Source: Promethearchaeota archaeon (lineage in GTDB: Archaea > Asgardarchaeota > Lokiarchaeia > Sigyniarchaeales > SOKP01). From it: 64,000 nucleotides of DNA. Under the pieces are notes generated by a model. It saw only the letters and a list, made by a program, of their open reading frames with translations. It did no database searches and was not told the DNA's origin. Each line of letters starts with the position of its first letter. Position 1 is the stretch's first letter. This document shows positions 1 to 64,000 of the stretch, piece after piece. Location of the stretch: the NCBI GenBank assembly GCA_048940925.1, contig JBHLOC010000028.1, forward strand, positions 1-64,000, written 5' to 3'. The position numbers were made by a program, and so were the translations under genes.

Positions 1-420
1 TTACTTTATTACATCTGTTATGAAGCAGGTCTCCACAATCTTTACTCCTTTAATCTGAGAAATTTTTTCTTCGATAAGTGGGTTAAATTGTTCAATCGAA
101 GGAATTTCAACTTTCATAAAAAGACCACAATCTCCCGAAAGTCTCCAAATATTTGTGATTTCCTCTATATCTAATAATTCTTTCAATATTCTCTTAATTT
201 CCTTGAAATCAGGTTCAACTTTTACGGTAGCTCTAGTACGTGGCTTATTATCTATGCTATATTCAATGGTAAATTTTTTAATTACACCTTCCTCAGTTAA
301 CTTTTTTACTCTTCTTCTAACTGTCGCTTCTGTCTTACCAACTTGTTCTGAAATATCATTAAATGACATTCTACTATTATCTTTTAACAATTCAAGTATT
401 TTGATATCAACTATGTCCAT
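1..420 (-). CDS. Lrp/AsnC family transcriptional regulator
   Basis: N-terminal HTH (DIKILELLKDNSRMSFNDISEQVGKTEATVRRRVKKLTEEGVIKKF) and C-terminal RAM domain (LSGDCGLFMKV). Confidence 0.93.
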   Translation of the reverse strand: MDIVDIKILELLKDNSRMSFNDISEQVGKTEATVRRRVKKLTEEGVIKKFTIEYSIDNKPRTRATVKVEPDFKEIKRILKELLDIEEITNIWRLSGDCGLFMKVEIPSIEQFNPLIEEKISQIKGVKIVETCFITDVIK

Positions 421-880
421 TTTTAATCAAATTAACTTTTTTATTCTTTTTTATAAAAAATTTATCTTAATTAATAAATATGATGTTTTAATTATTAAAA
501 AATAAATAGCAAATTATTAATTTTATTCCCTAAATCACTAATTTTTTTCCCATTTGAATAAATTCATGTTTGAAATATCCTAAATTGATTTATCAATCTA
601 TTAATATAATCTCATACTTTACTTTTTTTGATAATTTTATCTGATTTGAATGTGATATATGAACCAAAAGTACATTTTTCTTATAATTTAGTTGATAAAA
701 ACTATTATTTTAACATAAGATAAAAATATGCAAAATGATGGTAGACTATTAAAAACAAATTATATAACTAGGCTCATATTTGTTTACGATTTTATCCTTA
801 TTTTAAGTATTAAGTGAAAGTTAAAATAGGAAAGATTCTCTATTAATTTAATAAGATTAATTTTAAAATGATACTGTTAT

Positions 881-1681
881 ATGTCAAATGAAATTCCTGA
901 GAATGTGAAGGAATCTTTGAAGGCAATTGGGCTCACAGACTATGAGATTTCAATTTATCTTACCCTTATCTCAAAAGGCCCAATGGATGCTAGAGAACTT
1001 TCTGACGCATCTGGTGTTCCTTACTCACGGATTTATAATATCCTTACACAGCTGGAAAAGGAGAAAATGTGGATAATAAAGGAGGAAGAGTCTCGCCCTA
1101 GTCGTTATTTTGCCAAATCACCTGATGAAGCTCTAGTTATTGCTAAAAAACAATATAGTGATAATTTTAACGATCATTCAGAGAAAATTATTCGTACTTT
1201 AATTCCAATTTATCAATCTCATGATACACCAATAAAAATCGCTTTATATGTTCATAGAGGCAGAGATGTTTGTGTTAATCGAGCCCTTTCTTTAATTAAT
1301 ATGGCAAAGTCTGCACTTTATTTTACTACTACGAAACATGAAATATTAGAATTGTTTTATGATGATATTAAGAAAGCTAGAGCCCGAGGGGTCACTGATT
1401 TAAAACTCTTGGTTGAGGCTCAATCTTTGGGAGATAAAAAGTTTAAAGCTTTACTTAAAAAGTATAGCGCTATATGTGAAATAAAGTGGAGAGATCAGAT
1501 TTTTGGAAGTTCAGTAATAATTGATGAGGGAGAAGATGCGTTTATAATGCTCTCAGAAAGTTTCTTTCCTGAAAGAATTTCTTATTTTGGGGTAGCTACT
1601 GATCATGTGGCATTTGGTCCTGCCTCTCTCTATTATTTTAACTATCTCTATAACACAGCAGAAGAAGTAAATTTAAATTAA
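881..1681 (+). CDS. TrmB family transcriptional regulator
   Basis: LKAIGLTDYEISIYLTL...ARELSDASGVPYSRIYNILTQLE...RPSRYFAKSP winged HTH, followed by an effector domain. Confidence 0.92.
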   Translation: MSNEIPENVKESLKAIGLTDYEISIYLTLISKGPMDARELSDASGVPYSRIYNILTQLEKEKMWIIKEEESRPSRYFAKSPDEALVIAKKQYSDNFNDHSEKIIRTLIPIYQSHDTPIKIALYVHRGRDVCVNRALSLINMAKSALYFTTTKHEILELFYDDIKKARARGVTDLKLLVEAQSLGDKKFKALLKKYSAICEIKWRDQIFGSSVIIDEGEDAFIMLSESFFPERISYFGVATDHVAFGPASLYYFNYLYNTAEEVNLN

Positions 1682-1724
1682 AATGATATTAAAAGTTAAA
1701 TGAAAATTAGCATTTAAGACATAA

Positions 1725-1979
1725 TTACCACTTTACTTTAATAGCTTTCTCTTGACATACTTCAACACACTTTAAACAACGAGTACAAACAGAGGGCCAC
1801 ACTGCTGTGATTTTCCAATGCTGAGGATCATATACATTTTCTTCTTCATATTTGAGGTCTTCATGAAGTAAAAAAACACACGGGTCACACACATTAAGAC
1901 ATCTCCCACATGCTCTTGGATCCACTTTACCTTCCGGACCACATTTTGAATAATCTATCTTAATTTTTGTTTTTCCCAA
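1725..1979 (-). CDS. Small 4Fe-4S ferredoxin-like protein
   Basis: CGRCLNVCD and CTRCLKCVEVCQ Cys clusters. Start moved to TTG at 1979 because AGGTGA, which overlaps the upstream TAG stop, lies 8 nt before it. Confidence 0.85.
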   Translation of the reverse strand: MGKTKIKIDYSKCGPEGKVDPRACGRCLNVCDPCVFLLHEDLKYEEENVYDPQHWKITAVWPSVCTRCLKCVEVCQEKAIKVKW

Positions 1980-1991
1980 TAATAATATCAC

Positions 1992-2861
1992 CTAAAAATG
2001 ACCATCAAATCCAGGAAATTCTTGTCTTGGAATAAGAGTTAAAGCATCATGTTTACAAGCATGTCGGCAAACACCGCATCCAAAGCATTTGTTATAATCA
2101 ATAATGACCCTCTTAATTGAAGGAATATAACGGATCGCATTCCATTGACACATTGCGACACATAACTTACACCCTTGGCACTTATCTTGATCCAGATTAA
2201 TTATATATTCTGCTTTGGACATTACCATTAAATTGAAATCGTTTCTTAATCGTAATGCTCCACATTCTGGGCTTTCACAATTGCATATAGCATTTATATA
2301 TGGTATTGGTTGATACCATACCGTAGAAACCAATCCATTTTTGTTATGTTGTTCCAATCTCTCTATAGCTTCATCACGAGATATCCGATGGGCTCTCTCT
2401 TTTGGAATAAATCGTGGAAGTTTCTCTATTATTTCAGAAAGTACTCCAAAATTAATACAAGTTTGTGCTTTAACACCCCTTTGCATCATACGGCACATAC
2501 AATATGTTTCAACTATAGGTTCAGCAGCTAACTCCGAAAGAATAATTTTTGCATCTTCCATAGGAATTACCTGCCCAATATGACCATCAGCCCTTACGGG
2601 TTTTGGATGTCGAACAGCTCCATGAATCATTTTTTCAGCAGCATGTCGTATGACTTTCCCAATTAGAGGTATCTGGAGTTTATACCCTAAACCTTTAGAA
2701 GACAATCCTGTAATTTTTCGAATAAATACTGTTTCAAAATTCATCCACTGTTCTCGTAAATAATCTTCTAAATCTAATTCTTTGGCAAGCTGATCTGAAT
2801 AATTTTTTGCATTCATATACCATTTATGACCCATACCATGTTTCATACACCATTTACACAT
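1992..2861 (-). CDS. 4Fe-4S dicluster domain protein
   Basis: CQGCKLCVAMCQ and CFGCGVCRHACK motifs, plus CMCR and CNCESPEC motifs. Confidence 0.88.
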   Translation of the reverse strand: MCKWCMKHGMGHKWYMNAKNYSDQLAKELDLEDYLREQWMNFETVFIRKITGLSSKGLGYKLQIPLIGKVIRHAAEKMIHGAVRHPKPVRADGHIGQVIPMEDAKIILSELAAEPIVETYCMCRMMQRGVKAQTCINFGVLSEIIEKLPRFIPKERAHRISRDEAIERLEQHNKNGLVSTVWYQPIPYINAICNCESPECGALRLRNDFNLMVMSKAEYIINLDQDKCQGCKLCVAMCQWNAIRYIPSIKRVIIDYNKCFGCGVCRHACKHDALTLIPRQEFPGFDGHF

Positions 2862-2923
2862 TCAATACTTCCCCCAATTAGCTTACTAAAAAAATATAAT
2901 AAAAAGAGTAAATCTTTATTTCT

Positions 2924-3379
2924 TCATTTCAAAAAAGTTCTTTTCCCTAAGTAAATAAATAGTTCTGATAACTCAAATAGAGTTAATGGCATAACTAATT
3001 GAGCCATACTTGTACGTAGATCTGCCTTATCTTTTCCAGCTAATATTAATTTCCTTATATCTTCAACATAATCATCCATATTCAAAAATAATATTTCTAT
3101 TTTATCAACCCCCGTAAGTTCTTCAATATCTTTATCCAGATGCTCCTCCACTTGATTTAGCAATCCTATCTTTATTTTTGGAGATAAATCATATTTGGTT
3201 ATAAGACGATTACACTCTTCTATAATAATATTTAAACTCAAATTCCAATCTGCATTTTCCTTATATTTTGGGATAAGTATATCGCCAATAATCACTTCAA
3301 AAAGAGTTGATGGCGCTTTTTCATCAAAATCAACCCGCATACCATTGCTCAATTCAACCTTAATAATTTGATCACTCAT
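2924..3379 (-). CDS. Hypothetical protein
   Basis: 151-aa ORF with normal composition, co-oriented with the Fe-S genes; no recognised motif. Confidence 0.7.
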   Translation of the reverse strand: MSDQIIKVELSNGMRVDFDEKAPSTLFEVIIGDILIPKYKENADWNLSLNIIIEECNRLITKYDLSPKIKIGLLNQVEEHLDKDIEELTGVDKIEILFLNMDDYVEDIRKLILAGKDKADLRTSMAQLVMPLTLFELSELFIYLGKRTFLK

Positions 3380-3958
3380 GCCTTATCTCAACTTGAATCG
3401 AAAATTGTGTTCTTAATAATTAATGGACTAATATCTAATAAATATTTTCATAACTCAAACCATTTTAAAACTTTAATCACTATTAATGGTAAAAAATAAT
3501 TAACTATTTATTTCTGATATGGGAAATCATATTTTTAATTGGAGCAACTTCCTCACTGACAAAACCAAGGAAGAAGGTTCATATTGAGATGATTAATTTG
3601 ACTATACTCCTTAACAATCATATGAACAGGATTAAGGTAGAGGAAGAAGAAACTGAAATTAAAATTAAAGAAACAAAAGAGATTAAAGATGAAAAATCCA
3701 TATCTCTGTCATGAATACGTATTGAGCTTGTATAATAACCATTGAAATTTTGTAATAAACTTTTCCATTAATTTTTGATTTTTGGGATAAAAATTGCTAA
3801 TGTATAACTGAATTATGAAAAAGTTGATATACTGATGCGTTTTTTAAATTAATTCTGACCATTTTTTCTATAAAAAAATTTAAATAATAATTTGATATTT
3901 TTATGATTAGATCTCTTAACAAAAGGTCTGAAGTTTTAATTTTAATATTTAGAATAAA

Positions 3959-5824
3959 ATGGCGAAATTAATGAAAAATAAGAAAATTTTAATAGTGTTA
4001 ATAATCCTCATTTTAAATTTTAGCTTCGTGTTTCAGAGGTATAACTTTATTAATACAGCTCGAAAAGAATGCGACAAAAAAGAAATAAACCCCATATTAT
4101 CTTTTAGTAATTTTATCGCATACGAATGGAGTAGCACTTGGGACGGAGGTGTTAATGATGAGGATTATGCTATGGGAATAGCATTAGATTCATCAGGTAA
4201 TATCTATCTTGCGGGATATACACACAATAGTGTGAGTGGTTACGACATGTGTGTGGTAAAATTTAACAGCTCTGGTGAGTATCAATGGAATAGCACATGG
4301 GATGGAGGTATTTATAATACGGATTGGGCAAATGGAATAGCATTAGATTCATCAGGCAATATTTATCTTGCGGGAGTTACTTATGATTCGGTAAGTGATT
4401 ACGACATGTGTGTGGTAAAATTTAACAGTTCTGGTGATTATCAATGGAATAGCACATGGGATGGAGGTATTAATCAAGATGATAGGGCATATGCAATAGC
4501 ATTAGATTCATCAGAGAATATCTATCTTGCGGGAATTACATTTACTCTAGGAAGTTCTTATGTTATGTGTGTGGTAAAATTTAACAGCTCTGGTGACTAT
4601 CAATGGAATAGTAAATGGTACGGAGGAGGAGAGACTTATGGAATAGCATTAGATTCATCAGGCAATATCTATCTTGCGGGAGTTTCATTCAACAGTGTGA
4701 GTGGTTACGACATGTGTGTGGTAAAATTTAACAGTTCTGGTGATTATCGTTGGAGTAGCACATGGGACGTAGGTACTTATGATTATGCATATGGAATAGC
4801 ATTAGATTCATCAGGTAATATCTATATTGCAGGTGGTCCTGACATGTGTGTCGTAAAATTTGATAACTCTGGTCAATATCAATGGAATAGCACATGGGAC
4901 GGAAGTATTTCTGATAATGCATATGGAATAGCATTAGATTCATCAGAGAACATCTATCTTGCGGGTCAATCATATAATCCAGTGAGTTCTTATGACATGT
5001 GTGTGGTAAAATTTGATAACTCTGGTCAATATCGTTGGAGTAGCACATGGGACGTAGGTACTAATGGTGAGGAATGTGCTTATGGAATAGCATTCGATTC
5101 ATCAGAGAATATCTATCTTGGGGGATATACAATTAACCCTGTAACTGATTACGATATGTGTGTAATGAAATATAATTCAGCACCAAAGATTAAGATTAAT
5201 ACACCACTTCAGAATAATTTTTATAGCATAATTGCCCCAAATTTTGAGATTTCTATTCTTGATTCAGAGTTAGATACTACGTGGTATACTTTAGATGAAG
5301 GGACAACAAACATTACATTTAGTGGATCAATAGGCAATATCAGTCAAGCAGAATGGGATAAAAAAGGTGAAGGTTTAGTTACTATTAATTTCCATGCAAA
5401 TGATTCTATAGGTCTTGAGGGAACTTCAGGAGTATCTGTCTATAAAGATATAACAGCTCCAACCTCATCAATCTCTTTTACACCCCATAAAGGAACTAAT
5501 ATAGTGAATAAATCAACCAGCTTTACTCTTACAGCTGATGATGGACAAGGTTCAGGTGTTGCCTCGATTATGTATAAAATTAATGATGGGGATTGGACTA
5601 ATTACAGCTCTCCATTTGATTTATCTGATTTCAAATCCGGTAATCATAATATCTCATATTATTCAATTGATAAAATGGGCAATATCGAAAATATAAACTC
5701 ACAGGAAGTAAAAATACCTGGACCAGGCGGAATCCCTGGATACAGCCTTTTACTCGTGATAAGCTTAATTTGTGTGAGTTCAGTAGTAACTATTAAATAT
5801 CGAAATAAAAGTTTAAAGAAATAA
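3959..5824 (+). CDS. Surface seven-bladed beta-propeller (SBBP-like) protein with Ig-like domains and GIPGY C-terminal anchor
   Basis: Signal/TM N-terminus; 7 repeats of GIALDSSGNIYLAG...DMCVVKFNSSG.YQWNSTWDG; DITAPTSSISF...YYSIDKMGNIE beta domain; GIPGY+TM+basic tail. Confidence 0.9.
   Translation: MAKLMKNKKILIVLIILILNFSFVFQRYNFINTARKECDKKEINPILSFSNFIAYEWSSTWDGGVNDEDYAMGIALDSSGNIYLAGYTHNSVSGYDMCVVKFNSSGEYQWNSTWDGGIYNTDWANGIALDSSGNIYLAGVTYDSVSDYDMCVVKFNSSGDYQWNSTWDGGINQDDRAYAIALDSSENIYLAGITFTLGSSYVMCVVKFNSSGDYQWNSKWYGGGETYGIALDSSGNIYLAGVSFNSVSGYDMCVVKFNSSGDYRWSSTWDVGTYDYAYGIALDSSGNIYIAGGPDMCVVKFDNSGQYQWNSTWDGSISDNAYGIALDSSENIYLAGQSYNPVSSYDMCVVKFDNSGQYRWSSTWDVGTNGEECAYGIAFDSSENIYLGGYTINPVTDYDMCVMKYNSAPKIKINTPLQNNFYSIIAPNFEISILDSELDTTWYTLDEGTTNITFSGSIGNISQAEWDKKGEGLVTINFHANDSIGLEGTSGVSVYKDITAPTSSISFTPHKGTNIVNKSTSFTLTADDGQGSGVASIMYKINDGDWTNYSSPFDLSDFKSGNHNISYYSIDKMGNIENINSQEVKIPGPGGIPGYSLLLVISLICVSSVVTIKYRNKSLKK
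4124..5180 (+). repeat. Seven intragenic tandem repeats of about 130-160 bp (propeller blades)
   Basis: Near-identical blocks aatagcattagattcatcag and gacatgtgtgtggtaaaattt recur in each unit. Confidence 0.9.
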
Positions 5825-6382
5825 ATACAATTTTTTTTCTATTTTTTTAATGAATATTTTTTTTCAAAATTATAATAATAAGTGGAGAATCGAAAGAAAA
5901 TATACTAATGATAAAGAGCTTATTTAAAGGTATAATCAAGATATCAAAATAGTTAATCGTGCCCTGATTTATAAGTGAATTAAAAGTATTTAATACCAAT
6001 CTTCAGAATCTCGGATAATAAAATTCTTTCCCTGAACTTGTATGGCTTACCATATTTTTAAACATACGTACTGCTTATATCTTCTTCGATATGATCTATT
6101 GATATCCGAAAAATAACAACTACCCTTCACCACGGCACTAAATTAAGGATAAGTCTCCCTACTTAATCAAGAACAGACTGGATAAAATTGAAAGACAGAA
6201 AAATTTATATGATATCAGAGCAAAAGTCTTAGAATATAAGGAAGGTAACATTGTAAAAATACCTTAAATTCTATAGATTAGAAAATTATGCCATTTATTC
6301 ATATGAAATTAGTTAAAAATGAGTTTGCTAATTTTATTATTAAATAAACAAGATTGAATAGTTAATTTAGAAAAAGCAAAAA

Positions 6383-6515
6383 ATCGGAGACCATGAATCA
6401 AAACTGAAAACAAAAAGAGGAGACGTATTTTATCTAATAACAGGGTTAAGGGTTGAGGTTAGCCGATTGTTCGGCCTTAGGTATAAGAATATATTTTTCT
6501 CTTCATGGTTCCGAT
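6383..6515 (+). ncRNA. Candidate structured RNA or long imperfect hairpin, family unknown
   Basis: atcggagaccatgaa pairs with ttcatggttccgat; aagaggagacgtattttatctaa pairs with ttaggtataagaatatatttttctctt using several G-U pairs; inner hairpin gccga-ttgt-tcggc. Confidence 0.4.
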
Positions 6516-6944
6516 CTTTCATCATAATATGTTGAAATTTTTTCCCTTATAAAAATTTCCTTTTTTCATGTGAAAAAATGGAAAATGTAAAAATGCGACA
6601 TGAAGGTTAAAAATTTGTCTGTATATTTTCGAAATTTCAAAAAAAATTCCTAATTTTTATTATTTATTATCATAGGAATTGAATTTTAGCATTAATTTAG
6701 ATCTCTACTGTTTTTTAAGAGAAAAAAATGAGTTTAAAAATATGAAATCGATGATTTAAAAATAAAATAAGGTATAAATAACCTATGTCAGGATTCAACA
6801 TATATGATAATTTTAGAAGAGACAAATATTTGAAATTAAAGAAAGATAAGTATTTAAGTTATTATATAGAATATATAATAAAATTAATGTAATTTTATAC
6901 ACATAGAATTATAATAATTAATCTCTAAGTTCGTTGAAGATAAA

Positions 6945-7430
6945 ATGAAATTAAGAATGATGAACATCAAGGAATTGAAAGAAAATCCTTGGATCTTTTC
7001 GTTGGCTGCGGGATTATTTGCCATATTATCACTTTTGACTCCATCTAGCACTCATGGAAGTAGTTGCCCAAATCCTATTCAATGTTGTTCTGGGTTTTGT
7101 TGGCAGTGGGGTTTGGAATATGGTGGGGGAGATTTTGGGTGGGTATGGCAGCCATATTTGATTGTTGGATTATTTACAGCAGCCTTTTTCGTTGTATCTG
7201 GGATTATCATGATTGTAACTGGACTTATAGCTAGACGCCGGGAGGAGATTAGATTTGGAGCAGCTTGGAGCACATGTGGAAAAATTATAATCGCTCAAAT
7301 TATCCTATTTATCATATATACCTTAATGAGAAATTATGAATATTTTGAATATCATTTAGTTGGTTTTGGACTCATTGGACCTTTTTTCTCTGGTGCTTTT
7401 GCGTGGATAGCAGGAAGACTAGCTCGTTAA
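6945..7430 (+). CDS. Four-TM membrane protein with Cys-rich first loop
   Basis: Four hydrophobic segments; loop CPNPIQCCSGFCWQWGL. Confidence 0.75.
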   Translation: MKLRMMNIKELKENPWIFSLAAGLFAILSLLTPSSTHGSSCPNPIQCCSGFCWQWGLEYGGGDFGWVWQPYLIVGLFTAAFFVVSGIIMIVTGLIARRREEIRFGAAWSTCGKIIIAQIILFIIYTLMRNYEYFEYHLVGFGLIGPFFSGAFAWIAGRLAR

Positions 7431-7683
7431 GTGCATCTTCTCTAAAATTCCTTATAAATTCTCACTTTTTTGATTTTAGTTTTTTAATAAATCTTGGGAT
7501 TCAACTTTATCTACTTTTTTTTTCAATATCTTTAAAATAGTAATAATTCATCAGAACCTTCTACAACTAAAATATGAAAATTAACACCACGAGAGTTGTA
7601 TTAAATGTAGGTTATGATGAAGCAAATGCTTTAATTAATATATTTTACATTGCTGACCATGTTCATGGTTCAAAAATGGGAAT

Positions 7684-8889
7684 TTATAGGTCATTGGAAG
7701 TTATTAATAAATTCGGAAGGTATTTTTCATTAGATACTTCTATTAATGACTTTGTATAATCCGCTATTTTTTTTGCGATTTCTGGATGAGATAGCATTTG
7801 AACTTCAACTTTTTCACCTCGATCCCATAATAAATAAGGAGTATCTTCATATGGGGCATATTCTTTAACTTCTTTTATCCAACTGCCCGGTAATTCATTT
7901 TTTAATTCAACATCAAGCATTTTAGCTAAAAATAGAGTCCAAGCTCGGGGAACTACAGATACTAAATAACCACCTCCTCCAAATGCTACCCATCTATTTT
8001 GACAGAATTCACGAGCACTAGTTTTGATTGTTTGAGCAATATCTTTATAAACTGCAATTGAAAGTCCCATTTCAGTTAACGGATCATTGAAATAAGTATC
8101 CACTCCTAGCTGAGTAAATAATATATCAGGAGAATAAGCTTCTAAAAGTTTAGGAACAGTTTTCCTAAATAAATTTATGAAATTCTTATTGTCTGTGCCA
8201 GGAAGCAAAGGAAAGTTAATAGAATACCCTTTTCCCTCTCCTTCCCCGTTTTCATTGATAAAACCTGAACCTGGAAACAGAAACCTTCCGTCTTGATGAA
8301 AAGATATAGTTAAAACATTAGGATCATCATAGAATAACCATTGAACTCCATCCCCATGATGACAATCTATATCTAAATAAGCAATTCTTATACTTTTTTC
8401 TAAATTTTGGAGGTGTTTTATTGCAACGCCAATATCATTAAAAATGCAAAATCCTGATGCTTTATTTCTTAATGCATGATGAAGACCTCCCGCAGGATTA
8501 AACGAAACTTTAAAATCCTCTTCATTCCAAACTTTTTCTGCTGCTAAAATACTGGCACCACATACTAAAGTAGAAGCTTCATACATACCCTTAAATGCAG
8601 GAGTATCTCCAGGACCTAATCCATAAATATTAGGAGAAATAGCTTTACTTTTTGGATTTTCACTCAATCTCTTAACAACATTGATATATTCTTGTGAATG
8701 AATTCTTTCTAACTCTTTATCTGTTGCCATTCGAGGTTTTACAATTTCTAATCTAGGATTAATCAGAAGATTTAATTTTTCCATAAGACTGTATGTTAAT
8801 TTAAGCCTTAGGGGTCTAAAGGGATGATCCTTTCCAAAATCATATTGTTGGTATTCCTCGGTGTAAATTAGACCAACTCTATCAACCAT
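7684..8889 (-). CDS. acuC: Histone deacetylase family protein (AcuC / class I HDAC-like)
   Basis: HPFRPLRL, GGLHHA, ASGFCIFND, YLDIDCHHGDGVQ, FPGSG, GGGGY motifs. Confidence 0.93.
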   Translation of the reverse strand: MVDRVGLIYTEEYQQYDFGKDHPFRPLRLKLTYSLMEKLNLLINPRLEIVKPRMATDKELERIHSQEYINVVKRLSENPKSKAISPNIYGLGPGDTPAFKGMYEASTLVCGASILAAEKVWNEEDFKVSFNPAGGLHHALRNKASGFCIFNDIGVAIKHLQNLEKSIRIAYLDIDCHHGDGVQWLFYDDPNVLTISFHQDGRFLFPGSGFINENGEGEGKGYSINFPLLPGTDNKNFINLFRKTVPKLLEAYSPDILFTQLGVDTYFNDPLTEMGLSIAVYKDIAQTIKTSAREFCQNRWVAFGGGGYLVSVVPRAWTLFLAKMLDVELKNELPGSWIKEVKEYAPYEDTPYLLWDRGEKVEVQMLSHPEIAKKIADYTKSLIEVSNEKYLPNLLITSNDL

Positions 8890-9098
8890 AATAGATATAA
8901 AAATTCAGCTTCCTATTAATTTTTTTAAAGCTTAAAATATAAGTCTGTATCAAACTTCTCTCGTATAACTCATATTTTTTAAACAGATGTAATAATATTT
9001 AAGAGAGTAGTATTATCAAAATATTATAAGAATAAATATATGTGTGCAAAAAAGTTCATTTAGATATAATTCTTTTAAAGGGAACCTATAATTTAATC

Positions 9099-9653
9099 AT
9101 GTCTCAAGTGTTTAAGAGTTTTTTAAATCGTGTCGCTCGTGAGTCTGAATTTAAACCATTAAAGAATCAATTACTTAATTATTTAAAGAAAGAGAGCGAA
9201 AATAAATACAAAAATTATCCCAGATTATTAGAATTAATGAATGAATATTGGCCCGAATACCAAGATCGCTCACGTATTTCTCACCTTTTAAAAGATCATT
9301 ATGAAGAGATTTTTTCTTTTTATTTAAATTCTTTTTTTCATTTTCGAAAACGAGGACTTTCATTTTTAGATCCAGAAGCCCCAACGCCAGTTGATTTTAA
9401 GCTCGTGTTCAAATACCATTATAGTTCTAAAGAAATTGAGGTTGTTGAGGAAATAATGAAAAACCAAAAGATTGAAGCGAATACAGAATCGATATTAAAA
9501 CGAGTTTTTATTTTTGCTATTAGTTCTTTTGGTTTTATAGTCGAACAAATATTTGGTAGACCATTTGCATTTCAATTCTTTGATATTACATCTGCTCCAC
9601 TACCCAATAATGAATGTGAAGTAGTTGCAATCATATCAGGAAGAGAACAATAA
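9099..9653 (+). CDS. Hypothetical protein
   Basis: Open frame from 9042; ATG at 9099 (MSQVFKS) is the more plausible start; no motif recognised. Confidence 0.65.
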   Translation: MSQVFKSFLNRVARESEFKPLKNQLLNYLKKESENKYKNYPRLLELMNEYWPEYQDRSRISHLLKDHYEEIFSFYLNSFFHFRKRGLSFLDPEAPTPVDFKLVFKYHYSSKEIEVVEEIMKNQKIEANTESILKRVFIFAISSFGFIVEQIFGRPFAFQFFDITSAPLPNNECEVVAIISGREQ

Positions 9654-9676
9654 GAAATTATTTTTTTTACCTTAAG

Positions 9677-10108
9677 TTATTTGTTATTACTTAAAAATGA
9701 GCTGAGATCCATAATATCATCACCTCTTTTAACTTGGATCTTGCTTCTAATCCCTTTAATTTTTCGTTCGAGAAACAAGATTGCATCAAGTGGAATTCTT
9801 CTTGGAATGCTTCCTCTTTGTCTAATAATCATTAATAGATAATCTATATTATGAAGTACATCTGGACTTATCATTTCATTATATATTGCTTGATAGACTT
9901 TTGGATCTCTAATTTTCAAGTTATTCAAATAATTATATGCTTCAGGGGCCAAGACCATTTTTAATATATATTCGATTTTTTCTGATACCGAAATAGCTTT
10001 ATCTTTACTTGCTTCTTGTTGTTTTTTAGCTTCCATTAGTGCTTTCATTTTTCTCATACGAATTTTCTCTAGTTCGTGTTGTTCAAAATCCTTATGATTG
10101 TTACTCAT
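9677..10108 (-). CDS. PDCD5-like double-stranded DNA-binding protein
   Basis: ELEKIRMRKMKAL...ILKMVLAPEAYNYLNNLK..DP...KIQVKR matches the PDCD5/MTH1615 pattern. Confidence 0.75.
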   Translation of the reverse strand: MSNNHKDFEQHELEKIRMRKMKALMEAKKQQEASKDKAISVSEKIEYILKMVLAPEAYNYLNNLKIRDPKVYQAIYNEMISPDVLHNIDYLLMIIRQRGSIPRRIPLDAILFLERKIKGIRSKIQVKRGDDIMDLSSFLSNNK

Positions 10109-10368
10109 TTATTCAGAATCACTTTAATTTTAACTTTGATCCTTCTAAGTCTTTTCAAATAATCCTTAACTTTCTTTTAACTAACTTTTTCTAGTAAAGA
10201 AAAATATAAAATAGAATAATAATTTTTTGAGTTTTAGTTTATAGATATCATCTTATATTAATTTCTTGAAAAGAAAGTGTTAAAAATTAGGTAATACTAC
10301 TTATCTATAATTACTTTAGGATTAGAAATAAATTTTAATTTATAAATCCAATAATAAAGGTCTATTTT

Positions 10369-12594
10369 ATGAAAAGAATAAATGAATTAATCTTCTTTTT
10401 GGTTCTTTTTTGCTGTATAAGTGGTATTTTTCAAAATTATCCAATTTTTCTGAAGAATTTAGAAATAAATACACGAACTCTTAACAATGATATCGATAAT
10501 CTTAATAAATTTCAAGATTTACACATAGGCAATTCAATCTATTCAAGTTATAATCTATCAGTGGAATTAGATAATTTAACTTCTACATTAGAAGGTAAAT
10601 TAGAAGTAGATTTTTATAATAATGATCAAGTGAATTTTAGTAAACTTCCTTTTCATATTTATTTATCTGGTATGAATTTCACTTCCAGACCTGGAAAAAT
10701 TGATATTATTGACGTCAACAAGTCAGATAAAACACCTTTAGTTTATGAAGTATACCCCCAAAACCAAACCATGTGGATACATTTAGATACCAAGCTAGAA
10801 CCTTTACAGAGAACCTTATTTGATATTTACTTCAATGCAACACTGCCTGATGGTGGAATTGACAGATCAAATTCTCATGGTAATAATTATGATCAATCTC
10901 GAATCTATAAATGTGCTGGATTTTACCCTATGCCATGTGTTTATGATATTTATGATGGTTGGAATACAGATCCATATCTGCATATTGGAGATCCATTTTA
11001 TTTTGATATGGCTTATTATGATTTTTACATTACTGTGCCTAATGGAATGGTTGTCGCTGCCACAGGAAAGTTAATTGAGAAAGTAAGTGATGGTTTTTTA
11101 ACAACCTATTATTTCAATCCAAACCATCCCGTGAGAGAAGTAACATTTTCAGCATCAACATGGTTTTATGTGGAATCTACTTTGGTTAATGGAGTTAATG
11201 TTTCTACCTATTATTTACCAAAATCTCAGTTTATATGGGAAAATAACGCATTAATTTACGCTATTCAAGCTTTAACTCTTTTTAATGACACATTTGGTGA
11301 ATATCCATATCCAACACTTAATATTGTCGAAGAGTACACATATTTTGGAGGTATGGAATATCCATGCCAAGTTTATATAACTGAATCTATCGATTATTGG
11401 TCTAATCCTCAATACTGGCTTGAACTTATAATTGCTCATGAGGTGTCTCATCAATGGTGGTATAATTTAATAGGAAATGACGAAGTTGATTGGGGATTTT
11501 TGGATGAGGGTCTCGCTGTTTGGTCTGAAAGTTATTATGCAGAAATTTTTTATGGAAACTGGATATATTTTCAATATCCTCCTTGGATTGATGAAGTAAG
11601 AAATTATTATGCTGTTACAGGATTACCTTCAAAAATCAATGCTTCTGTATATAACGCTGTTAATGCAGATAATTATTATTATACTGCTTATACAAAAGCT
11701 CCATTAATTATTGAACAATTGCGCAGAAATATTGGTAATGCATCATTTATAGATGGATTGAAATATTATTACAACCAAAAAGTATACAAAATAGCAATGT
11801 TGTCAGATTTACAGCTTTCTATGGAGACAGTATATGGTAAATCTTTAGATTGGTTTTTTTTTCCCTGGTTTGATAATTTTTATCTTCCTAAATACAATTT
11901 TATCTCATGTACATATGATATGAAACAAAAAGTCTTGAAACTTACAATAAATGATTTAAACGAACCTCTTAACCCATACTCCTATTCTCAACAAGTTCCT
12001 CTGAGTTTATATGATAAGAATAATAATATGATATTCAATGATATATTTTGGATAAATGGAACTACATCATTGCAAATTTCGATAACAAATACACCTAATA
12101 AGGTGAGATTAATTTATACTGATGATGTTCTGGTTCAACTTGATTCTCCTTCTAAACTATATATAGAATCTCCTGTAGAGACTGTAGGCTTTCAAAATCC
12201 TGGATCCTTTACATTATCTAGCGATGCAGATGATCCAGATACAGACGGGGCTTTTAATCTTATATGGACTGATTCTGATGGAGCAGATAATTACTCTATT
12301 TATCTACATAATAGTAAAATTACAGAAATAAACGAAACACTCACGACAGTTGTTTCTCAAACTGCAGTATCACCCTTTTCAATAACAGGACTATCAAGCG
12401 GTGATTATTATTATATAATTGTAGCTTATAATGAAACAGGTCAAACAATGTCCAACTGTATTCATATTACGGTTAAAAAGGGTGGGGCTGATAGGGGGAT
12501 TCCAGGGTATAATTCAGCTCTCCTTATTGGTGTTCTTTTTGCTATATCAATACTAATCTATAAAAAAGTAAATGAATTAATTAAGAATTCCTAA
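10369..12594 (+). CDS. Secreted M1 family metallo-aminopeptidase with FN3-like domain and GIPGY anchor
   Basis: GGMEY exopeptidase motif, HEVSHQWW...FLDEG zinc motif, YTKA; C-terminal GIPGY+TM+basic tail. Confidence 0.92.
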   Translation: MKRINELIFFLVLFCCISGIFQNYPIFLKNLEINTRTLNNDIDNLNKFQDLHIGNSIYSSYNLSVELDNLTSTLEGKLEVDFYNNDQVNFSKLPFHIYLSGMNFTSRPGKIDIIDVNKSDKTPLVYEVYPQNQTMWIHLDTKLEPLQRTLFDIYFNATLPDGGIDRSNSHGNNYDQSRIYKCAGFYPMPCVYDIYDGWNTDPYLHIGDPFYFDMAYYDFYITVPNGMVVAATGKLIEKVSDGFLTTYYFNPNHPVREVTFSASTWFYVESTLVNGVNVSTYYLPKSQFIWENNALIYAIQALTLFNDTFGEYPYPTLNIVEEYTYFGGMEYPCQVYITESIDYWSNPQYWLELIIAHEVSHQWWYNLIGNDEVDWGFLDEGLAVWSESYYAEIFYGNWIYFQYPPWIDEVRNYYAVTGLPSKINASVYNAVNADNYYYTAYTKAPLIIEQLRRNIGNASFIDGLKYYYNQKVYKIAMLSDLQLSMETVYGKSLDWFFFPWFDNFYLPKYNFISCTYDMKQKVLKLTINDLNEPLNPYSYSQQVPLSLYDKNNNMIFNDIFWINGTTSLQISITNTPNKVRLIYTDDVLVQLDSPSKLYIESPVETVGFQNPGSFTLSSDADDPDTDGAFNLIWTDSDGADNYSIYLHNSKITEINETLTTVVSQTAVSPFSITGLSSGDYYYIIVAYNETGQTMSNCIHITVKKGGADRGIPGYNSALLIGVLFAISILIYKKVNELIKNS

Positions 12595-12728
12595 TTTTTT
12601 TCAATTTTATTTTTCTTTTTTTAACTATGAAATTTTAGATTAGATCTATAGATTGATACTTTTTAAGAGAAATAAATATATCACTTCTAATTTTTTTAAT
12701 TAAAAGGAGAATGGTCCCTCCCCCCGGA

Positions 12729-12757
12729 ATCTAGCTAGATCCGAATTAGATCCATAT
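12729..12757 (-). other. tRNA-Tyr intron 2 (non-canonical 59/60 position, 29 nt)
   Basis: Removal restores T loop CUCGAAU; central helix CUCG/CUAG, bulges AA|A and AU|U, intron stem UGGAUCU/GGAUCUA. Confidence 0.85.
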
Positions 12758-12779
12758 TTCGAGCCGGGGACCGCTCGGT

Positions 12780-12834
12780 TTCAATTTCGACTGACGTATC
12801 TTCATTAGCTACAGGCTTTAATACGCGATATTAT
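12780..12834 (-). other. tRNA-Tyr intron 1 (canonical 37/38 position, 55 nt)
   Basis: Removal restores the 7-nt loop CUGUAGA; relaxed BHB with central helix CUGU/AUUG and bulges AG|A and AA|A. Confidence 0.85.
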
Positions 12835-13132
12835 CTACAGCCGAGCACTCTGACCACTGAGTTAGGGAGGGAATATGGTTTAAAATTAAATAGTAAATTA
12901 ATTAATTTATTTTTTATTATTTCCAATTTAGAGTACATAATAACAAGCATTTTTACAATATTTTCTTTTTTAACTAAAAAAATACTCTATTTTGTTTAAG
13001 AAAACTTATTAAACAAAAAATTTTCCTATATTATTAACATATAAATTTCAATAAAAAATCGCAAACTACTTTTGTTGTGAAAAAATTTTATTATTTAATA
13101 GTCTTATAAAATTATACTAATATTTTTTAGAA

Positions 13133-13138
13133 AGGTGA
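13133..13138 (+). promoter_or_regulatory. Shine-Dalgarno site AGGTGA for E2
   Basis: AGGTGA ends 6 nt before the in-frame ATT at 13145. Confidence 0.65.
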
Positions 13139-13144
13139 TTAATA

Positions 13145-13654
13145 ATTAGAGAAGAGACCGATTATACTGAAAGCATTGAGAGTTATAAAGACGATCCTAG
13201 TGTCATTTTAGAGCCATGGGGTAGAAGTATAGATCATTTAAGACTTACTATCATTGGGAAGAAGGGAACTCCTTACGCAGATGGAAAGTTCGTTTTTGAA
13301 ATCAAATTCCCTGAGAATTACCCGTTCGCACCTCCCTATGCTTATGCAGTTACTTTAATGTGGCATCCTAACATTGATTCATCTATTCCCCCAGGAAAAT
13401 TGAATATATGTCTAGATTTAATTAATCCAGATCTAGTAGGTAAAGTGGATGCAAGTACTGGAGCAAGCGGTTGGACACCTTCAAAAACACTAACTAATAT
13501 TATTGAAGCTTTAAAAGGGATGATGCATATGGAACCTCCCTTCTTTAATCCTGGAGATCCCCTTAACCATGAAGCCGGTGAACAATATTTTCGTGCTTTA
13601 AAGAAATTTGAAGCTAAGGCTAAAAGTTGGACAGCCAAATATGCCATGGATTAA
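13145..13654 (+). CDS. Ubiquitin-conjugating enzyme E2 (UBC fold), probable ATT start, about 169 aa
   Basis: Frame is open upstream of the tracked ORF: IREETDYTESIESYKDDPSVILEPWGRSIDHLRLTIIGKKGTPYADGKFVFEIKFPENYPFAPP...MWHPNID...ICLDLI...WTP. No in-frame ATG/GTG/TTG between the TGA at 13136 and 13358. Confidence 0.9.
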   Translation: MREETDYTESIESYKDDPSVILEPWGRSIDHLRLTIIGKKGTPYADGKFVFEIKFPENYPFAPPYAYAVTLMWHPNIDSSIPPGKLNICLDLINPDLVGKVDASTGASGWTPSKTLTNIIEALKGMMHMEPPFFNPGDPLNHEAGEQYFRALKKFEAKAKSWTAKYAMD

Positions 13655-13743
13655 AGGAATTTAACTAGCTTTTATTTCCTATTTTTATTTTTTATGTGTT
13701 AGACTTATAAATTTAAAAAGACTTAAATTTCAAGTTAAAAAAT

Positions 13744-14364
13744 ATGAAAGAGTTCTTATTTAAGAATAAAAAAGTTATAATTTTCGATTTAGATGGAACC
13801 CTCGTACATTTAAAAGTAGATTGGAAGTCATTGAAAAATAACTTAACTGAAAAATATAACAAACTTTATAAGGATAAATGCAATTTTAAGAGTATTTCCG
13901 CATGTCTTAGCAAAATTGTAGAGAGGAATGATGAAAAAGTGCTTGAAGACTTTTTTAAAATTATTCGCCATTATGAATTTAAAAATATTGGGGAAAATCG
14001 GCCAATTAAAGAAACAATTTCGTTTATCAATAATAGAGATTTATTTGGTATAGATAAAGATACTAAATTTGCAATTTTATCACTTAATACAAGAAGTACA
14101 ATAATTAATTCATTAAAATTAGCAAAAATCTTTGAAAAGGTAGATTATATAGTAGGAAGAGAAGATGTTATAAAATGGAAACCAGATCCGGAAGGTCTTT
14201 TTAAAATTAAATCTCATTACAATTTAAAAAATGAAGAAATGATATACTTTGGGGATAAAGAAAATGATATTAAAACTGGACAAAATGCTGGTATTCAGGT
14301 TCATTATATAGATGAGTTAATAGTTTTTATAAATAGAAAAATAGTTGAATTAAAAACTCTCTAA
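13744..14364 (+). CDS. HAD family phosphatase
   Basis: IIFDLDGTL motif I, KPDPEGL, YFGDKENDIKTGQNAG. Confidence 0.92.
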   Translation: MKEFLFKNKKVIIFDLDGTLVHLKVDWKSLKNNLTEKYNKLYKDKCNFKSISACLSKIVERNDEKVLEDFFKIIRHYEFKNIGENRPIKETISFINNRDLFGIDKDTKFAILSLNTRSTIINSLKLAKIFEKVDYIVGREDVIKWKPDPEGLFKIKSHYNLKNEEMIYFGDKENDIKTGQNAGIQVHYIDELIVFINRKIVELKTL

Positions 14365-14939
14365 ATCTGTTGGAAAGTAATGCCTTTTATTTTCATAAAG
14401 GTAAAAACTTCATCCTTTTTTTCAAAATACTTAAAAAAACCATAATTAGTTACTTTTGCTATAATTTCTTCATCCTTTAGATGATGATCATCAACAGATA
14501 ACCAACCTTTATCTTTTAAAACACGATACAATTCTTTTAAAATACTTTCTGGATCTGATAAATGATGGAAAATATCTAATAAAAGAACAACATCTATGCT
14601 TTTTTCTTCTAAATTTGTATCACAATCAGTTAGAATTGTTTGAATATTTTTAAGTCCTCTTTTTTCTGCTCTTTTTTTAACTTCTTCAATAGCTAAGGGA
14701 TTAATATCAGCAGCATATACTTTTCCAGTGTTACCCACAACCTCTGCTGCGGCTATAGTATAACTCCCTGGACCACATCCATAATCTAATACCAAATCTC
14801 CGTTTTTTATTTTTGTTTTTTCAATTTTTAGATGTGGTGGATAATCTTTATCACGTTTTTCAAAGTGTTTAACCATAAACTTGAAATGAGTTTTACTCAT
14901 TGGTATATCTTTTTTCTTTTTCTCTGGAAATGCCAACAC
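14361..14939 (-). CDS. Class I SAM-dependent methyltransferase
   Basis: VLDYGCGPGSYT, VYAADIN, SIDVVLLLDIFHH, LYRVLKDKG; exact start uncertain. Confidence 0.9.
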   Translation of the reverse strand: MLAFPEKKKKDIPMSKTHFKFMVKHFEKRDKDYPPHLKIEKTKIKNGDLVLDYGCGPGSYTIAAAEVVGNTGKVYAADINPLAIEEVKKRAEKRGLKNIQTILTDCDTNLEEKSIDVVLLLDIFHHLSDPESILKELYRVLKDKGWLSVDDHHLKDEEIIAKVTNYGFFKYFEKKDEVFTFMKIKGITFQQI

Positions 14940-14970
14940 CTCTATTTAAGATATATATAAAAATAAAAAT

Positions 14971-16584
14971 TCACATAAAAGTGATTATCACATTATATTT
15001 TTTAATTTCTGATTCTGCAAGTGCTTTTCCTAAAGGAGTTAATGTAATAATATCATTAGATTTTACTTTTATTGAAGTTAATTTGATATCAGGATCTTTT
15101 AGTGAGGGCATGTATGGATTCCAATATATCTCTTTAGTCATTGGATTAGTAATCATCCAAAATTCTGGATCCAAATTATATCCTGAAACCTCCATTGCGT
15201 TAAATATATAACCAATATCAGCATCAAAAGGCACTACAATTTGTACATTTTCCTCACCTTCGATCTTTCCGCATGCTAAACAATCATCCCTTTTTATTAT
15301 ATTTAAATGATCAAATTGACCATAAATACCATTGTAGTTTATGTAAGGAGGATCCATGGGAGATCCAATATTTCTACCATTAACACGAAACAATAGTTTG
15401 AGTGCTTCTTGAGATTGAATACTTGCAATTACGGAACTGACAGTCTGAATCGCTGCTATTTTATTGCCAAGAATATTTTCCATTTCTTCAAATTTGTAAT
15501 CTGGACCAAATGTATTTCTTATATTATTTTTCCATTCTTTAATCTCTTCTTCAGTTAATGTCTTTCTTCTCTCTGGATTAACATTTTCATTAAAAACTCG
15601 TTCTCTTAATTGCTCTAATTCTTCTTGAGCTAATTCTTTTAATTTAAGAACGTCACTATTTAAATTAAGATCAGGTTTATGTCCATACTTTTTTTCAAAA
15701 CTAACTTCAGCTTTTATAACACAATGATTTCTATTTCGAGGTAAACCTTTTAATGTGCATGCTGCAACTAATTTATCATCAGCTGGAGGAATTGGTACTA
15801 AGCATCTGTAACATGGCGTTTGATCTAAAAATTCTGGGGCGTATTTCCAGTCAAAAACCATTTCAATTTCTTTTCTAAATTTTTCTTTTAAGGGGTTAAT
15901 TTTTTCTTCAATTAATTGTTCTATTTCCTCTTCGAGTTCTTCAATTCTTTTCTTAGCTTGAAAATATTCGGGATATTCCATATCAGTAATCTCCCATAAT
16001 CTCTCTTGCACTAAATTATCAATTTCTCTTTCTTTATCTTTATATTGTATACCAGAACCATCAGGAATTACAATTTGAACATGACCCTCGAATCCGACAG
16101 TACCACCTTCAATCATCGGTTTTTTTAGTCTAAGACAGATTTTATTTAAGTCTAATCTAGCGTTAAAATTATCTAATGCTGCAATTATTACATCTGCTTC
16201 CTCATATACCGCTATAGGAAGTTTCTGAAGTTTTTCAAAATAAAAATCAACCTTTAAAAAAGGATTCATTTCTTTCAATCGTTCCGCTGCTACTTCTGCT
16301 TTAGGTCGTCCCTCATCTCCAGGTTTGAATAGCATTTGTCTAGATAAATTTGATGTTTCAATAGTATCTAAATCAACTAAGATCAGCTTACCTATTCCCA
16401 TCAGAGCGAAATCTTTTGCAATTTCACAGCCTTTCACGAAAATTATTATTTATAATATTCTTAATGCGCCTACTCCGATGATTAAGATACATCCCTTATT
16501 TATAACATCTTGATCCCAGCCATCAATTAATTGTTGTCGGGCATACATCCGCAACTTTACTAAATCTTCTACTTTTTCTGTCAT
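14971..16584 (-). CDS. Ubiquitin-activating enzyme E1 (Uba3/Uba1-like, ThiF family), split by a 30-nt insert; exon 1 16584-16462, exon 2 16431-14971; 527 aa if spliced
   Basis: Exon 1 MTEKVEDLVKLRMYARQQLIDGWDQDVINKGCILIIGVGAL joins GCEIAKDFALMGIGKLILVDLDTIETSNLSRQMLF; CYRC and CLAC zinc pairs; catalytic-type CTLKGLPRNRNHC; C-terminal ubiquitin-fold-like domain. Confidence 0.9.
16432..16461 (-). other. Putative bulge-helix-bulge mRNA intron in E1 (30 nt, in-frame TAA)
   Basis: AGAATATTATAAATAATAATTTTCGTGAAA lies between GCA TTA and GGC TGT GAA; it folds GGC-GCAU-UA|A-GAAUAUUAU-loop-AUAAUUUUC-GUGA-AA|G-GCU. Confidence 0.75.
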
Positions 16585-16738
16585 TTTAATTCTTTGTTTA
16601 TGGTATTATAATAATATTATTCTTTCATCAAAATTTAAAATCTTTTAGTTAATTTTAAAGATATAATATGGATAGATAAAATAAAAATAAACCAGTTTTA
16701 AATTTATAAAAAGTAGTAATTATTAAGCTAAGAAAACA

Positions 16739-19700
16739 TTATTCTCTTTTTTTTTTACCTTTATCAGCTTCTTTAATCAATTTTTTGAGACTATCTATTT
16801 CTTCTCTTTCTTTATCTCGTTTTAATTTCTCTTCTTCTTTCTTTTTTTCTTTTGCCCTTTTACCTATCTCATCAATAAGTTCTTGTTTAATTTTAATTAA
16901 ATCACTCATTTTTTTTCTAAATTCTTTTGCCTCGAGTTTAATTTGTTCCTTTTGTTCTTTATCTTTTGATTTTGCTTTACTTAATCCCTCCTCAATCAAT
17001 TTCATAATTTTATCTGTTTCATTACTAACTTCACTAATTGCTTGTTCCATTTCAGCATCTTTAACTTCTCTTCTTCTTTTTTCTAATATCCGTTGGTTTT
17101 CTAATTGTTTTTGAATTTCATTAATTCTTGATTCCTCAGCTTTAATTCTAGTTTCCAGAATTTTAGTATTTTTTATTTCTGATTCGATATATTTAATTTC
17201 TTCTTGCCATCCAATTTCTTTAAATTTGGAAATAGCGTTATTAAACTTTTCATATGCATTTTCAAAATCATGATATGCTACTAGTTTCTTTCCTTCATCA
17301 ATGAATTTTAATCCCTCATCTCTTATTTGACCAAAATGTTTTTTCTTAACAAATAGTTCCCTATATTGTTTTTCTTGTTCACGTTTTAGTAGTTCTTGTT
17401 CTAATCTTCTCCTTCTTACCTCTTCCTGGAACTTTTCATATTCTATTTGTCTTTGTATTCGAGTTTCTTCTTCTAACTTCTTCTTTTTAAAGTAATTAAC
17501 TTGTTCTTGCTGTAAATCTTTGAGTAAAGCATTTAAATTATTTATTTCTGGCTCCCATCCTATATTTTCAGCTAAAATATTTCTTGCTTGAACGTATAAA
17601 GAAATTGCATTATTAAAATCTGGAGTAAGTTGTTTCAAGTATTTTCCAGCTTCATCGAGCAAAGAATAAGCAGATTCCCTGACACTCATCTGTTCTTGAA
17701 TCATTTTTTCCCTTTGTTTTTGAGCTAATAATTGTGCTTTTTTCTTTTCTTCTTCTTGCCTTTTTCTTTCATCTATAAGAATTTTTAATGCTTTTTCTTC
17801 TTTTAATCTGTCAATTTCTTTTTGAATTTTTAATTCTTCTTGCTCTTCTCTTTGCTTTATTAATTTATTTACCTTTAGAATCATATTATTTATAGAATCT
17901 GTAGGAAACTGTAATTCATTTAGAATTAATCCCGCTTTTCTATAACTTTCAATAGCTTTCTTATATTTCGATGCTTTTAGAAATTTTTCTGCATCATCAA
18001 GTATGTTAAATGCATGTTCTTTCCTCATTTCAAGTCTAGCTTTCAATTCATTTCTTTCTTGGATCTTTATTTGCTTATTCTGTAATCTTTCTTTTTCTAA
18101 TTGAAGAGAATTAGAGATATTTTGTTCAAATTCCCACACTTCTCTTTCTCTCTGTATACTTAATTGTAAATCATTTTGTATTTGTATTAGATGTTCTTTT
18201 TTCTTCTCTTGGACTTTTTGAATAGTCTCTCTAATTGCTTCTGTAGGAAATGAAATTTCGTTTAAAATTAACTCTGCTGAATGATAATATTCAAGTGCTT
18301 TATCATATTGTGCTTGATTCATATATATCTCTGCTTCATCTAGTATCCTAAAAGCATCGTCTTTTCTTTTTTCCATGTAAGCACGATACTTATTTTGTCT
18401 TTCAAGTTCGATTTGTTTACTCTTCATTTTTAACTCATTAATTTTTATATTTTCAGCTATTTTTTGTTGAAATTCAAATTGTTCACGGTCTTTCTGGAAT
18501 TTAGATTTTAATTCCATTTGCTTTCTAGTCAAATCTTCCCTGCTTTTCATTTGAACTTTATAAATCATTTCTCTAATCAAATTAGTCGGAAAACCTATCT
18601 CACTTAAGATTAATTCTGCTTTACGATACATTTCAGTCGTTTTATCGTATTCAGCTTGTTTTAACAAATTTTCAGCATGATCCATAATTTCAAAGGCTTC
18701 TAATTTACGTGATTCCATTTTCTGTAATAGGTTCTTGCGTTCTTGAATTTTTAATTCTTTTACTTCCAATCTTTTCTTTTCTCTTAGTATACTCTCAGAG
18801 ATCTTGGATTGAAATTGTTGTTGTTCTTGCTGTTGTTTAATCTTCAATTCTTTTTCTAATTCCTCCTGTCTTTCCAGATCACTTTTTCTCTTTTCAATTG
18901 TAGCTATTGTATTAGTTAATAATTTTAAATATTCACTGGTCCAACCTATTTCATTTAATATTTGAATAGCATGTTGGTAACTTACTATTGCATTATCAAA
19001 ATCTTGATGTTTAAGAGATTCATACCCATTATTAATCAAATTAAAAGCCTCTTGTTGTTTCATTAAGTTTTGAGCACTTATGAGTTTTTGACTTTTTAAA
19101 TTCTCTTCTTCCTCTATAGCCATTGCTCGTTCTCTATTTCTGTATAATTGTATTTGTTCCATAAATTCATAATTCTCCTTTTCCTTATTTATAGAATCCT
19201 GTAATAATTTTGCATTTAGTGTATCATCTTCTCTCTTTCTTTGTAAAATATTCTGAATTGCATTTTCAAGAATAGGAATTTCATCATTCCATTGAATTTG
19301 GGCAAAAATATTAGCCACATCTCGATAAATCTCAATAACATCTTCAAATTTTCCCTGTGAAAGAAAATTGTTAGCCTTATCCAATAGTTTAAATCCTTCT
19401 TCTCTTTTTTCTTCCCTAAATGCTAACTCTTCTTCCTGTTTTCTTAATATTATCTCTCTTTGTCTTAATTTTTCACTTCGGGTTTTCATATCTTCTAACA
19501 CAAGTTTATGAAACAATTTATCCTCCTTTTCTCGCTCAAGACTAGCTTTTAATTCCATCTGTTTTTTAAGTTCTGTCTCACCTTTTTTATTCTTAACCTC
19601 ATTAATAGCTCTTTGAATCAAATCAATTTCATCATCCCATTGAATCTCTTTAAAAACCTCAGTAGCCTTCTGATATAGTATAATTGCATCATCAAAATTG

Positions 19701-22700
19701 CTCTGTTCAATATTCTTTTGCGCTTTTTCTAAAAGATTGAACGCGTCTTCTTTTCTTTTTTCAATAAATAATCTCTTTTCTTCCTGTTTTCTTAGTTTTT
19801 CTTCCTTCTCTCTCATTTTAAGTTGTTCTAATTTCATTTGTTCCGCTATCTTTTGCTGGATTAACTTATCTTCCTGTTCTCTTCTAAGATTTAATTCAAG
19901 TGCTTCAATTTTCTTTATATCATCATCTTTCTTTTTCTCCTGAATTTTTTGAATAGTTTCTCTAATGATATTAGTAGGAAAAGAAATTTCATTTAATAAT
20001 AGTTCTGCTTTACGATAATGTTCAATCGAATTATCATATTCACCCCGCTTTAATGATTTTTCAGCTTGATCCATAGCCTTAAAAGCTTCTACTTTATGGA
20101 TTTCCATTTGCTTAACTAATTCTTCACGTTTCTGAATTTCAAATTCCTTAGCTTCTAATCTTTCTTTTTCATTTTTTATATAAGTAGAAATTTTATTTTG
20201 GAATTGCTCCTCTTCTTTTTGACGATTTAATGCCATTTCAAATTCCAATTGTTTTTCTTTTTCCTTTTTCTCCTTTCTTTCTTGAATGGTTTGAATCGTT
20301 TCTTTTAACAATTTTAAATAATCTTCTCGCCACCCTATTCCTTTTAAGATTATTATAGCATTTTTATACTTTTCTAAAGCTTCATTGAACTTTTCCTCTT
20401 TGAGATAATTATCGGTCTGTTCAAAAATTTTAAATGCTCTTTCTTGTTCAACAAGATTTAGTGCTGAAATATTTTTCTCTTTTTCAAGCTTTTTTTGCTC
20501 TTCTAAAGCTTGTACCTTTTCTCTTTCTCTTTGAACTAATATCTTGTTCATAAATACTTTATCTGCTGTTTCTTTTTCAATTGCTTGTTTTAATAATTTT
20601 TGTTTATTAAGTTCATTCTCTCTCTTTTTCTCTTTAATATCATCTATTGTAGTTTGAATAATTGGAATTTCTTCTATCCATTGTATCTGGGCAAATATAT
20701 TTGCTATATCATAATAGATTTCAATAGCATCGTCAAATTTTCCAAAAGAAAGGAAATTTTGAGCTTTTTCTAACAAATCAAATGCTTCATTCTTTTTACT
20801 TTCTTGATAAATTCTCAATTTTTCTTTTTCCATTAAAGTAAATTCTTTTTCTTTCAATTTTTCACTTTGGGCTTTCAAATCTCTAGTGATAAGTTCTTGA
20901 AACCTTTTATTCTCTTTTTCACGCTCAAAGTCGGCTTGAATTTTCAATTGTTTTTGCAATTTGGCCTCTTTTTTCTGATTTTCAATTTCTATTATAGAAT
21001 TTTGAATTAAGCTTATTTCATTTTTCCAATTTGCGTCTGCAAAAAAATTGATAGCATACCGCAATATTTCAATAGCATCATCAAAATGACCTTGTTTTAA
21101 ATTTTCCTGTGATTCTTCTAATAATTTAAAACCTGCTATTCTTCTTTCTTCACGTATTTGTAATTCTTTCTCCTGTTCTCTTAACTGAATTTCTTGTCTT
21201 TTCAGTTTTTCCTTTTCTTGTTTTAAATGTTTAGTAATTTGCTTTTGAAAAGCTTCTTCCTTTTTTTCTCTTTCTAGAGCATCTTGCATCTTTTTTTGTC
21301 TTAAAATCTTTTGATCACTTTGCAATTTTTCCACTTGGTGTATAGAACTTTCAATTAAAGGAATTTCCTCAGTCCATCGTATTTCAGCAAAAATATTGCC
21401 GGCATTTTGGTATGCCTCTATAGCGTTATCATATTCTCCTCTTTTCACAAAATTTAATGCTGAATCTAAAAACTCAAAAGCTTTTTCCCTTCTCTCTTTA
21501 AAATATTTTACTTCTACTTCTTTTTCCTTTAAAACTATCTCTCTTTTTTTTAATTGCTCACGCTCTTTATTTAATTGAGTAGCAATTTGCTTCTGGAAAT
21601 CAACTTCAGCTTGTTTACTTTTTTCCAATCGTTTTTGATCCTCATATTGCATCTTTAGTCTAGCATTTTTAAGCTTCTCAATATTTAATATTGTATTTTT
21701 AATTGTGTTGATGTAAGTTTCCCAACCTGCTCCTAAATCCTCTAAAATTACCAATGCTTTCTGATACTCATTAATAGCTCCTTCAAAGTTTTTTTCCTTC
21801 AAAATATCATCTGCTTTATCTAAAATCTTAAAGAGATCTTTCTCTTTTTCTAGATAAACTTTCCTTTTTAATTCAAATTCTTCTCTCTTATTCTCTAATT
21901 CTTTAGCAGATTCTATCGCCTGCTTCATTTCCTTTAAATAAATAGATTCTTGAACTCTGAACAATTCTTTTTCTCGTTTTTCTTTAAGAAGTTCAGAATT
22001 TTTTTCTCTTTCTTGCTTTTCCTTGATACTACTTATTAAATTAATTACTGGTTGAATATAAGAATCCCATTCTATAGATTTAAGGAGCTGAATTGCTTCT
22101 TCAAGTTTCTCGATTGCTTTATTATATTCTCTTTCTCTTTCAAACTTTTTTCCTATATCAATTAAATTGAAAGCTTTAATTTGTACTTGCTCTTCAATTC
22201 TTTTGCGTTCTTCAAACTCAATAAGTTTATTTCTTTGCAAGTCTGCTTCTGAATTTAATGCTTCAGAGTCTTCCTCAATTTTACTAGTTATCGGTGTTAT
22301 AGCTTGTTTTTGTTGAATTTGAAATTTTTCAATCTGTTCTTTATCTCTTTTAAGTTTTTCGATAATCGTTAAGATATTCTGAGTTTGGGCAGTCCAGCCT
22401 ATGGAATTTAATAATTGGACTGCTTCTTTATAATTGTTAATTGCATTATCAAACTTTCTTTCCTTTTCAAAAACCTTGGCTTTATCAATAAGGGAGAAAG
22501 CTTCATTTTGTACTTCCTCTTCATGTTTCTTCTGTTCTCTATATCTAGCAATCGTTTCTGCTTTCTCTGGAGCTGATTTTTCTCCAAACATTCCAACAAT
22601 TTGAGGTGATTCATCCATCTGGGGTTGTGAGATTTTTTCTAATGAAATCTTTTCCTGTTGTTGTTTTAATTGAAATTCTTTTTGCTGCTTGATATTACTA

Positions 22701-23113
22701 GCTAGATTTTTTATTTTTTCTCTCAAATTTTCTAATTGTAACTCAGACCAACCAGATTGGGATAATAAATTAATAGCAGACATATATTGTTGAATAGCTT
22801 CTTCATAATAACCGTTAGATTCTAATTCTTTTGCTCCTTCTAATATTGAAAAAGCTTGATCTTGAATATGTTCTAATTGCGCTTGAATCTGAGTTCGTTC
22901 ATATAATTTTTCTTGTTTAAGAAAATTATTTAATTCTTCTATTCTTTCATATATATCTTTAATTCTATGAGTTAATACTCCACTCTGCTTTAGATATTCG
23001 GCAGCCTTTTGATAATGAGATATTGCCTTTTCTGCCTTACGCTCTTCTTCAAAACCTTGAGCTAGTTCTAAAAATTTTAAGGCTTCCTGAGCTAATTCAT
23101 CTGGATTATGCAT
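16739..23113 (-). CDS. Giant (2124 aa) helical repeat protein: about 18 MIT/TPR-like bundles joined by charged helices
   Basis: Repeated AFxLLDxA...xxFDxAIxxYxxAxxILxxIGW units separated by E/K/Q/R-rich spacers. Confidence 0.85.
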   Translation of the reverse strand: MHNPDELAQEALKFLELAQGFEEERKAEKAISHYQKAAEYLKQSGVLTHRIKDIYERIEELNNFLKQEKLYERTQIQAQLEHIQDQAFSILEGAKELESNGYYEEAIQQYMSAINLLSQSGWSELQLENLREKIKNLASNIKQQKEFQLKQQQEKISLEKISQPQMDESPQIVGMFGEKSAPEKAETIARYREQKKHEEEVQNEAFSLIDKAKVFEKERKFDNAINNYKEAVQLLNSIGWTAQTQNILTIIEKLKRDKEQIEKFQIQQKQAITPITSKIEEDSEALNSEADLQRNKLIEFEERKRIEEQVQIKAFNLIDIGKKFEREREYNKAIEKLEEAIQLLKSIEWDSYIQPVINLISSIKEKQEREKNSELLKEKREKELFRVQESIYLKEMKQAIESAKELENKREEFELKRKVYLEKEKDLFKILDKADDILKEKNFEGAINEYQKALVILEDLGAGWETYINTIKNTILNIEKLKNARLKMQYEDQKRLEKSKQAEVDFQKQIATQLNKEREQLKKREIVLKEKEVEVKYFKERREKAFEFLDSALNFVKRGEYDNAIEAYQNAGNIFAEIRWTEEIPLIESSIHQVEKLQSDQKILRQKKMQDALEREKKEEAFQKQITKHLKQEKEKLKRQEIQLREQEKELQIREERRIAGFKLLEESQENLKQGHFDDAIEILRYAINFFADANWKNEISLIQNSIIEIENQKKEAKLQKQLKIQADFEREKENKRFQELITRDLKAQSEKLKEKEFTLMEKEKLRIYQESKKNEAFDLLEKAQNFLSFGKFDDAIEIYYDIANIFAQIQWIEEIPIIQTTIDDIKEKKRENELNKQKLLKQAIEKETADKVFMNKILVQREREKVQALEEQKKLEKEKNISALNLVEQERAFKIFEQTDNYLKEEKFNEALEKYKNAIIILKGIGWREDYLKLLKETIQTIQERKEKKEKEKQLEFEMALNRQKEEEQFQNKISTYIKNEKERLEAKEFEIQKREELVKQMEIHKVEAFKAMDQAEKSLKRGEYDNSIEHYRKAELLLNEISFPTNIIRETIQKIQEKKKDDDIKKIEALELNLRREQEDKLIQQKIAEQMKLEQLKMREKEEKLRKQEEKRLFIEKRKEDAFNLLEKAQKNIEQSNFDDAIILYQKATEVFKEIQWDDEIDLIQRAINEVKNKKGETELKKQMELKASLEREKEDKLFHKLVLEDMKTRSEKLRQREIILRKQEEELAFREEKREEGFKLLDKANNFLSQGKFEDVIEIYRDVANIFAQIQWNDEIPILENAIQNILQRKREDDTLNAKLLQDSINKEKENYEFMEQIQLYRNRERAMAIEEEENLKSQKLISAQNLMKQQEAFNLINNGYESLKHQDFDNAIVSYQHAIQILNEIGWTSEYLKLLTNTIATIEKRKSDLERQEELEKELKIKQQQEQQQFQSKISESILREKKRLEVKELKIQERKNLLQKMESRKLEAFEIMDHAENLLKQAEYDKTTEMYRKAELILSEIGFPTNLIREMIYKVQMKSREDLTRKQMELKSKFQKDREQFEFQQKIAENIKINELKMKSKQIELERQNKYRAYMEKRKDDAFRILDEAEIYMNQAQYDKALEYYHSAELILNEISFPTEAIRETIQKVQEKKKEHLIQIQNDLQLSIQREREVWEFEQNISNSLQLEKERLQNKQIKIQERNELKARLEMRKEHAFNILDDAEKFLKASKYKKAIESYRKAGLILNELQFPTDSINNMILKVNKLIKQREEQEELKIQKEIDRLKEEKALKILIDERKRQEEEKKKAQLLAQKQREKMIQEQMSVRESAYSLLDEAGKYLKQLTPDFNNAISLYVQARNILAENIGWEPEINNLNALLKDLQQEQVNYFKKKKLEEETRIQRQIEYEKFQEEVRRRRLEQELLKREQEKQYRELFVKKKHFGQIRDEGLKFIDEGKKLVAYHDFENAYEKFNNAISKFKEIGWQEEIKYIESEIKNTKILETRIKAEESRINEIQKQLENQRILEKRRREVKDAEMEQAISEVSNETDKIMKLIEEGLSKAKSKDKEQKEQIKLEAKEFRKKMSDLIKIKQELIDEIGKRAKEKKKEEEKLKRDKEREEIDSLKKLIKEADKGKKKRE

Positions 23114-23248
23114 ATTAAATTAATCTTTTGTTTTGTAATTTAATTAAAAATATAACTACTGTTTTTCTTACTTAATTTACACTAAGTAATTAAACTTTTT
23201 ATATTGTGATAACTATTTTAACTAAATTAATAAATACGATGAATATTT

Positions 23249-25201
23249 TTGAGCCAGAAATTAAATAGTAGAATTATAATAGATTTTGAGCCGATTTCAA
23301 GAAGATTTTATCTACAAGAGGATAAAACGCTTTACGAAATCCTTACCGATTTGAATATTCCTATTCAAACTATATGTGGGGGATCAGGAACATGTGGAAA
23401 ATGCAAGATTTTAATTCAGAAAGGCAAAGAATATTTAACATCAATAACAAAAAATGAAAAAAAATTTTTAAATATAGAAGAACTTGAGATGGGCTGGCGA
23501 TTAGCTTGTCAGACAAGAATAAATAAAAATGATATAAAAGAATTAGAAAAACAATCTTCCCCTCAATTTCGGATATTCCTACCAAATGAATTATTAATTG
23601 AGGATTTCAAAATCTTAGTAACTGGACCAGAAAAAGGTACAGAATTGCGACCAGCAATTAAAAAAGTCTATATTGAGGTTAAGAAACCAACTTTAGAAGA
23701 ACCTGTTCCTGATTTTGAAAGAGTTTTAACCGATCTACTAGCTCAAAATAAAGATATAACAAAAAATATTCAAATTGATTTTAATGTATTGCACGATTTA
23801 CCAGATATTTTAAGGCAAAATGACCATAAAATTACATTAGTTTTATGGAATTCTAATAAAATTATTGATTGCCAATTGGGGAATACTACTTCTAATAATT
23901 TTGGAATTGCATTTGATATTGGGACAACAACTATTGTAGGTTATTTAATCAATTTAAATGACGGGAAAATATATTCTATTGATTCAAAATTAAATAGTCA
24001 AACCGCTTATGGAGAAGATGTTATTACACGCTTAACTTATATTAAAAATGATAAAAATAAGCTCAAAATTTTAAATTCTACTTTAATAAATGATTTAAAT
24101 AAAATTATTGACAAGACCTCAACCGAAGCTAATATTAATCCTTCTCAAATTTATGAAGCCACTATTGTTGGTAATTCTGTTATGCATCATTTATTTCTAG
24201 GATTAGATCCTGTGAATATTGGATTAAGCCCATATATTCCTGTAATTAAAAAAGGATTAAACATTAAAGCGAGAGATTTAAAACTTAACATCTCTAAAAA
24301 AGGAAATGTTTATACTGCTCCACTTATTGCTGGATTCGTTGGAGCCGATACGATTGGAGTAATACTTTCTTCTAAAATTGAAAATGAAAAAGAACTTACG
24401 TTAGCAATTGACATTGGTACGAATGGTGAAATTATTATAGGAAATCATAAAGTTTTAGCTGTTGGATCATGCGCTGCAGGCTCCGCATTAGAAGGAGCAC
24501 ACATCCGTGATGGAATGCGCGCAGCATCAGGTGCAATCGATTCTATAAAAATATCCCCTAAAAGCCTTGATGTCTCTTACACAACAATTAGAAATAAAGC
24601 ACCTATAGGAATTTGTGGTTCTGGTTTAGTAGATGCTATAGCAGAAATGTTGAAATCTAAAATTCTAACTAGAAGTGGAAATTTTAACAAAGAATTGCTT
24701 GACCATGAAAGATTTATTAAAAAAGATAAAAATAATGAATTTATTATAGTTAAAAGAAATGAAACATCAATTGAGAAAGATATAACTCTTACTCAAAATG
24801 ATGTTAGACAAATTCAGATGGCAAAAGCCGCCTTTTACTCAGGTGCAAGGATCATTTTACAACATTTAGGAGATTCATTAGAAATTGAGCAAGTATTTTT
24901 AGCAGGAGCTTTTGGAAACTATATTAATCCTAAAAATGCTAAATTTATTGGTATGATTCCAGATATCAATGATGAGAAAATTTATCAAATTGGAAATGCA
25001 GCAGGGATAGGAGCTCAATATTGTTTACTAAATAAGAATTTAAGAGATAAGGCAGAACAGTTATTAGCTAAAATTCAATATGTAGAGATTGCTGTAAAAA
25101 AAGAATTTCAAAAAGAATATGCTGAAGCTATGTATTTTCCTCACTTAAATTTAAATTTATTTCCAAATTTAAAAGAGTATAAAGAAATACCGAAAAGATA
25201 A
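23249..25201 (+). CDS. ASKHA-type reductive activator of corrinoid proteins (RACo/RamA-like) with N-terminal 2Fe-2S domain
   Basis: CGGSGTCGKC...RLACQ ferredoxin; AFDIGTTT, YGEDVITR, IDIGTNGEI, GICGSG, LAGAFGNY, GNAAGIGA. Confidence 0.92.
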   Translation: MSQKLNSRIIIDFEPISRRFYLQEDKTLYEILTDLNIPIQTICGGSGTCGKCKILIQKGKEYLTSITKNEKKFLNIEELEMGWRLACQTRINKNDIKELEKQSSPQFRIFLPNELLIEDFKILVTGPEKGTELRPAIKKVYIEVKKPTLEEPVPDFERVLTDLLAQNKDITKNIQIDFNVLHDLPDILRQNDHKITLVLWNSNKIIDCQLGNTTSNNFGIAFDIGTTTIVGYLINLNDGKIYSIDSKLNSQTAYGEDVITRLTYIKNDKNKLKILNSTLINDLNKIIDKTSTEANINPSQIYEATIVGNSVMHHLFLGLDPVNIGLSPYIPVIKKGLNIKARDLKLNISKKGNVYTAPLIAGFVGADTIGVILSSKIENEKELTLAIDIGTNGEIIIGNHKVLAVGSCAAGSALEGAHIRDGMRAASGAIDSIKISPKSLDVSYTTIRNKAPIGICGSGLVDAIAEMLKSKILTRSGNFNKELLDHERFIKKDKNNEFIIVKRNETSIEKDITLTQNDVRQIQMAKAAFYSGARIILQHLGDSLEIEQVFLAGAFGNYINPKNAKFIGMIPDINDEKIYQIGNAAGIGAQYCLLNKNLRDKAEQLLAKIQYVEIAVKKEFQKEYAEAMYFPHLNLNLFPNLKEYKEIPKR

Positions 25202-25392
25202 ATATATTTTTAAATATATAAAATTCAATTTGAGTTTTTGTAAAAATATTTAAATTTTTAATTTATCTAATCTTTAATTTAATTTGTATTGTCAAATTAA
25301 ATAAATTCTTAAATATCATTTACAATAATATTTTATATAAATAAACAAAAATTTAAAAAAAAAATATAAATTAACAACGTGAATAAAGCCTT

Positions 25393-25917
25393 ATGTCGAG
25401 TTTTAAGCTCAAAGTATTATTAACAGGAGCAGCTGCTGTAGGCAAAACCAGCCTTGTCCAACGATTTATTAAAAATAGATTTCAAGCTAATTATAAATTA
25501 ACTGTTGGAGTAGATATATTGACGAAAGATGTTGAATTCCGATCTGGTGAAATAGCAACTCTGTCGATATGGGATATTGGAGGACAGCAACGCTTCGAAT
25601 TCATTCGAAGTACCTTCTATAAAGGTGCCGCAGGTGCTTTATTGGTCTTTGACTTAACTCGAGAACAAACTTATACAGAAACTCGAAAATGGTTGACAGA
25701 AATACGTCAATTTGCAGGTGAAAATATTCCCTTTGTACTTATTGGAAACAAAGCAGATTTAATGGAGGATGTTGGAGTAGTTATTGATAGAAATGAAGCA
25801 CGTTCATATGCTGAAAATGAGGGTAGTATTTATATAGAAACATCTGCTAAAACAGGAGTGAATGTAGATGAGGCTTTCACAGAACTTACACGTAGAATCA
25901 TTGATTCTAGGTCCTAA
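25393..25917 (+). CDS. Rab-like small GTPase
   Basis: G1 GAAAVGKT, G2 TVGVD, G3 WDIGGQ, G4 NKAD, G5 TSAK; RabF-like motifs; no C-terminal Cys. Confidence 0.95.
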   Translation: MSSFKLKVLLTGAAAVGKTSLVQRFIKNRFQANYKLTVGVDILTKDVEFRSGEIATLSIWDIGGQQRFEFIRSTFYKGAAGALLVFDLTREQTYTETRKWLTEIRQFAGENIPFVLIGNKADLMEDVGVVIDRNEARSYAENEGSIYIETSAKTGVNVDEAFTELTRRIIDSRS

Positions 25918-26011
25918 CATTTAAAATGTAGTTTTTTCTTCTAATTAGATAAATAAGTTAATTCCTAATTTTAAAAAAGTATTAGTCTAATTACACTTTC
26001 ATTAAAAAGAT

Positions 26012-27427
26012 TTAGTTAGTAGGCTCAAATTCTTCATAAAGATCATCATGGATGATTTTTATCGCGTCTATTAATTGATCTTTTGCTATAACAATAGAAA
26101 AATTTAGTTCATCATAACTTTGGGAAATAGATTTAACTGTTATATTCTTTTTATCTAAAGCATTAAAAATTTCTGCTTTAGTTCGGTTTTCAAGGACCTT
26201 TAGACCAGTTATGTTAATCACTGCAACATCTTCCCATTTAATCTCAAAAAATTCAGAGAAAAACTCAGAATTATTTAACGCTTGAATCGCTCTTTTTGAA
26301 TCTTCTGCCCTTACAATGAATGATGTGCTTATTTCAGAAGAACTTTGCGCTACCAGTGAAACACTAATATTATTTTTACTCATTTTTTTGAATATTTTTG
26401 CTAAAATCCCTGGAACATCAACCATACTCCCAGAAATTATAGTAATTATTGTCGCTAATTCTACAGCAGAAATTCCCTTAATATGCTTTACATCAGTATG
26501 TTCAGAAATCTCAGTAAAGTTCTCTTCTAATGGGTTTTCAAAATTTCTGATTTCTAAGGGAATTTTATATTTTTCAATTGCTTCTAAACATTTAGGATGG
26601 AGAATTTTGGCTCCAAAATTAGCAATATGTTTTGCTTCAGTATAATCTAGATTCTTAATAAGAGAAGATTGAGGAACATACTTTGGATTAATTGCTAATA
26701 ATCCCCCAACATCTTTCCATAAAATTACTTTAATATCTTTATCTTTACCTACATTATAAAGTGAATGTGCTAAAATCGTTGCTGAATAGTCTGAACCTCC
26801 TCTTCCTAATGTTGTAATATATCCAATTTTATTTCTTCCAATAAAGCCTGTAAAACATATGATTATATCTTTTCTAGGATTCTCTAAAATTGGGATTACA
26901 AGTTTTTGAACTCTAGAGTTTGTCAAGTCATATAAAGGATAAGCGTTATTGAATTCATCATCTGTGATAATTACTTTGCTTGCTGGAATATAGACAGACT
27001 CTAATTTTTTACTTGCTAAATACTGATCTAAAATATAAGTTGATAATATTTCACCAAAACTCAATACATAATCTTTATAGTAAGGTTCTAACCCAAATTC
27101 TTTAACATCTGCTAATGTATCTTCTAATTCACTTAATTTATCATCTAACCAATCTTTTACTTTAAAATAATATTCAGATTCTTCTTTAAATATCTGTTCA
27201 ATAATATTAATATGCTTTTTCTCAATTAATGCAATATTTTTATCAATATCTTTAATTTCTTCTAATTTAAGTGCTGTTTTTAAAAGTAAATCAGTTATTC
27301 CGCTAAAAGCTGAGGTTACATATACTTTTTTTGAATTTTTATAGAGTTTGGTAATTTTAAGAATTTGCTTAAAGGAATTTAAATCATTTAAACAAGATCC
27401 TCCGAATTTCATAACTACAATCGGCAT
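26012..27427 (-). CDS. lysC: Aspartate kinase
   Basis: VMKFGGS, TTLGRGGSDYSAT, FGAKILHPK, two ACT domains. Confidence 0.93.
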   Translation of the reverse strand: MPIVVMKFGGSCLNDLNSFKQILKITKLYKNSKKVYVTSAFSGITDLLLKTALKLEEIKDIDKNIALIEKKHINIIEQIFKEESEYYFKVKDWLDDKLSELEDTLADVKEFGLEPYYKDYVLSFGEILSTYILDQYLASKKLESVYIPASKVIITDDEFNNAYPLYDLTNSRVQKLVIPILENPRKDIIICFTGFIGRNKIGYITTLGRGGSDYSATILAHSLYNVGKDKDIKVILWKDVGGLLAINPKYVPQSSLIKNLDYTEAKHIANFGAKILHPKCLEAIEKYKIPLEIRNFENPLEENFTEISEHTDVKHIKGISAVELATIITIISGSMVDVPGILAKIFKKMSKNNISVSLVAQSSSEISTSFIVRAEDSKRAIQALNNSEFFSEFFEIKWEDVAVINITGLKVLENRTKAEIFNALDKKNITVKSISQSYDELNFSIVIAKDQLIDAIKIIHDDLYEEFEPTN

Positions 27428-27607
27428 ATTTCCCCAATTTAACTTATGACGCTCTATTTCTTTTAATTTTTATTAATAAATATATTTTATCCAATAAAAA
27501 TCATAAATATGTCATTATCTATTTTAAGTAATTATTATCTAAATAAAGCTGAATAAATGCATTCAATTTAAGAAAAAGTAAAATGATATGAATAATTTAA
27601 CAATAGG

Positions 27608-28480
27608 ATGATAGATTTACATTTACATTCTACTAATTCTGACGGCCTTCAAACACCTTCTCAATTAATTAATTTAGCAGCTGAGCTTAGATTAAAAGCA
27701 ATTGCATTAACAGATCATGATACTGTAACTGGAATAGAAGAATTTTTATTATATGGCGAGGATAAAGAAATAATTGTTATCCCGGGTTTAGAAATATCAT
27801 TAAAACATGAGCCGGAGAGAGAAATAATAGATGTTCATGTAATTGGATTGAATATTGATCATAGATCATCAAAATTGATTAACAAAATTGAAGATCAAAT
27901 AAAAGGTAGATTAGAACAAAAAAAAGCAATTTGTAAACGTCTGAGAGAAGAATTTGGGTATTATATTCCTTTTGAAGAAGTTGAAGCCTATGCTGGAGGA
28001 AAGGTTGTTGGTAGACCACATATAATTGAAGTTTTGAAAAAAAACAACCCTGATAAAATTAAAGGAAAATCTACCGATCAACTATTTAAGATGATAAGTA
28101 TAAATGGAGAAGCATTCGTAGATCGTGAAATAGAACTCAATCTTGAAGAATCAATTGAATTGATTAAATCATCGGGTGGAATTCCAATTCTTGCACACCC
28201 TGGTATTTATGAGGTTTCAAATAGAACTAAATTTATAGAATTATGTATTAGTGCGGGAATAGAGGGAATCGAAGTGGAGTATACATATGATAAAAATAGA
28301 CCTTTTTCCCAAACAGACAGAGCAAATTGGGCACAAACCTATTTTCCAGATTATTTTCGTAAAATTGCTGAAAATTATAACCTCATCAAATCGGGAGGGT
28401 CTGATTATCACGGTGGTAAAAAGGGGATAAAAATTGGGGATGCTAATGTTCCAGATTCATATTTAAAGAATTTTATTTAA
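27608..28480 (+). CDS. PHP domain phosphoesterase (TrpH/YciV-like)
   Basis: DLHLHSTNSDG, ALTDHDT, GRPHI, LAHPG, GGSDYHG. Confidence 0.92.
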   Translation: MIDLHLHSTNSDGLQTPSQLINLAAELRLKAIALTDHDTVTGIEEFLLYGEDKEIIVIPGLEISLKHEPEREIIDVHVIGLNIDHRSSKLINKIEDQIKGRLEQKKAICKRLREEFGYYIPFEEVEAYAGGKVVGRPHIIEVLKKNNPDKIKGKSTDQLFKMISINGEAFVDREIELNLEESIELIKSSGGIPILAHPGIYEVSNRTKFIELCISAGIEGIEVEYTYDKNRPFSQTDRANWAQTYFPDYFRKIAENYNLIKSGGSDYHGGKKGIKIGDANVPDSYLKNFI

Positions 28481-28524
28481 TGTGATATCTAAAATATCAT
28501 TTTTTTTAATTCAACCTTACTGTA

Positions 28525-29994
28525 CTAACTAATTTCTCCCTGAGATTTAATATTAATCGCTCTTTCTTTCAAAATCTCTCTAATCTGATTAGTATCTTTT
28601 TCGCTTGTAAAGAAAAGTGGAATCCATAAGCAAATAGATAAAACACCAAATATTAAAGTTGACCATAATATTGTTAACGAAAAACTATCTGTCCAGGCAA
28701 TTATAAAACCTCCTAGAATGACTCCAATCGTTCTTCCTACGAAATCAATAAACGTTCCCATTGCTACCACTGTTCCTTTGTGCTCAGGTAAATTTACATC
28801 TATTAAAGCACTATACCAATTGGGTGCGATTCCAAAAGTAAAGGCAAATCCAATCCCTAATAACGAGGAAAAACAAATCCATAAAACCCAAAATACTGTT
28901 AAATTAACTGATACACTCCCAAAAAAGAATGTCTTATTTGCAACATTAGGTGTCATTATAAATCCTCCTAAAAGAAATGGTAATGTAAGAATTGAACAAA
29001 TTGTAGCAACTTTAATCCTTCCACTTAAATCACCACTTCTTACTTTTTTGTCTCCCAGATGAGCTAACCAAAACTGTCCAAAAATAAGTCCAAAACCAAA
29101 AACAAAGAGAAGAAGAACACCAAGAGTTAAAATACCAAAAAAATCAGAAAATGAAATTCCGAGTTCAAGATTAAAATAAGGGAAAATATATGCAACAACT
29201 AAACCCGAAGCTATTACATCAAAGAAATTTAAAGTTAAGAAAATATTGGATTTGCGCTTGTATATATTTTTCAAGTCACCAAATTTTATTTTATAAGAAT
29301 ACTGAAGAGTATCCTCCGTTAAGATAGATTCTAAAAACTTTTCTTTTGCAGCTCTTTTTGGCTCAACAGTAAGAAATAAACCGAAAATAGTGAAAATTAA
29401 ACCAACTATACCAAGAATTAAAAAAGGGTAGCGCCATGTGTTTAATAAATTAGGAAAATTTAGAGAGATATATGAGATATTTTCTCTAATACTTTTAGAT
29501 TCTATATCAACTCTTTCATATGGAATTTTATTAAAGGATAATGCGAAGAATGTAGCAAATAACGATCCGATCGTTGACACCAATGACCACACCGCAAAGG
29601 ATTTTGACCTAGATTCTGAAGAAACCATATCAGCAATGTATGAAATGATTAAAGGAGCTGTTATTCCTGTAGCTATAGCGGCAAAGATACGTGCTATAAC
29701 TAACTGCCAGAGTTCTGTGATAAAAATATGAAGTATTGCTGTAATAGACCAAAGTAGCCCTGCCATAATTAACAATTTCTTTCTTTCAAATAGATCAGTA
29801 GTATATCCGGATATTACGATAGTTATTGCATGGATTATGGTATAAATCCCAAGAATAATTCCAATAGTATCAAAAAAAATACCTAAATCTGCAGCAATTA
29901 AGACTTGATTTGGTAGTATTAATGGATTATCCATTATAATAATAATTACTAAGATAAAAAAAAAGGATAATGAGAGATATTCTCGTTTTTTCAT
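28525..29994 (-). CDS. MFS transporter
   Basis: About 12 TM segments; motif A GYTTDLFERK; SYIADMVSSESRSKSF. Confidence 0.88.
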   Translation of the reverse strand: MKKREYLSLSFFFILVIIIIMDNPLILPNQVLIAADLGIFFDTIGIILGIYTIIHAITIVISGYTTDLFERKKLLIMAGLLWSITAILHIFITELWQLVIARIFAAIATGITAPLIISYIADMVSSESRSKSFAVWSLVSTIGSLFATFFALSFNKIPYERVDIESKSIRENISYISLNFPNLLNTWRYPFLILGIVGLIFTIFGLFLTVEPKRAAKEKFLESILTEDTLQYSYKIKFGDLKNIYKRKSNIFLTLNFFDVIASGLVVAYIFPYFNLELGISFSDFFGILTLGVLLLFVFGFGLIFGQFWLAHLGDKKVRSGDLSGRIKVATICSILTLPFLLGGFIMTPNVANKTFFFGSVSVNLTVFWVLWICFSSLLGIGFAFTFGIAPNWYSALIDVNLPEHKGTVVAMGTFIDFVGRTIGVILGGFIIAWTDSFSLTILWSTLIFGVLSICLWIPLFFTSEKDTNQIREILKERAINIKSQGEIS

Positions 29995-30040
29995 GAATAA
30001 TCTTAGCTCTTAAGTTTAGAAAAATTATTATTTAATGAGC

Positions 30041-31870
30041 CTAATCATTTAAAAGATTTTGGATCTCTTGGATTTGATTTTCTAATTTTTTAACTAAAAG
30101 AGCTATTTTTTTCTTTTTATCTTCAAGCTCTTCAGCAGAGATTTCTCCTTGTAGTTCCTGCATATCATAGTCTAAAGCCATTTTATTCAAATTTGCCTTT
30201 TTTATCTTTATATCAAGCAATTGTTTTTTTAAATCTTCTTTTTGATATTTGTGTGAGATTAAAGTCTCATCTGTAGTATTAATTGTTTCCGATAGATTGA
30301 TTCCATTAGATTCTTCTTTAGGTCGGTCTTGAATAACTTTAGATTCTATTTTTAGATTTGGAGTAGTGGATAAAGGCTCTGTTTCTTTTGTTTCTGTATC
30401 GTTTTTTATCTGACCATATGGGGAAATTGTTAATTGAGATTTAGCCTCTTTAGGAACAGTAATTACCTTTTTTGGTCGAACTTTAACCATAAAATCTTCA
30501 GGTTTTAATTTCAAACTTGCATATTCATGGGAAATTTCTGGTTTTTTAAAATCTTCTTGTTTAGGACTTTCCTTAATATCTTTAGTTGTTGTTTTTTGTA
30601 ATTCTTGTTCTTTTACTGGTTTCTCAATTAAAAATGGGCTTTTTTGGGGTGTATTTACGGAGGGAGGCAATTGTGGTGGTGGGGGACTAATAGAAATCTT
30701 TGATTCTTCAATGGGTGATGTTTCTTTAGTTATTTCAGCTTCTTTTAGAATACTAAGTTTTTCGGAAGAAATTACTTCTTGGACTCGATCACTCTCTATA
30801 GGGTGTGCGGGAGTAGGTTGCGGGGCTCCAACTTGTGCTAACATTGTTTTAATTTTTTGTGATTTCTCAAAAAATTCCTTTCCTAATGAATCATCTCCTA
30901 AGTCTATGCATAAACTACTAATTTTATCAAATAAAAACGCTGCTTTATCAAAATCTGCATCCTTTAAAACTCTTGTTGCTTCTTCAATCAATTGATCCCT
31001 CTCTAATAGAGGTTTTAAAAGAGGTGAAACCTCAGCGCTCATTTCTAAGATATCTGCGATTATTTGAATCATTTTATTGCGATTTTCAGGATCTTTAGCT
31101 ATCATAGAATATGTTTTTAATTCTAAAATTCTTTCTATTTGAGAAGGTTCCATAGCTCCTTTTAAATCTTGTTTATTGCCTACTATTGCTGTATGCGCAT
31201 CAGGTGATTGTTCTTTGATTAATTCTAAGAAAAACTTACTTTTCTCAACATTTTCTAACGTAGAATCAGTTATGAGAAGAACTGCATCACTTCCTCTAAT
31301 AAAATTATTCCATAAATAACTAAATTGCTCCTGTCCTGCAAAATCCCATAAGTGAAAATATAATTTACCAATTCTAATCGTAGCAATATCTCCTGTAATA
31401 GTAGGAATATGTTGCATAGGGATTTCCTCTGCACGAATTAATTTAGTGATTGTTGTTTTACCTACTCCAGAGAAACCAACTAAAGATATTTTAGGTCTTA
31501 AATTTTTATGAATCCCATCTACAATTGGATCAAAAACTTCGAAAGTTTTAGCATCAAACCTATGTTGTAATATATCTTCAAATAAAATCACGAATTCTTT
31601 TCTACATTTCTCTAATTCTTTTTTAACATTATCAAATTTATCAGTTAAACCTGTTACAAATATGAATAGTAAATCTAAATCTTTTTGAGTTATATATGAT
31701 ACTTTAAATTTATAGAAATCATGAGATTCTACAGTATCTATTGTTCTGAAGGATACGTCTCGCATAATTTCTTCTACTAGAAGATTTAATGCTTCTTGTT
31801 TCATTGCTTTACCGAAATGCCTATAATACAGAAGTTCATCACTTTTATATATAAATACTTGACGTAAAAT
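30041..31870 (-). CDS. Longin-domain Arf/Ras-like GTPase with helical bundle, Pro-rich linker and C-terminal coiled coil; probable ATT start
   Basis: GFSGVGKTT, WDFAGQ, NKQD. Frame extends 22 codons beyond the tracked ATG to ATT TTA CGT CAA GTA TTT ATA (LRQVFIYK, longin strand 1), with GGTGG 6 nt upstream. Confidence 0.85.
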   Translation of the reverse strand: MLRQVFIYKSDELLYYRHFGKAMKQEALNLLVEEIMRDVSFRTIDTVESHDFYKFKVSYITQKDLDLLFIFVTGLTDKFDNVKKELEKCRKEFVILFEDILQHRFDAKTFEVFDPIVDGIHKNLRPKISLVGFSGVGKTTITKLIRAEEIPMQHIPTITGDIATIRIGKLYFHLWDFAGQEQFSYLWNNFIRGSDAVLLITDSTLENVEKSKFFLELIKEQSPDAHTAIVGNKQDLKGAMEPSQIERILELKTYSMIAKDPENRNKMIQIIADILEMSAEVSPLLKPLLERDQLIEEATRVLKDADFDKAAFLFDKISSLCIDLGDDSLGKEFFEKSQKIKTMLAQVGAPQPTPAHPIESDRVQEVISSEKLSILKEAEITKETSPIEESKISISPPPPQLPPSVNTPQKSPFLIEKPVKEQELQKTTTKDIKESPKQEDFKKPEISHEYASLKLKPEDFMVKVRPKKVITVPKEAKSQLTISPYGQIKNDTETKETEPLSTTPNLKIESKVIQDRPKEESNGINLSETINTTDETLISHKYQKEDLKKQLLDIKIKKANLNKMALDYDMQELQGEISAEELEDKKKKIALLVKKLENQIQEIQNLLND

Positions 31871-31911
31871 AGCTTTCCACCAGAAAAGTATATATTTTTA
31901 CCCTCTTAAAA

Positions 31912-32400
31912 CTAATTCGAGAGATATTTTACTAAATCTTTAATGATTGAATATTTATCTTTTTTAATTTTTTCATCTTTTAATGTATCTTCAATTTTTG
32001 TAATCTCTTTTGAGAAATCAAAGATAGAAAATTGATGAATCTCTTCTTCAGAAGTTTCGCTTAATTTTTTCAAAAAGACACTGATACTTGGCATAAATTT
32101 TGCTAAATTTACACTTAACTCGAGCTTAGAAATTAATATTAAGTCTTCAGTAAAAGTGAATAGATAATTATTCTTTTTAGCTTCCAACGCAAATGAATTA
32201 ATATTTTCCAAACTTAATTCGGAAGCAATTTCCTTAGAATTTGAAATCAATGACAGAATTTTTTGAGGAATCACTTTTCCTTTAGAAAATTCCTTAATTG
32301 CCGATCCCAAAATAATTCCATACTTGTTAGCGATTGCACATTCAGCATTTAAATCGGATTTTAGCTGAGAGATTATTTCATCGTAATTAATTTGATTCAT
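31912..32400 (-). CDS. Roadblock/LC7-like domain protein
   Basis: AECAIANKYGIILGS...SFALEAKKNNYLFTFTEDLILISKL...NLAKF pattern; directly upstream of the GTPase. Confidence 0.7.
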   Translation of the reverse strand: MNQINYDEIISQLKSDLNAECAIANKYGIILGSAIKEFSKGKVIPQKILSLISNSKEIASELSLENINSFALEAKKNNYLFTFTEDLILISKLELSVNLAKFMPSISVFLKKLSETSEEEIHQFSIFDFSKEITKIEDTLKDEKIKKDKYSIIKDLVKYLSN

Positions 32401-32511
32401 ATTTTGGAAGTAATGCTTTTTAATAATTAATGAAAACCTATTTATTTATATTTATTTTGTTATTACAATCAATAGGATACTAAAATTCTTAAGAAATTAA
32501 TATATAAAGAA

Positions 32512-33309
32512 ATGGAAACATATAAGACACATTTTATAGAAAAAGAATCAGACATAACGATTATTTCTGAATTGAAATCAGCAATTTTAAGAGCAAAAAG
32601 CACTTTCTATTTTCATAGAAATAATTTAGAGCGCTATATTGAAAAAAACAATAATTTTTTGACTTCTTTCTCTCCTGTAAAAGTAAAATCAAGTTCAAAG
32701 ATTATTAATCTAATGGCAGAAGTAGCCTTTATTTGTGATGTCGGACCCATGGCTTCTGTAGCAGGAGCTCTAGCTGATTTAATGTTAGTATCAATGAAAA
32801 ACAGAGAAAGCGCTAAAGATGATGATTATATCCCTGCAAACATTGCTTTAGTCGAAAATGGGGGAGAAATTTCTATCGATTCAATTAAACCAATGAAAGT
32901 AGGTTTATTTGCAGGATTTAACGAATTAAATTTAAATATTGGTTTCTTAATAGAAAAGAAGAATTGTCCTTTAGGAATTGGTACAAGTTCTGCAACAATA
33001 GGACATGCAATTAGTTTAGGAAAAGCTGACGCTGTGACAATCTTTGCAGAAAATGCAGCATTAGCAGATGCGGCAGCTACTAAAATTGGTAACATAGTAA
33101 AAGGAAATGATATTGAAGCATCAATTAAAAAAGGTCTCGATGCTGTTGACGATATTTATGGTGTTTCAGGAGCTCTTATTAGCCGAGAAAATAAAGTTGG
33201 TCAATCAGGTAAGTTACCCAAATTAATAAAGATTGAGGGAAATAAGAAAAATATTTTCAAAGAAAAATTGGGTACCATCTTTCCTGGAAATTATGAAATA
33301 TTTAGATGA
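32512..33309 (+). CDS. UPF0280 / ApbE-superfamily protein
   Basis: VGPMASVAGALAD, VENGGEI, GTSSATIGHAISLGKADAVT, ADAAATKIGN. Confidence 0.9.
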   Translation: METYKTHFIEKESDITIISELKSAILRAKSTFYFHRNNLERYIEKNNNFLTSFSPVKVKSSSKIINLMAEVAFICDVGPMASVAGALADLMLVSMKNRESAKDDDYIPANIALVENGGEISIDSIKPMKVGLFAGFNELNLNIGFLIEKKNCPLGIGTSSATIGHAISLGKADAVTIFAENAALADAAATKIGNIVKGNDIEASIKKGLDAVDDIYGVSGALISRENKVGQSGKLPKLIKIEGNKKNIFKEKLGTIFPGNYEIFR

Positions 33310-35587
33310 CCCAATAAAGTGGTGTCTCCACTCCACTCATAGTTTTTGATGAAAATATTTTATTTAAATAGTCAAGACTATAATATTTTTCTAATTCCTC
33401 ATTTGATAATTCTCCAAATAAATCCCCCCCTTTATTAATTATATATTGCCTTGCGAAAATTATGTATACATCTGTATTATAATCATTTTTCAAATCTCTA
33501 AGAATATTCTTCCCACTCTCATTGATATGGTTATCAGGGGGAAATAAATCAATATCTAATTTCAAAAAGATAAAATTCTCGTTGTAAGTAAAAGAGTGGT
33601 TTTGATCACTAAAAAGATAATAATAATAATTAAATACATGATTCCACCCTGATTTAGTAATTATAACATGTTTTCCTCGAGTGTTATTTGAATACCATTG
33701 AATAGCACTTACATCTCTCTTTTTTACATCAAAAACTTCATAACTGGCTGACTCATATAAATAAGTTGTAAATAGTGAAAAAATTATTATGAATAAAAAA
33801 AGGAATTTATAACTGGGAATTACAAATTTTTTCAACTTTACGAGTTTATAAATATAAGAAATGAACCCAATTACTATAAAAGGTGGTATTAGATATAAAA
33901 TTCTTTGCCAGATCATATTACTAAGAAAAAAAATGTTGAAAACAAAACCTACTCCCAGTAAAAGAACCAGAGCTAAACCCCAAATAAATATTGGCTTTCC
34001 TCTCGGCTTTTTCTGAAATATAATTAAACCCAAAATAGCAAACGCACTAATTAATATGATTTCTAATACATAAAATATATTAATTATTTCTATTTCAAGC
34101 CAAAGTAAGTTTACAACTAACAATGCAATAGCAACTAAAATCAACACACTAAAAATAAGTGGAATAATAATCTTATCTTCTAATTTTTCATATATTTTAC
34201 CACCTTCTCCTCTGAGTGTTGCGGAAAATCGCCCTTTAGTAAAAATAATTGATTTTTGTATCCTCCAAAGTAATATAAATCCGATTACACATCCCAAAGA
34301 GCCAATTAGTAATATTACATACCAAGAGATATTAAATGGAATTAAAAACCAATAATGCCCACTACCAATACCCAAATAACTTAAAATTAAGTAAATGCCA
34401 AATAATCCTAATAAAAATATAAAGTCAAAACCACGTCTATAATCTTTTAAAAAATAAATAAAATATAACACGAGAAACGAGAATAGAAAAATTATAGAGG
34501 TAATGACATGTGTAAGAACAGCACTTATGAAAATTAATGTGATTGTTGTATAAATAAAAATGGTGTTTGAAAAAATATCTTTCTTTTGTGGGCGTTCTAT
34601 TTTTATAAAGCTTTGTAATCTGCTATATAAAAGGAAAAAAATGGCCAGACATTTAATTAAAGCAAGTCCAGAAGGCCAATATTGAAGCATCATCGTAGAG
34701 AAACCTAATGAAGAAAATTCTAATACAAATACACTAAGAAAAGCAAGATTTCTATTTTTAAATACTCGTAAGGATATATTATAAAAAATAAGAGCAGATA
34801 AGAAGAATGTATAGAATACAAAGTATTTTGGTATAAGAATCGGATTCAACCCCGAAAAAAAATTAATAACAGCCCCAAAAATACTTAACCCCAATTCTCC
34901 ATGATATTCTTTAAAAGGTATAATATTTTCATTTGTTATTATCTGACTATTAAGTGTATGAAGCCATGGGTCAGTTCCTACAAAATAACTGAATTTAAAT
35001 ATATTCATGATACATATCAAGAAGATAAATGAAAATAATAAAACACTATTTAAAGGAATATGATCTTTTAAAAATCTATATAGTGAAAAATCCCTGATAT
35101 CTTCACTTTTTATTCTTAAAGTGATATTGGGTCTGAGAAAATGATATAATCCTTTTTTCCATTCATTATATATTATTATAGATACTAAAATTAAAAATAA
35201 ACTCAGAGCAAAAAAGAAAAAGTAAAATCCTGTAATTTTAATGCCAATCCAATATCCAATATATCCTGTCAATATGTAAAAAACTGAATTAGCCACTATA
35301 GTTAGGCTCAATTTCTCTAAAAAGTTATAACTCTTACTTTTAAATAGTATGAAAAAGATAGGGTAAGTAGGTAAAAATAACATTGTAAAACAAGTACTAA
35401 AAATTACAATTGCTTGAAAAAAATATTCAAGAATAAAGATTTCTGATATACCTAAAAATATATTAAAATTAAGTAGTTTAAAGAAGATAAATACAAAAGT
35501 TAGAATCGAAAGTATAAAAAATAGTAAATTTCTTCTTAATCTGATAAAAAAATATATTGTTTTAAAGTTAATTTTAGAGTTACCCAT
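33302..35587 (-). CDS. Polytopic membrane protein, probable GT-C fold glycosyltransferase
   Basis: Many TM segments; first large loop GTDPWLH; soluble C-terminal domain; sits at the edge of the glycan cluster. Confidence 0.6.
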   Translation of the reverse strand: MGNSKINFKTIYFFIRLRRNLLFFILSILTFVFIFFKLLNFNIFLGISEIFILEYFFQAIVIFSTCFTMLFLPTYPIFFILFKSKSYNFLEKLSLTIVANSVFYILTGYIGYWIGIKITGFYFFFFALSLFLILVSIIIYNEWKKGLYHFLRPNITLRIKSEDIRDFSLYRFLKDHIPLNSVLLFSFIFLICIMNIFKFSYFVGTDPWLHTLNSQIITNENIIPFKEYHGELGLSIFGAVINFFSGLNPILIPKYFVFYTFFLSALIFYNISLRVFKNRNLAFLSVFVLEFSSLGFSTMMLQYWPSGLALIKCLAIFFLLYSRLQSFIKIERPQKKDIFSNTIFIYTTITLIFISAVLTHVITSIIFLFSFLVLYFIYFLKDYRRGFDFIFLLGLFGIYLILSYLGIGSGHYWFLIPFNISWYVILLIGSLGCVIGFILLWRIQKSIIFTKGRFSATLRGEGGKIYEKLEDKIIIPLIFSVLILVAIALLVVNLLWLEIEIINIFYVLEIILISAFAILGLIIFQKKPRGKPIFIWGLALVLLLGVGFVFNIFFLSNMIWQRILYLIPPFIVIGFISYIYKLVKLKKFVIPSYKFLFLFIIIFSLFTTYLYESASYEVFDVKKRDVSAIQWYSNNTRGKHVIITKSGWNHVFNYYYYLFSDQNHSFTYNENFIFLKLDIDLFPPDNHINESGKNILRDLKNDYNTDVYIIFARQYIINKGGDLFGELSNEELEKYYSLDYLNKIFSSKTMSGVETPLYWVI

Positions 35588-35601
35588 CTCATATCTTAAG
35601 T

Positions 35602-36573
35602 TTATTGTACGTCTAAATCAATATTATATTTTCTACAATACCATCTAAAATAATCTTTTAATCCTTCTTTTTGGTTAAATTTTGGTTGATATTTTATTTT
35701 TGATTTAGCTTTAGAAATATCCCCATAACTGTGAACAATATCGCCGGGTCTAGGATCAGTGTATATAATTTCTAAGTCTTCCCTATTAGTTATTTCAAAA
35801 AATAAATTAGCAAGATTTGTCAAATTAATAGGAGAATTTGCTCCTATATTTAAAATTTCTCCTTTAATATCATATTCAGTCGCTAATATGTTAGCATCAA
35901 TTACATCTTTAACATATGTAAAATCTCTTGATTGATTTCCATCTCCAAATATAATTAGATTTTCATTATTGATGAGTCTTCCTAACCAAATTGCAATAAC
36001 TCCACTATATGGTGAATCTTTTTGTCTTGGACCGAAAACATTAAAATATCTTAAAGACACCGTCTTTAATCCATAAATATGATGATAAACCTGCATATAA
36101 GCTTCACTTGTCATTTTTGATACTCCATAAGGGGAAATTGGCAGACATTTCATATCTTCTCTTTTGGGTAACTCAGGAAGATCCCCATATACAGAAGCAC
36201 TTGAAGCAAAGATAACTTTTTCAACATCCTTTTTCCTTGCTGCATTTAAAATATTTAATGTGCCATTTACATTAACGTTATTACATGATTCTGGCATCAA
36301 TATTGACTGAGGTACACTAGTAAATGCTGCTTCATGATATATAATATCAATATCTACTACAATATCTAATAAAAAATTTAAATCTCTTATATCTCCCTTT
36401 TTAAATTTAAAATTTTTATTTTGTAAAACATCTTCCAAATTTTCTAAACTTCCATTAAAAAGATTATCAATTCCAATTACTTCTGCTCCTAATTCTATTA
36501 ATTTATTTGTTAGATTACTTCCAATGAAGCCAGCAGCTCCAGTGACTAGAATTCTTTTATCCTCAATTTTCAT
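35602..36573 (-). CDS. NAD-dependent nucleotide-sugar epimerase/dehydratase
   Basis: VTGAAGFIGS, YGVSK (YxxxK), LRYFNVFGPRQ, RDFTYV. Confidence 0.93.
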   Translation of the reverse strand: MKIEDKRILVTGAAGFIGSNLTNKLIELGAEVIGIDNLFNGSLENLEDVLQNKNFKFKKGDIRDLNFLLDIVVDIDIIYHEAAFTSVPQSILMPESCNNVNVNGTLNILNAARKKDVEKVIFASSASVYGDLPELPKREDMKCLPISPYGVSKMTSEAYMQVYHHIYGLKTVSLRYFNVFGPRQKDSPYSGVIAIWLGRLINNENLIIFGDGNQSRDFTYVKDVIDANILATEYDIKGEILNIGANSPINLTNLANLFFEITNREDLEIIYTDPRPGDIVHSYGDISKAKSKIKYQPKFNQKEGLKDYFRWYCRKYNIDLDVQ

Positions 36574-36729
36574 ACTCAGTCAATTAAATCTATTGGAATT
36601 ATTTTTAATATTGATACAATCTTATTTTTATAAATCATATAATCAATGAGAATTTGGTATTGTATAAAAATGTTCATAAAGAATAAATTTTTCAATATAA
36701 TTTTACAAATCATTAACTTAAATCCGTTA

Positions 36730-37005
36730 AAAATTCCATAAATTCTTTTTTATACTCTTTTGGAAGTTTATCTGGTCTTTTTAGGTCTGAATCAGAGTTT
36801 ATTTTGATTTTGATCAACTACTAGCCCAAAATCCGTCAAACTCAAGAATTTTGTCTTTATAGTTTTCTCTTATATCATTTGCGATTATTGCACTTAATCT
36901 ATTATGAGCTTCTATTATTCTAAGAAAACATTTCCTCTCAAGTAAGTCCTTCAGCATCCCTCTTCTTACATCTGGTAAGATCCTATTTGTTAATTTGAAT
37001 TCCAT
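36730..37005 (-). pseudogene. pepM: Truncated phosphoenolpyruvate mutase remnant
   Basis: PDVRRGMLKDLL...RIIEAHNRLSAII...EFDGFWASS* resembles the PEP mutase N-terminus (RR..L..LL...EAHNGLS...FDG.W.SS); stop at 36814, with SDLKRPD in another frame. Confidence 0.7.
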
Positions 37006-37160
37006 ATTAATCACAAAAGTATTTAGATATAACTTAGCTAAAAATGCCAATTTAATTTTTATAATTGATTTTTATGATAAAAAATGTTAATTAAAGATTT
37101 TAAATTGTACTATTACCTAAATAAATAAAGTTTAATTAGGTTTTTCTTTTAAGTAGTTAT

Positions 37161-37340
37161 TTAGAATAAAGAAAAAAAATAAAAAAAATTCATTTCATCC
37201 ATTTCCTCCTCAACGTAAAAAAGAGATTCGAGAATAATGTTATTATAACAAACTTCATTATCATAATGTCTGATGTTTAGATGATTAATGGCCTCTTTCT
37301 GATATCCTCGAATAATGATTATATTCATAATATCACAAAT
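37161..37340 (-). pseudogene. Fragment of LicC/PntC-type phosphocholine/phosphonate cytidylyltransferase
   Basis: CDIMNIIIIRGYQKEAINHLNIRHYDNEVCYNNIILESLFYVEEEMD matches the middle of this NTP-transferase family; both ends are missing. Confidence 0.65.
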
Positions 37341-37409
37341 ATAAAATTTGTGTTTAACTTAGTTTTACTAAAATGAATAAATAAAATATAATTTTTTAAG
37401 TATTTTAGA

Positions 37410-38915
37410 TTAAGGATAATACTTTCTTACATATATATGAAAATAAAGAGGAAAGTATAAAACCGAGACTACTATTTCTTTCCATCGTTGGAACAATTGT
37501 TTTCTTCTGTTAATAATCGATCGTATTACAAATTTTAAATACCCCGTATTTTTAATCCGATTAGATACTTCGTTAAATTCTGTATCTATAATAATAAAAC
37601 GTTTCGTATACTTTTTATAACGTCGAAACAATTTCTTTAACCCATAACCGGTATATCTATTAAAAATTAATATTGTGATTACTTTTTGATTCTCAAGTGA
37701 ATCCAACATCCTAATTTTTAATGGACTTACAATAGAATTATTGACTTTGAGCTTTTCTCGGAGAAATTTTATTAATTGGGGTGGGAATTGATATGGAATT
37801 AATAGATTCTCAAATTTTAATGATCTTAAAATACTTTGTTCATATAAGACGTTTAGAATAGATTTGAATACCCTGTACGCTTTTAATTCGGTTTTTTTAT
37901 AAAACTGAAATAATTCATTATAAATCTCTTTATAATCATTTTTCACATCTTTTTTCTCCAAATAATCTTTATTCAAATCGTAAAAGGCAAATTTTCCATT
38001 ATCATTAACTAACTTCCAAGAATCTTTGATTATCATTGTTTTTTTGACTGATTGAAACATTAAATAACAATCTCCTCTAACTTTTCTGTCTCTATTAACA
38101 TCGATATCATTTTCGATTAAATCTTTGAATGAAATTGATTCTCTTTCATGTGTCGCTTCAAGATTTAGATAATCTAGAATAGTTTCCATAATATCTAATA
38201 AATAAACTCTTTTTCTAATCTTTTTAGGTTTAGAGTTCGTCAGAGTTGATGGTAATTTAATATATAAAATAGGTTGCACAGAAGATTGATGTATATCATC
38301 GAAATGTAATAATTTTGTTTTTTTATACAAATTCTTATCATAATAACCATGGTCAGAGTGGATAATAATGATAGACTTATCCCAATAATCTTTATTCTTT
38401 AAATAATCTATAATTTTATTTAAAAATAAATCAGTTTCAGGATCACTGGGCTTAAAAAAAACAAACAGAAAATTATTTTTATTTCGGTTAAGTCTCTCTG
38501 CCTTTCCGAGAAATAATTGATAAACTTCCCTCGCATCTAACCAATGATCTCCTTTATACAGCTCCTCGTCAAAATATGGATTAATAATTTCTTCAAAAAC
38601 TTTTACTTGTTCTCTTCCAAACAATATTGATTCAATATTGTAATCATTTTTTTTTAAAGGATTAATATTATTTTTAGATTTCAAACTAGGAAGGTTTTCG
38701 ATTGAACGATAATAATCAGGGAATACAAAATAAGGGAATCTTCCAGTTAAAATTGAAAAAAGTGATAAATTGGTCGATGGGAATTGAGATATACAATCCT
38801 CGAAATAAAAACCTTCATTTCTATCTCTTAATTTTTTATATGTTGGAAGGATTCCGTGTAAATCAGGTCGTTCATAATTGCAAATTGAATCAGTGACAAT
38901 CCAGAAAATGTTCAT
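37410..38915 (-). CDS. Alkaline-phosphatase superfamily (sulfatase-like) hydrolase/transferase
   Basis: NIFWIVTDS, SQFPSTNLSLFSILTG, IIIHSDHG, FYDLNKDYLE. Confidence 0.8.
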   Translation of the reverse strand: MNIFWIVTDSICNYERPDLHGILPTYKKLRDRNEGFYFEDCISQFPSTNLSLFSILTGRFPYFVFPDYYRSIENLPSLKSKNNINPLKKNDYNIESILFGREQVKVFEEIINPYFDEELYKGDHWLDAREVYQLFLGKAERLNRNKNNFLFVFFKPSDPETDLFLNKIIDYLKNKDYWDKSIIIIHSDHGYYDKNLYKKTKLLHFDDIHQSSVQPILYIKLPSTLTNSKPKKIRKRVYLLDIMETILDYLNLEATHERESISFKDLIENDIDVNRDRKVRGDCYLMFQSVKKTMIIKDSWKLVNDNGKFAFYDLNKDYLEKKDVKNDYKEIYNELFQFYKKTELKAYRVFKSILNVLYEQSILRSLKFENLLIPYQFPPQLIKFLREKLKVNNSIVSPLKIRMLDSLENQKVITILIFNRYTGYGLKKLFRRYKKYTKRFIIIDTEFNEVSNRIKNTGYLKFVIRSIINRRKQLFQRWKEIVVSVLYFPLYFHIYVRKYYP

Positions 38916-39051
38916 TTAAACATCATTTATTTTAAATTTATAATAACTTTTATTACGTATAATTGAAAGTATTTTAAAACAAAATAATCAATGTGATAAA
39001 GAAATTATTGAAGAGTTAAAAATCTTGTTGATTTCTTTTGTTTTCCTACTT

Positions 39052-39966
39052 TTATTCTATGTCTTCCTTCCAAGAACTCAAACTTTTGTTCAAGAGATTC
39101 TCTAATTTTTCAATATCTTTTTTATAAATGTCATAAAGATATTTTCGAGTTGCGAGATCTATGGAAGTTTTCGCAACATCTTCAATCTCATTTTTAAATA
39201 TAATTTTTCTATCAAATTTTACAAGTTTTCGGATATATTCCATTATATCACTATTAATTATGAAAATTTTTAACTTCGGGAATTTATTTAACCAAGAACC
39301 TATTTTAAATATAATTTTTGATAAGAAAGGAATTTTACTTTGTGCAGACTTACTCCCTGTCTTTAGGACAATTTTATTAATGAGGTTAGGTATAAATTCT
39401 TGATTTTTTAATCCTAGAAAACTATAAATCTGCTGCATATATTTTAATGGATCTTTTTTTATATCGTCAAAAAATAAGATTAAAACGTGTTCCCTTGGAA
39501 AAATTTGATAACAACTTTTAAGTTGTTTGTAATAAAAACCTCTTTCGACAAGGTTAGCCTTATCATTTTCCAAGGCCTCTCTAAAATTTTTATATACACT
39601 TAATCTTCCACCTAATTGGATACTATATTGATACTGAGAAAAGGCTCTATCAATCGGATTTCTCAATGAAATGATCAATTTTACACTTGGAAAATGTTTA
39701 TGAATTAAAGATAAAGCATGTGGAAATCGTATATAACTTGCAGTGAACTCTCCTTTTATCTTATCTTGAGGACAATGTTTATACATGGAGAAATAATAAT
39801 CAAGACCTTTTTTGTATCTAAAGGGCCAATCAAAAAAATGAGGCTCTTTTTCAGAACACATACAAATCTCAGGATGTTCCTTTAAACATTCGAAAATCCA
39901 AGACGTGGCAGCCTTCATTACTCCTATTCCAATGAAGTCCACCTTGAATTCTCTTTTAGTAAACAT
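39052..39966 (-). CDS. PAPS-dependent sulfotransferase
   Basis: FIGIGVMKAATSW (5'-PSB), KEPHFFD, LRNPIDRAFSQY (3'-PB). Confidence 0.9.
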   Translation of the reverse strand: MFTKREFKVDFIGIGVMKAATSWIFECLKEHPEICMCSEKEPHFFDWPFRYKKGLDYYFSMYKHCPQDKIKGEFTASYIRFPHALSLIHKHFPSVKLIISLRNPIDRAFSQYQYSIQLGGRLSVYKNFREALENDKANLVERGFYYKQLKSCYQIFPREHVLILFFDDIKKDPLKYMQQIYSFLGLKNQEFIPNLINKIVLKTGSKSAQSKIPFLSKIIFKIGSWLNKFPKLKIFIINSDIMEYIRKLVKFDRKIIFKNEIEDVAKTSIDLATRKYLYDIYKKDIEKLENLLNKSLSSWKEDIE

Positions 39967-40211
39967 AAGTCAAAAAATCGTCTCTAACTTTTAAATTTTT
40001 CCGAGAGTATAAGTTTTTTATTGAATTTTATAGTTTCAATTAATCAGTAATATGTTTAAGCTTCGATTTTACATTATTTAATAACTAGAGTTAATTTAAT
40101 AAAATCTTAGAAAGTATAAGAAGCAGAAAATTGCAATTAAAAGGATTACTTCAAAGAATAAATAAAAGATTCGTTTATATTCTTTAAATGTAAATTAAAT
40201 TTTTCATACTT

Positions 40212-41324
40212 TCAGTGTTCCAAAGATTTTTCATATATATTTAATACTATTTGGGCACTTTTTTTCCAAGAATATAATTTAACTCGTTCCAATCCTTTCT
40301 TTATTAAATCATTCTTTAGAACATCATCTTCTAATAATCGTACAATCTTATTTGCTAATTCGATAGGATCTGAATTGTTTTCTAATAAAATTGCTGCATT
40401 TCCTACGATTTCTGGTATAGCAAAAGCCTTTGAAGTGATTACTGGACAACCACACGCCATAGCTTCCAAATTAGGCATACCAAATCCTTCAAAAAAAGAG
40501 GGAAACAGAAAAATCTCTGCTAAATTAAAAAGTTTAATGACATCTTTACGAGGAATAAAACCGGTAAAAATTATATTTTTAAGAATTTTATATTTTTTGG
40601 CAAAATCTAATACTTTTTTATTTTTCCATCCCTTGCCACCCAAAATTAAGGTTAAATCTTTTTTTTCTTTTCTTATAAGATGAAATGCCTTTAAAATTAT
40701 CCAAGGATTTTTTCTTTCTGAAAATTTACTCAAGTGGAAGATAAAAGGTTTAGTTATACCATATTTTTCCTTAATTTTTTCTGGTCTTTTTTGAAATATT
40801 TTGAAATCGCTATCCACTGCACTATGAGTAAAATAAATTCTCTCTTCTTTTAGATTGCATTGATGGGTTAGGAATTTTTTTACTGCTTTAGAACCTATAA
40901 AAAAGTAATCCATTCGTTTAAATAAAAGAGGTTTTATAAATTTAGCATGGAATCTTTTAATTTTACTGAATTGTGTGGGAAAATAAAGTTCAGCTGCACC
41001 TCCTCCATGAATAGTCGTAATTTTTTTTGGGTTTTTTAACCAGACAGGGGAAAATATAGTTAAGGGGTAATAATGAAGTATATCGAAATTCTCTTTTTTA
41101 AGCTTAAAATGAGCAAAAAGGGGATTTCTCGGAATAATCAATTCCTGAGCTTTTCTATAAATTTCATGGTCATTTTTAGTGTAATGTATAAGTGTAATAC
41201 TAAACTTATCATTAATTTCTAATACATGATTTAAAAGCTGTCTTAAATGACTACCACTTCCACTTGTTCCCTGATCTATAGGTTTAGTAAAGATACCAAC
41301 CTTTGTTTTGTATTTAAATGTCAA
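40212..41324 (-). CDS. GT4 glycosyltransferase
   Basis: FPSFFEGFGMPNLEAMACGCPV. Confidence 0.92.
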   Translation of the reverse strand: MTFKYKTKVGIFTKPIDQGTSGSGSHLRQLLNHVLEINDKFSITLIHYTKNDHEIYRKAQELIIPRNPLFAHFKLKKENFDILHYYPLTIFSPVWLKNPKKITTIHGGGAAELYFPTQFSKIKRFHAKFIKPLLFKRMDYFFIGSKAVKKFLTHQCNLKEERIYFTHSAVDSDFKIFQKRPEKIKEKYGITKPFIFHLSKFSERKNPWIILKAFHLIRKEKKDLTLILGGKGWKNKKVLDFAKKYKILKNIIFTGFIPRKDVIKLFNLAEIFLFPSFFEGFGMPNLEAMACGCPVITSKAFAIPEIVGNAAILLENNSDPIELANKIVRLLEDDVLKNDLIKKGLERVKLYSWKKSAQIVLNIYEKSLEH

Positions 41325-41642
41325 ACTTTTCTCAAGGCCTTTTAAAGCATTGTAAATTGTAAAAATCCTTTATATTTGAATTACATGATGTTCAATTCTT
41401 TAAGCTCTAATATTCAAGAATATTATAAATACAATACGAATTAAAACAACGTATCCTATCAAACTTTTCTTTAACAAATCAAAATTTTTAAAATTTTAAA
41501 ACATTACTTTATACTTAATGAGGTTTTCACGATCAATTTCTTTCGAGCTTATTAATTTCATAAACTTAATTTGAGATTCGTAATTTTCTTTTTTTAATTT
41601 AATTTCAGAATACATTTCATTCCTAAAATATAATAGAGGATT

Positions 41643-43271
41643 ATTACGAATCAGTCAAGTAGAGATAATAAAGAATATAGGAATTTAGCTACAAATACAT
41701 TCTTTTCCTTTATGTTTAATTACAGTTCTCTTTTTTTTACATTCGTATATTCATTTCTTTTAGCTCGATTATTTACTGATGCTTTGTGGGGGCTTCTAAT
41801 ATTAGTTACATCATACATCATGATAATAGTAACAATTACATCTTTATTTCCACCTGGACTTAATTTTGCGTTAAATTATTATATTCCAAGGTATCTCGCA
41901 TTAAATGAAAAAGCTAAGATTAAATCTCTAATTAGAAATTCAATTATATTAAAACTTTCTCTTTTAATTCCAATTTTCATTATCAGCATTCTCTTATTTA
42001 ATATATTTAGCTATTTTTTTATAGATACTTTTGTTTCTCTTTTTTTTATTTTATCCCCCCTCATTTTCATAAACAGTTTTAACTTAATTGTTTTAGCAAT
42101 AAATCGAAGCTTTAATAGATTTAATTATAATTTCTTGTTCTTAACATTGAAAAATGGTATTCATATTATACCTCTACTTGTATTTTTTATTTTTGATATT
42201 CACATTGAAATAGAGATTGCTGCTTGGATAGTATTAATTTCAAGTATAATCCCCTTTTTGTTAAACTCGCTTTTTGTGTTTATAATGGTCTATAAAATTA
42301 AACCAATCGGAAATAAACCCGATTCATTTAAAGAAGACATATCTAAAACATTTAAATATGGTAGTTATATAGGATTTACTGATCTCATCGAAAGACTTTC
42401 GAAGGAATCCCAAGTTCAAGGAATTGGGTTCATAATATCACCAAATGTTGTTACAGGTTATAATATCGCTACAAATTACCAAAAATTAGGTGAGTATTCA
42501 ATTGCCTCTTTTCAGTTTCCATTATTAACTTCTTTTACAAAACTGAACACGAAGGAAATTTATGAGCAAATAGATATAATTTATAGAGTTGCTTATAAAA
42601 TAACATTATTTCTATTATTAATAATATCAGGAATTTTATTTTTTAGCGTTGAATTTGTTTTAGATTTTGTGTTTCTTGAAACACGTTTAATTTATTCAAA
42701 TTATCTTCGTTTAATCGTACTAGCCTCTATTTTTCAAGTTTTAGCGATATTTGTACAAACGTATTTCAATGCTCAACATAAAGTAAAGTTATCATTAATT
42801 TTAAGAATATTCTATACTTCAATTAGTATTCCATTATTTTTTATAGGGCTTTACAATGATGGGGTTGAAGGAGCAATCTTCTGGGGATTAATTGTAGGCA
42901 ACATTCTCTCAATGGTTATTCAGATTTTTGCAATCTATAAATTTGGAAACATCAAATTAAATATTAAAGGTATAATACTCCAATATCTAACATTTTTTAT
43001 TCCATTAATTATCACAATTCTCTTAAAAGATTTTATATATAAAGAAGCAACTTTAAACTTAATGGAAAATTTGGGATTATCATTATTTAAAAAACTAGAT
43101 TTTCTATCTTTAGGAACATTCTTAATCCTCTTTATATTAATGAATTTAATTCTTAAAACTGTTACTTCTTCTGATATCAAATATTTTGAATCTTTCTTAA
43201 ATAAAGAGAAATTTCTTGATAAATATATGTTAAAAGGTCTAAACATTTTAAAGAGATTTACAAGAGGTTAG
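41643..43271 (+). CDS. Oligosaccharide flippase (Wzx/MATE-like); start probably upstream of the tracked ATG
   Basis: Multi-TM. Frame is open from ATT 41640/41643 and adds EYRNLATNTFFSF, typical of flippase N-termini; AGAGG upstream. Confidence 0.8.
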   Translation: MTNQSSRDNKEYRNLATNTFFSFMFNYSSLFFTFVYSFLLARLFTDALWGLLILVTSYIMIIVTITSLFPPGLNFALNYYIPRYLALNEKAKIKSLIRNSIILKLSLLIPIFIISILLFNIFSYFFIDTFVSLFFILSPLIFINSFNLIVLAINRSFNRFNYNFLFLTLKNGIHIIPLLVFFIFDIHIEIEIAAWIVLISSIIPFLLNSLFVFIMVYKIKPIGNKPDSFKEDISKTFKYGSYIGFTDLIERLSKESQVQGIGFIISPNVVTGYNIATNYQKLGEYSIASFQFPLLTSFTKLNTKEIYEQIDIIYRVAYKITLFLLLIISGILFFSVEFVLDFVFLETRLIYSNYLRLIVLASIFQVLAIFVQTYFNAQHKVKLSLILRIFYTSISIPLFFIGLYNDGVEGAIFWGLIVGNILSMVIQIFAIYKFGNIKLNIKGIILQYLTFFIPLIITILLKDFIYKEATLNLMENLGLSLFKKLDFLSLGTFLILFILMNLILKTVTSSDIKYFESFLNKEKFLDKYMLKGLNILKRFTRG

Positions 43272-43332
43272 TTATATCAAAAAAAGTAATTTCAAAAAAA
43301 GAACAAAATGATTATGATAACACATCATATTC

Positions 43333-44298
43333 CTATTTATTCACACTTTTCCTTAGCCAATTGTATGTTTTTTGTAATCCTTCATCTATACTAATTTGGG
43401 GATTAAAATTTAATATTGTTTTGGCCTTATTTATGTCTGAATGTGTAATATCTACATCTCCTTTTTGCTTTTCAGCATAAATAATATTTTTAGGTTTTTT
43501 TGCAATTTTGTATATTTTTTCCACTAGTTGATTTACACTAATAGGACTCGAATGCCCTAAATTAAATATTTCTCCAGATGATTTCCTACTTTCACATGAT
43601 AAAATTAGACCATTCACTATATCTGAAACATATGTAAAATCTCTGAGTTGTTTTCCATCTCCATAAACTATTATCTTTTGATTTTGAAATACTAGATTAA
43701 AAAACTTACTTATTGCCATATCTGGTCTCCCTCTTGGCCCATAAACAGTATAAAATCTAAGAGTAATAGTAGGGAGATTATATTCTCGAAAAAAATAGTC
43801 AACGTACATCTCACAACATAATTTTGAGACAGCATATGGAGATATAGGATTTTTAGGATGTTCTTCATCAACTGGAGTATAAATTGGATTGCCATACACA
43901 GAAGAAGATGATGCATAAATAAACTTTTTAACATTATTGTTGACAGCATATTCTAAAATATTGAGAGTACTAATGATATTATTATTAGTAGTCTTTCCTG
44001 CATGTTGAATAGAATATCTTACACCTGGTTGAGCAGCAAGATGAAATATAATATCAATATCGCAATTTATGCTCTTAAATATTGATTTATTTAATAAATC
44101 TCCTCTAATTAGATGATAATCTTTTAAATTTTCATAATTTTTAGTTATTTCTTCTACATTTTTTTCCTTTCCAGAATAATACTCATTAAAATTATCTATT
44201 ATTATGATATAATTATTTTCTATTATTAAATTCTCAAAAAGGTGGGATCCTATAAAACCCGCACCTCCAGAAATCAAAATGTTTTTATTTTTGATCAT
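43333..44298 (-). CDS. NAD-dependent epimerase (UDP-glucuronate 4-epimerase-like)
   Basis: SGGAGFIGS, HLAAQPGVRYS, YAVSK, LRFYTVYGPRGRPDMA. Confidence 0.9.
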   Translation of the reverse strand: MIKNKNILISGGAGFIGSHLFENLIIENNYIIIIDNFNEYYSGKEKNVEEITKNYENLKDYHLIRGDLLNKSIFKSINCDIDIIFHLAAQPGVRYSIQHAGKTTNNNIISTLNILEYAVNNNVKKFIYASSSSVYGNPIYTPVDEEHPKNPISPYAVSKLCCEMYVDYFFREYNLPTITLRFYTVYGPRGRPDMAISKFFNLVFQNQKIIVYGDGKQLRDFTYVSDIVNGLILSCESRKSSGEIFNLGHSSPISVNQLVEKIYKIAKKPKNIIYAEKQKGDVDITHSDINKAKTILNFNPQISIDEGLQKTYNWLRKSVNK

Positions 44299-44524
44299 GT
44301 TGATTTCAATTTCTTTTTTTAAATTTAGTATAGTTATTCTAAGAAAGAATAAATTAATTATATTACTAAAAAATTCTTAAATTTGTCTATTGGAAAGAAT
44401 ATTTTTTGTAAATATCTTTTAAACTTTATAATAATAATTTATTTTATATAAATCAAGAAATATCATAACTTTTTGTGCTAAATCTTTTAAAGGATAAAAG
44501 AACATGTTAAATAGTCTATCAAAA

Positions 44525-45679
44525 TTATTGATATAACCATTCAAAATTCTTAATGTTTCTTTCCCATAGGAACTTAGCTTGTATTTTATCCAAGCTATTT
44601 TTTATAAATTTATTTCTTAAATCTTCATCTCGTAACAGTTTTTTAATTGATCGTGCATAGCATATATAATTTTCTGTTTCACATAAAAGACCATTTTTAA
44701 AATGATTTATTAGATCTCTTGTACCTGCGATATTACTAGCAACTATTGGAACTTGGAAAACCATTGCCTCCATTAAGACCCCAGCTAAACCTTCTCCTCT
44801 ACTTGGAAGAAAAAATATATCTGCCTGCCCATAAAAATTATGAACATCAAGTCTATTCTCTATAAATAAAATTTTTTCTTCTAATCCCAATGTTAAAGCT
44901 TTGTCCATTGATTTTTTCCGCTCAGGGCCATCTCCTATCAATAAAAACTTGATATTCTCATTTTTTAATAAAAAAGCAGTTTTTAGAATTAAATCAATCC
45001 CTTTCCTTTTATTATGGAGTCCAATAAATAAGATTATTTTTTCATTTTCAAGAATGTTAAAAATCTTCTTTATATTTTTATCAGGCGTTTTTGGTATTAA
45101 ATCGATTCCAGTAGGAGTAATTTTGATTTTTCTTTTAGGAACACCTGCTTTATCAGCATATTTAATTAAGGATCTTCCATAAATTGTTATATAATTAGAA
45201 GCAGTAAAAACAAGTTTACCTAATGTTTTAAAGAATATCTTAAAGATGACATCTAATTTCGATGACACTTTAAAGGAATAAGACGGTATCGTATCCATTG
45301 TGAGAATTAGTTTTTTTTTATTAAAGAATAGGAGTTTTATTAAACATACCATAAATGTATTTGGATAGAATGGTACCCACGCATGAACTATGTCATTTTC
45401 TTTTAATATTTTCCAACATTTTTTAAAGAATTCTAAATTAATAGGAATAGGCCAAGAATACCCTGAAGATTTTGTCCAAACGGGGTAGGTTATCAGATGG
45501 ATTCCCTTAAAATCGTCGTAATGTCTTGAAAATATTTTTTTTAATTCACTTTTTTTTCTTGGAGTAAAAATTGATATATGATATTCTTTTTTTTTTAAGT
45601 TATTCATAATGTAAGCAATTGGTCTCTTTGTATTAATACCTGGATTAATATAACAAATTCTTTTATACTTTCTACTCAT
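44525..45679 (-). CDS. GT4 glycosyltransferase
   Basis: LPSRGEGLAGVLMEAM; RKGIDL. Confidence 0.9.
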   Translation of the reverse strand: MSRKYKRICYINPGINTKRPIAYIMNNLKKKEYHISIFTPRKKSELKKIFSRHYDDFKGIHLITYPVWTKSSGYSWPIPINLEFFKKCWKILKENDIVHAWVPFYPNTFMVCLIKLLFFNKKKLILTMDTIPSYSFKVSSKLDVIFKIFFKTLGKLVFTASNYITIYGRSLIKYADKAGVPKRKIKITPTGIDLIPKTPDKNIKKIFNILENEKIILFIGLHNKRKGIDLILKTAFLLKNENIKFLLIGDGPERKKSMDKALTLGLEEKILFIENRLDVHNFYGQADIFFLPSRGEGLAGVLMEAMVFQVPIVASNIAGTRDLINHFKNGLLCETENYICYARSIKKLLRDEDLRNKFIKNSLDKIQAKFLWERNIKNFEWLYQ

Positions 45680-45982
45680 AAATAAGGAAAAGAAGTATGA
45701 AATTTTTAAATTATTTTTTTTAAAAGAGTTTTCATTAGATCAATCTTAAAATAGCTAATACTATAAGTTTTTTGAAAAGATTAATAATAAAATATTTCTA
45801 ATCCTTGAGTTAACAAAAAATTAGAAAAGATATGTTATGAATGAAATAGTCATAAATATATAATTAATAAAATAATTAGTTTTTATATAAACAAATATTT
45901 TAACACATATCGATATTTTGTCATAAATTAGATTTCGAATTGATAATAGGAACTGTTTTTAATAAATCTAGGAGTCTTTATT

Positions 45983-46819
45983 TTGAAAACATTAATATCT
46001 TCTGAAGATTCGAGGTATACTACTAAAAAAAATACAAATGAATCTCTAGATTCATATTACCTTTTTCCAGGTTTAAAAATAGGTGTGATAATACCCGCTT
46101 ATAATGAAGAATTGAATATAGGAAAAACACTTGAAGAGATTCCCGACAATATATCAGAAAAATTTGATGTTATAGTAGTGGATGATGGATCCACTGATAA
46201 AACTAGCGAAATTGCTAATCGTTATAATATAACTTTAATTAAACACTCCCAAAATAAAGGATATGGAGCTGCAGTTACAAGTGGATTAAATTTTTGCAAA
46301 CAAGACAAATTTGATGTTGTAGTTATACTTGATGCTGATGGGCAACATGCTCCAAAGTATATTAAAGATTTTATAAAACCTATTGTCGAAGAGAATGTAG
46401 AGTTTGTCATTGGAAATCGTTTTAACTATCACTATGATATGCACAGCCTTAAGAAACTATCAACTAGAATTATGACTGCCTTTTATCTGGTATTTTTTCG
46501 AAGAAAAATAAAGGATCCTACTAATGGATATAGATCATTATCTTCAAAAATAATAAAAAATTTAGAACTTGAATCTGTATATTCGATCTCACAAGAGATG
46601 CTTTTCAAAATTATTCCCTTCTACAAATTAAAACAAATTCCTATTATTGTTAGACAGAGGAACCACGGGGAATCCTTTATAAAAATGAGAAATTATTTAC
46701 TCAAAATAATCTTACTCTTCTTAAAATTTTATATTTTTCCAAAAATCAAAAAAATAACTCATAAATTTTTAAGTAGTGATTTCAGGCAGAGAGTTAAAAA
46801 ATATTATCTAAGAACTTAA
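45983..46819 (+). CDS. GT2 glycosyltransferase (Dol-P-sugar synthase-like)
   Basis: IIPAYNEE, VDDGSTD, NKGYGAA, LDADGQH, DPTNGYR. Confidence 0.92.
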   Translation: MKTLISSEDSRYTTKKNTNESLDSYYLFPGLKIGVIIPAYNEELNIGKTLEEIPDNISEKFDVIVVDDGSTDKTSEIANRYNITLIKHSQNKGYGAAVTSGLNFCKQDKFDVVVILDADGQHAPKYIKDFIKPIVEENVEFVIGNRFNYHYDMHSLKKLSTRIMTAFYLVFFRRKIKDPTNGYRSLSSKIIKNLELESVYSISQEMLFKIIPFYKLKQIPIIVRQRNHGESFIKMRNYLLKIILLFLKFYIFPKIKKITHKFLSSDFRQRVKKYYLRT

Positions 46820-46865
46820 AATTATTTAAATAACCCAATATAACGGGTTTTCTTGTCTATATTCA

Positions 46866-48062
46866 TTAACATTTTTGATAGTGTAACAAATCTCTATTAA
46901 ATTTATCCATAATATTTTTCCATAGAAATTCTTTTTGGATTTTTTTATAACCCATTGTTCCTAATTTCAATTGTAGATCCTTATCTTCAAGTAACATTAA
47001 GAATTTATCTACAACATCATTTTTAGAAAAATCTCGTTTTATAATAATCCCAACCTCATTATTTTTAGTGACATCATGAGAGATTGGTGTGCTGATAAAT
47101 GGCTTTTTGCAAGCCATGTATTCTAAACACTTAAGAGGGATACAATATCTCCAAATTTTCTTGTGAGTAATCCTTCCGATTCCTATGTCACTATTATTTA
47201 TATAAAAGGGGATTTTATGGTGATGTTTTTGACCTAAAAAATGGACCTGGCTATCTAGATTATTCTTTTTAATAAAATCTATAAGATAATTCTTATATAT
47301 TCCCTCTCCTAGAAAAATAAAGTGAGTATCTCTATGTGCTCTTAGAATTTCAGGTAAAATTGGTATAAAATCTTGTATACCAACATCAGGAGTTAAGATA
47401 CCATTAAATATTACTATATTTTCACATCCATAATCATCCTTGAGGGAATCTTGATTCTTTATAGGGAAGAATAGATCATCATCAATTCCATTATGATGAA
47501 CCTTAAAATTTACTTTTCGGAGTTTATCACATTTTTCAAGGTATCTTATCATTTCAGATGTAGTTGCATAAAATGTTTCACATTTTGTTATAGATTTAAA
47601 TATAGAGGGAAAAATAATTGATTGAAAGAGTCTAAATGAGATAGAAAGGGCTTTTAAATCGATGAAAACATCATGCGATCTTACTACATGAGGAATTTTT
47701 AAGATTTTTGAAAGATGAGCTCCTGCTACGCTTGCAAAATGATATGGGTGATATTGAGATATAATAATATCAGGTGTAAAATTAAACCTATATTTTGCCA
47801 AATATTTTATTATATTCTCGTAATGGGAAATCAATAAATTGAGAGGAAACTTTATTATAGAACTTGAGAATTCAACCTCCAAATTCGATATGTTAAGTAA
47901 ATTCTTTGATTTCAAAGGTATAATATTTCTACCTATAGTTCCTGGTGCTAAAACTAAAATTTTATGCCCAAAATTATGTAAACGTTTAACAATTTCTAAT
48001 GTGTTAATAGCTGCAGCTCCGGCTATAGGTGGAAAGTAATTGACTAAATATAAGATATTCAT
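46866..48062 (-). CDS. GT4 glycosyltransferase
   Basis: YFPPIAGAA, HNGID, PLKCLEYMACKKP. Confidence 0.9.
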   Translation of the reverse strand: MNILYLVNYFPPIAGAAAINTLEIVKRLHNFGHKILVLAPGTIGRNIIPLKSKNLLNISNLEVEFSSSIIKFPLNLLISHYENIIKYLAKYRFNFTPDIIISQYHPYHFASVAGAHLSKILKIPHVVRSHDVFIDLKALSISFRLFQSIIFPSIFKSITKCETFYATTSEMIRYLEKCDKLRKVNFKVHHNGIDDDLFFPIKNQDSLKDDYGCENIVIFNGILTPDVGIQDFIPILPEILRAHRDTHFIFLGEGIYKNYLIDFIKKNNLDSQVHFLGQKHHHKIPFYINNSDIGIGRITHKKIWRYCIPLKCLEYMACKKPFISTPISHDVTKNNEVGIIIKRDFSKNDVVDKFLMLLEDKDLQLKLGTMGYKKIQKEFLWKNIMDKFNRDLLHYQKC

Positions 48063-48286
48063 ATAAGAATTAACTTAATTTTATTAAATTCTATTATTTA
48101 CTTACCATTAAATTATCCATAAATTATTAACTTGATTAATAAGAGCAAAAATTACCTAAGATTTTAGAGATATGTATATTTTAATTAATATATAATAACT
48201 TAATTCTCAACTTCTAAAAGAAACAAATTATTTCATAAACATATTAAAATTAATATAAAGAATACCTATAAAAAATAGATTAGAAA

Positions 48287-50065
48287 ATGTGTGGTATATG
48301 CGGATTTAACTGGGCTAACAAAAGATTACTCAAAAAAATGATTGATATTCTTGAACATAGGGGTCCAGATGATTCTGGATATTTTATTGATGACAAAATA
48401 TCAATAGGTCATACCAGACTTTCAATAATAGATTTATCTGAAAAGGGTAAACAACCAATACATAATGAAAATAATTCTATTTGGATCATATTTAATGGAG
48501 AAATATATAATTATAAGGATATTAGATTAGATCTGGAAAAACAAGGACATGATTTTTACACAAATACCGATACAGAAGTAATCGTGCATGCGTATGAAGA
48601 ATACAGTTATAATTGTTTAGATCTATTTAATGGACAATTTGCTTTTTGTATATATGATCAAAATAAAAATGAGATGTTTCTTGCCAGAGATAGGTTTGGT
48701 ATTAAGCCTCTCTATTACTTTTTTCAAAATGGAAGATTTGGTTTCGCATCAGAATTAAAAGCGCTACTCCAACATGATATAAAAAAAGAGATCGATAAAG
48801 AAGCTCTAAACCAACTCTTTACTTTTAGATATACTATTGCACCAAAAACTATTTTGGAAAATATATACAAGTTAAAAGCTTCACACTTTATTAGGTTCGA
48901 CCTAAATACTAATCATTATTCGATTACAAAATATTACATGCTAAAAATTAATAATAGCCTACCCTTTAAAATCGAAGATCTATCCTCAGAATTATTCAAA
49001 TTAATAAATGAATCTGTTAGACTAAGAATGATTGCCGATGTTCCTGTATGTTGCTTCTTATCAGGAGGAATAGACTCAAGCATACTAACAGGATTAGCAT
49101 CTTATTATAATTCAAATATTAATACATTTTCTGTAGGTTTTGAAACTTCAAGTGAGTTGAAATATGCTAAACTCGTATCAGATTATTTTAATACTACACA
49201 CCATGAATTATTAATTACAACTGAAGATTTTTTTAGAAATTTTAACAATATGATATATTATATGGATGAACCAATAGGAGATGCTGCCTTTTTTCCGACA
49301 TTACTAATCTCCGAATTAGTGAGTAAAAAATTTAAAGTAGTATTAGCAGGGGAAGGGGGAGATGAGATATTTGGAGGTTATGATAAGTATAAGCTGTTTT
49401 ATTATGGAAAAAAATTATCACCTTTTTTACCAAAAATGAATTATGGCTCTGATATTTTACAAAGAATATCAAAATATTCTAATTCTACTGATAAAGAGGG
49501 TTATCTCGAAACTATTCGAGTATTTGATCTCGATGAATTGAAAAAAATGAGTTTAAAAACAGGAGTTTTTAATAACTACTGGAGCGACAATGGTAATTTA
49601 TTTCAAAAAATGCAATTTTTTGACATAAATACCGTTCTATCAGAGGATTTTTTCATGAAAGCTGATAAAATGAGCTCTGCTTATGGTCTTGAGGAAAGAG
49701 TCCCCTATATGGATCATAGAATCGTCTCATTTGGATTAAGTTTGCCTACATATCTTAAACTCTTTCTATGGAAAGAAAAATATATCTTAAAGAAAACATT
49801 CCTTCATTTTTTACCAAAATTAATAACTAAGCGTAAAAAAAGAGGTTATAACGCTCCTATGGACGCTTGGTTTAAAGGAGTACTTAAAAATAAATTTATT
49901 GAACTAATTAATGAAAAAAACCATACTCTTTATAAAAAGAATTTTGCTCTTTCCCTCTTTGATAAAGTGCTTAAATCTGATAATAACTACACAAAAAACT
50001 TCTTGATGCTACAAAAATGTTGGACTATCTTAATTTTTGAAGAATGGTATAAGCAAACCTTCTAA
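48287..50065 (+). CDS. asnB: Asparagine synthase (glutamine-hydrolysing) family amidotransferase, probably glycan-amidating
   Basis: MCGICG, HRGPD, ARDRFGIKPLYY, LSGGIDSS, GEGGDEIFGGY. Confidence 0.93.
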   Translation: MCGICGFNWANKRLLKKMIDILEHRGPDDSGYFIDDKISIGHTRLSIIDLSEKGKQPIHNENNSIWIIFNGEIYNYKDIRLDLEKQGHDFYTNTDTEVIVHAYEEYSYNCLDLFNGQFAFCIYDQNKNEMFLARDRFGIKPLYYFFQNGRFGFASELKALLQHDIKKEIDKEALNQLFTFRYTIAPKTILENIYKLKASHFIRFDLNTNHYSITKYYMLKINNSLPFKIEDLSSELFKLINESVRLRMIADVPVCCFLSGGIDSSILTGLASYYNSNINTFSVGFETSSELKYAKLVSDYFNTTHHELLITTEDFFRNFNNMIYYMDEPIGDAAFFPTLLISELVSKKFKVVLAGEGGDEIFGGYDKYKLFYYGKKLSPFLPKMNYGSDILQRISKYSNSTDKEGYLETIRVFDLDELKKMSLKTGVFNNYWSDNGNLFQKMQFFDINTVLSEDFFMKADKMSSAYGLEERVPYMDHRIVSFGLSLPTYLKLFLWKEKYILKKTFLHFLPKLITKRKKRGYNAPMDAWFKGVLKNKFIELINEKNHTLYKKNFALSLFDKVLKSDNNYTKNFLMLQKCWTILIFEEWYKQTF

Positions 50066-50165
50066 AAGCAATTCTCTGATAAGAACACCGACTTTCTGGG
50101 TTCTAATATAGATTAATATTTTATAAAAAATTATTACTTTAAACTACCTAACATTAATACTCACA

Positions 50166-51317
50166 ATGAAAATCTTACGAGTAATTTCATTTCCTCCTGA
50201 ATATATTGGAGGATTACCCTTGTATGGTAAAAATATATCGCTAAATTTAGCTCAAAAAAAAAATGTAGAATGTGACATTTTAACTTCAGATATATTAAAT
50301 ACCAAGAAAAAAATTGAATATTTAGATCCAAAAGTGAGGATTATATATAAAAAATGTTTCTCGTTTATTGGTCAAAAGAATCCCTTAGTAAATTTTATCC
50401 CTTTTATCAAAAGAAATCATAATAATTATGATATTATTCACGCTCATGGTTATTATTATTTTTCTACTCTGCAATGTGCATTTTTAAAGCGATTATTAAA
50501 ATATCCTTTTATCTTGCATATTCATGGTGGAATTCAAACACCTTATTCTCCAGTTTCTGATTTTTATGAAAATATTCAATTAATTTTTAAAGAAAATATA
50601 TTTGACCGATTGATCGGGAGAGTAGCTATTCGATCAGCTGACATTTTAATCTCGGTTGCTAAAAAAGATTTGGAAATTATTCGAAAAGTGTATAATGTAA
50701 GTGAAAAATTAAGTTTTCATATCCCTAATGGAGTTAATATAAATAAGTTCAAAAAAAATAACAAGATCGAAAGAAGGTATATAACACTCATAGCCACAAG
50801 ACTTACTTATATCAAAGGCGTTGATATTTTTATTAAAATAATTAAAGAACTTTATAACAAAAACAGAAGTTTGAAATTTTTAATTTTAGGCGACGGACCG
50901 TTAAAAGATCTTGTTTTACAAGCTAAAAAAAGCCTTCCGATTAAATTTTATCCTACATATCCATACGATAAAATTCAGGATATTTATAATATGAGTAAGT
51001 TATTACTTATTACTTCTCGAACTGAGGGTGTACCAAATACGATTTATGAAAGTTTTGCCTGTGAAACTCCAGTTATTTCCTCAAATGTGGGAGGAGTCTC
51101 TAGTGTGATTAAACCAAATGTAAATGGATATTTATATAATATAAAAAAGTTAAATAATATCGCTAATTTAATCTTAGATCTTATAAATGATGAAAAAAAA
51201 ATTCAAAGATTAGGTGAAAATGGAAGAAAATTAATAGAAAAAGAATATTCTTGGGAAATAATCACAGAAAAACTTTATAAAATATACCAAAAAATAAAAT
51301 TTAATAAAATTATTTGA
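50166..51317 (+). CDS. GT4 glycosyltransferase
   Basis: IPNGVN, TSRTEGVPNTIYESFACETPV. Confidence 0.9.
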   Translation: MKILRVISFPPEYIGGLPLYGKNISLNLAQKKNVECDILTSDILNTKKKIEYLDPKVRIIYKKCFSFIGQKNPLVNFIPFIKRNHNNYDIIHAHGYYYFSTLQCAFLKRLLKYPFILHIHGGIQTPYSPVSDFYENIQLIFKENIFDRLIGRVAIRSADILISVAKKDLEIIRKVYNVSEKLSFHIPNGVNINKFKKNNKIERRYITLIATRLTYIKGVDIFIKIIKELYNKNRSLKFLILGDGPLKDLVLQAKKSLPIKFYPTYPYDKIQDIYNMSKLLLITSRTEGVPNTIYESFACETPVISSNVGGVSSVIKPNVNGYLYNIKKLNNIANLILDLINDEKKIQRLGENGRKLIEKEYSWEIITEKLYKIYQKIKFNKII

Positions 51318-51362
51318 TTAATTATTTAAGCAAATAATTGATTGTTTAGTTAGAAAAATCCT

Positions 51363-53414
51363 TTGAAATATAGAACTATTTTTTCCAATTCAGTAGCGAT
51401 TATTTTTTTATTAGCTATTTTTTTAATGAATTTCATAAATTTAAATAAATTTTTAAAACCAGATGAATCTTATATCAACCCTTTTTCATATCAAAAAGAA
51501 ATGCTTAGCTTTAGAAATAAAGACCTAAATTTAAAACATTCCACTACCAGCGAATCTAATCTCGAAGAAGAAGCTCAATATATAAGAGATCATGCGGGAG
51601 TTCCGGTCAATGAAACTGTTGGAATAATGAATAATAAAGAATCAGGTTTTAAAGGACATTTAGAAGAAGCCTATCGCATTGAAATATTGTCTTATGAAGA
51701 TGCTAAATCGATAGCTTCTTCTGGTTCTGGTGCTGCTGAAGATCCATTTATAATAGAAGGAAAAAGGTTTAATAATTCAGAAAATTCATTTGAATCTGCT
51801 GGAATTTACATTAATGATCCAGATGGTAATTACTTTATCAATATTAATAACTGTGAAATATATGGGTATCAAGATGAGCAGATCTATCTTAACCTTGGAG
51901 CCAAAATGTCGATATCGAATAGCAAAATCTATTCGAAGGGATTCGGGATTGTACAAAAAGGAGGTGATCTTGAAATTTTGGAAACTCACTTTTCAGGTTT
52001 AGAAAAAGGTGGTATTTTGGCATCTTCCGATCAAAAAAGTAAACTAATTATTATGAATTCCTTATTTGATAGTGAGTCTAATGAGTGGGGTATATCAAGC
52101 AAAGGTATTTATACTGATGGTACTGGGTTGGTAAATATATCTTTTAGCACTGTTAAAAATGCAAATTCTCTGGAATTTATATATATCTATAAATCTAGTA
52201 AGTTGATCTTTAGTAACTGTTATATAGATAATATTTCAAAGGCATTATTTCGAGGTAATAAAGCAGAGGGTTTTATTTCAAAGGATTCTATTATAAAATA
52301 TCTTCAGATTTCCAATACATCCCATAATTCTATATATTTACAAGGTGAATCGGATTTAGAAATTTCTTTCTGTACTATTAAAAATAGTGCTCCTGATAAG
52401 AGATTAATCTTAATCTTGAATTCAAATAATGAATTCCCTCATGATATTGTAATACATCATTGTAAATTTACTGATTCAATTGGCTCAGGAAAACCAGGTA
52501 ATGAATGTCTAGAAGTATTTTATGGAAAAAATATCGAATTCCATCATAATTGGGTTACAGAATGTACAGAAGATGCATATGAGTTGGTTTCTCCTCAAAT
52601 AGGCTGTTCTATTCATGAAAATGTAGGTGACAACGTACAAAAACAAATAGTGGATATATATCAAGCATTTGGTAATGAAAAGGAATTTGATTCTCATGGG
52701 GGATATGTTGGAACCTATATTCATCATATTTATGGGAATAGTTTCAGAGATTGTGCCGTGAGAATTACAGATGCCGATGGATTACTAATCCATGATATCT
52801 ATGCTTCCTGTGGTGCCTTATACTCAGTTATTTTAGAGCAGAGATATGGTAACAATAGTAAAACTCCCGCTAATTGTATTATTTTAGATCCTATCATCAA
52901 TTATGCACCTAATGGCTCAAAGTTAGGTTTAGAAGGATCTATAGGTCCTGGAAATATTTTTCTTACATTTTCATTTGGAGAAGAGGATATTAAAATAAAA
53001 AATGATCTAATTTTTATAAAAAGAAAAGCATTCGGAGTAACAACAAATAATTCCCTTCTCACAAATATCTCTATTTTAAAGTTTTTAAATTATTGGGACA
53101 CTTTTAAAGAATCTGTTATTGAATGGATTGAATTTAGTGATAATGAAGCATATGTTGAATATAAGGTATATACTGGTTTGTCAAATTCTGTCTTTCAATT
53201 AGAGCAACAAATTAATAATACTTGGAAAAAAATTAAAACATTTCAGGTAAGAAATAATGGATATTTAATATATTCAAATTGTGGATATGATGATGTCATT
53301 CTTCGATTAATATTATTAGAACTTTCATTACATTTTTTCAATACTGAATTATATTTCTTACTGATAATCTTAATCATTCTACTTTTCTTTTTAATTATAC
53401 AAGAAAAGAATTAA
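51363..53414 (+). CDS. Membrane-anchored right-handed beta-helix (pectin-lyase-like) protein
   Basis: N- and C-terminal TM; GSGAAEDPFIIEG followed by Asn/Ile-rich coils (ININNCEIYG, IVIHHCKF, IEFHHNWV). Confidence 0.7.
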   Translation: MKYRTIFSNSVAIIFLLAIFLMNFINLNKFLKPDESYINPFSYQKEMLSFRNKDLNLKHSTTSESNLEEEAQYIRDHAGVPVNETVGIMNNKESGFKGHLEEAYRIEILSYEDAKSIASSGSGAAEDPFIIEGKRFNNSENSFESAGIYINDPDGNYFININNCEIYGYQDEQIYLNLGAKMSISNSKIYSKGFGIVQKGGDLEILETHFSGLEKGGILASSDQKSKLIIMNSLFDSESNEWGISSKGIYTDGTGLVNISFSTVKNANSLEFIYIYKSSKLIFSNCYIDNISKALFRGNKAEGFISKDSIIKYLQISNTSHNSIYLQGESDLEISFCTIKNSAPDKRLILILNSNNEFPHDIVIHHCKFTDSIGSGKPGNECLEVFYGKNIEFHHNWVTECTEDAYELVSPQIGCSIHENVGDNVQKQIVDIYQAFGNEKEFDSHGGYVGTYIHHIYGNSFRDCAVRITDADGLLIHDIYASCGALYSVILEQRYGNNSKTPANCIILDPIINYAPNGSKLGLEGSIGPGNIFLTFSFGEEDIKIKNDLIFIKRKAFGVTTNNSLLTNISILKFLNYWDTFKESVIEWIEFSDNEAYVEYKVYTGLSNSVFQLEQQINNTWKKIKTFQVRNNGYLIYSNCGYDDVILRLILLELSLHFFNTELYFLLIILIILLFFLIIQEKN

Positions 53415-53572
53415 TTCTAATTTCGAATTTAATACACCAACTTTTTTAAAAAAAAATTAATTGAAGGTTAAGTAACTCCTCTAAATGTTCTTACAAAATT
53501 ATATAGAAAAATATATATTCATAATTATACAGAAAACATTAAATTGAGTTTAAGAAAAAAATATACAGCATT

Positions 53573-53990
53573 TTGAAAAAAAAACATATATATTCTGCAT
53601 TAACCTTTCATAACGACGTTTATTTTCATTTTTATTGTTCTTTATTTTACATTTTTTGCTGCATTGTATATTTATCCTAACGGATATTAAAACCAGACCT
53701 CTCCTATTATGTATATTGGCTTTTTAATTATCATTTTATCATTTTTTTTGTTTTTCTTTGTAAATTTAGAAAAAGAACATAAAAAATTTGTTAAAATTAA
53801 ATTTTTATCTGAAAGCAGTCTAAAGATCCTTATTCTAAGAATAATTATTATCTCTTTTTTTATTCCTCCTTTATCATTCTCTCCTATTATAATCATCTGG
53901 GAAAAAGTCAGTCTAATAAACTATTTTATAGCTATTAGTTTTATAATTGGTTTTGCATTTTTACCAGAGCTATGCATTTATCCATTGTAA
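53573..53990 (+). pseudogene. Degraded partial paralog of the N-terminus of the 59772-63065 membrane protein
   Basis: YIYPNGY*NQTSPIMYIGF...KFLSESSLKIL...NYFIAISFIIGFAFLP aligns with YITPNGLQFQNSFIMFIGF...KFISENVLKVL...NYFRAIIFIIGSAFLP; internal TAA at 53688 and truncation at 53990. Confidence 0.8.
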
Positions 53991-54157
53991 TCTTTTACTC
54001 CTTTAGGAGAACCAGTTTACAACCCGATAAGGATAATTAATTTAATATGAATGCTTTAAAAAATAAATACTTAAATTATACGATTTTATATAATGAAGTT
54101 CATCCTGAAGTGCATTCTAATGTGAATCCATAATTCTTTCATTAAAAATTTATCTGA

Positions 54158-55333
54158 TTATGTTATTCTCATTAATAAAAATTTATAAAGTGCTTTTGTA
54201 ACAATGTCAACATCATATTTCTCTAAAATTCTTTTTTTTGCAGTATTTTTCATTAATTCAATTGATTCACTGTTTTTTTTAAAAAATAAAAGTTGCTTTA
54301 ATAAATCATCCTCACGAAAAGGATTAAATAATAAACCTGTCTTCTTATGATCTATTATATCTTTGATCCCAGATACATTTGAAGCAATAACAAAAGTGTT
54401 TGTTAAAATTGATTCTAAAATTATATTTGGAACTCCTTCTCCAAAGGTAGGATGAATTAAAACATTAATTCTAGAGTAAATATGTGACTTATCCTTTTCA
54501 AAACCTAATGCTATAATACTATTAGTTAATTTGTGTTCTCTAATGAAATTTTTAATAAATTTTTTCTCTGGTCCTTCCCCAAAAAAATATAATTTATCAT
54601 TTGGATAATAGTTTAAATAGTTTTTAAATGACCTTAGTAAAAATCTAAGGTTTTTGGTTTCTAGCAACCTCCCAATATACCCAAAATTGGTTTGTTCTTC
54701 TATATTTTTTTCAATTTTTAAAAATCTCTTGCTTTCAATTCCATTGGGTAATTTAATAATATTTGCCTTAGATATACCTGATTTAATGAAATCATCATAA
54801 ATCTTGTCATTAATGGCTTGGATATATACGTCTTTCATTCTTATTATTATTTTCTTAAAGAATTTCATCCAACCATAGTAAAACAATTTGACAAATATCG
54901 ATTGCGAACTAAACACAAATTCTTCTCTTTGATGTGTGTTAAAATCACTAGGTGCTTTAATAAATAGAGGTATTTTAAAAATTAATCTTACGATTAGGGG
55001 ACTAATCATATTATAATAATAAGAATGAATATTTATGGCATGAATGTGGTTTATTTTATGGAGATGGACTACTTTAAAAATACTTTTCAAAAAAAAGTAA
55101 ACCTCATCTAATTTTCTCTCCTTAAATTTTTGAATTGAAACTTTCTTAACTTTATTCGTTTGAGGAATATATTCAGAGTATTTTGTAACTAGAAAAATAT
55201 TCAAATTATCAATTTTTTCATAAGAAGGTAAAAGTTGTAAGATTTGGTTTGCGACTCCTCCAACAGACAGATTTAATGCTTTATTCTCGTGAGTATTGGA
55301 GACGATTATGCATAAATTTATTAAGATCACCAT
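54158..55333 (-). CDS. GT4 glycosyltransferase
   Basis: LPNGIE, YIGRLLETKN, HPTFGEGVPNIILES. Confidence 0.9.
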   Translation of the reverse strand: MVILINLCIIVSNTHENKALNLSVGGVANQILQLLPSYEKIDNLNIFLVTKYSEYIPQTNKVKKVSIQKFKERKLDEVYFFLKSIFKVVHLHKINHIHAINIHSYYYNMISPLIVRLIFKIPLFIKAPSDFNTHQREEFVFSSQSIFVKLFYYGWMKFFKKIIIRMKDVYIQAINDKIYDDFIKSGISKANIIKLPNGIESKRFLKIEKNIEEQTNFGYIGRLLETKNLRFLLRSFKNYLNYYPNDKLYFFGEGPEKKFIKNFIREHKLTNSIIALGFEKDKSHIYSRINVLIHPTFGEGVPNIILESILTNTFVIASNVSGIKDIIDHKKTGLLFNPFREDDLLKQLLFFKKNSESIELMKNTAKKRILEKYDVDIVTKALYKFLLMRIT

Positions 55334-55607
55334 AAATTTTGAGTCTTATTTTAAATACAAAGAATTTCTCAATTCTTATAAAATTTCATTCGATTATTTT
55401 TAGAAATGTTTCTAAAGTCCAAAACCATTAGATTTTAGGATTGAAAGCAATTTGAAGATTGATTTTATAATAAGTTATATAAATGAATTTTTTGCGTAAT
55501 TATCTTTTTTAGAAATTGCTATTGGAATTTCTACTTAATCAAAAGAAATTAAATATATTAAGTATATAATATAATATTTCATACTGATTTCTGGATGTTA
55601 AAGAAAG

Positions 55608-56606
55608 TTGAATAATAAATTAGTTAGTGTAATCATCCCTACTTATAACCGTAGTAGTTTTATTAAAGAAACAATAAATTCTGTTATAAATCAAACTTAT
55701 CAGAATTTTGAAATTTTAATTATTGATGATGGTTCAACAGATAATACAAAAGACATTGTTCTCTCTTTTAATGACCAGAGAATTCAATACATATACCAAG
55801 AACATAGTGGATTCCCAGCTGTAGTAAGAAATACTGGAATGAAAATTGCTAAAGGGGAATATATAGCTTTTCTTGACTCTGATGATTTATGGTTTCCCCA
55901 AAAATTAGAGAAACAAATTAAATTATTTGAAAAATATCCCAGTAAATTACTAATATCTACAAATGGAATAATTTTTCCAGCAAAACCCTATATAAAGTTT
56001 TTAGATTTCAAAAAAGATAAAATAATTTCATTAAATGAATTATTGAGAAAAAATATTATCATTAATTCAAGTGTATTAATAAAAAGGTCTATTATTAATG
56101 AAATAGGTTTTCTAGATGAGAATTCAATTCTAAAATCTGGGCAAGATTATGACTATTGGTTAAGATTATTAAAACATAAAGAAAACTCAATATTAGTTTT
56201 AAAAGATATTTTAGTAAAATATCGAGACCATGAAAGCTTTAAAATTAGCACAAATAAAGATCCTAAACATTTTTTAAAGAAATATAGAAAGAAAAAGTAT
56301 ATTTATAATAAATATACTAACTTCAATAAAAAATATATAAAAAGCTTATTAAGAGAACTATTATATCAATATAAAGTCTCGAGAATAAAAATTGAACTGT
56401 TTAAGAAAGAAATTAGTTTATTCGGTTTTTTGAAGGAAAAAAGTCTAAAAGTTGATGATAAATTACTAATAATGTTTGAATTTCTTTATAAAAGGCTTAA
56501 ATTTGATGAATTTGCAGAAAAATCAAACTTTTTGAAAGGTTGTATTAATTTCATCAAATTTACATTATATAAACAGGTTAAGTTAAATCGTTTTCTTATT
56601 TTTTAA
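55608..56606 (+). CDS. GT2 glycosyltransferase
   Basis: VSVIIPTYNR, IDDGSTD, AFLDSDDLW, QDYDYWLR. Confidence 0.93.
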   Translation: MNNKLVSVIIPTYNRSSFIKETINSVINQTYQNFEILIIDDGSTDNTKDIVLSFNDQRIQYIYQEHSGFPAVVRNTGMKIAKGEYIAFLDSDDLWFPQKLEKQIKLFEKYPSKLLISTNGIIFPAKPYIKFLDFKKDKIISLNELLRKNIIINSSVLIKRSIINEIGFLDENSILKSGQDYDYWLRLLKHKENSILVLKDILVKYRDHESFKISTNKDPKHFLKKYRKKKYIYNKYTNFNKKYIKSLLRELLYQYKVSRIKIELFKKEISLFGFLKEKSLKVDDKLLIMFEFLYKRLKFDEFAEKSNFLKGCINFIKFTLYKQVKLNRFLIF

Positions 56607-56780
56607 TGTAATATAACTAAAAGATATATTACTTCAGAGAATATAGATTGTAATAATAATAATTATCTTTCTTTTTTAGGAATTTGAAATTTAAATTTTA
56701 TTATTTTTAATAAATTCTTTATAATCATTATGATTTTAAATTCTATTAAAAGGAAATATTAATTCTGCCTATTTTAAAAT

Positions 56781-58280
56781 ATGAAAAAAAATACAGTAAA
56801 AGAAGTAATTACAAAGATTTTCAAACCTCATGATATATTGTCTCAACAAATGATAAGTGGGGGTGTTTTGTTATTCATAGGAAAAATTATTGAATTAATT
56901 TTATCCTTTTTAACTTTAATCATTGCTGGAAGAATTCTAAATCCATTAGCTTTTGGATTAGTTGGGATAGCTTATTTAATGATTGACATCCTTAATACAT
57001 TTACTCAATTTGGATTTAAACAGGCATTGATCCAGAGAAAAGATATATCGACATATATGAATTCTGCTTGGACCTTATCCATTTTAAGGGCATGTATATT
57101 ATATGCAATCATGTTTTTTATAGCACCTTTAGTATCGTTAATTACCAATGAACCTGAAGTAAAATTTATAATTCAAATTCTTAGTTTATCTATCCTTATA
57201 GATTCTTTTTCTAACATCTATCTGGTTTATTTTGTTAAAGAATTAGAATTTAAGAAATACTTTTATTTTACTATATCTACAACCATTGGTAATTTCGTTT
57301 TTACAGTCATTTTTGTAATAGTATTACAGAACGTTTGGGGGATTGTTATTGGAAAATTGCTAGGAGAATTCGTTAAAGTAATTATCAGTTATTTAGTCAT
57401 TACAAAAAATAGACCAAAATTTTCATTAAATTGGAGAAAAATAAATGAATTATTTCAATTTGGCAAGTGGTTGTTAGGTTCAGTCATTCTTATTTTCTTT
57501 ATTACTCAAGGAGATGATATATTCGTAGGATTAGTTCTTGGAGCAACAGCATTAGGTTTATATCAAATGGCTTATAAATTTTCAAATTTGCCTGCAACAA
57601 TGATCACTCATGCTATCACTGGTGCATCGTATCCTACTTATTCAAAATTACAAGACGACCAGATAAAATTAAGAAATTATTATCTTGGTATCCTTAAAAT
57701 CACCTTATTTTTTGCATTTCCATTTGCTGGTTTGTTATTTATCATTTCACCTGAATTCATAACTCTATTTTTAGGTAATAAATGGCTAGCAGTAATTCCT
57801 ATTATGCAAATTCTATGTATCTTTGGAGCTTTACGTTCAATAAACGCAACAACAGGACCACTTTTTCAAGCCGTAGGTAAACCAGAAATTTTAACAAAGG
57901 TCTCAGCAATTCAATTAATATTTCTTGGTATCATAATCATTCCTATGGGGATAATATATGGATTAATTGGGATCTCATTGGCTGTAACTATTTCAAATTT
58001 TGTAAACTTATATTTTGCCATTAGAGAAGTAAGTAAAATTATAGATTTAAAAGCAAGATCTATTATTTTAAAAATTCTACCTTTTATATTATCTATCATA
58101 TTTACAATTTTTATTATTTACATAATCAAATTAATTATTTTAAACCACTTTGAACCTTGGTTAAATCTAATAATTTCGATTTGTGCAGGTTCAGTTATAT
58201 ATTTGCTAATTGTTAAAATCACAGGATTTTCCATTTTTGAATATTTATATACTTTTTTTACTCAGGATGGTAATATCTAA
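56781..58280 (+). CDS. Polysaccharide flippase (WzxC-like)
   Basis: RILNPLAFGLV, GFKQALIQ, GATALGLYQMAY, about 12 TM. Confidence 0.9.
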   Translation: MKKNTVKEVITKIFKPHDILSQQMISGGVLLFIGKIIELILSFLTLIIAGRILNPLAFGLVGIAYLMIDILNTFTQFGFKQALIQRKDISTYMNSAWTLSILRACILYAIMFFIAPLVSLITNEPEVKFIIQILSLSILIDSFSNIYLVYFVKELEFKKYFYFTISTTIGNFVFTVIFVIVLQNVWGIVIGKLLGEFVKVIISYLVITKNRPKFSLNWRKINELFQFGKWLLGSVILIFFITQGDDIFVGLVLGATALGLYQMAYKFSNLPATMITHAITGASYPTYSKLQDDQIKLRNYYLGILKITLFFAFPFAGLLFIISPEFITLFLGNKWLAVIPIMQILCIFGALRSINATTGPLFQAVGKPEILTKVSAIQLIFLGIIIIPMGIIYGLIGISLAVTISNFVNLYFAIREVSKIIDLKARSIILKILPFILSIIFTIFIIYIIKLIILNHFEPWLNLIISICAGSVIYLLIVKITGFSIFEYLYTFFTQDGNI

Positions 58281-58313
58281 TAATATTAGAAATAGAAATA
58301 TTAAAATAAAAAA

Positions 58314-59528
58314 TTACAAAAGATTCTCATAGTACTTTAATAGTTTCCTATTCAAATTTTTAATCCCAAAATTGTTTATAATGAATTTCTGACCGTTAAG
58401 ACCCATATCTCTAATTTTTTGTCGATTAAAAATTAGCATCTCTAGTTTTTCTACAATTGCCTCTGTGTCTCTTTCAGGTACAAGATACCCAGATATACTA
58501 TCGTTAACAATCTCCGGGATACCAGAATGTTTAGTTGAAATAACTGGTAAGCCCATTGATTGTGCCTCCAATAAAACTGTTGGCGTACCCTCTTGATTTC
58601 CTTCTTTTGTTGTAATACTAGGCAAAATAAAAATATCACTGACTTTATACAAGTTAATTATTTCATTACGGTTTAAAGCACCAGTCAATATCACCTTCTC
58701 ATTTAAATGTAATTTTTGAATTAAGTGTTTCAAATCAAGAAATAAAGGACCATCCCCTACTATTCTATAAATTGTTTTGGGTGCTTTTATTTTAAGTTTT
58801 GAAATTGCTCTTATACTGTATTCAAATCCTTTTTTCTCCACGAATCTTCCAATGGATAACAAATTTATTTCCGAGTTTATAGATTTAGATTTCAAATCAA
58901 AATTGAATTTATCCAAATCGATACCTAAATGATGGACAATTAATTTCCTCTCATCACATCCAAGATTCATTAAAATTTTTTTAAAATAGCTACAAATTGA
59001 AATAAATAAAGAACCTACTTTAAATAAATCATAATAAATATTCTTTCCATGTTCTTTTATCCAAGATGTTAGATCAAAACCATAGAATGAGGTAATTAAC
59101 TTTCCATTTATTCCTATTTCTTTTAAAAACGCTCCTAATATACCAATATTACCAAAATGACAATGAATAATATCATAGTTTTTTTTTAAAAATAAGATTG
59201 CTAAAGACAGTTTGGATAAAAATAACTTATCTTTTCTAATTATTAAAATCTTTATTGCTTTCAAAATCTTTTTGGGATCTTTGTAAAACCTAGTAAAAAT
59301 TAAATAGATTACTCTTAATATGCGGGAAAAAAGAGATGAACCTGAAAAATAAGTTGTTCTATTTATTAAATTATATTTTATAACATCTGGTTGGATTAAT
59401 TTTTCTTGTTGGTTAAGTCCCGCATAAATATCCAATTCATGCCCAAAATCTAGTATGCCTGTAATTTGATTTAAAATAAAAGTTTGAGAATAGACAGGAA
59501 AAGCACTTAAAATAATAGCAATCTTCAA
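58314..59528 (-). CDS. GT4 glycosyltransferase (WcaL-like)
   Basis: FPVYSQTFILNQITG, HCHFG, GRFVEKKG, GNQEGTPTVLLEAQSMGLPV. Confidence 0.9.
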   Translation of the reverse strand: MKIAIILSAFPVYSQTFILNQITGILDFGHELDIYAGLNQQEKLIQPDVIKYNLINRTTYFSGSSLFSRILRVIYLIFTRFYKDPKKILKAIKILIIRKDKLFLSKLSLAILFLKKNYDIIHCHFGNIGILGAFLKEIGINGKLITSFYGFDLTSWIKEHGKNIYYDLFKVGSLFISICSYFKKILMNLGCDERKLIVHHLGIDLDKFNFDLKSKSINSEINLLSIGRFVEKKGFEYSIRAISKLKIKAPKTIYRIVGDGPLFLDLKHLIQKLHLNEKVILTGALNRNEIINLYKVSDIFILPSITTKEGNQEGTPTVLLEAQSMGLPVISTKHSGIPEIVNDSISGYLVPERDTEAIVEKLEMLIFNRQKIRDMGLNGQKFIINNFGIKNLNRKLLKYYENLL

Positions 59529-59771
59529 GGTAAAATTATTCCTCCCAACCTTTAGTATTTTGCTTATTAGTTTACTAAATTATTGTTTAAAAATATTTTA
59601 GACAAAAATTTTGTCAAATACTTAGAAATTTTCTAAAATCTAAATAATTTAATTAATTAAAATAACTTTATCATCAACATTATTTCAAAAAAATTTAAAA
59701 GATGATAAAAATCTTTCATTATTAATAAAACCATTTGGTAATATTTCCAACACTCATAGGTATTAATTTCT

Positions 59772-62700
59772 TTGACATTAAAAATCAAGAAAAAACTATA
59801 TTTGTTTATTTTCTTATTTATTTTTCCATTTATTATTCTTACTTTTTGGTTCATTAATATCTTTTATATAACTCCTAATGGACTACAATTTCAGAATTCT
59901 TTCATTATGTTTATAGGATTTGGTATCATTATTAGTACTTTTTTCCTATTTTTTGCATTAGACTTAAAAAATAAAGATACAGATAATTTAACAGTTAAGT
60001 TTATTTCGGAAAATGTTCTAAAAGTTCTTTTATTAATTTTTATGGTTATGTCATTCTTGATTTCCGCTATTGATTTCCCAATCACAGTTATGGCGTGGCA
60101 AGAAATAGGTTTTTTAAATTATTTTCGAGCAATAATTTTTATAATCGGAAGTGCTTTTTTGCCCGGTTTGGCTTTATTTAACATATTATTTCCTGATAAT
60201 ACTCTTTCAAAACGTTTTAAAGTCAATTCTTTTTTAATAAAATTTACAATTTCTCCTCTTTTGTCATTTATCTTTATAGGTCTCTTTGTATTAATTCTAA
60301 ATACAATTGGAATAGTTATTAGAGAAATATTTTCTCTATTTCTCTTAATTTCAATTATAATTCTAGTTGTGATCGACCTTGCCATTCAAGGATTAAGAGA
60401 TTTTGAAGCATTAAAAATTGAGTTTATTCATAAAAAAATCGCTTCGCATACTATTTCAAAAAATCTATTATTAATAATAGCTCTTTCACTTGGAATATCA
60501 CTAATTGCGCTTGGAATACATGATGCTGTCCATTATTTAATAACAGGTGATAGTTGGTCAGCATTGAGTCCTGTTGTTTCTATTGAAGATCCTAATGATA
60601 ATCCTATATTCCAAGGTAAGATAGTTCGGTATCCTATCTTTTGGTGTTATGTGTCATACGGTTTAGCTATTTTAAGTGGAATCCCTGTAATTAATGTTAG
60701 TGCAATAATGGCACCTTTTTGCTTTTTGTTTGTATTTACCATATATTTATTGAATAAGGCTATTTTAAATAAGTTCAAGGAAAAATATGCTATTTTATCT
60801 ACTATTATTATCTCAATGTTTTCAGGGTTGATGTTCATCTCTCCGTATATCTATAATCATGCTATAGTTTCAAGTGATATTGGTATAGTTAGTATTTTAA
60901 TATTCTCAGGACAATTCTTTTTTTACTACAAGTCATTTGCATTATATTTGGCATTTATAACTATTGCACTATATATAATAGCAAATAAGAAGATAGGAGG
61001 ATTTATAACAGTTGAAATGGAAAAAAAAGAGAATATCAAACTACTATGTATTGCAGCCTTATTTCTAGTTATTTCTTATATGACTTATATGCTTCCATTA
61101 ATACCAGTATTAATTTTTATAATTTTTTTTACTTTATTTTCAAAGAAAGAAAATCTAGGAAAATATTATTTCTTATACTTCTTATTCCTAACTCTGATTT
61201 TCTTTTTCATTTTTGATTTATTAACTAATTCATTTAACAGTTTCCTTTTTAGTGATAAATTTGATGATTTTATAGTATGGATTCTATCGACAGAAAAAAC
61301 AAATAAATTTATTATAAATTTTTTAGCTTATTATTTCTTTTTTGGTATGATAATTATCTATATTGTTGTTAATCGTTTTTCTTACTTTATTAATAAACAT
61401 AAATTTACACAAAAAACTAATCGAAATCCACAAGGTTATTTAAAAAATTTCATCTACAATTATAAAACTCAAAGAAATGCGATTCTTATTCTTTTTATTT
61501 TTTCTACTTTTCTGATTATTTTTGGATTCTTCAATTTATATTTTAAATTCTATATATTTAGATTCATATACATTGATAAGCATTATTGGCTTTACCCAAT
61601 TTCTATACTTTTAGATAACTTAATTATTTCTTTTGGCATTTTTGGTATACTTGGTATATATTTCTCTTATTTTTGCTTTAAAAAAGATAAACAATTATTT
61701 CTAATTTTAACTTCTTGGGTTATACTTTCACTACTATATGCATCAATAGCAATTTTATTAGAATTTTTTGAAGAAATCTTGTATTCCAACCCGCCACAAA
61801 TCATTAGAGACGATATTATCAAATACATAACATTCTGGCTTACAAGAAATTGGTATTATGCTATAATCCCTCTTTCAATATTTTTATCTATAGGTATAAT
61901 AGAAGGCATTAAGATTTTAAAGAGATTGAAATTTCCTACGAAGTTTGATAATGACATAAAAAAGAGTATAAAATTTGCTTTCTTAACAATATTGATAATT
62001 TTTTCTTATACAAATGTCATAATCGCAGGTATTAATTGGGGAAGAATAAAAGGAGGAAACGTTGTTAGTGATAAAGAAGCCCAAATTATTGGTTATATAC
62101 CCCTTTACGTTCCTGAAAACTCACTTATTTTAACAGAAGAAAAATATTCTTTATATCACGGAATAGAAACCATGACAACCAATAATATTACAACTGTAGA
62201 AGAAATATTTGATCCTAATAAGCATTATAAATCATATATAGAAACAGTAGAAAATCTTAGCATAAGATATGCTGTTTTAGATGAAAAAGAACATCTTGGA
62301 ATAGATCCAATGATATCATCATTTCTGAATAATTTTCTTCTTAAATATTTCTTTACCAGAACATTATATCAATACCAGACTATGGGAATATTTGAATATT
62401 CTCCAATAGAGATTAAACCTTTCTACCAAGCTTCCATAGATTTTATGATTTTTAAAGATGGAAGTGGACCTTCTGAATGGGGGGGTAAATGGAATGATCT
62501 ATCTATCGGAAATTCTAAGGTTCAAGTTATACCAATCAAAGAAGATCATTTAAAAGTATTACAACTAACTTCTGATTTAGGATATGCTGCTTTTTGTAGA
62601 GAAGAAGACGATATGACATATGGCTCTATAGAATTTTGGTTGTATTCAACAAATACCTATCAAAATTTTACATACAAGATTACTCAAGATGGAAATAATA

Positions 62701-63065
62701 TTTTGAAATTCTTAATTGATAATAATAAATGGCAGTATATTGATAATTCAGGTAAAGCCAAAGTAATCCCTGGATTAGGCATATCTCCGAAAAATGATAC
62801 TTGGCATCATATTAGAATCGATTTTGAAAGCTCAAATAGCGGATATGAAGGATTAGAACAATTTAAATGGCAGGTTATTATAGATGGAATGGCTAAATCA
62901 GATAAAATTGATTTCATTGATAAAATAGAAGGGGGATGGAGTTATCATTGTTTTCAAACTGAGAGATGTAATGATTACTCAGTTTATTTAGATGCTATAG
63001 GTTTCAGTTGGGACGAGTATTATGAATTAGGCTATAATATGAATAAAATGATTTTTAAAGTATAA
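59772..63065 (+). CDS. Large polytopic membrane protein, probable GT-C fold, with C-terminal ConA/LamG-like domain
   Basis: Many TM segments; loop TGDSW; C-terminal GSIEFWLY...DTWHHIRIDF...VIIDG. Confidence 0.65.
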   Translation: MTLKIKKKLYLFIFLFIFPFIILTFWFINIFYITPNGLQFQNSFIMFIGFGIIISTFFLFFALDLKNKDTDNLTVKFISENVLKVLLLIFMVMSFLISAIDFPITVMAWQEIGFLNYFRAIIFIIGSAFLPGLALFNILFPDNTLSKRFKVNSFLIKFTISPLLSFIFIGLFVLILNTIGIVIREIFSLFLLISIIILVVIDLAIQGLRDFEALKIEFIHKKIASHTISKNLLLIIALSLGISLIALGIHDAVHYLITGDSWSALSPVVSIEDPNDNPIFQGKIVRYPIFWCYVSYGLAILSGIPVINVSAIMAPFCFLFVFTIYLLNKAILNKFKEKYAILSTIIISMFSGLMFISPYIYNHAIVSSDIGIVSILIFSGQFFFYYKSFALYLAFITIALYIIANKKIGGFITVEMEKKENIKLLCIAALFLVISYMTYMLPLIPVLIFIIFFTLFSKKENLGKYYFLYFLFLTLIFFFIFDLLTNSFNSFLFSDKFDDFIVWILSTEKTNKFIINFLAYYFFFGMIIIYIVVNRFSYFINKHKFTQKTNRNPQGYLKNFIYNYKTQRNAILILFIFSTFLIIFGFFNLYFKFYIFRFIYIDKHYWLYPISILLDNLIISFGIFGILGIYFSYFCFKKDKQLFLILTSWVILSLLYASIAILLEFFEEILYSNPPQIIRDDIIKYITFWLTRNWYYAIIPLSIFLSIGIIEGIKILKRLKFPTKFDNDIKKSIKFAFLTILIIFSYTNVIIAGINWGRIKGGNVVSDKEAQIIGYIPLYVPENSLILTEEKYSLYHGIETMTTNNITTVEEIFDPNKHYKSYIETVENLSIRYAVLDEKEHLGIDPMISSFLNNFLLKYFFTRTLYQYQTMGIFEYSPIEIKPFYQASIDFMIFKDGSGPSEWGGKWNDLSIGNSKVQVIPIKEDHLKVLQLTSDLGYAAFCREEDDMTYGSIEFWLYSTNTYQNFTYKITQDGNNILKFLIDNNKWQYIDNSGKAKVIPGLGISPKNDTWHHIRIDFESSNSGYEGLEQFKWQVIIDGMAKSDKIDFIDKIEGGWSYHCFQTERCNDYSVYLDAIGFSWDEYYELGYNMNKMIFKV

Positions 63066-63106
63066 TATTTGATTATAACTAAAAGTTGATTAGATTAAGC
63101 TAAACT

Positions 63107-63964
63107 ATGAAAACAAAATACATTTTTATTGGATTTATAGTATTCAATTTAATGCCTTATCTGAATTCGACTTATTTCTTAAATAGTAATTTACAAATAT
63201 CCAATTATTCTTTAGGTTTTAAGGAAGGTGAAGTAAAAACTTATATAATCTCTTCTTTTAATGAAGATTTAGCCCAAGAATACTTAGGAAATCCATTTAT
63301 CTATACTTTTTTAGGTCAGAGAGCTTATCCTGGAGCTTATCGCTATATATTAATTAATAGTATTGAATATGTAGAAAATTTAATATCCTCAAATAATAGC
63401 CAGTTATGTAATGGATGGGTCATTAATATATCATCATGGGATTGGCTAACTAAAGACGACTGGGAACTTAGAATGGGGGATCCTGATGATATTTATAACA
63501 ATCTTATAATTTATGAAAATCCTCAAGATCTTGGTGAAAATTTCTATAACATCGAGGAAATGTCGGATGAACAAAAATATTTATATGATTATTTAAATTT
63601 TCCATATGCCATTCCTACACCAGTAAACGTTTATTTAAGTAGAATTGAATGGGCTCCAAATTGGTCTATAGAAGGTACAAAAATTTCGATAAAATACAAA
63701 GAAGTACAAGAAAAATATGTTGAAAAAATTCATTATTTCAATAAAAATGGATTCCTCAAGAAAACACTTCTTCTAACTGATAATGGAAAAATAATTTTTG
63801 AATATTGTTTAGAACCTGAAAGTAAACCTATAATTATTTTGAGTTTATTTATTTGCATAGCAATTAGTGCTTCAATTGGTTTAATTTATCTCTTTATAAA
63901 AAAGGTAAAAATAGAAATCCCAAAGTATAAAAAAGATCAAAATGTTCATGTAAATCAAATTTAA
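63107..63964 (+). CDS. Hypothetical exported protein with C-terminal TM anchor
   Basis: Signal-like N-terminus, C-terminal TM and basic tail. Confidence 0.7.
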   Translation: MKTKYIFIGFIVFNLMPYLNSTYFLNSNLQISNYSLGFKEGEVKTYIISSFNEDLAQEYLGNPFIYTFLGQRAYPGAYRYILINSIEYVENLISSNNSQLCNGWVINISSWDWLTKDDWELRMGDPDDIYNNLIIYENPQDLGENFYNIEEMSDEQKYLYDYLNFPYAIPTPVNVYLSRIEWAPNWSIEGTKISIKYKEVQEKYVEKIHYFNKNGFLKKTLLLTDNGKIIFEYCLEPESKPIIILSLFICIAISASIGLIYLFIKKVKIEIPKYKKDQNVHVNQI

Positions 63965-64000
63965 GAACTAATATTCGCCGAATAAATACTCAAACTCCCA

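What the first reader, a model, noticed from the sequence alone, without database searches (positions are those of the whole stretch)
16420..16584. Candidate bulge-helix-bulge (tRNA-type) intron in the mRNA of the ubiquitin E1 gene
Seen: the tracked E1 ORF starts at MKGCEIAK and lacks the first Rossmann strand. In the same frame upstream, ATG 16584 gives MTEKVEDLVKLRMYARQQLIDGWDQDVINKGCILIIGVGAL, then 30 nt reading RIL*IIIFVK, then GCEIAK. Deleting exactly 16432-16461 rebuilds IGVGALGCE, the glycine-rich motif of ThiF/E1 enzymes. The junctions fold with BHB geometry: exon helix GGC/GCU, central helix GCAU/GUGA (3 of 4 pairs), bulges UA|A and AA|G, intron stem GAAUAUUAU/AUAAUUUUC (8 of 9 pairs). 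Cutting after the second nucleotide of each bulge, the EndA rule, gives precisely this deletion. Both flanks are otherwise intact and there is no target-site duplication. Known: archaeal EndA/RtcB splice BHB introns, and crenarchaeal cbf5 is the classic mRNA case. Inference: E1 synthesis, and so the ubiquitin cascade, depends on the tRNA splicing machinery. This would be a stop-containing gate conceptually like non-spliceosomal HAC1/XBP1 splicing.
Basis: partly seen in the sequence, partly recalled or inferred. Interest (0 to 1): 0.96.

Follow-up and report, generated by a model that had tools for sequence, protein, structure and literature searches.

The report
tRNA-type mini-intron in Asgard E1 gene
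A 30-base, stop-containing insert in the ATP-binding loop of an Asgard archaeon's ubiquitin-activating (E1) gene has the shape cut by the tRNA-splicing enzyme, is held in shape by compensatory mutations in eleven related alleles, and is precisely absent from most sister species, so it is very probably a spliced mRNA intron, one of several in this genome and not a special switch.

Summary
Observation confirmed. On the minus strand the E1 (ThiF/UBA-like) gene reads ATG 16584-16462, then a 30-nt insert with an in-frame TAA (16461-16432), then 16431-14971. Thirty-seven intron-less orthologs from the same genus read IIGVGALGCEIAK without a gap. They fix the insert's ends independently, and those ends coincide with the cut sites (between bulge nt 2 and 3) of a relaxed bulge-helix-bulge motif. 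Eleven distinct public alleles carry an insert of exactly 30 nt at this site. The proposed pairs hold in 86% of cells (28-51% in slid registers), and three pairs show changes on both sides. Both exons are under strong purifying selection (omega 0.04-0.25, dS 0.08 to above 1). The GTG 'start' of the tracked ORF is lost in 6 of 11 alleles. The genome encodes EndA alpha and beta and RtcB. Its only family-level aIF2-gamma, purA and gyrB matches carry similar inserts, so such inserts must be removed. The best reading is an EndA/RtcB-spliced mRNA intron (about 0.85). No RNA data could be obtained. The 'HAC1-like gate' idea is not supported: the intron is patchy among species and similar introns sit in housekeeping genes. 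The scan had already found this kind of intron on other DNA of this genome (aIF2-gamma) and noted this same E1 insert from an overlapping window.

The parts
16462..16584 (-). Exon 1 of the E1 gene: ATG plus 40 codons, ending IIGVGAL (first Rossmann strand and first half of the glycine-rich motif)
   Evidence: Conserved and open in all orthologs. omega 0.04-0.25. The ThiF profile match extends to position 10 when the stop is read through.
16432..16461 (-). 30-nt intron with in-frame TAA. It holds the third nt of bulge 1, a 9-bp hairpin with a 5-nt loop, the 3' strand of the central helix, and the first two nt of bulge 2.
   Evidence: It is exactly 30 nt in 11 distinct alleles and absent without a scar in 37 orthologs.
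14971..16431 (-). Exon 2 of the E1 gene (GCEIAK... to the stop at 14971-14973), 486 codons
   Evidence: Pfam ThiF E 1.7e-51. The best solved relatives are the UBA1/UBA6/UBA3/SAE2 adenylation domains, E down to 1.7e-29. omega 0.035-0.12.
16462..16470 (-). Exonic 5' half of the motif: outer helix GGC (16470-16468), central helix GCAU (16467-16464), and the first two nt of bulge 1, UA (16463-16462). The cut falls after 16462.
   Evidence: outer helix paired in 100% of cells; central pair A-U (5 alleles) or G-C (6 alleles).
16428..16437 (-). 3' half of the motif: central helix GUGA (16437-16434), bulge 2 AA|G (16433-16431, cut after 16432), outer helix GCU (16430-16428)
   Evidence: This GUG is the 'start' of the tracked ORF. 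It reads GCG or ACG in 6 of 11 alleles, each time keeping the pairing.
16472..16481 (-). 5' strand of a predicted 10-bp exon-exon helix that would clamp the two exons below the motif
   Evidence: RNAalifold consensus. It is 10/10 pairs in all five GTDB intron-bearing alleles and 7-10/10 in intron-less orthologs. Its function is inferred only.
16398..16407 (-). 3' strand of that exon-exon helix. A small exon-2 hairpin (16408-16413 with 16420-16425) lies between it and the motif.

Best explanation
The 30 nt at 16432-16461 are an archaeal bulge-helix-bulge (BHB) intron in the pre-mRNA of a eukaryote-like E1 (ThiF/UBA) gene of a Promethearchaeota (Loki-type Asgard) genome. The transcript folds so that the last bases of exon 1 pair with the 3' end of the insert (central helix) and with the first bases of exon 2 (outer helix), while the body of the insert forms a 9-bp hairpin. 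The heteromeric splicing endonuclease (EndA alpha2beta2) cuts between the second and third nucleotide of each 3-nt bulge. RtcB then joins the exons to give GCA UUA|GGC UGU, which restores the GxGxxG loop and a 527-aa E1. Unspliced mRNA can give only a 44-residue peptide. Splicing is most likely constitutive, and the intron is one of a set of about 30-nt introns in coding genes of this lineage. Shown here: the anatomy, the same-site presence or absence among species, covariation, selection on both exons, and the presence of the enzymes. Inferred: the cleavage and ligation themselves.
For: (1) 37 intron-less orthologs in the genus read IIGVGALGCEIAK without a gap. Five GTDB genomes carry a 30-nt insert at exactly this codon boundary. 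(2) Public metagenomes and MAGs add more, giving 11 distinct insert sequences, all 30 nt. 14 of the 120 best protein clusters are truncated 476/488/490-aa predictions of this kind. Independent assemblies rule out misassembly. (3) Structure counts on the 11 alleles: 86.4% of cells paired against 28-51% in slid registers. Three pairs changed on both sides: central helix A-U 5 / G-C 6; hairpin closing pair G-C 8 / G.U 1 / A-U 2; and one mismatch repaired to G.U or U-A. 0 of 500 shuffles reach the covariation score. (4) The published rule for cbf5 places the cut between bulge nt 2 and 3 (PMC2738675). That cut is the only one giving Leu-Gly in all alleles. (5) Purifying selection among intron-bearing genes: exon 2 omega 0.035-0.12, exon 1 0.04-0.25, with dS 0.53-0.66 inside the clade that shares the intron by descent. 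The intron differs at only 1-3 of 30 nt where synonymous sites differ at 38-44%. (6) The GTG that starts the tracked ORF is GCG or ACG in 6 of 11 alleles. (7) G000 has two EndA paralogs, one with the Tyr/His/Lys catalytic residues and one without the His, plus RtcB. Asgard EndA is reported as the broad-specificity (alpha-beta)2 type with the L1 loop (PMC5829648). (8) Each family search found one match for aIF2-gamma (over its curated cut-off), purA and gyrB in this genome, whose completeness is estimated at 100%, and all three are interrupted in the same way: GHVDHG^KTT by 30 nt, WG^DEGKGK by 31 nt, and gyrB by a longer insert. The cell must therefore remove such inserts. (9) The neighbouring E2 gene carries 30-32-nt inserts at two other sites in four congeners. 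I hand-checked the G018 insert and it has a fully paired 4-bp central helix.
Against: The central helix has an invariant unpaired G.A, so the motif is relaxed, not canonical. Minimum-free-energy folding does not favour the BHB register, and its energy is no better than that of shuffles. The covariation rests on few independent events among related sequences. My genome-wide BHB-plus-ORF scan gave no excess over frame-shifted decoys, so the other introns are shown only case by case.
Confidence: 0.85

Rival explanations
1. The intron is real, but its splicing is regulated. It would act as a switch that couples E1 synthesis, and hence ubiquitin-like conjugation, to the state of the tRNA-splicing machinery or to stress, in the manner of HAC1/XBP1.
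For: Every one of the 11 alleles keeps an in-frame stop, so unspliced mRNA gives no E1. E2 in the closest relative G018 is interrupted as well.
Against: The intron is present in only 5 of 46 congeneric genomes with the gene, so most species do without it. Inserts of the same design sit in aIF2-gamma, purA, gyrB and an EF-2 paralog, which argues for a general, constitutive process. Stops are expected by chance in ten AU-rich codons. A second E1-like/E2-like pair exists on contig C30.
Confidence: 0.08
2. The gene is expressed in two pieces or from an internal start. A 44-aa N-terminal peptide and a 488-aa protein starting at GTG 16437 would be made without any splicing.
For: Gene callers and public annotation predict exactly this: a 41-45-aa ORF plus a 476/488/490-aa 'ThiF family adenylyltransferase'.
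Against: GTG is replaced by GCG or ACG in 6 of 11 alleles, and the next in-frame ATG removes the whole glycine motif. The split would fall inside GxGxxG. This model does not explain the covariation with exon 1, the fixed 30-nt length, or the exact match to BHB cut sites.
Confidence: 0.03
3. The insert is a disabling insertion and E1 is a pseudogene in these lineages.
For: There is an in-frame stop in the nucleotide-binding loop. A paralogous E1-like gene exists.
Against: omega is 0.035-0.25 for both exons at dS 0.08 to above 1, and no further lesion occurs in any of 11 alleles. The insert itself is conserved in length and in pairing.
Confidence: 0.02
4. The insert stays in the mRNA and the ribosome passes it by stop read-through or hopping.
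For: The insert is a multiple of three and holds a hairpin, as the T4 gene 60 gap does (from my own knowledge, not tested).
Against: The encoded ten residues are not conserved (RIL*IIIFVK, GIL*TIIFVK, RRL*ELIFAN and others). They would sit inside the GxGxxG loop. No matching take-off and landing codons flank the insert. The base changes conserve pairing, not codons.
Confidence: 0.01
5. The insert is an assembly or sequencing artefact.
For: None beyond the fact that the source is a metagenome-assembled genome.
Against: The same insert appears in independent assemblies from NCBI, ENA, JGI and Logan, with lineage-specific substitutions.
Confidence: 0.01

Closest known systems
cbf5 pre-mRNA intron of Crenarchaeota (Desulfurococcales/Sulfolobales; Watanabe 2002, Yoshinari 2006, Yokobori 2009 = PMC2738675)
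   Same: [quoted passage not shown] The cut is predicted between bulge nt 2 and 3. The host has a hetero-oligomeric EndA. The distribution among relatives is patchy and has been read as gain and loss.
   Different: The gene differs (E1/ThiF) and so does the phylum (Asgard/Promethearchaeota). The length is uniform at 30 nt. The insert is in phase 0 with an in-frame stop. The intron-bearing alleles share an unusually conserved 75-nt exon tract (30 nt of exon 1 plus 45 nt of exon 2). Splicing of cbf5 was shown by cDNA and in vitro cleavage; here it is inferred.
BHB introns of Asgard tRNA genes (bioRxiv 10.64898/2026.10.13.758758; PMC5829648)
   Same: They use the same motif and presumably the same enzymes. 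This genome has introns in 22 of the 34 tRNAs that ARAGORN called. They show repeated gains and a patchy distribution.
   Different: The host RNA here is an mRNA with no tRNA body to help recognition. The ARAGORN-called tRNA introns vary from 9 to 89 nt, whereas six of the ten coding-gene inserts I read are exactly 30 nt.
HAC1/XBP1 unconventional mRNA splicing (Ire1 plus tRNA ligase/RtcB)
   Same: It is non-spliceosomal. Cuts fall in stem-loop structures, the exons are joined by a tRNA-type ligase, and the protein's reading frame depends on the splice.
   Different: The endonuclease is Ire1, not EndA, and it is stress-regulated. The cut sites lie in 7-nt loops, not 3-nt bulges. No sign of regulation was seen here. 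This is a functional analogy only, drawn from my own knowledge.
EndA-dependent cleavage of a Haloferax volcanii mRNA (PMC7714728)
   Same: It shows that archaeal EndA acts on BHB motifs outside tRNA and rRNA in vivo.
   Different: Per the paper's introduction, it concerns one mRNA in a euryarchaeon that is cleaved by the splicing endonuclease, not a coding-frame-restoring intron like this one.

Membership tests
Archaeal BHB (EndA-type) intron, strict hBHBh' form | [quoted passage not shown] | tested here: not met
   Both bulges are 3 nt, but the central helix has 3 pairs plus a G.A that is unpaired in all 11 alleles.
Archaeal BHB intron, relaxed form accepted by (alpha-beta)2 EndA | A BHB-like fold with flanking helices h and h', each with at least two Watson-Crick pairs (definition in PMC7714728) | tested here: met
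   h is C-G, G-C, G.U, paired in 100% of cells. h' is a 9-bp hairpin, 87% paired. The central helix is 75% paired.
Archaeal BHB intron | Cuts between the 2nd and 3rd nt of each bulge give the exact exon junction | tested here: met
   The rule comes from PMC2738675. The predicted junction equals the gap-free sequence of 37 intron-less orthologs, and it is the only register giving Leu-Gly in all 11 alleles.
Archaeal BHB intron | Pairing maintained in evolution (covariation) | tested here: met
   Three pairs have changes on both sides, in 8 cells. 0 of 500 shuffles reach the covariation score. Slid registers pair in 28-51% of cells against 86%. Caveat: the independent events are few.
Archaeal BHB intron | The host encodes the splicing endonuclease and the RNA ligase | tested here: met
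   Two PF01974 genes are present, one with catalytic Tyr/His/Lys and one lacking the His, plus one RtcB at 556 bits.
Archaeal BHB intron | The intron is excised and the exons are ligated in RNA | not testable with these tools
ThiF/E1 adenylating enzymes | Rossmann-type adenylation domain with an intact glycine-rich GxGxxG loop | tested here: met
   Pfam ThiF E 1.7e-51 for exon 2. The match extends from profile position 10 when read through. The loop GVGALG is intact only after removal of the 30 nt. UBA1/UBA6 are the best solved relatives.
HAC1/XBP1-type regulated splicing | A signal-activated endonuclease and condition-dependent splicing | not tested
   No expression data were available. The patchy distribution and the similar introns in housekeeping genes argue against a dedicated switch.

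The most novel reading that the evidence does not exclude
Loki-type Asgard archaea of this genus run a general, EndA/RtcB-dependent mRNA-splicing regime. Mostly about 30-nt hairpin introns (one of 53 nt) interrupt at least several coding genes, often inside nucleotide-binding motifs: E1, E2, aIF2-gamma, EF-2, purA and gyrB. These introns differ between sister species. They travel or are erased together with about 75 nt of flanking exon, so short-tract recombination of an intron cassette would be a route of intron gain and loss in the closest prokaryotic relatives of eukaryotes.
Probability: 0.55. Interest if true: 0.9.

Novelty: new member of a known kind. Interest (0 to 1): 0.74.

Why it matters
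In the literature I could search, cbf5 of Crenarchaeota is the only established coding-gene BHB intron. An E1 intron in an Asgard archaeon extends protein-gene splicing by the tRNA machinery to the lineage closest to eukaryotes and to a eukaryote-signature pathway. It also has a practical side. Public annotation reports this E1 as truncated 476-490-aa proteins plus a 41-45-aa orphan ORF, so Asgard gene inventories and ubiquitin-system reconstructions mis-call such genes. The same-site presence or absence among species that are about 80-90% identical across this gene, with an abnormally conserved exon tract, gives a concrete handle on how archaeal introns arrive and leave. The 2026 tRNA-intron preprint names that as the central open problem.

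Tried and rejected

(2) Thermodynamics: single-sequence folds are no better than shuffles. MFE folds of longer segments choose different registers in different alleles. My hard-constraint string was faulty, and I ignored its output.

(3) Genome-wide census: I scanned all end pairs for BHB geometry (2.07 million hits). I then filtered for ORF fusion, long flanks and a codon-usage score. In every version the true rule and the frame-shifted decoys gave equal counts, so the scan yields no reliable number of coding introns. It served only to point me to cases that I then read by eye.

(4) Repeat or mobile-element origin: blastn-short of the intron with its flanks finds no second copy in the genome. 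There is no target-site duplication. Rfam and ARAGORN find nothing in the window.

(5) Alternative start, pseudogene, read-through and artefact models were rejected for the reasons given under the rival explanations.

(6) Direction of change, gain or loss: the tree needs 6 changes, at least 4 of them forced. Basal lineages carry the intron, while G019 is nested among intron-less genomes. I could not decide between an ancestral intron with many precise losses and lateral spread.

(7) I spent the one metagenome pattern scan on the intron-bearing form. A scan for the spliced junction in metatranscriptome assemblies was therefore no longer possible.

Full report
WHAT IS THERE. The window is contig C87 of a 4.8-Mb, 29.6% G+C genome in 90 contigs. 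Related records are titled Promethearchaeota or Promethearchaeia MAGs, that is, Loki-type Asgard archaea. On the minus strand, ATG 16584 opens 41 codons that end ...IIGVGAL at 16462. Thirty bases follow (16461-16432) whose fourth codon is TAA. The frame then continues from 16431 with GCEIAK... for 486 codons to the stop at 14971. Exon 2 is a ThiF-family adenylation domain (Pfam E 1.7e-51, matched from profile position 32). When the genome is searched with stops read through, the match runs back to position 10 across the insert. The nearest solved structures are the active adenylation domains of UBA1, UBA6, UBA3 and SAE2. A UBC-fold E2 (PF00179, E 7.4e-26) lies 1.3 kb away. The only corrections are that the hairpin loop is 5 nt and that one position of the central helix (G.A) never pairs.

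IS IT MORE THAN CHANCE? Folding energy alone says nothing (z -0.14 and -0.62 against shuffles). The weight comes from an independent definition of the insert's ends. In 46 of 54 genomes of the same genus the gene is present. Of the 42 full-length copies I read, 37 read IIGVGALGCEIAK with no gap, and five carry 30 extra bases at exactly this codon boundary. Those ends fall between the second and third nucleotide of two 3-nt bulges that flank a 4-position helix. That is the cut position reported for the cbf5 pre-mRNA intron (PMC2738675). In this genome an arbitrary pair of ends meets comparable geometry about 2 times in 1000, and about 1 time in 10,000 with a hairpin of 6 bp or more.

COMPARATIVE TEST OF THE STRUCTURE. 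Pattern scans of public genomes and metagenomes, a protein search, and contig look-ups gave 11 distinct versions of the insert from NCBI, ENA, JGI and Logan assemblies. All are exactly 30 nt and all hold an in-frame stop. On their alignment (A3) the proposed pairs form in 86.4% of cells, against 28-51% when the 3' partners are slid by 1-3 columns. Three pairs changed on both sides. The central-helix pair is A-U in five alleles and G-C in six; the exonic change is a synonymous GCA to GCG. The pair closing the hairpin runs G-C, G.U, A-U. A U.U mismatch becomes G.U or U-A. None of 500 shuffles reaches the covariation score. The outer helix is invariant. The two bulge bases on the retained side of each cut are invariant, and the variable bases are the first and last nucleotide of the intron. 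These sequences are related and the independent events are few, so I treat this as solid support but not proof.

IS THE GENE ALIVE? Within the clade that shares the insert by descent (G000, G018, G067), synonymous divergence is 0.28-0.66, while omega is 0.07-0.12 for exon 2 and 0.12-0.25 for the 41-codon exon 1. Across lineages, omega is 0.035-0.09. No allele has another lesion. The intron differs at 1-3 of 30 positions where synonymous sites differ at 38-44%. A decaying insertion is therefore excluded. The internal-start model also fails. The GTG used by the ORF track is part of the central helix and reads GCG or ACG in six alleles. Gene callers then fall back on an ATG that deletes the whole glycine motif (476-aa predictions). 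The ten codons of the insert are not conserved as protein, and no take-off and landing codon pair exists, so read-through or hopping is unlikely.

CAN THE CELL DO IT? G000 has two EndA paralogs. One has the catalytic Tyr, His and Lys, and the other lacks the His. This fits the (alpha-beta)2 enzyme reported for Asgard archaea, which carries the L1 loop that gives broad specificity (PMC5829648). G000 also has one RtcB. ARAGORN calls introns in 22 of its 34 tRNA genes. More telling are the interrupted housekeeping genes. The only aIF2-gamma match over the family cut-off is interrupted inside GHVDHG^KTT by a 30-nt hairpin insert. The only purA match is interrupted inside WG^DEGKGK by 31 nt with a GGGG/CCCC central helix. 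The only gyrB match is interrupted before RRRPAMYIG. An EF-2 paralog is interrupted before DEEQERGITI. The genome's completeness is estimated at 100% (with 8.4% contamination), so it cannot have lost all of these genes; such inserts must be removed from RNA. Earlier notes of this scan pointed me to these cases. I re-read each one in the sequence myself.

HOW IT PROBABLY WORKS. The transcript pairs the last bases of exon 1 with the 3' end of the intron and with the first bases of exon 2. EndA cuts in both bulges, and RtcB joins UUA to GGC. This restores GVGALG and a 527-aa E1 equal in length to the intron-less orthologs. RNAalifold also predicts a 10-bp helix between exon 1 (16472-16481) and exon 2 (16398-16407), plus a small exon-2 hairpin. 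That helix is 10/10 in the five GTDB intron-bearing alleles scored and invariant in the six aligned. It is 7-10/10 in intron-less ones, so the site may have been predisposed to present a BHB. Its role is inferred, not shown.

HISTORY. On a gene tree built without the flanking tract, the 11 intron-bearing alleles need six changes, at least four of them forced by well-supported branches. The basal lineages and one whole clade carry the intron. Single carriers sit in three otherwise intron-less clades, one of them (G019) nested with 100/100 support. In the 75 nt around the site, diversity among the five GTDB intron-bearing alleles is 0.43 of their gene-wide value. Random sets of intron-less alleles give 1.06, with a minimum of 0.71 in 3000 draws. 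G019 differs from its sister in this tract at 17 positions where 8 are expected, but from distant carriers at 5-7 where 16-17 are expected. Either the intron moves or is erased together with a short exon tract by homologous recombination, or the splicing structure constrains synonymous sites well beyond the motif. Both readings fit an active intron. I cannot separate them.

WHAT IT IS NOT. Most congeners lack the intron. Introns of similar design sit in housekeeping genes. The E2 gene is intact here but carries 30-32-nt inserts at two other sites in four relatives. A second E1-like/E2-like pair lies on contig C30. The simplest view is a constitutive, tolerated intron.

NOVELTY AND LIMITS. In the searchable literature, cbf5 is the only coding-gene BHB intron, and no paper describes such introns in Asgard mRNAs. 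The library lacks most subscription journals. By kind this is a new member of a known class. The uniform 30-nt module, the location in a eukaryote-signature gene, and the cassette-like exon tract are new details.

Noticed in passing
window 13139-13654 (+): The UBC-fold E2 gene (PF00179) has no ATG/GTG/TTG before its mid-domain Met. GGTGA lies a few bases before an in-frame ATT. The aligned codon is ATT, ATC or TTG in the four relatives I aligned (G018, G042, G012, G041), so a conserved non-ATG start is likely.
   Followed up: partly
L072 (G018:C78:52300-53100), L073 (G042), L074 (G012), L075 (G041): The E2 ortholog carries a 30-nt stop-containing insert before the codons for EPPFF in G018 and G042, and a 31-32-nt insert after FPE in G012 and G041. 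I hand-checked the G018 insert: it has a fully paired 4-bp central helix and closing outer pairs. G000 has neither insert.
   Followed up: partly
G000 contigs: C68:45858-45887(-), C41 near 44580(-) = L089:2740-2775, C83 near 10700-10770(+) = L091:1445-1510, C32:27895-27924(-), C17:5106-5135(+) = C57:77604-77633(-), C30:66095-66124(+): Other coding genes of this genome are interrupted by short hairpin inserts at conserved motifs: aIF2-gamma, purA, gyrB, an EF-2 paralog, an acyl-CoA-synthetase-like gene present on two contigs, and a gene reading FPFLCGFHV^TRAALRDLY. Most inserts are exactly 30 nt, and several fall inside nucleotide-binding loops.
   Followed up: partly
window about 12700-12875 (-): A G+C-rich stretch looks like a tRNA gene broken by inserts. 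ARAGORN without the intron option found no tRNA in the window.
   Followed up: no
window 16739-23113 (-): A 2124-aa, highly repetitive, charged helical protein lies directly upstream of E1. The same neighbour, with faint MIT/TPR hits, flanks E1 on the public contigs.
   Followed up: no
public protein records: 14 of the 120 closest public clusters are 476-, 488- or 490-aa 'ThiF family adenylyltransferase' predictions. These are truncated because annotation pipelines do not recognise the intron. Several MAGs of this genus are labelled Hermod-, Hod- or Thorarchaeota in their records.
   Followed up: partly
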